From the NCBI RefSeq assembly GCF_000315625.1, contig NW_005434664.1, positions 891,462 to 955,461 on the forward strand: a stretch of 64,000 nt of DNA, given 5' to 3'. Position 1 is the first letter of the stretch. Each line of letters begins with the position of its first letter. This DNA is from Guillardia theta CCMP2712. Taxonomy: Eukaryota > Protista > Cryptophyta. The notes beneath the pieces were generated by a model. It did not search any database. It worked only from the letters and a program-made list of their open reading frames with translations, and was not told the origin of the DNA. Positions 1 through 64,000 of this stretch are shown here, one piece after another. Made by a program: the position numbers and the translations under genes.

Positions 1-3000
1 TACTTTCTATGACTCTACCCGTGTCAGGAATGGAAAAATACAAACGATCGGCCGCAGACGGCAAGATCCTCAAGTAGACAAGAGGAGCTACGGTTGTGGT
101 CTGACCTGAATCGCAGGGCAGTCCCAACCAACAACAAGTCGAGCAGAGGCAGTAAAAGTCTAGCGATGCGACGAGATGACGCTTGTTTCAGATGAAGACA
201 GCTCGATCTGATGGGTCTTCCTTGTTGCATTACGAGCAGAGGAAGATAAAGCTGAGCAACAACATCGTTGAGAAGGTAAATTGGGGAGAGCAAAGAAGTC
301 TCTTTACGCGTACGCCTCGATCAGTTTCAGATGGAGATCGAGGAGTTGGAGAGGAAGATGAATGCTCTCATGGACGAGTCTGACGCCTGTTCCATGCCAA
401 TCATCGTGTTGACGACTTGATAGGAGGAACGTGTTGGAAGAGAAATGCATTTCCCTGCAGGGTGTGCTCAAGGTCAAGGACGACGAAGTGATTGTATGCC
501 TTGCAGGAACTGAGTTGCTGTCTGCTTGTGATGTCGATCACTAGGAATTAACAAGACTCAACAAGAAGATCTTGTTCATGCTCGGTAGACGTGAAGGGAG
601 AGGGGCAAGCTGTTGTCTTGATCGCGTTGTAAAAGGGATGAGAGAAGGAGAAATTGCGGACCTGTACACTCGCATCGAGAAGAATGAAGTGATGCTGTTC
701 CGACAGAGATTGTGATCTTCATCATAACGTCATCGCAGGACGATCTTCTCTTCTTCGAGCCTGCTCCAGGGTCAGCAGCTCGTTCAAGTTCACCATATTT
801 CAACGACATCGATTACAGGTACGAGGCCCTCAACTGCGTCGATGGCATGACAGGAACATGTTAGTGCAAAGAAGATGAACAAGGACTTGGTCGATCTCGA
901 AAGAGATCTCCAAGTCAAGATCAGATACAGTGACAGGATGCAAACGCTCGTCTCAAACGCTGCTGACCTGGCGAGGCAGCGGGTAGAGTTTGAGGCGGCG
1001 AATCGTCCGGTGAGCTGCTAGGGGCAAAGGACTTCACTGACACGCGATCCATCCAGACCTTTGCAGAGGCGCAGAGTCAGACAGTCTGCGACGCCAAGGA
1101 CGTTGAGGTGTTTGACGTCTGATCGAGTCTCGTTGGACTGAACGTGTGTGATGAAGATGCTGTTTGCCGTGGAGGAAGTGACGAGTCAATCCGAAGATCC
1201 GGAAGATGTCAGCACTTGTTTGTTTCTAGTCCTGCCAGCTGATTGAAAGCTTCTCAGATGATGAACTTGATTCGAAAAGAACATCAGTCTAGACGCTTTC
1301 ACGCTGGCGTTCCGCGAGCCTTCAGGGTATGATGGAAGAGCTCGTTCCGGTGATTGAGATTGCATGTCAGAATGTGGTCATGGATTCAAGATCGTGGTTT
1401 GCTCAAAGGGTGAGTAGCTGCTGTCTTTTCTGATGTGAAAGTTCCAGTTCTAGGAAGATGTAATCTTATCCACACAGGATGCTCGGGAGGCAACGATAAA
1501 GATGAAGAAGGAACAACTCGACGCACAGATCATGGTCTACTACTTCACCAAGGTCCCTGACGGCTCTGCAACATGTCGTGACATTCACAAAAACTCAACC
1601 AGAGAGATTGCGACGTCAACGACGAGCTCTTGGGCAAAGACAAGTCGTCTTTAACGGGTTGTGCTGCGCCGGCAACTTGGCAGTGGGGCTGAGTGACTAT
1701 GATCGTTGCAGACTTTCTGCTTGAATATCACTTGTACAGGAGCGACAGCAAGGCAGATTGTGATTTAGAGCTGATGGATCTGATCAATCTGCTGAGACAT
1801 GTTGGACCTGTCACCCTCCCACGACGTGCTTACTCTGATGCAGTTCACCCGCCCGGACGAGCACGCCCGAGTCTCTCATGCTCGCATCTTCGCGCGGTTG
1901 AGTGGGATGAGGTAGGAGGAGGAGGAGGAGGAGGAGGAGGAGGAGGAGGAGGAGGAGGTGATAGTCCGCAGCTTGTCGGGGAAGGAGGGGACTGCTCTGC
2001 CGCAAGAGACTCTTGAGTTCGTTCTGGATGTTGTGTACTTCCTGCACGAGTTCTATGGGGAGCAGGTGGCGGGTCTGATGTGGAGGTGTGAGCGGTGATG
2101 GTGGCGAGTAGATGAGACGGGCTGCCATGTCTGCAAGGCAGAGGGCAGAGACGAAGGCGCTGAAGGATGTAGAGATCTTTGCCAACAGGACGAGGAAGGT
2201 CTCTCCCGCTAGCAATCTCTTCGTGGCAGCGTACAAGGAGAAGGAGAAGATCATGTTCAAGAAATCCTTGGTGAAGTCATCGAGCCCGGTGCTTCTCCTC
2301 GCCCTCAAGGCCGGCAGGTGTGCCGGGTGGTCAAGGAGGCCCTGCTGCTGAGGGCGAACATCGTCTGGAGCCAAGGGGACAACCTCTCGTTCCATGAGGC
2401 GAACAGGTCCCGGCTAGAAAGTCTCGACGTTACTCACGGTCGAGCTGCAGGCTGATGAACTTGGAGCAGGCGCTTGATTTCTCCATCTCTCATTACGAAG
2501 CTGTGCAAACCTTTGCCAGACCGCAAGGCTAGACTCACTTGTTGTGCAGGTGAGGACGATGAGAAGAAGGGCTCTGATGGATAAGTACAAGAACTACATG
2601 TACATCTGCTCTTCACTTGCACAAGAACCATGATGAGCTCGTGGTTCAGCGATGGAGAGGGGGTGATAACATGCAAACAATTCCATTCAATCATGCAGGA
2701 GATCGACAACGAGGTCCCCGAGGCTCAAGTACCGACAGCTGCTTGCGTTGCAGCTCCTTGCTCAACTTCCTGCCGCAGATTGATCGAATGTTCCGCAAGA
2801 TAGCAGTGGAGTCAGGGCCGACCAACTTGATAGATGCTGAGGTGTCGCCCCTTTCTTGACCTCAACCGCCAGTCATTCTTCTCCTGTCATGGTAGGTCTT
2901 CTGTGATGTGCTGCAAGAGAACAAGTTCGACCGACCGGCAGAGATCGGAGTCAAGGTTCTCCTGCTGCTGCTCCTCGTTCTCTTCTTCCTCTCCTCTCCT

Positions 3001-3400
3001 CTCCTCTCCTCTCCTCTCCTCTCTCCTCTCCTCTCCTCTCCTCTCCTCTCCTCTCCTCTCCTCTCCTCTCCTCTCCTCTCCTCTCCTCTCCTCTCTTCTC
3101 TCCTCTCCTCTCCTCTCCTCTCCTTGACTGCTCCTGTTGTCAGGTGGTCAACCCGTATGTGTATACCCGGAAGCAGCCCGTGGAAGTTGTTGAAACTGAG
3201 AAAGTGACTGCGAAGAAGAAGGGGAAGGGAAAGACCAAGGTGAGATGTTGATCTTGTACGCACATGACATGATCTCGTCGTAGGTTAAGGAGAAAACGGC
3301 GGAGGAGCAAGATGAAGTTCATGCAGGGGTGAGGAAGGAGATGCGAGTTTCATGCTGTTGATGTGTGAGTCTGATGACTCAGGAAGAGACCGTGACGTGA
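1..3400 (+). CDS. 3' part of a many-exon gene of unknown function (boundaries approximate)
   Basis: Run of short open segments separated by ~40-60 nt GT..AG introns (e.g. MNKDLVDLERDLQVKIR, DFLLEYHLYRSDSKADCDLELMDLINLLR, AETKALKDVEIFANRTRK, VVNPYVYTRKQPVEVVETEKVTAKKKGKGKTK). No family recognised. Confidence 0.5.
2988..3123 (+). repeat. (TCTCC)n microsatellite, intronic
   Basis: Direct pentamer repetition. Confidence 0.95.
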
Positions 3401-3732
3401 AGAGCTGCCATGTTGTTTGCACCAAGACAAGATGGGGAATAACAGTTGTGTTGTAAGTTGCATGAAACATTCACTTGTCAACCAATCATGTCAACAAACA
3501 ACATTTTCCTTCGATCAAAGTTTGCCGTCCTTTGTCACGATCTTCTCATAAATGTGCGGGAAAGCATCGTCGGCATTGTACCTGCGAGGAAACATCTCAG
3601 TTGTCTGCCTCCCTCCTCCATCCACGTTAAAATAAACTGATCCTCCTCCTCCTACCTCCTCCTCCTCTTCCCCATCCCCCCCCATGTTCTTCCTCCTCTT
3701 CCTCCCACCTCCTGCATTAGAAGGCTGACATA

Positions 3733-3991
3733 ATGAACTGGAAGGCCTATGGCTCATTGCGAGTGTGGGACACGGACGTTCACATCTGTCAGTATGTGAA
3801 ACCCGCTCTCCGGGGTATCGGGGGAGTGATCAAGAGCAGGTGGGGAGATTTCAGAGTAACAGAAAGGCGGTTGGAGGATAACTCTTGCGCTGAAATTACG
3901 GACCTGTCATGCCAAGTGAAAGGAGAGCGAGGGAAGTTCCTGAAGTTTGTGCTGTACAAAGCGGGAAGGGATACCTTCGAGATGGTCAGGA
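3733..3991 (+). CDS. PUS7: TruD/PUS7-family pseudouridine synthase, 5' end (runs into gap)
   Basis: DTDVHICQYV..GIGGVIKSRWGDFRVTE and FLKFVLYKAGRDTFE resemble the PUS7 motifs (DVGITEY..GF.G.LK.RY.DF.V.E; F.LYKEN.DT). Confidence 0.75.
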
Positions 3992-4823
3992 NNNNNNNNN
4001 NNNNNNNNNNNNNNNNNNNNNNNNNNNNNNNNNNNNNNNNNNNNNNNNNNNNNNNNNNNNNNNNNNNNNNNNNNNNNNNNNNNNNNNNNNNNNNNNNNNN
4101 NNNNNNNNNNNNNNNNNNNNNNNNNNNNNNNNNNNNNNNNNNNNNNNNNNNNNNNNNNNNNNNNNNNNNNNNNNNNNNNNNNNNNNNNNNNNNNNNNNNN
4201 NNNNNNNNNNNNNNNNNNNNNNNNNNNNNNNNNNNNNNNNNNNNNNNNNNNNNNNNNNNNNNNNNNNNNNNNNNNNNNNNNNNNNNNNNNNNNNNNNNNN
4301 NNNNNNNNNNNNNNNNNNNNNNNNNNNNNNNNNNNNNNNNNNNNNNNNNNNNNNNNNNNNNNNNNNNNNNNNNNNNNNNNNNNNNNNNNNNNNNNNNNNN
4401 NNNNNNNNNNNNNNNNNNNNNNNNNNNNNNNNNNNNNNNNNNNNNNNNNNNNNNNNNNNNNNNNNNNNNNNNNNNNNNNNNNNNNNNNNNNNNNNNNNNN
4501 NNNNNNNNNNNNNNNNNNNNNNNNNNNNNNNNNNNNNNNNNNNNNNNNNNNNNNNNNNNNNNNNNNNNNNNNNNNNNNNNNNNNNNNNNNNNNNNNNNNN
4601 NNNNNNNNNNNNNNNNNNNNNNNNNNNNNNNNNNNNNNNNNNNNNNNNNNNNNNNNNNNNNNNNNNNNNNNNNNNNNNNNNNNNNNNNNNNNNNNNNNNN
4701 NNNNNNNNNNNNNNNNNNNNNNNNNNNNNNNNNNNNNNNNNNNNNNNNNNNNNNNNNNNNNNNNNNNNNNNNNNNNNNNNNNNNNNNNNNNNNNNNNNNN
4801 NNNNNNNNNNNNNNNNNNNNNNN
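3992..4823. other. Assembly gap (N run)
   Basis: 832 N. Confidence 1.
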
Positions 4824-5873
4824 ACAGCCCGACGATGAAGGAGTAGATCTTCTCAGATCGTCGTCCAGATAAGCACGACCCTCCTCCCATCGACGATGAG
4901 GGCTATGATGTGGTGGATGAGGACGACGAGCAGGAGGAGGAGGAGGAGGAGGAGGAGGGAGTGGGGGAAAGTAGACGAGGTAGAGGCCAAGGAGGGAGGA
5001 GGGAGGAGGCGACTTGACCTGCCGCGATCATGGCGGAACAAGTAATCTTCGAGAGGGATGACCTCCGAGCACACGCGAGGGTCTCGAATCATTTCGCTCC
5101 TCTGACAAAGAATGTCAGTTGTCTCCTTCTACCCCTTCCTACTCTCTCCCTCCCCGCAACCTTCCTCCTCTGCACTCCCTCTTCATTCACTGCCTCTCTT
5201 CCCCTATCCACTCCTCCTCTTCGTCCTTTCCCCTCCTTGCCGACCCTTCTCCTCCCCTTCCCATCCTCCTCCTCCCTCTTCAATCTCCGCTGCCAGTTCT
5301 TTCACACCTTCTTCTGCACGTGGCGGAAGTACCATGGGTGGTAAAACTTGTCCAACCGCCGAACCTCTCCGAAGATTCCTGGGCCGACATGAGCGTTTCC
5401 TCCTCCTCCTCCTCCTCCTCCTCCTCCTCCTCCTCGATCATAGCGGTCAGACCTGACTCGGCGGATCCTTTGTCAATCATCCTCCCCTCACACGCCACGA
5501 GGCTGGAGGAGCTGAAGCCAATGCCCTGGGAAAGAAGCAATGCGTAAGAGAGGAGGGGAGGGGAGGAGAAAGTTAAGGGGAAGGGGAGAGGAGGAGGGAG
5601 AGGTGGGAGGGAAGCGGAGAGGAGGAGGAGGAGGGGAAGGGAGAAGGGGGAGGTGGGAGGGAAGAGGAGGGGAGGGGAGGGGAGGATAAAGGTAAGGGGA
5701 AGGGGAGAGGAGGAGGGGGAGGTGGGAGGGAACCAATAGTCACCTCGAGGAAGTCAAGCTCTTCTCTCTTCTCTCCAGTTGCTAGATGAAGTGCAAACTC
5801 AAGGACCTGTCGAGTCGTCAGAAGAAAATGAAGCCGGAAGACGAGAGCATGTTGTTGTTGTTGTTGTTGTTGT

Positions 5874-5957
<84 letters not shown>

Positions 5958-7521
5958 TGATGACGATGACGATGACGATGACGATGACAACTTCTCACAT
6001 TGTCGAAGTGTTCGTAGCTCATGGCAACAAACGGCTCAGCACGAACGAGTTTGATGGTCACGGCTGTGATGACGCCCAGGGTCCCGTAAGAGCCAGGGAG
6101 AGCGAAGAAGAGGTCGGAGAACTGAAACGCTCAAGTCAGACACCAAGTATTACGAATGTCCCCCTCAAATTTGAAAAACTCCTCCTTGAGATTGAAGATC
6201 CTCTCGTTGATTTGATGATTTGAGGACCCCCACCATGAAAACAAGAGCCCTTTCTTCTCACCTCGTTGTCTGCTGTCGCTGTCACGATGTTCCCATCTCC
6301 CAGCACAACCTCCATCCCTGCGATCTGCTGCCCTTTAGAAGTTTGCGCCTCCTGCTCCTGCTCCAGCTCCAGCTCCAGCTCCTGCTCCTGCTCCAGCTCC
6401 TGCTCCAGCTCCTGCTCCTGCTCCCCCCCTCTACCCGCCACTCAATTCGTTCCTGCTCCTGCGGCTCCCCCTCCCTCGTCTCCGTACTCCTCTGCCCCCT
6501 CTTCTGCCTCTTCTGCTTATTGCCAATCTGCCTCCTCCTCTTGCTCCCCTCTTGCTCCCCCTCCCGGTCGCTTCAGCTATTCGTTCTTTCCATCGCCCTC
6601 GCCTCCTCTTCCTCCTCCTCCTCTTTCATACCGAATCATGGAAGAAGCCATGGCGGAAGCTTCCAGACTCTCCTGCGATCCCTGCGATCGCTCCCCCTAC
6701 CGTGATGTGCCGAAACTAACAGCAAAACAGTCATTTCTTCGATCAAACCGTAGTCTCCTCCTCTTGTCCCTTCCATCCTCCCTCTCCCCTTCCTCCTGCT
6801 CCTCCTCCCACCTCGGGCACCACAGGAGGAACAACTCCATAAGGGAGAGTAGCGCGAACCTGACGAATGCTGTCAGACTAGAAACCACAGACGGAAAGCA
6901 GGAGAGAAGATAAGGAAGAGGAAAGAGAAGAGCAAAGGGAGCATCAGCATTAGAAAAGAAGATGAAGGAGGAGACGAGCAGAGACAGCAAAAGGCACGAG
7001 GGGAAAGAAAACGAAAACATCCAAGGAGGCAGGGTGAGGGGAGCATGGGGGAACGGAACCAGGGACTGCATCGTGACTCGTGGCTCAACGAGGGCTAGCC
7101 AGCCGTCCTCCGTCTCCTGCACGCCGATGACTCCGTCCATACCCAGCAGGTCAACTTGAAGGGTCCCATCCTTGTAGGACGAGTCGCGCGGGCAGTGCGA
7201 CTCGCCTCCTCGTCTCTTCATCGTGATGCGCTGGTCGGGCCTGCGCTTGCCCACCGCCTCTGCGATCCTGCGTACATCCTCCGAGTGCTGCTCTAGAGAT
7301 TTCCTCTTCACTCCACTCCCCTCCTCCTCCTCCTCCTCCCTCAGGCTGGACGCCTTATCCCCTCCCTCCTCAAAGAGGCTCTTCCACGCCGCCGCCATTG
7401 CCGACACCGTCCCGCGCCTGCCGAAGGGGATGCCTTCCTTGCGGAAGTCTCGCTCCTCCTCTCCCGTCACCACCGCCATCGTTGCTCGCGCGATTCTTGC
7501 TACAGCTACGGCAGGGCTAGC
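4824..7521 (-). CDS. FAD-linked oxidoreductase, Delta24-sterol reductase (DHCR24/DWF1)-like; multi-exon, 3' end in gap
   Basis: Exons encode WLALVEPRVTM, FRHITVGGAIAGIAGESGSFRHGFFHDS, GMEVVLGDGNIVTATADNE / FSDLFFALPGSYGTLGVITAVTIKLV, KFYHPWYFRHVQK and IPLEDYLFRHDRG, all typical of the DHCR24-like VAO/PCMH FAD family. Confidence 0.85.
5850..5990. repeat. (GTT)n(GAT)n/(GACGAT)n microsatellite in intron
   Basis: Direct repetition; generates spurious poly-D/poly-H/poly-S ORFs. Confidence 0.9.
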
Positions 7522-7771
7522 CTGGCATGAGAGACCGGAGTGAGAAGAAGGCGGAACAAAGGTTGAGGAAGAGGAAGGGGGAGAAGCGATCATGGAGGGG
7601 GGGGAAATTTGATGTGGAAGAGAAAGCAAAGATAGAATGACCGGGTAACGGAGGGAACACTACATCGGAGAGAGGGGAAGGAACGAAGAGATGAGAGGGA
7701 GGAAGGGAAAGGTCGGTTCCAAAGGAGTGAAGAGGAGGGGGAGGGAGAGAGCGTGGGTTTCCAGGCATCAC

Positions 7772-8848
7772 CGCGATACGAGCTGCATTGGTCACAACTT
7801 TCTTCGTCCTTGAAGTCTGACTGACAGTTGGGCTGGCACGTGTGGGACCATTCTCTGCCTTCAACTCGCTCTCCTCCTCGACCCTCGGGGGGTTCCCCTT
7901 GAACACTACCTCACCCGTCTCGTCATCGATGATCATGCAGAACTTCCCGTCGTCGGTCATCTCTGGTTGCCGTAGGATCCTTCCTCGCCACTCGAACACA
8001 TCGGGGCGATCCTTAACAGGCTCGCTCTCCTTAAGGATAGAGCGCCAGATCTCTTGCTCGATCCCCTCCTCCACGGGGATCAGATCGTCCTCCTGTGAGG
8101 CCTCGGACGTCACGCTCCGGGTCCTCGACGGGTTCTCGCTCGTTCCCACATCCAAGTGCTCCTCAAGTATGCGCACCACCTGCTCCTTCCTCATCATCGC
8201 CGCCTGCTTGACAACATTCCTGCCATAGCGATCCATGGCCTCCGGATTTGCTCCCTTGCTCAGGAGAAGCTTCACCAGCTCAGCTGAGCCCGAGCAGGCA
8301 GCTTGCATCAACGCTGTTCTCCCGTTGTAAGTCTTGCCGATACCCTCCACGTCCGCCCCAGCTGCCAGCAGCATCACCGCCGCCTTCAGGTCCTGCTGCA
8401 TCACTGCGAGCATGAGGGCAGTGCGCCCGAACTCGTCCGTCGCATCTGGACTCGCTCCCAGCTGCAGGATCATCTCGATCATGTCTTCTCCTCCTCCCAG
8501 CTGCACAGCCTTGCAGAGTGCGAAGTTGGCACTCACCACATCAGCCTGGATCATGTCTTGAATCACGAGCAGGTCGTTGAGCTTGATCGCGTTCTGCAGC
8601 TCCATGCTCACTGCATTCTGCTGTATGTCGTCTGTCTGGCCCGATCCTGGCCTGATCATCATGCTCGGCATCGATGATCTCCTGACGCGCAGACCTCTTG
8701 GAGTCGGAGCTGGAGGGCGAGGACGAACGGCAGCCGCACGGTGTACTGGCGAACTGATCCGCAGGCCAGCTGGCGCGAAGGAGGAGACACTGTGGCAGGA
8801 TAGGAAGACCACGGCCGTTACCACCAGAAAATCTCTTCCTCTCGACAT
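7772..8848 (-). CDS. Ankyrin-repeat region with bipartite plastid-targeting presequence; probably exon 1 of a fusion with the downstream FAD oxidoreductase
   Basis: MSRGRDFLVVTAVVFLSCHSVSS|FAP signal peptide plus R/S/P-rich transit peptide; ankyrin repeats GRTALMLAV..LLAAGADV and GRTALMQAA..VKLLLSKGANP; the ORF tail below 7771 is pyrimidine-rich and intron-like. Confidence 0.8.
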
Positions 8849-10277
8849 GATTGAGAGTCTCGGTCGCTGCATCCTCTTCATCGGGACCCCGCCGCTCGAG
8901 CCTTCCATGGCAGCGAGTGGCTTCAGGTCGGCAGCTAGGTCACTCGAGCAGAACCTGGAGCGAGCAGAGCAGGAAGACAGGAGGCTTCCTTCAGAAGGAG
9001 AGCGGAGAATCCATGATGTCTCAGCATGATCCTTCCCCCGTCGCGCTTCCTCCTCCTCGCACCTTGCGCGCGCCTCTCCCGCCATGTTGGGCGTCGCCCC
9101 GACGGGCCTGTGAGTAACAAAATATTTAGTTAATCTGTTTTCAGTAGTTAATCCACTATGGTCATAATTACTCACTGAATGAGGTTGGCCTGGCACGCCG
9201 TGCGGCAGTGACGACCCGGCCCGGCCCGGCGAACCCGGCCCGCCGGGCCGGCGTTGAGCGCCGGGCGGCCGGGCGGCGGCGGCCGGTCAACCCGGTGACC
9301 GGACGGACCGGGGTTCACGCCCCGTGCCGGGCGGCCGGCCGCGCCGGGGGGCCCTCAGGGCCTGCGCACTGCCGCCGTGCGACGGTCGGACTGTGACCGT
9401 CGGACTCGTCCGTCAACCATTGAACCCGGCGCGCGGCGCGCGGCGGGGGACTTGCCAGTGAGAGTCCTGCGCGCAGCCTGGCAAGTTAAGTGAAGGTATC
9501 CGTTACTAAGTTTGGGGGACAGCAGTCGGCAGGATTGGGTTTGGTTCTCGCTGTCACACAGTGTCTTTCTCTTCGGGGCTCGCCAGTGTCAGGGTCAAGC
9601 CTCCTCATCTCCTGATTGTCCTCGTACTGATTTTCAACTTAACTTTGAGTAAAGAACCGCTCAACGGCAAAAAATTGTACCGAGGAGGAACTAGATGAGT
9701 AATCATTCATTGAATTCCGCAGCCTGCAGTGCGGCCAGACTCTTCGGCGGGCGGCTTGACGAGCTTCGAGCCTCGGGCAACAAACTCGCCCACCCCTCAT
9801 TTCTCACCATGAACGAACCGGTGGTCATCTCAGGATCTCAACTCCTTAGAGGGCCAGGGGTACTTTTTCGGCATGAAAACAGGGGTAGCACATTGATGTC
9901 CAACGGCATTTTCTATTGGTACAAATTTTACAATAATCCAGTACAAATATATTTTATATTGTTACGATGTTTTAAAATATAATTTTATATGTGTACAGGA
10001 AATTATGACTACCCCTGTGTTTATCAGACTTTGTCGTGTCAAAGGTAGGGTGGGGGTGGGGCAAGGGGGGGGGCGAGGGGAAAGGAAATATAGGAGCAGC
10101 CAAGACGGTGCTTACCAAAGGAAACCTCATCCTCCTCTGCTCTACCTCTTTCTAGAGTTCAACCACTCTTCGCTCTACAGCTGTTCTTTGCTCATTGCCT
10201 TGCTTGCTATTCTTCTTTGATCTATTCGATCCTGCAAACAGTACATCACTACTTGTTTTCCCAGTTGCTTTTTGAGA

Positions 10278-11591
10278 ATGTGTGCACACGTTTCTGCTCC
10301 AAAGACGCCCAAGGCTCAGAGGTCTCCACAGGGAGATCGCTTCATCCCCAAGAGAAGTGCCATGGATGGTGAAATGGCCTTCTTCAACTTGTGTGCTAAT
10401 GAAAACTCAAACCCTCAAACCCCGAGTTCGGCCAAGAAGACGCCAGGTAAGGATCAGTACAAGTCGACACTGGCAGACTCGATGGGAATGGGACAGACCA
10501 ACAAGCCTCACAAGATTCTGACGTTGCAGGCCGATGCCCCCAAGCCACCTGAAGGACACTTGAACAGTCAGCGAGTGCTGTACACGCAGAACAAGGTAAG
10601 TGACATGAAGAAGAAGGTGAGCATGCGGTATATCCCCCAGGCGCCAGAGAAGATCCTTGATGCTCCCGAGCTGATGGATGACTACTACCTCAACCTGCTC
10701 GACTGGTCCAGCACCAACATCCTCGCGGTCGCTCTCTCGCAGACCGTCTACCTCTGGAACGCGTCCACTGGCTCCATCGAAGAGCTCTGCACCACGCAAG
10801 GAGAGGACGACTACATCACCTCGGTTGCGTGGGTGCAGGACGGCAACTACATCGGAGTCGGGACGAACAACCAGGAGGTTCAGATCTGGGACGTGGGCGG
10901 CATGCGACAGATTCGCACGATGAAGGGGCACAGAGGGAGGGTGTCGTCACTGGCCTGGAACAGTCACATCCTGAGCAGCGGAAGCAGAGACAGCTCCATC
11001 ATCCACCATGACGTGCGCATTGCTCAGCACGTGACGGCCAGGCTGGAAGGAGCTCACACGCAGGAAGTTTGCGGGCTCAAGTGGTCGTGCAACGGGCAGC
11101 AGTTGGCCTCTGGCGGCAACGACAACATCCTCAACGTGTGGGACATGGGGCAGACCACGCCACGTCATCAGATCTGTCACCACCAGGCTGCCGTGAAGGC
11201 GCTTGCCTGGTGCCCTCATCAGGTAACAAGGCTGTTCCTCTCCTTCCCTCCATCCCTCCTGTTCTTCTCAACAGCTGAGCCCTTCCCATGCTGAGCCCTT
11301 CCCATCCCCCCTTCTTCCTGCCCCTTGTTCTCGTCATGATCAAGTTGGCAGGCGAACCTCTTGGCGTCGGGAGGAGGGACGGCAGACAGGAAGATCTGCT
11401 TCTGGAACACGACGACAGGAGCCCTGCTGCAGGAGGTCGACACTAACTCGCAGGTATGCTCCCTCATGTGGTCCAAGCACGAGAAGGAGATCCTCTCCTC
11501 GCACGGCTTCACGCAGAACCAGTTGACCCTCTGGAAGTATCCTTCCATGGTCAAGGTTGCGGAGCTCACCGGACACCAGGTCAGTGTCTTT

Positions 11592-11629
<38 letters not shown>

Positions 11630-11911
11630 TCTCCTCTCCTTTCTCCCTCCTTTCCCTCCCTACTGCAACAATGCTCCCTCCCCCTCTTTCTCCTCCTCCT
11701 TCTCCTCCTCCTCCTCCTTCTAGATCTGACCATGATACAGAGCCGCGTTCTTCATCTTGCCTGCTCGCCGGACGGCAACACGGTTGTGTCAGGAGCGGCA
11801 GATGAGACTTTGCGCTTCTGGAAAGTGTTTGGCAACGACAGCTCGAAGCTGGACAAGAGCAAGGCTTCGTTCCAGAGCGCCTCGCTCGCTCGCGCCTCAT
11901 CGATCAGGTAA
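10278..11911 (+). CDS. CDC20: APC/C activator Cdc20/Fizzy (exons 10278-11222, 11352-11579, 11741-11911)
   Basis: C-box DRFIPKR, KILT Mad2-binding-like motif, [21 protein letters not shown]40 repeats, [11 protein letters not shown]-terminal IR tail; GT-AG introns keep the frame. Confidence 0.95.
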
Positions 11912-12122
11912 GTATTTGTTTCTTGTTTGCTAACATGGTTCAGCCTGTCTTGGTTGTTCTCGTCAACATTTTTTGGCTGTTTCTGCTGAGATTGAGCTGG
12001 TTCATAGCCAGCGCAGCCTATCAAGTCAAGAAGGATACCAACGAAGTGAGTGGTAGTTGAAATGATTCATATACAAGAAAAGGGAATAAAGAAACACGTG
12101 ACGATGATAACTTGTACTTCTA

Positions 12123-15100
12123 TCATATGACCTTCAAGGTCTTGGTGATCTGATCGACCTGCTTGACGATCTTCGACCGTCTCAGCTTGGATTTAGAGAT
12201 CTCTTCTTCGATGCTCACCACGTCCCTCCATGCGAAGAGACGCATGAACTCGATGAGGTCAATCTTCCCGTCTGCTGACACGCTACACCCCAGCTGCATC
12301 AGGTCCACGTCTTCCATTCTCAGCTTCTGGAAGCCTCTTCGCAGCTCTGCCTGGGTCACCACAAAGTCTCCGTTGTTGTCGAGAAACGTGAAGGCGTCAG
12401 TCACCCGGTCGAACACAGCCTGCAGCCGCTTCTGGATCGTTGCATGCTTCCCGGTCAGCTGGTGTCGAGCTCGGATCGCCACGGGCCCCGCGCGTCTCTG
12501 CTCGGGGTTGATGTGCATGGCGGCCTTGAGGAGCTTCTTGTTGTTGGTCTCCTTCCTGCTCTTGTTGGCCCGCGCGATCGCCTGGAGCCTGACGATCTTC
12601 TTCATGTCTCTGTCATCGAACTCCGACTTTCCCTCCATCTCCAGCAGCTGACTCGCCAGTCGCTCTCGCCGATGCTTCTTCCTCGCCTGCATTCCCCGCA
12701 TCCTCTTCTGGATCAGCGTGGCCGCCAGCTTGTGCTTCGACTCGTGCATGATCGTCGCGCTCTCCATGTAGCAGTCCTGCAGCCGAGACATGAAGTCCTT
12801 GAACTGAGCGAACGTGAGCTCGTGGGTGTCGTTGGTCCCCTCGCTCCCTCCTCCAAGGTTCCTCCTCCTCGCCGACTGCCTGAACGACCTGACGACGTCC
12901 GTCTTGCTCAGGCAGCTGGGGATGAGGTGGTAGTGCTCGACCAGGTTGATCGCCTCCCCGAGGCTCATGGTGGTCAGTCGACCTGACGTCACTCCCATCG
13001 CTGTCTCGTCGCTGTTGAAGCTGTTGAAGAGCTTCTCGTTCACCTGCAGCCGCACGTCCCCGAACACAACCTGCAGCTCTTCCTCCTCCTCCTCCTCCTC
13101 CTCCTCCTCCTCGCTCGCAGACGTGATCCCGTCGTCAGACGCCATCTCCACCTCCTTCTCATACACGCTCTTGGCCCGCGTCATTCGCCCCGTGCTCGCG
13201 CTCGAGGACGTGCGGCCGACCTTGACGTGCGGGAGCTGGTCGAGAGGGACGAGGAGATGCTGGTCTGCTGCTGAGCCCCTGCTGGGAAGGGTTCGAAACT
13301 TCATCCTGATTCCCTGCCGCACTGGAGCCACAGAGGTCAGCAAGGCCAGAGAGAGAAAGGGAGGAAGGAGAAAGGAGGAAGGAGGAAGGAGGAAGGAGGA
13401 GGGAGGAGGGAGGACGAGTGGGCAGTCACCTGAACGACGATTGAGGGAGATGATATTCCGGACTGACTTGTCGAAACTGTCGGAGAAGGGGAGGATGGCT
13501 CGAAAAAGCGACTGAACTTTGTCCACCTCGAAGGTGAGACCGCTCCTGAAGAGAATCTCCTGCACCTGCTCCAGCGTAGCCCCGTACGAATCCTGCAGTA
13601 TGACCTCCAGCACAGCCTTGAGCAGCGCAGAGCCGAACATGCCCTCCATCCGGCTCAGCAGGTCGTCCGACACGATCTCGCTGGTGTTGGACTTGAGCTG
13701 GCGCAAGGACAGGGGATGGATCTTGAGCTTGATGTAGGACTCGATGCAAGCTGCGAGGCTGCGAAGGTAGAGCGGGTTGTCAGCCTGCGCTCGACCGAGG
13801 ATGGGCTTCAGGTCCTGGGTGATCTTCCTGGCCCCGGTGGACAAGAGCATGCGCTGGAAGATGACTCTCTTCTCCGTGTCGTTGAGGGGCGGCAGAACGA
13901 TGTGGGCGAGAGGGTTGGGATGTTTCAGCCCTCGGAGGCTCTCGGCACAGGGGTTCTTGCTGTCCACTGTGAAGAGGACGAGGAGGGAGCCCTTGCAGAT
14001 CGCCACGAGCCGGCAGATCAACTCTCTCTCCTCCTCGTCCAGCCCGTCCAGGATCAAGAGGAGTTTCTGCCGGGTGGTCAGCACCAAAGGGAGGAGGAAG
14101 GGAGGTCTCACGGAGTTGACGTCTCGATACCTCGCAAGCTCCGCCACCCTGTCTCGCAGGATCTCCTGGCAGGGCGTTCAGACACGCCTCGATGCGAGTC
14201 AGCGGCTACCTCAAGACGCTTCCAGCTAGCAGGGAAGATGTCTTGCTCGTCGAGCACAGCAGAGCAGAGGTAGGAGAGGACGTCTTTGGTGGTGTGCCAG
14301 ACCTGCAGTCCAGGTAAGGGCGGGGAGAGGGAGGAGCTGAGAAAATGTACCATCTTGAAGAAGTAGATCATCTTGAAGTTCTGCTCGTCGAAGATCGCAA
14401 AGTCCTGCTGCACAACCCTTGCTAGGATGTCGTCGTCGTTCTTCAGCAGGACGTCAGCTGGGGGATGGCTGTCGTCGTGCACTTTCAGCTCGCTCTCGCT
14501 GCCCACGTTGAGGTTGGTCAGCACTTGCTTCACCATCTCCGGTGTGCCCGGCCGGTTCTTGGACAGCGAGAAGTTCATGGCAGCGACGATGCCGAGGGTG
14601 GCGCTTTGGAGCTTGCTGGGCCGCTTCTCCTCCTTGGCGTCTGCGGCGAGGTGACTCTTGAAGGCGCTGGGCTTGAGGACTTGGACGAACTTGGCGAGGA
14701 GGGAGGACTTGCCGCTGCCATGCTCGCCCGTCAGGTACGACACCAGCACTCCCTGCAGGAAGAGGCACTGGAAGAGCCTCCTCAACGTCTGCACTTGGCT
14801 GCCGTTGTCAGCAAACACCAGCGGCTGAACGTAGGACATGACAATCTGCTCCTGCCGCGCCTGCTCCGTCAAGAGTCTGTTCACTGCCACCTTCGAGCGC
14901 GAGCAGGGGAAGCGCTGGCGAAGAACGTTCCAGAGCCGCGAGAAGACAGTCATGCCGAACTCCTCCATGCCCACCAGGCTCACGTGCTTGCAGCTCTTCC
15001 TGGCATCAGTGGAAGACACGTCTTGGTTGGGAGCGTAGGAGTGGAACCTCGGGGAGTAGTGGACGACGTTGGGACTGGCGGTCTTGTTGAGGAGGCTCTT

Positions 15101-18100
15101 GAACTTATGGTTCTTGCCCATGGCCGTCTCGTCTCGCTCTATGAAGTACTCGCGCACCTGCGGCGGCACCTGGGCCTGGAACTCCGGGTCCGAGAGGAAG
15201 GCGTTGTCTCTGATGCAGATGAGCGAGTCGTTGGGCCTCTCGAACGTCCAGCCGCGCAGCTCGTTGAACTCACCGTGAAGGCCTGCAGGAGCATCAGACG
15301 AGGGACTGAGAGGAGGGACTTCACCGCATCGGGTCTCGAGCTCTTGCACAGACACTCCTTTCCTGACGGCCTCCATCATCTTGCTGAAGTCACCCTGCTT
15401 CAAGAGTGAAGATCGCTCCAGCCTCCTCGTGTCCCTGCTGTCCACGATCCTCCCTCTCTTCTCCCCGATCAGCGACACCATCAGGCACTGCTTCATCTTC
15501 CTCGCCCTGCTGTCGAAGTTCCTCACGCTGCAGGAGAGGAGGGTCTCCAGTCTCTGGATGATGTCGTCTCGGTTCCCGTGCACCATGGAGGAGGACAGAT
15601 CCTTCCACTGCAGTCGCAGCCGCAGGTCCAGGCACTTGATGGCCAGAGCTGGGAAGACGTACCGGTTAAGGAACTCCCGCTCAGCATGCATGTCGTCCAG
15701 GTTGCTGCTGAGGTAGATGTCAACCGTATCCCAAGACCCGTCGACGTCTTGGAAGGATTGGCCGAGGATGAAGCTCGTCTGAATGAGGCTGCTCTCCTCG
15801 TCGCGGATCTGGGAGACTACAGTCTCCAGCATCTTGGACGGCATCACCTTCCTCTGCGACTGCTTCGTCGAGAACCGAAACTGCAGGTCCAGCGTCGCCT
15901 TGCGCAGCATCGGATTCCCGTCCATCCCCGACGACTTCCAGGTGACAGGCTTCTTGGTGCCTACCTTGCAGATCTCGTAGGTGCGGGAGAACTTCTCGTC
16001 GTGCTTTGAGTGACACTCAGCTAAGACGTCCTCTACCGACACCACGATCTCCCCCAGCACGCTCTTCACGCCCTTGTCATGGCACAGCACCACAACCTCC
16101 TGGTTCACGTCATGAATTAGCAGATGCACGGCTTGTTCGAAGGACGGGTAAACAAAGTCTCCCCCGCTGTTGCTGACATGTCACAACATACAGGCTGCAA
16201 CCTTCACCTCTACCTGAATTTTGCTTGATGAACATGTTCCTGTGACGATCGAAGGTTCCTTGAACCAACAGGGTCAGGAGATGTACAGGAGTGCTGAGCT
16301 GCTTACGATGATCCTGACTTGTTCTCTTGCCGATGAATACCTCTCAACTGCACTGTTACGATCGGTTCCGCAATGTTTGTGTGATCAGGTCGAGGCCAAT
16401 TGTTTCCACGACTAATGTACACCTCGATCGCCTGCACCATAGTCATTATCTTCATCATCGTTGTCAATAATCGTTCTATCATCATCACCTCTATCATCAT
16501 CATCGTAGTCGTTATCAACATCAACATCATCATCATCATCATCATCTCCATCATCATCATCTCCATCATCATCAACAACAACAACATAGTCATTATCATC
16601 TCCATCGTCGTCGTCGTCGTCATCATCGTCAGCATTGCTACCGATGTTACAAAGAAAGATTCGATTACATCTTACCTTGATGTATTCGCTGAATTTGATG
16701 AGAGCAACACCGTCGACGTTTCCTTTCGACCTGTCTGCTTCTGGGCATCTGATCTCCAAAATGTCTATAAGGTCTGAAGGAACCTGCGCCGCGTCTGCGA
16801 TGTGAACACAAAGAGTTCGCTCGTACTCCCTACGAGGCTTCTCGTGGATCCAGGTCTTGTAGGGTATCGACACGGTGAGGAAGAGAAAGTCTTCCTTGTC
16901 CGACTCGTCCCATAGAGAGACGAGATCCAAGAATTCCCTCGTGTACTTGAGCGGGGAGTCGGGGACCTTGAGGTATGACCCCAGCTTAAGGATGCTCTCA
17001 TTCTCGAGTGAGTACTTCTCCATCCCGCTCTTGTGCAGCAGCGATCGGGACGATTGAATCCTCTCCGTCAGCTTCTCCAGGGAAAATGAGAACTTGTGCG
17101 TCGTGTCGGCGTCAAAGAAGGAAGGAATGCCGTACTCTTGAGCTCGCATCAGCTGGATTTTGACGTGCACGTATCTCATCACATCGTCAACTAACAATTT
17201 TCTCCCTTCCAGCTTCTCCACGTTCTGCTTTGTTTCTTCAACTTTCCCAGACTGACCTTTGACCTTCTTCTTTCCCGATGGAGTTCGTGAAAGCTGCTCA
17301 TATTGAGCAATCTCATCCGTGAGTTCGTCGTAAATTTGAGAAACGACGTCTTGAAAATAGCTCACAATTTCTTCACAATCGTGTTTGACAACATTTCGCT
17401 TGGAGGAATAAGCTGCCGTGAACAACATGCTCGGTTTCTCAAACAGCATACGAAAGTTGTCCCGGAGAAACTCCTTGTAGGCGACCAACCTTGAATCGAG
17501 AGCCGCGTCGCTCTCGATAGCAATCCAATGTCGCTGTAAGCAGCGTCAGACATGACATGAATCAACAAGAACAGGCAACCTCGTAGGTGTCGATGATAGA
17601 CTGTATTCCGTTCTCAAGCAACTTTCTCCATAGAAAACGAAGATCACACATAATCAATTCGAAAGCTCGCCAATCGTGTTTGCTCGCAATGATTTCAGGA
17701 AGAACGATGTAAGCATTTGGTTCTGGAACACTCCATGAACAGTCGAAGTTGGGATCAGCTATGGAGATAGCATTTTGCTTGATCGCAACGTATATCTTGT
17801 ACAGTAGCGACAAGTCCTTGGGCATCACAAGCGTGAAATGCAGGAGATGTTTCATTTCGTTCTCTTTCTTGGTAGATATCAAGGTCAAACTCGATCTTCG
17901 TGATCGCACCATGACTAATCATGCAAGCCGTTAGAGCGCTGTGAAGGAGGAGAAGCAGGGGCATCGGTCTCACCTTTCGTGCTCTTGCGATGCAGCCCGT
18001 CCAGGAAAGCCTTCTTCCTCTGCTCGAACGGGCTGTCGCCTCCAGCTGCAGAGTGCTTTCTTCCTTCGTGCCCTTGGAAGGGGAGGGCAGCAGCACTTGA

Positions 18101-18480
18101 GTCGGATGTATGGGAGGACAGGAGATGGGTCGATCCCCGACTTGACCCTTAGGCTGACTATCATGATGGTGGAAAACTTGATACAAGCAGATGCCCTTGC
18201 GCATGCGGAGGCTGAAGTAAGGAAGCTCATTCAAGGCAGTCCTCGCTCCTCCCGTCAGCCTGAAGGCGTCGAGGCTTCCACGAGGATATCGCCAACTGTG
18301 CTTGCCGACGCTTCCGGCGTCTCTGAGAGAGTCAGGCGAAGCCATCGCGTCGTTGACTTCAGTGCTCTCTCACTTGAGAGTCAGCGCTTTTCTTCCCGCC
18401 ATCCTCGGCGTTACTGATGCAACCCACTGCCAGTCTGCTTTGGTGCCGCCAGGGACCCTGCGACCGGGCCATGGACGGTC
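12123..18480 (-). CDS. Large multi-exon STAND-type protein: TEP1/NWD-like helical region, C2, DUF4062-like, NACHT-like NTPase, IQ motifs, EF-hands (5' end approximate)
   Basis: IYLSSNLDDMHAEREFLNRYVFPAL (TEP1/NWD1/NPHP3-like); Walker A GEHGSGKSS; Walker B LLLILDGLDE; NPLYL; IQ motifs IQKRMRGMQARK and LQAIARANKSRK; EF-hands DNNGDFVVTQAEL and DGKIDLIEF; C2-like IEVYISRGNNWP..VVLCHDKG..LGEIVVSV. Confidence 0.8.
16435..16635. repeat. Degenerate (ATC)n trinucleotide tract, intronic in the NACHT gene
   Basis: Imperfect ATC/GTC/AAC repeats; produce D-rich, I-rich and M-rich artefact ORFs. Confidence 0.8.
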
Positions 18481-20765
18481 CATCATGATTCTAACGGCTC
18501 CACCCCTCGTCCCAGCTCGCCTCAGAACTTTCAGTCATGTTACGGCGGATCGAATTACAGCCGGGCGGCCAGTAGTGTCACGCCGCCGGGGTGCCACCAA
18601 CGGGCTCGGGCGGCCCGCCGACCGCCGGTCACCGTGACGGTGAACTCGAACTGAGCTGTGCCACCACTGGCTGTGACGGACGCCGCGGCCACGGTGACCG
18701 GCCCGGGCGACCGTACGGCCGGCGGTCCGATCACATGGTGATGAAGCGGGCCATCCGTGCCGCGCGGCGCGGCGTGCGGCAAAAAAATCCGAGTGTCGGT
18801 GACCGGCGGCGGCGGACTCCGGGTTCAGTGTCCTCGCGCCGCGGCGTCCGGGAGCCGGCAGTGCCGCCGGCCTGCGGGCCGGCCCCGGCGGCGGATGGCA
18901 AGTTCGCCGAGGCGGGCTTCTGTTCATATAAACAAATAGGGTCCCCACCCTATTGGACATCATCCCCCACCCCTGCACTTTCCCTAGTACTACCCAGGCT
19001 TGGAAAGAGAGCTCGAACCCCTTTCATGCGTCTACCCCCCTCTTCGAGGTGGGTCTTCTTACGCTTCGTCGTAAGAGAGGCGGCCCCCGATCAACTCGGA
19101 CTCTCGTGACTGAGGACGTGAACCGAAAGGCTCTCCCGCTGGATGCCGGGGGTGGGGGTGGACAAGGAAGGGGTGTGCCTCCAAGAACAGGGTTGTGAGA
19201 TGGAAAGGATGAAATTTCAGGGGTAGGGTAGTAGTTCCTAAAACACTGAAATGGTTGAGCGGGGACGAGGGTCAGGTTGAGATAGTGGAGAACGAACCCC
19301 CAAACCGGTCTATATCCGGGAGAGAGTCAGAGGGGTCCGGTGGTCCATGGCATAATTCACAACCAGGGAGGTGGGGTAGGACGGAATCACAGAGATTCAC
19401 ATAGCTTTTCTTACGTGACCCCCCACACAATCTAAAGGCCATTTTGACAAGAGTTCTTCAAAATGGTGAATTATCAACATTTATATCCAAATTGATACAT
19501 TTAATTTTAAATATCCCAACAAAAAAGTGATGACAGGTTCTGATTAGAAGGTGTGTTGGAAAACTAGCATGTGAGGTCGCTAGCCTGTGTGGGTAGGGGT
19601 GAATATTGGGAACAAGGGGGGGTTAAGTACGTACTCACTTCTTGAGGGGTGGGGGTTCAAGCTTGGATGAACAGAAAGTTTGTGGTTCACGGTTGGGGTG
19701 AACACCAAGAGCGAGGTCGAGGGGTGGGGTAGTAGGATTTGATCGGGGTGTGACCACCTCATATTTCTAGTCCGCTAGACTGGCAATATTAGGGTGGGTA
19801 GTATCACGTGATGCACACATGAGGCTTGAATGTCTTTACCTCATCCTTTAGTATGCTTATTCTAATCAAAGTTGGCGATCTTTTTTTTTAGAGAAGAGAA
19901 GATCCACACAATCAATCGTGAAGCTACTATATAAACATTCATGAAGCGGATAGATAATTGCTCATCAACGCCATAAAAGGCAGAAGAGGGGGGCGGTAAA
20001 GGATGGGAGGGTGGGCTGTTCAAAAATGGTGGTAGGGGTACCAGTAAGCCGAGGGTACATCCTTCGCAGTGTGGTGGGCAAAGGGGTGGTACGTATAAGA
20101 ACCATAGCGAGGCGTAGAGGGAAATGATGGGGTAGGGGTGTGAAGTTTTGGTATCATGAAATCAATCAGGGTGGTAATGGGTAGTTGGCAAAGGTCTATC
20201 CCGGGGGTAGGGTGATTCAAGGAGGGCGGCATCCTTGTGGAATATTGCATAGTTGGGGGTTGGAGCCAATTTGTTCATCAAAGTTAGGGTGGGGTGGTAA
20301 AATGAGGGTTGGTATAATGAAGGGTAGGTGGTGTGTGAGTGGAGTGAAATTGAAGGGTGGGGTGGGGGTTGAAACATGAAAGGAATTGTAAGGGGGCGGG
20401 GGTCCATTTGGCGCGTGGGGGACGAGAGGTCTCTAAGAGGTGGGGTGATACGAAAAGGGGGGTATAGTCCATCACCGGTTATGTCAAATCATGGATAAAG
20501 CACCGGTGTTCGATAGAATTTTAAACTAGCTGGTACAAGGGATTTGTACACCGGTATATTTCAGCATTTTTTGATGGTATGAACAGGGTGGGGTAACAGG
20601 AATTGTCTAGGGTGGGTACCATCAACAGGGCTTGGACCGGGTGATGCAATATTTTTGCGAAGGGTGGGGTGGTTACGTATAGGGTCCCCGGGTCAATGGG
20701 GTGGGGGGGTTAAGTGGGATGACGGGGTGGCAGAACGCGAACCCCCAGTCGCCGCGTCCTCCGCC

Positions 20766-21857
20766 ATGTACAGACCGGCGCTGCTCCTTGCGCTCTGCGC
20801 TGCCGCTTCTGCCTTCCAGGCTCCGTTCCTCTCTTCTTCCTCATTCAGAGGAGCTTCTCTTGCCAAGGGAGTCACCCCTGCTGCTCCTCGTGCTCGCGCA
20901 TGTGGACCTATGATGGGTATCAAGGAGCTCAGAGATCGTGTCACCTCGGTGAAGAACACCAAGAAGATCACCTCTGCTATGCGCCTCGTTGCTGCTGCCA
21001 AGGTTCGTCGTGCTCAGGATGCCGTTCTCAAGACCAGGCCCTTCTCCGAGACCCTCCAGAAGGTTCTCGGTGGATTGATCCAGCGCTTGAAGAAGGACAA
21101 CTTCGACTCCCCTCTCATGACCGAGCGCGCTGTCAAGAAGGTTCTCCTCGTGATCATGACCGGCGACCGTGGACTTTGCGGAGGATACAACTCGTATGCC
21201 ATCAAGAAGGCAGAGGGTCGTATCAGGGAGCTCTTGGCCCAGAACATCGAGGTCGACCTCGTCACCATTGGAAACAAGGGAAACCAGTACTTCAAGAAGC
21301 GATACAACGTTGTCAACAGCTACACCATCGGAAACTCTCCCACCGCTGATCAGGCCACTCCTATCGCCCAGAACCTCCTCGCCACCTACCTCGCTGGAGA
21401 TGCTGACCGTGTTGAGCTCCTCTACACCAAGTTCACCTCCCTCATCTCTTCTGAGCCATCTGTCCGCACTATGCTTCCCCTTAGCCCAACTGGTATCGAG
21501 GCCGAGGGTGATGAGATCTTCCTCATGACCTCCAAGGATGGAAGCTTTGGTGTTGAGCGTGCTAGCTCGGGCAAGGTGGAGCCCCAGCAGTTCCCCAAGG
21601 ACATGATCTTCGAGCAGGATCCTGAGCAGATTCTTTCCGCTATCCTTCCCCTCTACTTCAACGGTCAGATCCTCCGCCAGATGCAGGAGTCTGTCGCCTC
21701 CGAGCTTGCTGCTCGTATGACCGCCATGCAGTCTGCCTCTGACAACGCTTCTGACCTCATCAGGGACCTTACCAGGCAGATGAACCGTCAGCGTCAGGCT
21801 GCCATCACACAGGAGATCTCTGAGATCGTTGCGGGAGCTTCCTCGGGTGCCAACTAA
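20766..21857 (+). CDS. atpC: Plastid ATP synthase CF1 gamma subunit, nucleus-encoded, intronless
   Basis: MYRPALLLALCAAASA|FQAP bipartite presequence; KELRDRVTSVKNTKKITSAMRLVAAAKVRRAQ, TGDRGLCGGYN, ASELAARMTAM, RQAAITQEISEIVAGA. Confidence 0.97.
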   Translation: MYRPALLLALCAAASAFQAPFLSSSSFRGASLAKGVTPAAPRARACGPMMGIKELRDRVTSVKNTKKITSAMRLVAAAKVRRAQDAVLKTRPFSETLQKVLGGLIQRLKKDNFDSPLMTERAVKKVLLVIMTGDRGLCGGYNSYAIKKAEGRIRELLAQNIEVDLVTIGNKGNQYFKKRYNVVNSYTIGNSPTADQATPIAQNLLATYLAGDADRVELLYTKFTSLISSEPSVRTMLPLSPTGIEAEGDEIFLMTSKDGSFGVERASSGKVEPQQFPKDMIFEQDPEQILSAILPLYFNGQILRQMQESVASELAARMTAMQSASDNASDLIRDLTRQMNRQRQAAITQEISEIVAGASSGAN

Positions 21858-22275
21858 GTTGTTAACAGTATGATGATATAAACAAGGAGAACGGATTCTT
21901 TGATACGCTGGTGATGTAAATCTCCATGCGACTGCGGCCTTCTGTTATTCCTGTACATCAATCCGATACGTGTCCTGATCGAATGTTCCTGTAACTTGTT
22001 GGTTCCTTCCAACAAATCGTCAATAGAATAGTGCAAAAGGTATGTAAGGTGTGCATCGATGTCTGCCGTTGGCATGGTGTCCAATCGCTGAAGATCAAAG
22101 TTGATGTAAACAATTGGATTCAGTATAAACATTGGTAGGCAAAGAAGCATGTTCTTCGTGAAATTTTCACCAAGGAACATTTGCTCGACTTCTTTATGAT
22201 TCATCATACAGCATCATCCTAGAATTCCAAGCCAACCGCCACGTGGTGAAGCAACCAACTCGATGACCTGAACAA

Positions 22276-23188
22276 TCACTTTTTCGGCTTGTGTATCCTG
22301 TAGCCATAAATTCTTGGTACATATCGTTCCGTTTGTCTTGGCGGTTTGATGTCTGGATACTGTAGCAGAAGAAGATGAGGAAGGGAAGTGGTGAAGAAAG
22401 CTCCGTCAAGTCTGGATTTAGCGGTGTACATGTCCTCACAGCTAGGACAAAAAACCTACACACGGTCAAGAGTCAGCAAGCCTTCATCCGTGCCGACACA
22501 CACGACCAACCTTGACCGCTTCTTCGTGCGGCACGTCTGAAATAGCTGCTGGCAAAACCTTCCAAGGATAGATTCGTGTCAAATTCAATTATGGACAGAT
22601 CGAGGGGCAAAGTTTCTCACTGGCTGATCTTTGCAGAATACTCGGGGGCATCTGCCATATTCCGCATTGTAGTACTTTTCAAGAACCGCGTTGAGGCCAG
22701 CGCTTGTTAAAACGTATCTTGCATGTATCAGACCATACAAATATTCGGCAGAAGATTCAATTTTGGCCTATCATAAATCTCATGAATCAAATCACAAAGG
22801 ACTTCTCATGTTAAGACGTACCTGTCTGTCATCAGTTGGCGTCTCTTCCATTCTTTCAATGTCCAAAATCATATCCAACGCTTCATTATAATGGCTGAAG
22901 GTAAGTAAGAAAAATTGGGAATCGACCATGCTGTCTGTTTCTTACGGCACGAGAGCGCGTAGGCCATAGAGATTAAAGTTGTCTTCTACAAATTCTCTGT
23001 CAACCTGAAAATCGATTTCAGATGTTAACCAGATTTTGAAATCTTCACTATTGCGAGGAAAGAAGTTATCTCACCTCGCATAGGAATTCATGCCCTTTTC
23101 TCGAGCAAAACCATCCAATCCAGCTATATTCAGCATCATCTTCACTCGTCGAGTATTCATAGTCATCTCTATCTGAAACTTCTCCCAT
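22276..23188 (-). CDS. CSNK2B: Casein kinase II regulatory beta subunit, multi-exon
   Basis: Exons give [38 protein letters not shown] / [15 protein letters not shown] / [11 protein letters not shown] / [24 protein letters not shown] / [26 protein letters not shown]; the four zinc-finger Cys are present. Confidence 0.93.
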
Positions 23189-23607
23189 CACGAAGTAACC
23201 AATTTAGCAAGGCCGATGCTCTTCTCGATATTTTGTGCTGTCTGGAAAATCAAACCGAAATCAGTCAAACGATGGAACAAATGGACGCATCAACAGAATC
23301 GAGCAATGTCTGTACATACAAATGTCGTTATTCTCATAGCTATCTGATCCCATTTCTCCACAGTTTGTATGATCGCATGGAGAATACTATCTAATTGGTA
23401 ATCACTGTAAAACTCTTAGTCCTTGAAATCTACTGAACCTTTGATATGCAACCTTGATAGCATAGCCTTACTCGAATAAGTCGCCAAGCATCCACACTTC
23501 AACAAGACAGAAATGGTAGGGACATTGACAGAGAGACTTTTGGCCTCCATCTCTGAATCGCCATTTAGTAGGGATTCAATGTCCCTGAGCAGGAGCAGGG
23601 GCATCAT
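23188..23607 (-). CDS. Putative 97-aa three-exon ORF whose stop codon overlaps the CK2 beta start (TGATG)
   Basis: Removing GT-AG introns 23405-23452 and 23242-23319 gives a continuous 294-nt frame MMPLLLLRDIES...DYQLDSILHAIIQTVEKWDQIAMRITTF|TAQNIEKSIGLAKLVTS*. Confidence 0.45.
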
Positions 23608-24552
23608 CGATGCTACTTTGTCCGGCCCCTCATCGTCATGCTGCCTGCATGCTCCCTCCGCCCATAGAACACGACATCACATACATGTCATATCAGTGCC
23701 AAGACCATTCTGCTGCTTCTATCGCAGCTTCCAGCATCACCTCCACTCTCTACTCCTCCAGCCTGCATGCCGCCTCTGCCCCTACCGCGGCCCTCTTCCC
23801 CACCCTACCCACCCCCTGCCTAATATCTTTCAAAGGACCGGTAGTTTTGAGCATGAATTTCTCTAGAAAGTGGTCAGGGGGCAACACCCCTACCCCCTCA
23901 TTCTACCAGCTATTCATGCATCCCGCCAAGGCCTATTCATATTTTAAAAATTATTTTTCCAGTAACATTGTAAAACAGTACTGTATTGACGTTTCATTAC
24001 GGAAGCATTTTGTACCAGGCACAAATCAGCAAGGGAGTATGTGGTAGCAAACTTCACGAGCCATTAGTTTTATTTCTCAGCAACAATCGATCAAATATTG
24101 GTTTTAAATGTAATCTGTAGCTTGCTCATAATAAATATTATACAAAGACATCACTATCGGAGTTACTCATTACAAATTTAGTACCAATAGCTGAATCTGC
24201 TTCTTGAAATAACGCTTTCATACTCTTTTATGGTACACTACAGACCGTACTCTTTAGTACCGAGCCAGCACTGCCATGATGAGTCCTCCCGGAGTCTCGG
24301 CCATCCGGGCCCCGGCCCACCGGACAGTACCCTACGGTCCACTTGTAGGGTTGTAATAGAGAAGGACCCGGTCCTTTTCCAGATGTGTCTGCCGCACATT
24401 TTATGAAAGGTGGGTGGTCACACATACCCATGACATCGACCGTAATTTATTGTAAAAATGAGGGGTAGTGGGTACAAATGCATTTTGATACCATAGTGGG
24501 GTAGGCTTGAGAGGCATGGGTTGGTGCCGGGGGTGGGGTGACGTCAAGCGCC

Positions 24553-27500
24553 ATGGCAGCTGTCGAAGCGGCGGCAAGGTGATTGCGCTCCGATTTTGAG
24601 GAAGATCATGGTGGAGAATGCGAGAGCACATGCTTGCAAAGATTAGATGAGCAGAGAGCCGTTGCTCAAGCCCGAAGATAGAGCCAACAGGGTGCAGAAG
24701 CAGACATAGAAGCAGTAGCTGACTGGTGGCAAGATTTGTCCGATGCCATTGCGCTTCACGAACATGAATCGCAAGCTCGAAACATGAAATAATGAGATGC
24801 TGGAGTGAGAGAGGAATGCAAGTAGAGTTAGATATCCTAGGTACGGTACAATGATATGAACTCCCGGCCTCGAGAAATACACATGTAAACTCATGAGATT
24901 TATCTTGTTGACGTATTTGAAACCCTGGATGATTCAATGATAGTCGACATTTCCATTCCTTTGACAGCAGTTCTTGTCAGGAGACGGAGGATCCTTTTCG
25001 CATCGGCGCTCGCCGTGGTCGATCTCTATGCCCTTATCTCTACTTCCACTGATTTTCAGCCCGCCGCAGGCATATGCAGCGTACAGGCGCAATGGGAAGA
25101 AGCGAAATGATCAAGCGTCAACCCCTGCCCCACAGGTCACAGATACAAGCTTGTAAAGGGATATGATCATGATGTTCTGATCAGGACGCATCCGCGGATA
25201 CGGTAGCCAAGCACAAGTCAGCTGGTGATAACAGGGATGGTACATTTATCAGCTTTTGACAAGCTTGAGCAAGGCATCGACCGAGATTTTCTCCGAAGAC
25301 TTGCTAAACTACTTCCCATCTTGATACCATCCCCTTTTTGCAAAGAATCGTTCTATCTGGTGATGACCCTCTCTTCATCACAAACCCCCTTTTTGTGAAT
25401 TCTGCATCTAATCAAATTGATCGACTTGAACGCAGTTTCTCGTTGCGGTCTTGATGGTAGTCAGAACCCTGTGCGATGTGTGGCAGATTCGAAATGGTGA
25501 GTCGTGAAAGTGTTTGTGAAAGCGTTGCCTGCTCTGCGGAGTCTACCCTGGGCAAGATCATCAATGGAAACTGAATCCCACCGCTCAGGCACTTCAATCG
25601 AAACAGCGATCATCTCTCGTGACAAGAAAGCTTTCCGGTGACGGGCATTGGTTTCATGCCTGCCTGCTGTTCTCATCGTCTTTGCAGCAAGTACATGTTG
25701 AGATTTGTGGGCGCAATGCTTCCAATCGCGTTTGTTAACAATCTACTGAAGTGAGGCAAAAGTTTGGATATCCATGTCGTGTGACGTGTTTGTGGCAAGA
25801 TATGGATTGAATGAGATTGCCCTGTCCTTCAGAACGCGGCTGACTCAGCACCTCTACAAGGTTGATGCTGATCTGATAGCTGAAACGTACCCTAAGGCTG
25901 AAGCGATGTTGTTCCAGGAGTACCTCTCTGGTTTCACTTACTACAAGTTGTCCAACCTCGATAACCGCATTGGAAACCCCGATCAATTACTCACACAGGA
26001 TGTGGATAAATTTGCAACCAGGTTGGACCCTTATTGTCTCTTTCCCAGTCCTCTCCCCTTCCTCTTTTCATGTCTTTCTCCGTTGCTTATTTGCCGTTTG
26101 CCAACTCACTTGCGTCCCAGCCTCGCAGATTTGTACTCAAACGTATCGAAGCCGATTCTTGACATGTGACGATGGTGGTTTGTCCGTTGCTCCTCTCCTC
26201 ACTCGTTCCCCAGTGCCATCTACGCAAAGAAACTCGCCGAGAACGTGGGAAGTTTGTGGGCCCCAGGCACGTTATCTTCCTTTCCTTGGACTCCTGCTTC
26301 CGATTGCGTTTCTTCCTTCTGCTCCTCTCCTTCATTTTTTCAGTTGCTCATGCTCGAGTAGGCGCCATGCTCGCATACCTCGCTGCCTCTGGAGTTGTCT
26401 TGACGCACATGCGCCGACCTCTCGGGCAGTACACGGTGAAGGAGCAGAGATACGAGGGACAGTTCCGCCACGTCACAACAAGGTTCCTCCCCTTCCTTCA
26501 CTCCCTTCCTCCTCCCCCCCTTCCTCAATCGGTTCCATGGCCATAGAGCCAGCACAGAAAGCGACCAACAGTGAGTTGGCAAACACAACCGATGGAAAGG
26601 CAGTGCTGCAAGTTGGTTTGTAGTGTGAGCAGTCCAACAGGATCAAAAACTCCTCGCTGTCTTCTCTTCTTGTCCTTTCCTTCTGCTCGTGCGTGTGATT
26701 CAACTTTTGTTCCTGATAGAACTCTTTTTCCTCGCAGGATAATCTCCAACTCTGAGGAGATTGCCTTCTACCGGGGGAATACGCGGGAGTCACATTGGGT
26801 CGCGAAGTCGTTTGGAAAGCTGGAGCATCACATCAGAAAAGTGAAAGATCCTCCTCCCCCTCCTCAACACTTGTTGTCTCTGTTCTTGTTGTTGTCCTCG
26901 CTTACTCTTCCTCCGTCTTTGTCATCCCCCCTCCCTCCCTCCCTCTGCTTGTGCCTCTCCTGCTCCCTCACCGTATCCTGACGTTTCTGTTCGGCCCTCA
27001 GGTCATGCAGTTCAGGTTCGGGGTGGGAATGATAGACACCATCATCGCCAAGTACATGGCGACAGTGGTCGGGTACCACATCGTCAGCCGCCCTCTTCTC
27101 AACATGAGCAACCCCAAGCACGTCAACAGCACGCAGAATGAGCTGCAGGAGGAGTACTATCGGAGCGGGAGGATGATGTTGCAGATGGCGCAGGTGTGCA
27201 TGTTGGTGTATGATGAGCTCGGAGTGAGAGAGGGAGAACTGAGATAGCTTCATACCTTTGATTGTTGAGATGCATTCCCCCCCCCCAACTTCTTGATGCT
27301 CTGTTCCCCCACGCCTTGCTGGCTGTGTAAGAGCAAGGTGGCTGAGCGGTTGGCAGGCTGTCGGGCGGTTGGTGCTGGCGGGTAGAGAGTTGACAAGGCT
27401 TGCTGGTTTCACCGCACGAATCGACGAGCTTGAGAATGTCTTGAAGGAGCTTCAGGTCTTCAGCCTTCTCTACCCTCCTCCTCCTCCTCCTCCTCCTCCT

Positions 27501-28457
27501 CCTTGGCCTCTTCTTCCTTCATTCCTTCCACTCCCACTCCCACTTCCATGGTCCAGTGGATTTTCTCGTTCTCTCATTCCTTCTCGTCAATTCTCGTCGA
27601 TCATCCTTCGCTACCCCTCCTACCCTCCTCTTCCTCGTTACACATTGACACGGCACTAGGAGGACAAGTACCAACGCACACTCGTCCGCTCCTCCAGCAG
27701 GCGGAACTTGGACCCTCCCAGGCTCAGGGACGGCGAGCTGGACCAGCAGGACCTGCAACCAGGCAGAGGCATCAAGATCGAGCAAGACGGCATCATCCGC
27801 TTCGAGAACGTTCCCATCGTGACCCCCAACTCCGAGGTCCTGGTGGACAGCCTTTCCTTCGAGGTGAAGCAGGGGATGAATACTCTGATCTGCGGGCCCA
27901 ACGGCTGCGGCAAGAGCTCCTTGTTCCGCATCTTGGGGGACCTCTGGCCGGTCTTCGGGGGGAAGGTGATGAAGCCCAAGCCCGAGCGGATCTTCTACAT
28001 CCCTCAGAAGCCCTACCTGTGCCTGGGGACTCTGAGGGACCAGGTGATCTACCCGCACAGCAGGGAGCTCATGTGGAGCAGCGGCAAGAAGGACGACGAC
28101 CTCCTCGACCTCCTCGACCGCGTCAGCCTCGGGTACCTCGTGCACTCGCGCGAGTCGGGTTGGGAGAGCGTGGAGGACTGGGCGGACGTGCTGAGCGGAG
28201 GAGAGAAGCAGCGGCTGGCCATGGCCCGCCTCTTCTACCACAAGCCGCAGTTCGCCATCCTTGACGAGTGCACTAGTGCAGTGAGCGTCGACGTGGAGGG
28301 GATGATGTACTCCGAGTGCCAGCGGCAGGGAATAACGCTCCTCACGGTCTCCCACAGGAAGTCGCTGTGGAAGTACCACGAGTGGCTGCTGAGGTTCGAC
28401 GGGGAAGGAGGAGCAGAGTTCATGTCGATACAGGGATGTGAACAGTTCGGGTCGTGA
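24553..28457 (+). CDS. ABCD3: Peroxisomal ABC half-transporter, ABCD3/PMP70-like (multi-exon; 5' end approximate)
   Basis: [30 protein letters not shown]-like motif [28 protein letters not shown], Walker [42 protein letters not shown]. Confidence 0.93.
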
Positions 28458-28606
28458 GGAGGGGCAGGAATGAGGACTTTATTTCTTTTATTGAATTCAA
28501 GCGCTCTGTATTATCACTTACACTCCTCCACCACCTCCCTCCCCTCCCTCCCTCCCTCCCTCCCTCCCTCCCTCCCTCCCGGCTACATCCTCCTCCTCCT
28601 GGACGT

Positions 28607-29834
28607 CTACTTCAACGTCTGATCCCCTGCAGAGGAGGCGACGGGGGTTCTTCTTATCTTCTCCATCTGCATGTTCGCGAGGAAGTTTGGGAACTGCGAC
28701 GACCTCTCCATGGCGTCGCAGAACCCGGCGAAGGAGACCGTCCCCTTCCTGTCCAGGTCAAACCAGCGCAGCAGCGGCTCGTTCTCCTCCTCCGCCAGGT
28801 CCACGTGGAACATGCTGAGGATGTCGCTCAGCCTCTCGAGCTTCACCTCTCCCGCCCCGTCCTGATACGCCAGGAAGGCCAGCCGGATCGCCTCCTTGTC
28901 CTCGTCAAACTTGTGCCGCAAGAGCTTCATGCTGTCGTGTAGCGTCAGCTTGCGCAGCTGCGCGTCAACTGTCGTCTCATCGTTGTTGAGGAACTTCTTG
29001 GTGAAGTTGTCGCAGTCGAGGATTCGAAACCTGAAGGCGTTCACCTCCACCACCTCCCCGACAGGGAAGTCTTGTGCCGTGTAGTTCTTGCCCGTCTTGG
29101 GGTTCTTCATCTGGATCCTCTCCAGGAATTTACCTCCAACGATGCCTGAGTTCTGCTGCGGCGGCTCGAAGACGCTGACCGTGTCGTCGGCGAGGAAGAA
29201 GGAGATCACGAACTTCCTGTCCATCTCCTCCTCCCCCTGCGGGTCTTCGAACTTCCCCAGGAACCGAAGCGCCTTTCCTTGCATCTCGATCAGCTTCCTC
29301 CCGTCCTTCTTCGGCTGCTTCGGCACAAGGCTGTACATGCAAGCAAGCGAGTCCTCCTCCGACCCGAAGCCCGTGGGTGGAGGGATCGTGCGCGCCGGGG
29401 GCTCAGCAGCGGGCGTGCGGATCCTGTCGGTGAGGGGGGGGGGCTGGGTAATGTTGTACTTGGAGAGAAAGTGGCTCCTCGTGAAGTCATCGCAGTCATA
29501 GACGAAGAACTCGCGGCCGAACACGTCGACCTTGTTGCCGATAATGAAGTCCTTGTCCTTGTAGTGCTCCGACGGCCCATGGCCGATGCTCTGCAGCGCC
29601 TCCTTGGAGTTGACGGGAAGCTTCTGCCTCCTCAGCATCTTGGAGAAGGAGCCCCTGCCGTCGTTGGGCATGTGAATCTCGCAGATCTCTACCGTGTCGT
29701 CCTCGAGGTAGAAGTGGAGGGTGAAGGGCCTCCGCTCTCCGTAGAGCCTCTCCCTGTCATCCCACTGCAGAGACGTCAGGCAAAGTCATCTCCCTCCTCC
29801 CCCCTCCTCCTGTTCATCTTCTCTCCTTTTTGCC

Positions 29835-29875
<41 letters not shown>

Positions 29876-31116
29876 TTCCTCGTCCTCGTCCTCCACTTTA
29901 TCTTTCTCCTTCTCTTCTCTCCTTCTCCTTTTTTCCTTCATCTTCCTCCTGACCGTTCCCTACATCCTCTGCTGATCCCTCTACATCTTCATGCTCATCA
30001 CCATGCAGTAGAACCGCAGAACTTTTCGGTTGAAGTCTAAGAATCGCCGCCGTCTGTCGATGTCTTTCTTGGGCGTCGTCTGCCATCACCGCCAGTCATC
30101 ACGTGCAGTTAGGCTCGCCGCATGTTGTTCACCTTCTCCTCTGCTGCCTTGCGCCGCATGATATAAGGGTCCGAAGGAATGTTGACCTGCTCTCCTTGCT
30201 CGATTCCTTCATTCCTACGAGCAAGAGCGACATGAGGAGAAGTACAGGGCGAGGGGAAGAGAGCACTTGTAGAAGTCTCTTGTGAACTTGTCGCAGTTTG
30301 TGATGGTGATCTCTCGGCCTGCATCAGGTCGGTCCTCCCCTTCCTCCCCTTCCTCTCCTCCTCTGTTGGTCACCGTAGACGTTCAAGATCTCCCCGACGC
30401 GGATGTCTCTCCATGTCAAGAAATCTTTCGGACGAGAATCCTTCTCCATGCGAGGAACTTTGTGCCTCTTGAGGAACGTACCTGCAGACCAGCCTCAGCT
30501 TGTTCGCATCAACAAGGTCCAAGCAATCAGTTCGACAACATTCAAGCAATCAGTATATCAACATGTACAAACCTTGCGTGAGGCCGCTATTCTCCTGCTT
30601 GATCTCGTTAATCTTCAAGCTGTTGTCGACGAGGTAGTACCACACGGAGAACTTGCGGATGGAGTAGTCTGACGGCAAACACGTCAAGAAAAGAACCGAG
30701 TCACAACTTGTCCGCACCTCCTTGAGAGTCTGGGATCTCGTCCTTCAAGAACGCTTCAAACTTGAGCACCTTCCCGTCCAGGGTGACGTATGAAGGAATG
30801 AACTTCTCCTCAGTCGTCGGTATCCTCAGGCTTGCTGCCAAGGGCGCGTCCTCCCTACTTGATGGGAACATGCGGCTCTTGTCGATCTCGCTCTCTTCTT
30901 CAAGAGATTGCACATAGCTGTAACCTGATGCGCACAGTCAGCCCTCAGCTCTCCACGTCCCTGCAACGAGCCTGATTTATACTCCAACGTCCTCGTCCTG
31001 CCGTTTCTGCTCAACAACGTCACTGGTTGTTCTGTCTGTCATGCTTCAGCTTGCCTGCGGATCGGGGAGTCATCGATGATGTAGCCGGGCAACTTGGGTA
31101 TCGGAAGGGAATCCAT
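28607..31116 (-). CDS. EFHC1: EFHC1/Rib72-family axonemal DM10-domain protein with C-terminal EF-hand
   Basis: N-terminal PKLPG; DM10 segments (LDGKVLKFEA..YYLVDNSLKI; PFTLHFYLEDDTVEI..NDGRG; KALRF..FVISFFLADDTVSVFEPPQQNSGIVGGKFLER); EF-hand DLDRKGTVSFAGF. Confidence 0.9.
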
Positions 31117-32566
31117 GTCTGAGGTAACGAGCACCTATCAGGTTGCGATGCGATGATACATCATCATCATGCTCGCTATAAGTTAGCAGCTCATGTCACG
31201 TTGGATGGCATCGATGATAAAATCATAGAAGGAACTCAGAAAGATGGCAGGGAGATGAGATTGGTTGAAATGTCACTGTAGAAACACTTGTAACTCATTC
31301 GATTCGTTACTCTGTCCATTAGACTGTTCCACAAAGGCTTCGATCCTCAGAAGTGTCTCTACATGCCTCCTCCTTCTCCATCACCTCCTTTGCCGACTCC
31401 TCCTGCCGCCTCCTCTCCTCTACTCCTACCCCCTTCTTCTCTCCTCCTCCCACCCCCTCCCCTCCTCCCTCTTCTCCATCCTCCTAAGGGCAGTGCATTG
31501 CGTTAGGCCCACCGTCTCTGGTCGCTGGGTCCCAGGTAGACAAGGTAATGACATATCCAATTTCAATTAGCGTCTCTACTAGTAAAATTAGAAGGTATAC
31601 CAGGCCAGAGGTCAGAAGGAGATCCGTTTCAACGGCAGTCCCTGGGCATTTGTAGAGTAGGCGTGTTGATGAAGGAGTACCGTACCGAGATCAAGTTGGA
31701 AGTTCTACGAGGGAAGAGAAGGAGCGGAGGAGGCGCAGGGAAAAGCTGAGGGCCAAGGAAGGAGGAAGACGCAGATGGACAAGGAAACAGACAGGGGCAG
31801 GGGCAGGTGCAGGGGCAGGTGCAGGTGCAGGTGCAGGTGCAGGTGCAGGGGTAGAGGCAGGTGCAGATGCAGGGGCAGGGGCAGGGGCATGGCAGGAGCA
31901 GGCAGAGAGTAAGCAAGTCAGGCAAGGTGGAGTGAGAGGTATGTTCCAACTTAGAATCCCCAGATCGCTTCAGTTAATGGGACAAGAGGGGAGGAAGTTG
32001 GACTTGCTCTATTAATATTGCTCTTAACAAGATTGATCTGAATCAAACATTTACAGCTGAAGCGATAAGACATAACTATCTACCATGTTACAGTAAATGC
32101 TAGGAATGCCGCCTTCGAATTCTTTGTTGAAACTTCATTTTTAACATGGGAGCAAGAGAAATTCCTATAGTTCCTTGCTAGAAGTTTATTGCGCCGTACA
32201 GGCCCCGCGGTGTCAAATGCAGCACAGACGCTTCAAATCGAAAACACACCTGGGGATTCCGTGTGATCGAAACAGCCGCTGATATTTCACGATGGTGACT
32301 ATTCATCACAAATATCAGAGGAAGAGGGAGACGAACCAGACAAATCCAGCAGCATACCGTCGAGAGCTATCACCTCATTTCCTCCATTGGTAAGTGCTGA
32401 GATAGGGCACTTGGAAAAAGAAAAACATGTGATGAGTGTGTTGATTTCAGAGTGATGTCTTCTAAAACATATGTGACCTACAGCTCTTTATATCCATACA
32501 CAACCCACCTGATGGATATCGAGGACGTATCTTGCCGACCGTTCGCACACACATGCTCAACTCTTC

Positions 32567-32617
32567 CTACTCCTGGAGGACTTGAACCTCCCCGTGGGCC
32601 TCAGACCCTTCAGAGCA
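32567..32617 (-). ncRNA. tRNA-like element (no anticodon arm) downstream of U3 copy A
   Basis: Reverse complement identical to 33959-34009: T arm GGAGG-TTCAAGT-CCTCC, hairpin GGGTC-TGA-GGCCC, acceptor-like stem TGCTCT/GGAGTA. Confidence 0.6.
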
Positions 32618-32623
32618 AAAGAT

Positions 32624-33042
32624 TCACACCTCATCAGAACCGGGTAGCCTCCCTCCTGCAAATGCACGTTGGCAAATGTAGGAACGTTCATCTATGAAGG
32701 TCGAGTGCGAACACTCGAGTCTCCTGCATCCCGCTCAGGAGGAACCCGCGCAATTCGTCTTCTGAGGTGTGAGAGTCGTCTTGATTGGTTCATCAAAACG
32801 AGAGAATGTACTTTAGAAATGATCCTGTAAAGTACTGCACACAGACAGTCAGCATCCCGCACAATCGCACAACGTACACGAAGACGCGAGGGGAGAAAAA
32901 GGATACTGGGATGAGGCGAGAGAGAGAAGAGGAAGCAGCAAGAGAGGGAAGGACAGGGAAGGACAAGGAAGGACAGGAAGCAGAGGGACAGAGTATGAGG
33001 ATCGGCATGATATCTGTGCATAGCGTCTGCTCACCAGTCGTT
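32624..33042 (-). ncRNA. U3: U3 snoRNA copy A, split by a 200-nt spliceosomal intron (exons 33035-33042 and 32624-32834)
   Basis: Spliced 5' end AACGACTG|TACTTTACAGGATCATTTCTAAAG gives GAC box, box A' and box A; boxes C', B, C, D and a 10-bp terminal stem follow; exons identical to copy B. Confidence 0.9.
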
Positions 33043-33066
33043 GATTCTCGCTGTCCTGGGTCAGGC

Positions 33067-33073
33067 TTTTATA
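33067..33073 (-). promoter_or_regulatory. TATA box of U3 copy A
   Basis: TATAAAA about 30 nt upstream of the predicted U3 5' end. Confidence 0.75.
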
Positions 33074-33496
33074 CCCTTCTCCCCGCCATCCCCTACCCCA
33101 CCCCCATGTCATAGCCTTCTACGTTTTACTACCCTTCTTTGGACTACCTCACACCCCCCTGAAGACTACCCCTACCTACCCTAATGATCACTTCTCCACT
33201 AGGGGGCTTCATCGCACGTGAAGTTTGGTCACACGTGCAATACCCCACCCCACCCACCAAATAGTATACAATACCCCTCCATTCTGAACTCATGACCCTC
33301 CCCCTGTTCCTGTTGAGGGGGTTGATCACGTGCGGGGATACTCGTGGGGGTACTAATCCCATCTATGAAATACATGGGAAGACAGGGGTACTACTGTAGG
33401 GAAATGTGGCGTGGGTGGCAAATTGAAAGATGGGTAGGGGTATTGAAGAAGCAGGTTTAGTCATAGGGGTGGGGTAGGGGATGGCGGGGAGAAGGG

Positions 33497-33503
33497 TATA
33501 AAA
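33497..33503 (+). promoter_or_regulatory. TATA box of U3 copy B
   Basis: TATAAAA about 30 nt upstream of the predicted U3 5' end at 33528. Confidence 0.75.
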
Positions 33504-33527
33504 GCCTGACCCAGGACAGCGAGAATC

Positions 33528-33952
33528 AACGACTGGTGAGCAGACGCTATGCAGTGATATCATGCCGATCCTCATACTCTGTCCCCTCCCTGTCCTTCCC
33601 TGTCCTTCCCTGTCCTTCCCTGTCCTTCCCTCTCTTGCTGCTTCCTCTTCTCTCTCTCGCCTCATCCCAGTATCCTTTTTCTCCCCTCGCGTCTTCGTGT
33701 ACGTTGTGCGATTGTACGGGATGCTGACTGTCTGTGTGCAGTACTTTACAGGATCATTTCTAAAGTACATTCTCTCGTTTTGATGAACCAATCAAGACGA
33801 CTCTCACACCTCAGAAGACGAATTGCGCGGGTTCCTCCTGAGCGGGATGCAGGAGACTCGAGTGTTCGCACTCGACCTTCATAGATGAACGTTCCTACAT
33901 TTGCCAACGTGCATTTGCAGGAGGGAGGCTACCCGGTTCTGATGAGGTGTGA
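33528..33952 (+). ncRNA. U3: U3 snoRNA copy B, split by a 206-nt spliceosomal intron (exons 33528-33535 and 33742-33952)
   Basis: Donor GTGAGC 33536, branch CTGAC 33724-33728, acceptor TGCAG 33741; box A' TACTT, box A GGATCATTTCT, C' GAAGACGA 33814-33821, B GAGCGGGA 33840-33847, C AGATGA 33883-33888, D CTGA 33939-33942; stem TCACACCTCA 33804-33813 pairs with TGAGGTGTGA 33943-33952; mature length ~219 nt. Confidence 0.9.
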
Positions 33953-33958
33953 ATCTTT

Positions 33959-34009
33959 TGCTCTGAAGGGTCTGAGGCCCACGGGGAGGTTCAAGTCCTC
34001 CAGGAGTAG
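33959..34009 (+). ncRNA. tRNA-like element (no anticodon arm) downstream of U3 copy B
   Basis: T stem 33985-33989/33997-34001 with loop TTCAAGT; hairpin 33968-33980; acceptor-like stem 33959-33964/34003-34008. Confidence 0.6.
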
Positions 34010-34095
34010 GAAGAGTGGAATATGTTTGTGTCTTTATTCATGATTCGTGTGAGTATCTGGGTCAACATGATTCACGAAGAGCATAAGCACACTGA

Positions 34096-34930
34096 TCAAG
34101 TTTTACCTTTATTCATTTGGATTCTCCTGCACAGTCGTCGCCTGCGTTCGCCAACACGAGCTGTTCCGAAATGAAGTGTCGCTGCTTCAACACTAGATCT
34201 AGTTCTTGTGCCACTTTTTGTTTCTCTGTTTTGTATCTTGACAGCTTCTCTGTAAATGTATTCAAACATGAAAGTTGGAAAGTGCTGCAGACCTCTCAGG
34301 TCAGCAATTTCTTCATCTTTCCTACGCACAACCTGCATTATATGTCAGTGGACAAGGCTGTTTTGCAAGGAGTGAGAGAAGAGTCGCAGGTCACCTGGAC
34401 ATAATTGTCTTCGAGCTCTTTTCTTCTTTCTAAGTTCTTACAAGCATTGTCCACTCTTGCAAGACTCTCCCGTGTCTGTTTGGCCGTGGAAACCACGCTG
34501 TTCAGGTCTCGCCGCTTCGAGCTTTCAGTACTGGCTTGCATCGCATCCATGGCCGACCGACATCTCTGTAGCTCGAGCTCTAGAATCTTGGCATTCGTCT
34601 TGAGAGCGCTACATTCACTCTTCAGGCTCTCGTTCTCGCTTCTAAGGCCTTCCACTTCTTGTTGTAACTGTTGGACCTTTCTTTCATACACCTGATCAGC
34701 AAACAGGCCCGTCATTCCCTGTCAGTCTGAGCCCCGTCCTGTCAAATAGAGGATTCATTCGCATACCGATGTGGTAACCTCCTTCTGAATTCGAAGAACG
34801 TCGCTCATTTGTTGGCAAGCCAGTGCCTGAAAATTTATTTCATTTCCCTGGCTCCAACAGGCAAGCTGCCTGTAGGAATTACCGAGATGCTCGTCCAGGT
34901 GGCATCAAATTGTTCCACCCCTCTGCTCAT
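34096..34930 (-). CDS. Coiled-coil protein of unknown function, multi-exon
   Basis: MSRGVEQFDATWTSIS / ALACQQMSDVLRIQKE / VYERKVQQLQQEVEGLRSENESLK.. / VVRRKDEEIADLR.. separated by short GT-AG introns. Confidence 0.6.
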
Positions 34931-35626
34931 CTTCACAAGACGTCTTATCCTCCTTGTTCCCTTTCAATAGATCCACCTCCTGACTGTACGCGAGTTTCTC
35001 TCCTTTCAAATGATCCCACTGTTCCTCGCCCTGCTCCTGGCGCTCTTGACGCTGCACCTGCTGCTCCACCTTCTCGTTCCGCTACACCTGCTGCTCCACC
35101 TTCCCCCGCTCCTGTTCGTCCTGCATCATCTCTGCCTCTTTCTTTCAGAGAGTTCTCCTCTCCTGTGCTCCTGTGCTCCTCTCTGACCTCCTCACCGCGT
35201 CTTCGCCATCACCTGCCCCGCCATTTCAATGTCCGAGTAGCGGAACCGGGAGTATGGCAGACCATCAGTGCATATTTTTCTTCAGATTTTTCTTCCCCTC
35301 CCTCCCTCCCTCCTTTTCTTCCCCCCTCCCTCCCTTCTTCCCTCCCTCCCGTGTTCCTCCTCTTCCTTCTATCATCTGCCCCTCCTCTCCTGTCTTCTAT
35401 CCTCATTCTCATCCAACATACCCGCTCTCCACCCAACCTCCTCACTTCCCGTCCTCCCCTGGTCGCCTCCTCATTTCCACCCGACCGCACCCCCTCTTCC
35501 TTCTCTCCCAACTTCTATTCTGAGCTTCACCCATACCGCCTTCTGCATTCAACCTTGCCGCTATCCCCGCCCTCTTCCCGGCAGCTGGCTGACCTGAACC
35601 TTTCCCATTCGTTGCGCTCATCTGCC

Positions 35627-36916
35627 ATGCTCGGTGGTGACACAGAGTTCGGGAGGCTCATGCAGCAAGCCGTGGCCATGAAGACGGAGATGATGAAGTC
35701 TGACAGGCGCAAGTACGACAGACTTCCCTCCTTCCTTCAGTCCTCCATCTACCACATGGAGAAGCTCAAAGACACGCGGTCGCTGCCTTTCCAGGGGAGG
35801 CTGGAGGCTGCGGAGAGCATGAAGGAGGAGGGGAACCTGCTCTTCAAGGAGGAGAAGTTCGACATGGCCAACATCAAGTACGAGGAATCTCTGTCTGTAT
35901 TCAAGTACCTGGAGGTGCTCGAAGGTCATGAGGACTGGAAGACCAACGGCAAGGGGCTAAGGGATGAAATCTACCGGATCGTGGACGAAGATGGCGTTTC
36001 CTCGGGGCAGGAGGAGATGATAGAGGCGATCAGCAGGCACAAGCAGTCGTGCTACCTCAACATAGCGGCGTGCGCTATGAAGCAGAACAACTGGCAGAAC
36101 TGTGTGAGGGCATGCGATGCGGCCTTGGAGTTGGACCCGCAGAGCGTGAAGGCTTTCTACCGCAGGGCCCTGGCTCGCATCACCCCAGCGTCCTCTGGAG
36201 CACACGAGCAGGATCTTGCGCTGCAGGACCTCGAGCAGGCGTACGAGATCGATCCGACGAACGTCAAGGTCAAAGCGAAGCTGCTGGAACTGCGGAAACA
36301 GATAGCAAAGCAGAAACACAACGACAAAGCCACGTTCTCGGGCATGTTCGACAGAGGAACGATCCAGTCCACCGCCACTGCTGCCAGCTCCTCCTCCAGC
36401 AACGGGACAGGGCGGTCCTCCTCAGGGCAGTCGCAGGTGGTCAACGAGGACACTTTCTCACTGCTGGAGAAGCAGCTGGAAGACGCTGAGCGCATCGCCC
36501 TGGGGTATAAGAACGCCGGAAAGCACGACAAGGCCGAGGCGATGTTCAAGAGCATTGAGGAGTCCCGTCAGAGGATTGAGGCGGCGAAGGAGAGAGCGCA
36601 GGGCAACTTCACCCCTCTCGAGGATGCGGACTTCGACAACCCAACGGAGGAGATGATTAACGATGCGAAGAAGCATGGGATCGATCTGACCGATCCTGTT
36701 GTTCGTCGTTTCTGTAAACAGCTGCAGAAGGAGAAGCTGGAGAAAGGGAGCATCTCCATCGAGGACGAGGCAGAGGAGGATGGGGTCTCTTGGCTCAACT
36801 CCACCAACATCTTCGTGCTCATCTTCGTTTTCGTCATGCTCGCTCTCCACTATTCGGAATTCTTCCTCCAGGTTTTTGGCATGGAGGAGCGGAATGACTT
36901 TGAATCGGAGTTATGA
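35627..36916 (+). CDS. TPR-domain (FKBP/cyclophilin-type co-chaperone TPR) protein with C-terminal membrane anchor
   Basis: AESMKEEGNLLFKEEKF..Y, CYLNIAACAMKQNNW..C..ALELDPQSVKAFYRRA, DLEQAYEIDPTN; hydrophobic IFVLIFVFVMLAL near the C-terminus; the ORF part upstream of 35627 is low-complexity and probably non-coding. Confidence 0.88.
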   Translation: MLGGDTEFGRLMQQAVAMKTEMMKSDRRKYDRLPSFLQSSIYHMEKLKDTRSLPFQGRLEAAESMKEEGNLLFKEEKFDMANIKYEESLSVFKYLEVLEGHEDWKTNGKGLRDEIYRIVDEDGVSSGQEEMIEAISRHKQSCYLNIAACAMKQNNWQNCVRACDAALELDPQSVKAFYRRALARITPASSGAHEQDLALQDLEQAYEIDPTNVKVKAKLLELRKQIAKQKHNDKATFSGMFDRGTIQSTATAASSSSSNGTGRSSSGQSQVVNEDTFSLLEKQLEDAERIALGYKNAGKHDKAEAMFKSIEESRQRIEAAKERAQGNFTPLEDADFDNPTEEMINDAKKHGIDLTDPVVRRFCKQLQKEKLEKGSISIEDEAEEDGVSWLNSTNIFVLIFVFVMLALHYSEFFLQVFGMEERNDFESEL

Positions 36917-37023
36917 TATAACAGGACACATTCGAAACACTTCCGCCTCTTCATCTTCAACACTTGCCTTCTCACTTTTCTACACTCCTGCTCCTGTACT
37001 TCCAATTCTCACTTTCCAAACTT

Positions 37024-38361
37024 CTACTTGACCTTCACAACCTGCGACCACCTGTCAACATCCCCCCCCCCCCCCCCCTTCTCCCATACTTGCACTTCGA
37101 AGACCAGCGGCTCTCTCCTGTGGCTTTCGAGCGCTCTCCTCTCTCCCCACCTTCATAAACGTGAGCTGCCTTAACAGAGTTAGCTTCTCTTCAACCCTGG
37201 AGGCATCGGTCCAGGCTTGTTGTCACCGACTCCTTGCGTGTAGCCGATCTCAGGAGGAAGAATGAAGCGTCTTCTTGCTCCAACATGCATGCCGAGGATT
37301 GCCTGAGATGCGCTGAGAACGACAGGGGCAGAAAGAGCAGGAGCAGGAGAGCAGGAGCAGGAGCAGAATCCAACCTTTTCAAAACCTGGGATCACTTGCT
37401 GTCTTCCCATCTTGAAGTCGAAGGTGTCTGTCAACTGTCTGTCAACTGCATGAGGTTTCTTCGTCCTTCCATCCTAATCCTCGAACAACTCTTTTCCCAC
37501 TTTCCTTGCTATACTGTGCATGTTTCACAACACGCTCCTTTCACCTTTCTACCTCTCCAAACCCCTCCTCGTATTCCGATTCATTGTTTTGCCTACTTGC
37601 TCTATTTTCCAATCTTACCAAAACGATCAAAGCCGTATGAGGCATCAACGAAGTATCCGTTGGATCTACGCAGAACGTACTGCACTGAGACGAAGCTGTC
37701 GGGGCCAATGGCGGGGCCATCTCTGCACATCAAAACCACTTAGCGAACAAGTGAGCATTATGGCAGCAACACTTGTCTCCTATCGAGATGTCCTGGATCT
37801 TCAACCCCGTCGAGTACTTTCCTGTCTGCTCCCTCGTTAATCGTGCTGCATAGCGGCGCACTGGATGTACCTTAGGGTCAAGGACTTCCTTGACCTCGGA
37901 GGAGCTTGTGAAGTCTGGCAATTTGTCGTCATCTTGCATCATTCCGCCACAAGCTCCTGATTGTTTGCACTCCTGTATCCTCATAACTCAGGGGAAACAA
38001 ACCGTATCTCCGTATCTACCTCGGGGACACTCCTCAATTTCGGACGAGGAGGAGGACGCTGAGCATGTGCGACGTTGACTTCTCCAGCAAACGACCATGT
38101 TGTTCCCGCCAAGACAGCAAGGATCTGGAACATCTCCTTCCTCCCCATCTTGTTTCCCTCGTCCGAGTTCACTCGGCTCATGCGGACCTCACCCACCGGA
38201 TCGCACCAACGACAGGCTCTAGACCGTTGAGAGGACATGGTAGCACAAGGGAGTTTTGCGTGTACAAAGCCGCTACATGGAACAAACAAACTCATCAACA
38301 TCAGCATCTTCGTCGCCATTTTCGCCATCGTCGTCCCCTTCCTCTCCCATCCAACCATCAT
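37024..38361 (-). CDS. FKBP-type peptidyl-prolyl isomerase, predicted thylakoid lumen
   Basis: Signal peptide ..VPCSG|FVH, transit peptide, GRKE plus hydrophobic stretch plus AHA; STGLKIQDISIG, VSVQYVLRRSNGYFVDAS, VIPGFEK, ILGMHVGARRRFILPPEIGY, PLVFEVQ|VVKVK*. Confidence 0.85.
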
Positions 38362-38631
38362 GGCCGCCTTATTAGGGAGATTCTCCCGACTGGACCACCC
38401 ACTACCGAATTGTGTTCAGCACCCACCCCCACAACATCTTTTCCTACCCACCCAGGTAAATTTCGTTCTGTCCCACTATTCACAAGGGGGTACTTTTATA
38501 TAGATAAGGGGTACCTGTCTTACCACCCCCATAGCCCTACCACCTTCTATCCCTTGCCCTCATACCGCACCACATCGTTCAAAAACATGGTGGGAGGGAA
38601 AAAAAGCTACGATGAGCGGGAGAGGAGAGGA

Positions 38632-38802
38632 NNNNNNNNNNNNNNNNNNNNNNNNNNNNNNNNNNNNNNNNNNNNNNNNNNNNNNNNNNNNNNNNNNNNN
38701 NNNNNNNNNNNNNNNNNNNNNNNNNNNNNNNNNNNNNNNNNNNNNNNNNNNNNNNNNNNNNNNNNNNNNNNNNNNNNNNNNNNNNNNNNNNNNNNNNNNN
38801 NN
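38632..38802. other. Assembly gap within a (GAGAG)n microsatellite
   Basis: N run flanked by GAGAG repeats. Confidence 0.95.
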
Positions 38803-39172
38803 AGAGGAGAGGAGAGGAGAGGAGAGGAGAGGAGAGGAGAGGAGAGGAGAGGAGAGGAGAGGAGAGGAGAGGAGGGAAGGGAAGGGGATCAGAGGAGGGG
38901 AGGGGAGAGATTAGGAGAGGAGAGGAGGGAAGATAGCAGGAGTGGACAAGTAGATACGCGAAGACTCGGAGGTTGTGTTGGTGTGGTGGGTGATGGGATG
39001 GGGTGTGGGAGTAGAGCTTCAGAGTCGAAGGTCAACAAGCAGGGTGGAGGACGGGGGTGTGAAAGTGACAAACGACACATCTCAACAACAGTGGCAGCGA
39101 GTCTGAACTAACATGGAACCATGAAGTGACATCTTACCTCTCCTTGCTGCAGGAGGATCGTTACCCTTCGTG

Positions 39173-41720
39173 ATGGCCAAGATGACCAGAGCCGAGCTTG
39201 CAAACGTTCTCCTGAGCTCGATCAAGAAGAACCCCACGAAGCTGCAGAGCGAGGACGAACTGGAGCTAGACGTCGAACGGCGGTGCAGGGCCATCCTGGA
39301 AGAGCAGAGGCACAAGGAGGAGGAGCACGACAGAACTCTGAGGATCATACCCCGCCTGTTTGTGAAGAAGGACACGAATCGCAATGAGATCTCGGAGATC
39401 ATCAAGCAAGAAGCTCGGATGCGCATGCTGAAGCGCCAGGAGAATATCCTGCTAGAACAGGAGGAGCTGAACCTGATCTACGACCTCCTCCTCCAGTACT
39501 CCAGGCCAGACACGACCGAGGACTCGACGCCAACATCCCCAGAGTCTGAGCTGGCCAAGTACAAGACCGAGCGGGTGCGCATCAACTACGACGGTTTCTG
39601 TCAGGTCAGGATGCAGCTGAACGACAAGGTGGAGTATTACTTCAGGCCCTCCGTCTTCCTGCAGCTCCCGAGAGACAAGCTCGGGTGCATCTCAGTCTCA
39701 AGATTTTACGATGTCAGTCCCTCCTGCTACATCTTCCTCCCCTCCCCTCCTGCCCTTCCATCCCATGTCCTTCAATCAGCTGGAGCACTTGTTGCTGCTC
39801 TTCGCCCTCTCCCCTCCTCCCCCTCTGCTTCTTCCTGGTGTGACTCAAACATGCAGTACATCCTCTGCCGAGACGCTCTCCTGCGCAAGCGCATCTCACT
39901 GGCATGGCATGACAGCACAGGGTCGGGATTCTTGACGGAGCAGGAGCTCGAGAACTGGATCCAAGAGGAGATTTCAAACTCTCCCATCCTTTCCAAGTTA
40001 GAGAAGAGCTACCAAGCTTTCTACATCTGTCACGCCGCCCGCCGCTTCCTCTTCCTCTTCGACTCCTCCCAGCGGCACAAAGTCCGCATTCGAGAGCTTA
40101 TCAAGAGCCCGGTCCTCGACGAGCTCCTCATCCTCCGGCAGGAGCTGACAGAGGAGGAGCTGCAAGGGAACTGGTTCGCTCCTGCAACAGCCCGGGAGGT
40201 CTACGAGATGTACACCAAGCTCGACCTCGACCACAATGGCCTGCTCTCACAGGAAGAGCTTCTCCGTTACAGGGGATCGTACCTGACAGAGGTGAGGCAT
40301 CGCTGCTTCCACCTACTCCCCTTCCCTCTCATTCTTCTCTGCGTTTCATCTCTTTCATTTAGTTTCCTTTGCACTCCAATCTTGTATCTCTCCCCTTCTT
40401 CTCTCTTCTTCCTCCTCCCTCTCCTCGTCCTCACTCCATTCTCTTTCCTTCCTCTTTTCTTCTCCAGCTCTTCACGAGACCTCTGCCAGGCTTTCGTCCA
40501 GCGAGTCTTCGAGGAGAGTCAAACCTTCAATGGCTACATCGACTTCAAGGTCGCCAGAGGATGAGGAAGTGGTGGTGGTTGTGATGGTGGTAGCTGAGGA
40601 GGAGGAGGAGGAAGGGCGGGTGGAGTAGGGGTGGGTGGGATTGGGGCGAAGGAGGAGAGATTGAAATGCATCTTCAGGCTTTCCTGGACTTCGTGCTCGC
40701 AATGGAGGACAAGGGGTCAAAGTCGGCTCTGCACTACTTCTTCCGTATCCTCGACCTGCGCAAACTTGGAGCCATCGGCATCTTCGAGATCAATTACTTC
40801 TTTCGTGATGTTCGCAAGCATCTTATCAAGGACGACCTGCCGGTTGAAGTCGCACAGAGAAAAATCCACCTTCTGCTCCTTCTGCTCCCTCCCTCTTTGT
40901 TCTCCTTTACAGCTTTTACCAATGTCTTTCTCTCCATTTCATTTTTGCTGACCACTATTCGTTCATTGACTCAGTCTCTCCTATCCCCTTCTCCCCTCCC
41001 CTCCTCGTCTCCTCGTCTCTTCCCCTCTCTTCCCCTCCCCTCCCCTCCTCCCCACTTCCTCTCCCCTCCTCTTACACTCGTGCACAGGCTCCGTCTGTCG
41101 AGGATGTCACTGACGAGATCTTCGACATGGTGCCGCTCTTGAGTCACAACGACCCTCCAGCTAATTCCCTGCAGGTGAAGCCCAAACAACCGCACGGCAT
41201 AACTCTGGAGGATCTCGTGAATTCCAACGTGGGAGATACGGTCTGCATCCTCGATGCTCCTCTCATCGCGCTCACTTCTCCTCCAGGTTGTCAGCATCCT
41301 GACTGACATCGAGGTAACTCACTCGTTCTATTCCTCTGCTCCTCTCCTAATGCCCCTGCTCTCCCTTCCCCTCCCCTGCTCTTTTCCCCTCCATTCCCTC
41401 TCCAGATCTCCTTTCCTTTCCCTCTCCCCCTTCCGTTGCAAACAACGGCCGACCATGTTTGCAGGCCTTCTATCATTACGACAACAGGGAATCTCTCATC
41501 GCACAGCAGGTTCTCCTGCTCGCTCCTCCCTCCTCCTCCGTCCTCCCTCGTGCTCGCTCCTCCCTGCTCGCTCCTCCTCCCTCCTCCTCCCTCCTCCCTC
41601 CCCGCTCCTGCTCGCTCCTCGCTCGACAGGCGCTTCTCTCAGGCCTCTCTCTTCTTCACTGTCGGAAGTTTTCTAATGTCTGACGTTGGGTATCGATAGG
41701 CACACGAGGAGCACGCTTGA
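39173..41720 (+). CDS. PPP2R3C: PP2A regulatory subunit B'' gamma (PPP2R3C/TON2-FASS-like), multi-exon
   Basis: IPRLF, GFLTEQELENWI, FYICHAARRFLFLFD, NWF, EF-hand DLDHNGLLSQEEL, FLDFVLAMEDK..YFFRILDL, DVTDEIFDM|VKPK..ITLEDL, FYHYDNRE. Confidence 0.9.
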
Positions 41721-42234
41721 TGGATGAGCCAGGACTTGAATCAGCTATTAGTATTCTCAATCAGCCTACCTCAGGCTATGTATATTATGTAATTCAAACA
41801 CTGTGCCATGGGACGATCTTCTCAGTCCGGCTGCAGCCTGACTTTCCGGGCCTCGAGCCACTAAGCGACCACGAACCGGCGAAGATGTTGGCCAGGCCCG
41901 GGCTGTCCCGGCTGGGCCGGGCTCAGTGTACGGTTCCGGGGATTCCGCGGCCCGGGCCCGCCCATGATCGACGTGGTCTACCATCTTTCAGGTTCCTGTT
42001 CTAATCCATCATTACCCACCCCCATAGCGAAGTCTGACTCAATTCAACAAACTTAACACCACCCCTACCCCCCTACCCCCCAAATTACTATCAATCACCC
42101 CACTCTCCTAGTCAAATTTTCACCTCTCGCTCACCTACTCCCGATGTTAACGACAAGTACCGGCTGTCTAGGCTACCCCTACCCCCCTGAATAGCACCGG
42201 CCTACCCACCTTGGCCCCCGTTGTCGCAACAAAG

Positions 42235-44581
42235 CATGGCGTGGAGATGATGAGGAGGGAGGTTAGAGAGGTAGAGATGTCGATGATGATGACGATGATG
42301 ATGATGTAACGGATCAGATATGTTCAAGGAGGAGATATGAAGGTCCTGAAGTGAGAGGGAATAGCAAGGAGCCGATGGTTGGGCAGCGGAAGTTCAGGTA
42401 CAGTTATGGGGTCCAAGACAAGAACATGAATGACGTTGATTGCTGTACCGAGATCTGATCAGGGAGGTGCATGTGTAGTAGAACATTCAAGGTTTCACTT
42501 CATGGTACATCGGCTTCAGATCTTTTACACGTTGGTTCAATCAGTTCTTGCCCAATTTCCTTTTTTGTCGAGAATACGAGGTCATGGAGTTGGTGTCTTC
42601 AGGGCCGAAAGAAGAAGTTCATCAGGAGGGGCCGGTAGACATGAAGAGACACCATCATAGTTCTTGGTCATCTCCTGCTGATGTGCATCCGTCCTCCTTC
42701 CCTATCATGTCCTACTCACTGAGTGATGCTGCCAGGACTCAGTCGCTGTCGAGAAACTTGAGTTTCAACCATGGAGCACGAGCTTGACGAAGACTGTCTG
42801 GGCCATTACGGGTTCTGTCCAGACTCCTCGAGAACATCCAGGATACGAAAGACGATGATGCCAAACCAGGTTCCTCGCCATGGCACCTGCGTTCCGTTCC
42901 CGCGTGACCATGGTGTCAGGTCGACGCCGCCCTTAGGAACAGCCCTGCGAGTTGCAGCTCTGGTGAGAAATCCATGTCCTACCACAACGTGTTTCTTCCT
43001 CCGAGCAAGTCCTCTGCTCTCTTACAAGCATGCGGGGGGCAGGGCACAGGAAGGCGCGAAGGGTGTGCCCTGTGCCCTCGTTGTTGTGGACAGCAACATC
43101 CTTGGTTTGCCATAGTCTCACGTCCGACTGTCGTCAGGTCTGGCGGGTCACAACCATTCTTTCCTCGGCAAGTACGGAGTTGGTGCATGCCTGACGCCTG
43201 CGAGTGTGAAGATCAAGAACGACTCGTCCAACCCCACGTATGGTCCTCAACTCACCTGCTCTAAGTGAGATCGGGAGGAGGCGGAGGAGGTGACCTCTTG
43301 GTGGCGGCAGGTACTGGCTACGGAGGATGGGGCTGATGCAGACTTCCGTGTCGTCTCAATGCCACAAGGCAGAGCAGAAGTCATCAAGTGAGAACCGCTC
43401 CTCTCCCCTTGCAGTCACCTGACGGTGTTGAATTGCAAGAGCCCAAGTCCAATGTCAAGTTCTCTGCTTCAACCAAGAGGACTCGTCGCCGTTTGACTGC
43501 CCATCATCATGCCTGTGAGTTGAATACTCAGCAAACTCTTTCTGTGCTACTTTCGTATCCTTTTTTTGCGCTTCTGCTGCGCTTGCTTCCGCATCCTGTT
43601 CCTAACCTTGTCATTGCTTCTTGTCACCCATTGCTGAAGTTTTGTTGGGATCCTCTAGTGCAAGAAACCACGAAGCTGAACTGCTCTGTCATCCACGAGA
43701 CGAAACAGCATGAGAAGTGCGAGGAAGAGCTACACCAACGCCTCATGCAGCCTCGTCGTGGATCAGAGGGCAATACATGCACTGAGGATAACGCTGGTGA
43801 ACAAGCAGGTGTCACCAGGAGAAAAATGGTAGGAAGATTTGATGAGTGCAGGTCAAGTTATCGTTTCACTCTCTTGATAGGATCAGGAGTCTCCTCAAAC
43901 TACGGAGGAAGTGCAAGTAAAGGCGAGCCACCACAGGTAAGTCATGATCTCCTGCTTCACTTCCTCATCGCACAACTCTCTTCCTCATCTCCTTGCATCA
44001 TGATCATGTTCCTAATCATGATGCAGCGATGCTTCAGCGAGTGACGTCGGCAGTGTGGATCTGTGCCTCACGCCTGCAAGGTACTGCTGACGCTGACGCT
44101 GATGCTGATGCTGATGCTGATGCTGCTATTGGTGGTGGTCTGAATGAAACGCAGTTCTTGTGTTGCTGCTGGAAGGATGTCGTCCTCAGTCAGGTTTGCA
44201 GCCTCTCGATCCCTCCAAGATTTGATTAATCTATCTCCAAAATTTCTCTTCTATCTGCTCCTGCTGCTGCTTCTGCTGCTGCTGCTGCTCCTCCTCCTCC
44301 TCCGCTCTATCCTCCTCCTCCTCTTTTCCCTCCTCCTTCTCCTCCTTCTCACTTGTCATACTCAGTGAGTGTGGGGACTCGTGGAGCGTCGCTTCCGGCT
44401 CTCAATCATCGTCATTCTCTTTGATCTCAGCCCTTCAGCTGGAGTCCAGTACTTGACACCTTCTCTCCTCCTGCCTCTCATCTTCTTGACAGTCGATGGA
44501 ACTGGCGCCCAGGAAGGACCGAGCAGGGAGGCCGCGATGTACCGAGCCGTGCTGCTGATGTCAGACGGGGAGGTTGAATGA
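42235..44581 (+). CDS. Probable multi-exon gene of unknown function (boundaries uncertain)
   Basis: Repeated plus-strand GT..AG intron patterns with pyrimidine tracts around short open segments; no family recognised. Confidence 0.35.
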
Positions 44582-44676
44582 TCGAAGTCAACGTAGCTGC
44601 TGTTGCTGCTGCTGCTGCTGCATTGTGAATCAGGTCGAAGTTTCTTCGCGGGACTTCATTGATTGTCGACCTACCA

Positions 44677-46181
44677 TTACGATGAAGTGGGTCTTAGGAC
44701 GTACATGAGAATTCCTCCAGCGATTGCAACGTTGAGACTCTCCATATCCCCGCTGAGCTCCACCCCTGTCTTCTCCCATCCCGCACTTCTCTTGACCTCC
44801 TCCTCAACCTCCACATGCAGCCCGTGAGCGGGACAAGGACACTTGCTTCCCTCTCTTACCTCTGGTGAGACTCCAGAGCCTTCGTTGCTGAGGACGAGGA
44901 AGAGGCGGTCGGCTGTTTCAGAATCACAATAGCTCCTTCAGCAGGAGGGGAGTACTACCGCGCACAAAGTCCTCCGGCGCTCTCCCGTTCATGTCGGCAA
45001 CCAGCACTTTGGCTCCTTCTGTTGTTTACCATGAGGAATCAAAAACATCTTCCTGGGAGGGCACAAAAGAGGAGGAGGGGGAGGAGGAGGGAGGAGCCTT
45101 TGCCTGCTGCTGCGGCTTCTTCCTTGAGTAGCGCGGTGTCGCCGTAGCACACGCCCAGCCTCCACTGAGCTCCTCTGGCTGCCCGGATGGCCTGCAGTGC
45201 GGGATCACAGGCCCTCCACATCCTCCTGCTCACCTTCTCATTGAAGGGATCGCTGCAGCCATCTAGCAGGAGAGCAGCATCCCACCCCAGTCCTGCTGCC
45301 GTCCGCAGAAGCGTTCCGAGGTTTCCTGGATCTTGAATGCGATCGAGGACGATGATGCGCTTGGACGTACGGAGATCGCACTGGAGGAGGAGCATGCAGT
45401 GAGGTAAATCGAGCCATTTCCTCAAGCCAGGACAACACTGGAGCGTCAAGGAGGCCCACTCAACACAAGTTTGCTGTCGTAGAAGAGGGAGAGAGAGGAT
45501 GCTACTGGTCATACGGAGAATTGAAAGTGACCTGCTCAGGTAGTCCTATCTCTGCCAGGACCTGCCTTCCCTCTGTCGTCTCCAACCCTGAGATCTGTGA
45601 CAAGGTAACGGAGCTATTGTCAGGTTTCCCCGAGTAAGTCTCACCTTTCGGAACACGTCAGGAGAGACAACGATGACATCAGTTGTTGGTGGCAAGGAGA
45701 GTCTGTCTATCAGGTCCTGATGCCAGAGATCCTGGTCCTCTTCCACAAGAACAAGCAGCTGCATTCGTCGTCAACCGTGACATAGAGACAGAAAGTTCAT
45801 CTTTCCTTGATCTCCGAGCGCGCTTGTGATCGAGGACCGCAGATCTCGAGGATGGGATTCATGCCTGTCACGACGGCGCTGCCGCTGGTCTTCCGATACT
45901 TGCTCTGCTCTCTGACCTTCACCAATCGTTTTGCAACTGCGTTCTGCAGCGAAGTGACGACTGGTCCGAAATTTCGTTTCTCCGAAGCCATAGCGTATGG
46001 AACATGAATGCCTTGGCACCTCCTGCGCCTGCTGAAAGGTCAAGAGAGCGAAGTGTTTCTTGCCAGCTGTTGCTCACAGTGCTCGGCTGTCTACATGCGA
46101 ATTCCCTTGGTCCCGGCGGGGTTGCAGATGGATGGAGGAAGGGTTGCTGACAAACAGAGGCAGCATGGTCGCCGATGGCAT
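44677..46181 (-). CDS. SpoU/TrmH-family RNA 2'-O-methyltransferase (RNMTL1/MRM3-like), multi-exon; 5' end approximate
   Basis: VTSLQNAVAKRLVKV, IVLDRIQDPGNLGTLLRTA, DPFNEK|AIRAARGA, LVLSNEGSGVS, MESLNVAIAGGILMY. Confidence 0.9.
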
Positions 46182-46759
46182 GCTGGCATGTGACGATGAT
46201 GACAGGGAGGAGAGACACGTCGAAGCTGAGCAAAGAAGGAGATAGAAGAGGACCAGGAGCGGGGTTGGGGCTGGGAGCCGGGGGGTCAGGAGGACGCGGC
46301 TGGAACTGTGGAGGAGATGCGGCATTGGTCGCATCGAGCCAGGCATCGGACCCGGGGCTAGCCGGGCTCTCACCTCCGGAGGGCGAGTCACTGAGCCGAC
46401 CTGGGGCGCATTTATTTTTGGCCCCTTCTAAAAGGCAAGTTTTGACTGGGACCAAGGTTCTCAAGAAGTGTTTTAAAACAAAATATGTTTTAAAAACCTC
46501 TAATTGTATCAAGCTTGCCCCAGTGGCTTTGCTATACAAGTATAGGAGACATGAAACGTCTTTTACCCCCTGGTTATAAAGATTTGTCACTCTGCCTCAA
46601 GGTGGGTCGTAAACTGGCCTCCCTCCTTTGGTCCCTTTTGCTACCCCACAGCTTCCTTGCCATCCTTCTCAATCCTGCTGTCCGCTTGTTCTCTGTCTGC
46701 GTACCTCCCTCAACACAATCGAGTGATTGTTTCCATCACCAGTTGACTTCGCGCCTGCC

Positions 46760-47500
46760 ATGCAGACTGGTTCAGCATTCCATCACAGTCTATGGAGCTC
46801 CTGGGCGGCTCCTCAATCTCAATCTCCTAACAGTTCAAAGAGCAAATCCATGCACAGCAATGGTGGTAGCTTGATTCCCCTGCTCCATGCTGGGATTGGA
46901 AAGAGCCGAGACACATCTCGCAGCAGAAAGCTCACCTCTGCAGTCGCTATCCGCATCTTCAAGGAAAGGTCTTCAGATGCTAACAGTAAGTTTGTAGAGA
47001 GCGAGGTGGTCGCGAGATGCTATGGCGTGAGTTCCAAGACCGTGCGAGACATCTGGGACAAAAAGTCGTGGGCGAGGTACACGAGTGGTTTGGAGATGAG
47101 GGTCGAGGCCAGAGAGGCAGAAATGTCTAAGAATGGGGAGAAAGCGCTGAGGTCGCTTGAGGGGAATATGAAGAAAGATGCTTTAGAGATCGAGAGAAAG
47201 CAAAAGAATATGAAAAATTCGTCCAGTATAGAGACGTTCCATGCTCCCTCGGATGGATACGACTGCAATGGCGCGATGTTGGGAGAGAGCAGCCAAGATT
47301 CTGCAACATGGATCTCGATGAGACGTGTGTATGGGGAACTCATGGGAGAGGAGGAGGAGGACAAGGACAAGGACGAGCACAACGAGGGAGATTATGTCAG
47401 AGAGGCGGTGGAGTGCTGGGACGAGCTTGCTGAGGCACCGGACGATGTGAGCGATTGGTGTGTTGACCCCAGGGAGGCAAGAGTTGACAAAGTTTGCTGA
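46760..47500 (+). CDS. Intronless protein with a helix-turn-helix-like motif and an acidic tail
   Basis: KLTSAVAIRIFK..SEVVARCYGVSSKTVRDIWDKKSW. Confidence 0.7.
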   Translation: MQTGSAFHHSLWSSWAAPQSQSPNSSKSKSMHSNGGSLIPLLHAGIGKSRDTSRSRKLTSAVAIRIFKERSSDANSKFVESEVVARCYGVSSKTVRDIWDKKSWARYTSGLEMRVEAREAEMSKNGEKALRSLEGNMKKDALEIERKQKNMKNSSSIETFHAPSDGYDCNGAMLGESSQDSATWISMRRVYGELMGEEEEDKDKDEHNEGDYVREAVECWDELAEAPDDVSDWCVDPREARVDKVC

Positions 47501-48640
47501 GGGACTGGAGGGTCAGAGATTTTGATTTTCGGGACAGCAATGACTGGAGGATGTTCCGATGGGGAGGATGGTCAACGGAATGCGTGTAAAGGAAGTACTC
47601 TCTAGAACCGTTCCAGGCAGAATGCTCAAGACTGTAGGTAAAATTTTCTTTTGCTGCACATTCCGGGAAGGTGTCTTGAATTTTTCATGCTCACCGCTCA
47701 GATATTTCTTTGCATTACATCACGTTTTGCCTTGCAGCAGTGCCAATGGAATAAAAGAGCCTCTTTTTCATCTTCCGTCTCCCCGCTTTCCACCTCTTCT
47801 CTCGCTCACTCATATTCATATGCTCGATTTCCTTTCACTTCGTCCGCACCTGATCAGATCCCAATCATCCCTTCCCCCCTCCTTCTTTCGTACATCTTGA
47901 TCAAAGGATCATTTCGAACCTCGTGCGCTCCGCCGCTGATCTAATCCGGCCAGGTAGACGAGCAGAGGACGTGGCAACCAAAGAAGGGCAAGTAGAGGAT
48001 GCAGGTGAAAGATGATGTGAAAATCAAGAGTAACCAGGAAATGTCAACTATTCATGGAGAGCTCATGAGTAGGCCAGTCTGCTCGCCAGAAGGCAAGAAA
48101 CTATACAGCCTGGGTAACGAACTCCTGCCAAAAGATCAGTACTTGACGATGTCGCCCTTGTTTCGTCCTACCGAAACAAGGTCTGAAGGTGATGAAAAGC
48201 TTTCAAGCAGCTGATTCGAACGGGAGGCTACAAGCACATGAAAGCCGGACCTGTTGGAGGTGGGAAACTGCACTGTCGCAAGAATTCGTCTCCAACCCTC
48301 ATCAGAGTCTTGAGGAAAGCAATCAAGCAGATGCTGCTGGGACTCTCAGCATCGAAGTCTGATTCAAACACCAAGACCCCATTTTCCATCAAGCATCAAA
48401 GTTCAACGCACAATCTTAGGTTTTCCGGTTTACTTCTGAGTCCTCTTTTAGTGATCGAGCTGAGCCAACAAACTAGCGTACTGAATTCAGGCATGACCCT
48501 AATCACCACCCACAATAATCTACATCCCTCAAATCTTCTTAAGCCTTAGCCTTGGCCGCATCTGCCTCCTTTGGCTCAAGGTACATGCGAGACGACAGCT
48601 GTCACCCAACATCGTTACTTGCAATCCTCCTCATACATCA

Positions 48641-64000: not shown

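Follow-up and report, generated by a model that had tools for sequence, protein, structure and literature searches.

Probable intron-containing U3 snoRNA genes followed by a putative tRNA mimic in the cryptophyte Guillardia theta

Introduction

Spliced U3 snoRNA has been described as a fungal feature: an intron interrupts 138 of 310 fungal U3 genes, whether such introns were gained once or repeatedly is an open question, and the intron is thought to have no effect on U3 function (Canzler et al., 2017; PMC5832005). A pair of U3-like genes in the cryptophyte Guillardia theta CCMP2712 raises the question of whether a U3 gene so far from the fungi can be split in the same way and, if so, how the transcript of such a gene is started, joined and ended. 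The original prediction placed two head-to-head U3 genes, each interrupted by a spliceosomal intron, within a 64,000-nt stretch of DNA (contig NW_005434664.1, positions 891,462 to 955,461 of the forward strand), which we call the window.

As to the neighbourhood of the pair, a UniRef GUITH entry matches the flanking DM10 protein at 100% identity, and Hanusia phi has a counterpart of the TPR neighbour at 79%; the genome also encodes the nuclear phycoerythrin alpha family. Elsewhere, the window contains two blocks ~4.65 kb apart (48683–51471 and 53129–56118) whose ORFs match in length (412 and 467 aa), probably a tandem duplication.

Identity and Arrangement of the U3 Genes

The genes in the window are true U3 snoRNA genes. 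Run on the genomic sequence, the Rfam U3 model (RF00012) matches at 32629–32841 (minus strand) and 33735–33947 (plus strand), at the positions predicted, with 94.7 bits each (E 1.3e-19), and a third copy scores 93.6 bits; all three exceed the 34-bit cut-off. This third gene (U3-C) lies ~10 kb left of the window on the minus strand (locus L003, 1440–1860; G000:C10 ~881367–881787), and both it and the 3' tRNA mimics described below fall outside the coordinates of the original prediction. U3-A and U3-B are arranged head to head on inverted-repeat arms that are 94–99% complementary. An assembly artefact was ruled out for this inverted pair, as A-type and B-type intron alleles both occur in contigs of a probable DNA run.

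All U3 boxes are present in order. In U3-B (plus strand), exon 1 (8 nt; 33528–33535, its exact start inferred) holds the GAC box, and exon 2 (211 nt; 33742–33952, from the Rfam match and the sequence) holds box A' (33742–33746), box A (33749–33761), box C' (~33813–33821, deviating from consensus), box B (33840–33850), box C (33882–33888) and box D (33939–33942), together with a perfect 10-bp terminal stem (33804–33813/33943–33952). U3-A carries the same two exons on the minus strand (33035–33042 and 32624–32834), so that the identical exons, the summed length of 219 nt and the terminal stem all agree with what had been claimed. Exon 2 of U3-C is identical to that of A and B, and its promoter and 115-nt intron core are unrelated to theirs.

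The expected complementarity to the 5' end of 18S rRNA was recovered by computed pairing with the exons tested separately: the start of exon 2 pairs with the organism's own 18S 5' end at −14.3 kcal/mol (8 + 4 bp), and exon 1 alone forms 5 bp with 18S nt 21–25. Between the U3 hinge and the 5' ETS, only G-U-rich matches of 10–13 nt were found, in a purine-rich spacer. By analogy with the family, in which this role is established, mature G. theta U3 would be expected to act as usual in 18S rRNA processing, as a nucleolar, TMG-capped RNP required for A0–A2 cleavage.

We found no description of G. theta U3 in the literature searched. A metagenome scan for the U3 of another cryptophyte found none and gave mostly animal-type U3s, the viral collection yielded one, unrelated, match, and no neighbouring U3 was seen when the synteny of DM10 homologues was examined. 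In three metagenomic contigs, U3 sits within dense clusters of snRNA, 5S, SRP and tRNA genes.

Evidence for a Spliceosomal Intron

The intervening sequences have the coordinates, lengths and GT-AG signals originally given—206 nt in U3-B (33536–33741, plus strand) and 200 nt in U3-A (32835–33034, minus strand)—and share the layout GTGAGC ... CTGAC ... GTGCAG. That of U3-B leads from a GTGAG donor through pyrimidine repeats and a T5 run to a branch site (33720–33728, branch A at 33727) and a CAG acceptor. These signals are best read as an intron of the major spliceosome that follows nt 8 and separates the GAC box from box A', a reading that the sequence makes us hold with strong confidence.

The strongest evidence for splicing is copy C, in which the intron core is unrelated but exon 1, the donor, the branch site and the acceptor are all kept. 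Upstream of exon 2, the two longest words that C has in common with B cover exon 1 with the donor (13 nt) and the branch site (12 nt), and in all three copies exon 1 starts 31 nt after the TATA box, branch A lies 15 nt before the acceptor, the acceptor is YAG and no AG intervenes between branch site and acceptor. By themselves, the splice motifs are no commoner than chance in the window, where splice-like words are common; it is the positional conservation of the signals in copy C that goes beyond chance. The spliceosomal reading is further supported by the organism's own snRNAs: U1 pairs with the donor over 6 bp, and U2 forms 7–8 contiguous bp plus 2 more around a bulged branch A. A separate argument, that the introns of A and B diverge as if only the exons were constrained, is weak. 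The introns differ by only 4 substitutions and 6 gap positions; they are identical at 196 of 200 aligned positions and the identity of A and B runs past the exons into both flanks, as with recent duplication or conversion.

Could mature U3 instead start just upstream of box A' (~33734), with the supposed intron serving as promoter or leader? The unspliced sequence already reaches 94.7 bits, the last 8 nt of the unspliced intron can likewise pair with the 18S 5' end (−19.4 kcal/mol), the abundance of splice-like words leaves room for coincidence, and four runs gave no joint, the 22 raw reads over exon 2 and the 3' flank being too few, with an 8-nt exon 1, to test the junction. Yet we judge a start without splicing very improbable, given that the GAC-box octamer and donor are kept at their distance from the TATA box in otherwise unrelated promoters, that branch site and acceptor hold a fixed spacing, that neither a TATA box nor an snRNA element precedes exon 2, and that 122 U3-like 5' motifs of other eukaryotes mostly carry a GAC-like box in front of box A' (GAT in 96), with AG at that place in 0 of 122. 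Contigs of a probable RNA run extend over the 3' portions of two introns, A and C, as unspliced precursor of the intron-containing genes would. Because the unspliced intron end pairs with 18S, rRNA pairing alone does not force splicing; of the proposed coupling of splicing to ribosome biogenesis, what stands is that all three copies found would need splicing.

The promoters, too, speak for splicing. The TATA box of U3-B (33497–33503, plus strand) begins 31 nt before exon 1 and that of U3-A lies at 33067–33073 (minus strand); the common spacer (33043–33527) contains both promoters, G/C-rich boxes and CACGTG motifs, with no snRNA-type upstream element in sense orientation. That element, of ~11 nt, stands at −63 to −68 in the U1, U2 and U6 genes of the genome; U3 is without one before either exon, and so no internal snRNA-type promoter would compete with the TATA box. 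U3-A and U3-B, but not U3-C, have a 9-of-11 match to the reversed element 49 nt upstream of exon 1.

A Putative tRNA Mimic behind U3

Past the terminal stem, ~47 nt stay identical in all three copies. Behind U3-B, a short spacer (33953–33959, plus strand) ends in a U4 tract that may become the 3' end of a cut precursor, and an element of ~50 nt (33959–34008) begins 6–7 nt after the U3 stem. Its minimum-free-energy (MFE) fold shows a stem resembling the acceptor stem, a single small hairpin that contains GG, and a T arm (33985–34001) whose loop is canonical; there is no anticodon arm. An identical element follows U3-A (32568–32617, minus strand), and U3-C ends in a variant of its own, followed by a T4 run. 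All four differences between A/B and C within the element keep the fold, and the similarity of A/B to C ends with the acceptor stem. From this folding model, a tRNA mimic behind U3 seems to us probable.

The U3 tails by themselves represent two sequence variants only; their folding z-scores are near zero and not significant; their acceptor pairing (10) does not rise above that of swapped strands (9.1 ± 1.15); and the GG lies within the stem of the small hairpin, not in its loop, in the MFE fold.

A real or permuted tRNA gene was ruled out: there is no anticodon arm or cloverleaf, ARAGORN finds no tRNA in the U3 tail and there is no RF00005 match. The top Rfam match of the tail is the mascRNA-menRNA family (RF01684), at 16.2 bits (E 0.66), below its 42.5-bit cut-off. 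Within the 64 kb, a generic T-arm-plus-acceptor pattern picks out the U3 tails and nothing else; in other loci totalling 135 kb, all its matches are true tRNAs. The mimic is absent 3' of U1, U2 and U6, and it was found behind U3 of other eukaryotes at none of 102 sites, where the T-arm matches were two partial ones inside U3 and one true tRNA. A model built from the U3 tail alone recovers only the three U3 genes. Our literature search found no U3 with a tRNA-like RNase P site.

The Mimic behind Histone Genes and a snoRNA Host

From 212 T-loop motif sites in total, 100 were listed and screened, and among the 87 besides U3 we found at least three more mimics, which belong to a histone H3 gene, an H1-like gene and the last exon of a SNORD96-like snoRNA host. 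Two further T-arm sites were dropped, having no good acceptor. The SNORD96-like box C/D snoRNA (37.4 bits; locus L268, 964–1330, minus strand; G000:C5 ~552660–553030) sits in an apparent GTGAG...CAG intron, and its host is seemingly non-coding, with a last exon that ends in the mimic.

For the histone genes, all core-histone matches were fetched (H4 genes were not located), and the association with canonical genes is complete: nine of nine intronless H3, H2A and H2B genes and the H1-like gene have a 6-bp stem-loop with the mimic 1–9 nt later, i.e., 10 of the 10 canonical genes checked, and stem-loop and mimic occur in none of seven variant or unrelated loci. In environmental relatives, the strict pattern is present in 13 of 24 H2A/H2B genes; the loop is degenerate in several others, and the element is missing from a few. 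Divergent H2A–H2B pairs of these relatives share the stem-loop, with some T loops altered; in one H2A gene the stem-loop is kept and the element shortened. A long near-perfect inverted repeat, of several hundred bases per arm, lies upstream of a histone H3 gene (locus L265, 1950–2400).

Across the family, the T stem shows covariation in 21 cells that change on both sides, a value that 0 of 500 shuffles reach (the environmental rows having been selected for pairing), mean acceptor pairing is 11.1 against 9.1 ± 1.15 for swapped strands, and the acceptor and T stems stack over 10–15 positions, near the 12 bp of tRNA. When a model trained only on the histone elements was run on 92 kb that included the U1, U2 and U6 loci, the top four of its 18 matches were the snoRNA-host tail and the three U3 tails. 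The latter took ranks 2–4, with 17.6 bits for A and B (E 0.035) and 13.4 bits for C (E 0.46), under a model that holds the T-arm pairs only and whose E-values are rough. On sequence criteria, the U3 tails belong to this histone-linked family of putative mimics.

These results bear on the idea that the intron is real and the 3' tail neutral, homogenised by gene conversion and resembling a tRNA by chance. The copies are indeed alike well beyond their exons, the pattern was noticed post hoc and the folding z-scores lend it no significance. But the chance probability of the pattern within 100 nt of a given point is ~1.5e-4, the similarity of A/B to C stops where the acceptor stem ends, and an independent, histone-trained model picks the element out, so that we hold a chance likeness to be the most improbable of the alternatives considered.

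A Proposed Expression Route

Taken as a whole, we somewhat favour an account in which U3 has the build of a small mRNA gene and is transcribed by polymerase II from a TATA promoter, spliced, and cut at the mimic by an RNase P-type enzyme. RNA polymerase II would start ~31 nt after the TATA box, and the major spliceosome would take out the intron after nt 8, joining the GAC box to boxes A' and A. The transcript would continue into the ~50-nt mimic, where RNase P or PRORP would cut at the 5' foot of the acceptor stem. The pre-U3 would then end in a short U tract, be bound by La/Lsm and be trimmed to the terminal stem. The last steps—an RNase P-type cut leaving a U-tract pre-U3, La/Lsm binding and trimming—we consider only slightly more probable than their opposite, by analogy with the systems compared below.

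Transcription of U3 exon 2 and the tail region is seen in the reads. T5 runs lie in introns A and B, and because T5 or a longer run terminates 25 of 29 tRNA genes, we infer polymerase II. Among the nuclear tRNA genes, most of which end at T5, a second tRNA lies ~20 nt behind the first at one locus, with no terminator between the two—a possible dicistron. Alternatively, U3 might be a polymerase III gene that, as in yeast SNR6, has a TATA box and a downstream B box. Its end would then be the T4 after the terminal stem, and the apparent T arm would be a B box for TFIIIC. The T-arm core does equal a B box, a TATA box near −30 precedes 20 of 30 tRNA genes, 4 of 29 tRNA genes end at T4, and the unit of copy C has no T5 and a T4 after its mimic; spliced polymerase III RNAs also exist, as in fungal U6 (PMC5832005). 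Several features speak against such a gene, which we think distinctly unlikely: besides the T5 runs in introns A and B there is a T4 within exon 2, the box would lie 370–460 nt from the start at a distance that differs between copies, the same element stands behind protein-coding histone genes with stem covariation outside the B-box letters, and RNA reads span the T4 region and the element.

As to the 3' end, in the snRNA loci of G. theta an A-rich 3' box stands behind U1 and U2; U3 is without this box and so needs another end signal. An RNase P-type cut at the mimic would supply one. A PRORP gene is present in the genome, which according to PMC6461891 also has a nuclear RNase P RNA. RNase P measures the acceptor–T stack from the elbow (PMC4919913), and mascRNA is released by an RNase P-type cut (PMC11693755).

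The mimic might, with a real intron, be read by something other than RNase P: by RNase Z cutting behind it, or by a nuclease of the CPSF73 or Integrator type that the mimic positions; it might also act as a terminator or as a roadblock to an exonuclease, or be released as a small RNA with a function of its own. In favour of another reader, the cut site at the mimic is a predicted one, the small hairpin may hide the GG needed for the elbow, some relatives have degenerate T loops, and reads pass through the element—the few at the mimic continue past its end and so derive from uncut RNA. Against it, the stack length in the mimics is close to the tRNA value that RNase P measures (PMC4919913), and the position 1–9 nt after the histone stem-loop and 6–7 nt after the U3 stem is one at which a 5' cut would make the right end. 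We rate another reader as unlikely, though still worth keeping in mind.

If RNase P-type cleavage applies to U3, replication-type histone mRNAs and the snoRNA host RNA would likewise have their 3' ends set by this mimic, which could serve cryptophytes as a general cleavage signal for polymerase II RNAs that are not polyadenylated. We see the chances as evenly balanced for this broadest version, in which cryptophytes use a general RNase P 3'-end route for U3, snoRNA hosts and histone mRNAs, and gained the U3 intron independently of fungi.

Implications

The intron would extend the range of spliced U3 beyond the crown fungi to a lineage far removed from them, with the 5' hairpin again as the site, and would favour repeated insertion into the rRNA-pairing region over a single gain. 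In line with the original prediction, we found no U3 intron outside fungi in the literature searched. The 3' mimic matters more than the intron. We found tRNA mimics cut by RNase P described as 3'-end signals only for vertebrate MALAT1/NEAT1, and for protists the way in which stem-loop histone mRNAs are ended is poorly understood. If the proposed route is true, one mimic would stand for yeast Rnt1 at U3 and for U7 at histone mRNAs, and would serve snoRNA hosts as well; since U3, a snoRNA host and the canonical histone genes are all followed by one element, a cultured alga offers predicted cut sites and a candidate enzyme.

Comparison with Known Systems

Relative to the U3 family (RF00012), the G. 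theta genes share all boxes, the terminal stem, the length of ~219 nt and the complementarity to the 18S 5' end; they differ in being split after nt 8, in a TATA promoter without the snRNA element of the genome and in the tRNA-like 3' tail. With fungal intron-containing U3 (S. cerevisiae snR17a/b) they have in common a GT-AG intron placed in the first hairpin, on its 5' arm, a branch site ~15 nt from a CAG acceptor and recent, near-identical paralogues. Here, however, the host is a cryptophyte, far from Dikarya, and the intron stands before box A', whereas that of S. cerevisiae U3 follows nt 14. The 3' ends differ as well: yeast U3 is ended by Rnt1 at a hairpin, which yields Lhp1/Lsm-bound intermediates (PMC5499572), and G. 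theta U3 would be ended at a tRNA mimic, with a predicted U-tract pre-U3 that resembles those intermediates.

A tRNA-like unit takes part in snoRNA expression elsewhere too. Plant tRNA–snoRNA dicistrons are cut by RNase Z, and trypanosomatid U3 is driven by the A/B boxes of a neighbouring tRNA (PMC7671301, PMC2784804). In those cases the unit is a real tRNA gene, upstream or opposite, whereas G. theta has a truncated mimic that follows the snoRNA on its own strand.

Closer parallels are mascRNA and menRNA of MALAT1/NEAT1 (RF01684; PMC11693755), where a small mimic likewise lies downstream of a non-polyadenylated RNA and has a 7-bp acceptor-like stem, a canonical T loop and a shrunken, GG-bearing hairpin. 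Members of that family have four arms and are cut by both RNase P and RNase Z, after which CCA is added. The G. theta mimic differs in having no anticodon-equivalent stem, a connector of 10–19 nt rather than 26 nt and no upstream triple helix, and it belongs to an alga, where a snoRNA and histone mRNAs carry it. With its predicted cleavage, it would work like mascRNA without being a member of RF01684, and the likeness is likely convergent.

Finally, metazoan histone mRNA 3' ends (stem-loop, SLBP and U7 snRNP; bioRxiv 10.64898/2026.10.14.759114) offer the counterpart to the G. theta histone genes; the same 2026 survey of the 3'-end machinery makes no mention of tRNA, RNase or Guillardia. Both systems place a 6-bp stem-loop soon after the stop codon of canonical, not variant, genes, and where the metazoan gene has the U7-binding downstream element, that of G. 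theta has the mimic.

Follow-up and report, generated by a model that had tools for sequence, protein, structure and literature searches.

The locus described here raises the question of how a U3 snoRNA gene defines the 3′ end of its RNA in the cryptophyte Guillardia theta. The window, by which we mean the whole 64,000-nt stretch that was analyzed (G000:C10:891462-955461), contains two full-length U3 genes arranged head to head, each matching the Rfam U3 model (RF00012) over model positions 1 to 219 with 94.7 bits. The match of the plus-strand copy spans 33735 to 33947 (E 1e-19), of which 33742 to 33947 is the snoRNA body, or exon 2; the inverted copy lies on the minus strand at 32629 to 32841. 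A search of the genome with Rfam models (87.1 Mb in 669 contigs) found a third U3 gene at G000:C10:881428-881640, which is 10 kb away from the window and scores 93.6 bits. All three scores exceed the gathering score of 34 bits. The sequence-only reading of this DNA had reported a tRNA-like module without an anticodon arm directly behind each U3 gene in the window, and had proposed that it directs 3′-end processing in the manner of mascRNA.

The 5′ part of the plus-strand gene (33497 to 33741, plus strand) was delimited by its conservation with the third copy. Upstream of U3 only three stretches are conserved between the two: the TATA box, exon 1 with the 5′ splice site, and the branch point with the 3′ splice site. 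The TATAAAA is at 33497 to 33503. The putative exon 1 has 8 nt, AACGACUG (33528 to 33535), and together with the GUGAG that follows it occupies 33528 to 33540. The putative intron (33536 to 33741) begins with GTGAG, contains TGCTGAC, and ends with CAG; placed end to end, AACGACUG and UACUUUACAGGAUC read as the canonical U3 5′ end. The conserved upstream signals and the restored 5′ end fit a spliceosomal intron in U3. The spliced junction was not found in the RNA reads, where an 8-nt exon is hardly detectable by read mapping. The TATA box lies about 240 nt upstream of the U3 body; measured to the Rfam U3 start, the distance is 238 nt for both window genes and 147 nt for the third.

The two U3 genes are part of an inverted repeat, the arms of which (32546 to 32977 and 33599 to 34030) are 99% complementary. 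As had been noted, perfect identity between the arms ends just past the module; the first difference is at 34017, 8 nt beyond it. Over the stretch that begins at the intron branch point and takes in the T loop of the module (to 33999), the three U3 copies show 100% identity, part of which could be the result of a gene-conversion tract. On the far side of the plus-strand copy is a convergent protein-coding gene (34021 to 34500, minus strand), which we recognized from RNA contigs of runs X6, X7, and X10 that are spliced at CT..AC joints and which has introns at 34057 to 34106, 34250 to 34292, and 34331 to 34392. One of its mRNA contigs (run X10) starts at 34021, so that this mRNA ends about 12 nt from the module.

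The module behind the plus-strand U3 gene is 51 nt long (33959 to 34009, plus strand) and can be parsed as tRNA positions 1 to 73 with the anticodon arm left out. An 11-nt spacer, UGUGAAUCUUU (33948 to 33958), separates it from the U3 terminal stem; the 6 nt given earlier was too short, since the Rfam match to U3 ends at 33947. The 5′ strand of the acceptor, UGCUCUG (33959 to 33965), pairs at six of seven positions with 34002 to 34008, which hold the 3′ strand, AGGAGUA; G34009 follows at the discriminator position. Two nucleotides, AA, link the 5′ strand to a D-arm-like mini hairpin, GGGUC-UGA-GGCCC (33968 to 33980), with GG at the edge of its loop. Four more, ACGG, lead to a T arm, GGAGG-UUCAAGU-CCUCC (33985 to 34001), with the G53-C61 pair and a loop that reads U54 U55 C56 R57 A58. 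The acceptor stem that had been reported is thus present, but it is a stem of seven positions abutting the T stem, with one G7-A66 mismatch (tRNA numbering) and two G-U pairs, rather than 6 bp and a bulge. The interval between the acceptor and the T stem is 19 nt and has no 7-nt anticodon loop. The minimum-energy fold computed by RNAfold is exactly this three-way junction, and the hairpin, the perfect T arm, and the lack of an anticodon arm are as originally described. In both window copies the leader and the trailer can pair over 5 more bp.

The module behind the inverted U3 gene (32567 to 32617, minus strand) is identical, as is the stretch of 32560 to 32623 for which identity had been claimed. 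Both window modules score 86.7 bits with a covariance model built from the three U3 modules (R1). By BLAST-type and model searches, the module sequence is found in the genome only behind the three U3 genes, and in all three it starts 11 nt past the U3 terminal stem; the statement that there is a module behind each U3 gene therefore extends to the third copy. That copy diverges completely after 33999 (CCAGGAGUAGG versus UCCGAGAGCUU). Even so, its T stem remains closed (GGGAGG/CCUUCC) and its acceptor has 5 Watson-Crick bp (GCUCU/AGAGC), although the acceptor is shifted by 1 nt from the canonical geometry. Random genomic tails reproduce this closure of T stem and acceptor in 0.3 to 1.5% of trials. 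Because the changes in the third copy are mostly transitions that exchange G-U for Watson-Crick pairs or the reverse, they are modest evidence of selection.

Taken alone, the module is weak and unconvincing. Its fold is not more stable than those of dinucleotide shuffles (z = −0.64 for the plus-strand copy, with 48 of 200 shuffles folding as well), and the z-scores of the copies examined, −1.07 to +0.54, give no thermodynamic support. We rejected the idea that it is a canonical tRNA gene: ARAGORN found 0 tRNA genes in the window, the Rfam tRNA model had no match at E ≤ 10 on 33940 to 34030, and the anticodon arm is missing. The best Rfam family was mascRNA-menRNA (RF01684); the window copies score 16.2 bits (E 0.3 in a search of 91 nt), the third copy scores 12.5 bits, and the match is carried by the T arm. 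The gathering score of that family is 42.5 bits, and membership in it as a sequence family was also rejected. What stands of the mascRNA comparison is the position of the module 3′ of the U3 end, 11 nt beyond the point where one RNA contig stops (33947).

On these data the module might have no function and be left over from a tRNA gene or tRNA-derived repeat, copied together with U3 and kept identical by gene conversion. The unremarkable fold energy agrees with this, the 100% identity from the branch point through the T loop resembles a conversion tract, and the searches for U3 orthologues yielded none that could show selection. A search of metagenomes by the U3 5′ motif returned 19 loci with only one U3 gene among them (L030), that of an unrelated eukaryote with a T5 run right after box D and without the module; a scan of genome contigs gave two chance bacterial matches; and searches of protein databases with the spurious open reading frames that cross U3 and the module found no transcripts of relatives. 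Yet neither a tRNA gene nor any other locus in the genome shares the sequence, by the same BLAST-type and model searches, and we rejected derivation from an existing tRNA gene on that basis. In addition, the third copy retains both stems exactly where its sequence diverges, and U3 has no other recognizable 3′-end signal. The histone genes of this genome add a further argument against a remnant.

When the genome was searched with R1, one weak match fell in the 3′ UTR of a histone H2A gene, about 45 nt past the stop codon. The module there, CUACCUU-UACGC-AUG-GCGUA-CAA-CGAGG-UUCAAGU-CCUCG-CGGGUAG, has the architecture of the U3 module and different stem sequences. The other weak R1 matches (L043-L046, L048, and L049) were in coding sequence and were set aside as chance. 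All histone-fold genes were then fetched and their 3′ UTRs were read. The same cassette was present behind 11 histone genes, namely two H3, five H2B, two H2A, one H4, and one H1. It consists of the histone stem-loop, GGUGUU-N4-AACACC, followed 1 to 9 nt later (mostly 4 to 6) by a module. Histone variant genes without the stem-loop are also without the module. A pattern combining the stem-loop and the T loop had 12 matches, versus 1 in the reversed control. At the histone loci the Rfam tRNA and Histone3 models had no match at E ≤ 0.1.

The histone modules are 42 to 50 nt long and have a seven-position acceptor that abuts a 5-bp T stem, with no anticodon arm. Their T loop is UUCRANN, closed by G53-C61. 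In place of the anticodon arm are linkers of 10 to 18 nt with a tiny GG-containing hairpin (for example, GC-UGGU-GC, UGCA-GUUGG-UGCA, GCGC-UAGG-GCGC, or UACGC-AUG-GCGUA); the U3 linker is 19 nt. Across the modules, the T stems are 100% paired with compensatory changes at four of the five pairs, and G53-C61 is invariant. None of 500 shuffles reached this combination of pairing and compensation, and sliding the partner columns reduced pairing to 33 to 56%. The acceptor had to be tested by structural parsing and permutations because MAFFT misaligns the covarying 5′ acceptor strands. With their own partners, the acceptor strands pair at 53 of 63 positions, versus a mean of 3.6 of 7 when partners are crossed between modules (permutation P < 1e-5); the covariation of the two strands extends over 12 or more loci.

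R1 and a second covariance model made from H2B and H3 modules (R2) are too sequence bound to align the family as a whole or to list its members. We therefore also used a strict descriptor that requires a closed T arm, acceptor pairing of at least 6 of 7, and a linker of 9 to 20 nt. In 241 kb of sequence from this genome it found nine distinct modules, including that of the plus-strand U3 gene, and nothing else; shuffles gave an expectation of 0.25. The U3 module has an acceptor that pairs at 6 of 7 positions, a T stem paired at 5 of 5, the loop TTCAAGT, and a 19-nt linker in which a GG hairpin replaces the anticodon arm. The U3 and histone modules share a size of 42 to 51 nt, the abutment of acceptor and T stem, the TTCRANN loop, and the GG hairpin, and both are found a few nucleotides behind the terminal structure of an RNA that normally has no poly(A) tail. 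They differ in that the RNA upstream of the U3 module is a box C/D snoRNA, in the spacer (11 nt and U rich in U3, 1 to 9 nt in the histone genes), and in the D-like hairpin, which is longer in U3, at 5 bp. The U3 module is not preceded by a histone-type GGTGTT-N4-AACACC stem-loop, the box C′/D terminal stem of U3 being in its place; because of this difference and the U-rich 11-nt spacer, the U3 element counts as a variant cassette rather than a copy.

Judged by its build, the U3 module is a member of the histone-cassette family, which is a new result. A T loop on a closed stem goes beyond chance, and so does the recurrence of one design directly behind all three U3 genes and behind 11 histone stem-loops; fold energy alone does not. 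These comparisons support the conclusion that the module is a real tRNA-like RNA, kept by selection, within a wider system. The earlier suggestion of a system gains from the same evidence, the covarying design being found behind the 11 stem-loops of all five histone classes. Because an independent set of 11 histone genes has the same design at the equivalent position, in different sequences, the module cannot be hitchhiking with U3, and we regard a functionless remnant as very improbable.

The other small RNA genes of this genome are organized differently from U3. In all 11 genes for U1, U2, U4, and U5 the element CCGCCATC is found at −65 to −67, and between +8 and +12 they have AAACAAA, a 3′ box like that of metazoans. 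U6, for which there is one gene, combines this upstream element (at −62) with a TATA-like box near −30 and a T7 terminator. In three of three U3 genes, the forward upstream element CCGCCATC and the 3′ box are both absent; an inverted element, GATGGCGG, adjoins the TATA box in the two window copies only. With neither upstream element nor 3′ box, U3 was rejected as an Integrator-type snRNA gene. The sequence-only reading had called for a search for the same module behind other sn and snoRNA genes: U1, U2, U4, and U5 use the 3′ box instead, and it is the histone genes that carry the module. By its TATA box and its intron, the features from which we deduce the polymerase, U3 looks like an mRNA-type Pol II gene, one that needs a 3′-end signal of its own.

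A different explanation, which had been offered from the start as the alternative, is that the conserved element acts as DNA. The sequence GGTTCAAGTCC matches the B-box consensus GGTTCRANNCC and might bind TFIIIC. It could then be a downstream Pol III promoter element like that of yeast SNR6, with TTTT at 33956 to 33959 as the terminator, or an extra-TFIIIC boundary or roadblock that halts Pol II between convergent genes. There is indeed a T4 run after U3, the module sits between tail-to-tail genes, and the 100% identity of the three copies ends just past the box. The TTTT and the T5 run at 33676 to 33680 are both where they had been reported. Against this explanation, a B box needs no complementary acceptor, and the acceptor strands covary across 12 or more loci. 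The U3 unit contains no A box within 2 mismatches, and its closing run is T4 only. The U6 gene, which is the genome's own Pol III model, is built on another plan, as described above. Furthermore, the U3 TATA box is far upstream with splice signals between it and the body, the T5 run is inside the intron in two of the three copies, and histone mRNAs, which are Pol II products, carry the same module. A Pol III gene of the SNR6 type was rejected because promoter, A box, and T run all point away from it. Overall we consider a DNA-level B box improbable in either form.

RNA data bear on the predicted U3 end. In run X10, a 220-nt contig (33728 to 33947) stops exactly at the predicted U3 3′ end and leaves the module uncovered; thus, a U3-length RNA ending at 33947 exists. 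Other RNAs continue through the module. A contig of run X6 starts at 33736, crosses the module, and continues for 28 nt in sequence that belongs to the third copy alone; the run also has intron-containing contigs of similar depth. In run X7, a contig that starts inside U3 crosses the module and enters the convergent neighbor. In the raw reads of X23 (20 in all) the cover of the module is as deep as that of the U3 body; the loose ends carry sequence specific to the third or the inverted copy, and cover continues into sequence unique to the plus-strand copy. The module is thus present in RNA, sense or antisense, from all three copies. Because convergent genes end about 12 nt from the module, antisense read-through could supply such RNA. 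The 20 raw reads, which are of low depth, gave no pile-up of ends at 33958/33959 or 34009/34010 and no CCA-tailed small RNA. The RNA libraries look poly(A) biased, and runs other than X23 consist of contigs, which cannot show read ends.

From the structure and position of the module we infer that it is, with fair probability, an anticodon-less mini-tRNA trailer that serves as an RNase P-type 3′-end processing and termination signal for U3. The parts that are read by tRNA end-processing enzymes are present: the stacked acceptor and T stem, the T loop, and the GG hairpin. Because the U3 modules are built like those of the histone genes, the enzymes that cut tRNAs probably make the ends of these tailless RNAs. 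The signal would be independent of both poly(A) and the 3′ box, and the U3 precursor would include the module as its 3′ trailer. Pol II would start about 30 nt past the TATA box, the 8-nt exon 1 would be spliced to the U3 body, and the polymerase would read through the module, after which RNase P would cut between 33958 and 33959. This cut would leave pre-U3 with an 11-nt tail, UGUGAAUCUUU-OH, closing with UCUUU-OH; La and Lsm proteins bind U-run ends of this type on yeast pre-U3. Exonucleases would then trim the tail back to about 33947. RNase Z, cutting behind G34009, would free a mini-tRNA of about 51 nt and expose a 5′ phosphate through which a 5′-to-3′ torpedo exonuclease could enter and stop the polymerase ahead of the convergent gene, the mRNA of which ends so close by. 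Animal histone mRNAs end a few nucleotides past the stem-loop. At the histone genes of G. theta the same RNase P cut would fall 1 to 9 nt past it.

Several features count against this mechanism. The G-A mismatch, the G-U pairs, and the register shift of the third copy are not ideal for an RNase P substrate, and in the window copies the predicted leader-trailer pairing should hinder the enzyme. The putative cut lies 11 nt beyond the mature end, so that trimming must be assumed, and the support specific to U3 consists of paralogues, as far as sequence comparison goes. A search for the nuclear RNase P RNA had no RF00009 match, but its control showed that this search was uninformative.

The same features bear on another explanation, that the module is a selected RNA structure and not a substrate of RNase P. 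It might be a protective or assembly platform for La, the CCA-adding enzyme, an exportin, or a dedicated protein; or it might be cut by RNase Z alone, or by an RNase III-like or CPSF73-type nuclease guided by a protein that recognizes the elbow. Covariation proves that a structure is selected but not which enzyme reads it, and the 7-66 mismatch, the G-U pairs, the shifted third copy, the possible leader-trailer pairing, and the distance of 11 nt from the mature U3 end at 33947 to acceptor position +1 would all be easier to accommodate. On the other hand, the parts that have been retained are exactly those read by RNase P, RNase Z, and the CCA enzyme; position +1 of the histone modules lies where metazoan histone mRNAs end; and MALAT1/mascRNA and the t-elements of plant mitochondria are precedents for RNase P. 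We therefore judge a structure read by something other than RNase P to be rather unlikely, and return to the RNase P mechanism in comparing the module with known systems.

The closest of these are mascRNA and menRNA, where an RNase P cut at the 5′ side makes the 3′ ends of MALAT1 and NEAT1, two vertebrate long noncoding RNAs (lncRNAs). There, as here, a tRNA-like fold is found directly behind the mature end of a nonpolyadenylated Pol II RNA, the polymerase being deduced in our case, and the T loops are nearly identical (GGUUCAAAUCC in mascRNA and GGUUCAAGUCC in the U3 module). However, mascRNA is a four-arm cloverleaf with a reduced anticodon arm, whereas in the U3 module that arm is missing altogether. 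The upstream RNA of mascRNA is an lncRNA with a triple-helix end, whereas in this alga it is a snoRNA or a histone mRNA and the cleavage is putative. In plant mitochondria, t-elements, and in animal mitochondria, tRNA punctuation, let RNase P and RNase Z define the ends of neighboring RNAs. Those systems are organellar and polycistronic; the genes described here are nuclear and TATA driven, and U3 has an intron.

Plant tRNA-snoRNA dicistrons, such as tRNA-Gly with snoR43, begin with a full tRNA, are transcribed from the internal Pol III promoter, and depend on RNase Z to free the 5′ side of the snoRNA. In both cases, a tRNA-shaped unit and a box C/D snoRNA would share one transcript that is split by tRNA-processing enzymes, but the order is reversed in G. 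theta, where a nondecoding mini-tRNA is downstream of a TATA-driven, intron-containing U3. In yeast, the U3 genes SNR17A and SNR17B produce precursors that undergo an endonuclease cut in the 3′ trailer, pass through a U-rich 3′-extended intermediate, and are trimmed by exonucleases. The G. theta gene is similar in having an intron near the 5′ end and a structured 3′ trailer; the yeast trailer is a hairpin cut by Rnt1 (RNase III), and the trailer here is a tRNA-like fold. SNR6 resembles the locus in being a small RNA gene with a T run at its end and a B-box consensus beyond it. It has, however, an A box, a TATA box at −30, and Pol III termination, and it needs no acceptor complementarity; the U3 gene has no A box, its TATA box is about 240 nt upstream with an intron between, and the strands flanking its box covary.

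In the literature we searched, neither U3 nor histone genes are described as being followed by a tRNA-like element, and a 2026 preprint on the evolution of histone 3′-end processing mentions neither tRNA-like elements nor cryptophytes. The proposed mechanism is thus of a known kind in a new setting: the evidence for the structure, the family, and the positional logic is strong, and cleavage by RNase P is putative.

RNase P and tRNA-like trailers are known to make 3′ ends for a few vertebrate lncRNAs (MALAT1 and NEAT1) and for organellar transcripts, and animals and yeast have dedicated end machineries for the RNA classes considered here (Integrator, Nrd1-Rnt1, and the U7 snRNP). In G. theta the same logic appears to serve two unrelated essential classes of nuclear RNA, U3 snoRNA and the mRNAs of core and linker histones. 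As the U3 case shows, the module is not confined to histone genes and has the look of a portable end signal. We give an even chance to a broader interpretation, that there is one general 3′-end and termination pathway for non-poly(A) Pol II RNAs, operating without poly(A), U7, or Integrator and serving U3 and the replication-type histone mRNAs of all five classes. In that pathway, RNase P would cut on the 5′ side and RNase Z on the 3′ side, making the ends and releasing mini-tRNAs of 42 to 51 nt, and the cuts would provide an entry site for the torpedo exonuclease in a genome with very short intergenic spacers. The finding bears on how histone stem-loop mRNAs are cut in those protists for which, to our knowledge, there is no known U7 snRNA. 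It offers a terminator design that is compact and open to testing, and from it one would expect a new class of small RNAs shaped like tRNAs.

The U1, U2, U4, U5, and U6 genes of Guillardia theta lie in loci L007 to L019. Two signals are common to all 11 U1, U2, U4, and U5 genes: the upstream element GCCCGCCATCG(R)GGG, located at −65 to −67, and behind the gene, at +8 to +12, the sequence AAACAAAnnnAAGA, a 3′ box like that of metazoans. The upstream element is shared by the U6 gene, where it lies at −62 and is accompanied by a TATA-like box and a run of seven Ts. Together these signals define the snRNA promoter and 3′-box code of this alga.

In both U3 copies of the window the snRNA upstream element occurs inverted (GATGGCGGGG), between the TATA box and a G-rich motif of the type GGGGTGGGG(T)AGGGG. 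The G-rich motif is repeated upstream of U3 (window positions 33455 to 33490 and 33085 to 33120, and about 1880 to 2080 in L003, the locus of the third U3 copy), of several snRNA genes, including those for U2 and U4 (L008 and L017), and of one histone gene, encoding H2A (about 2060 to 2090 in L047). This arrangement may represent a shared promoter-proximal element.

U3 appears to have a first exon of only 8 nt, AACGACUG, followed in the window copies by a candidate intron of 206 nt. This 5′ part occupies positions 33497 to 33741 and 32835 to 33079 of the window and about 1714 to 1870, on the minus strand, of L003; in this third copy the candidate intron is shorter, and its sequence is unrelated to that in the window. 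Among the U3 paralogues, conservation is limited to the TATA box, to exon 1 and its 5′ splice site, and to the branch point and its 3′ splice site. No spliced U3 junction was seen in the RNA reads aligned to the window. Within the intron is a (CCCTGTCCTT)n microsatellite (33575 to 33630 and 32945 to 32985), the repeat number of which is unequal in the two inverted copies; the arms, otherwise 99% identical, are broken mainly by this repeat.

The U3 gene of another eukaryote, found on metagenome contig OJCB01009074.1 (L030, 568 to 861, minus strand), has the same 5′ box sequence as U3 of G. theta. It is intronless, its end is marked by a T5 run directly after box D, and no tRNA-like element was found downstream of it.

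The intergenic space around the window U3 genes is extremely short, and both genes face convergent protein-coding genes. The spliced mRNA contigs of the plus copy's neighbor (34021 to 34500, minus strand) stop about 12 nt from the mini-tRNA; the inverted copy's neighbor (32300 to 32545, plus strand) is predicted from sequence alone.

The RNase MRP RNA match (118.9 bits; L020, G000:C30:622632-622899, minus strand) has no snRNA-type upstream element, and its flanks resemble splice sites, with ...ctctcacAG immediately 5′ and ...cacgg|GTAAGT immediately 3′. Processing of a spliced host transcript may give rise to this RNA, or the RNA may even be an exon itself.

Among the G. theta histone variants checked (a long H3-like protein, H3 fragments or variants, and H2A variants), both the stem-loop and the mini-tRNA were absent within 260 nt past the stop codon in L052, L053, L054, L060, and L063. 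Because the variant genes lack both elements, the stem-loop and mini-tRNA cassette is restricted to replication-type histone genes and a mark of that class only.
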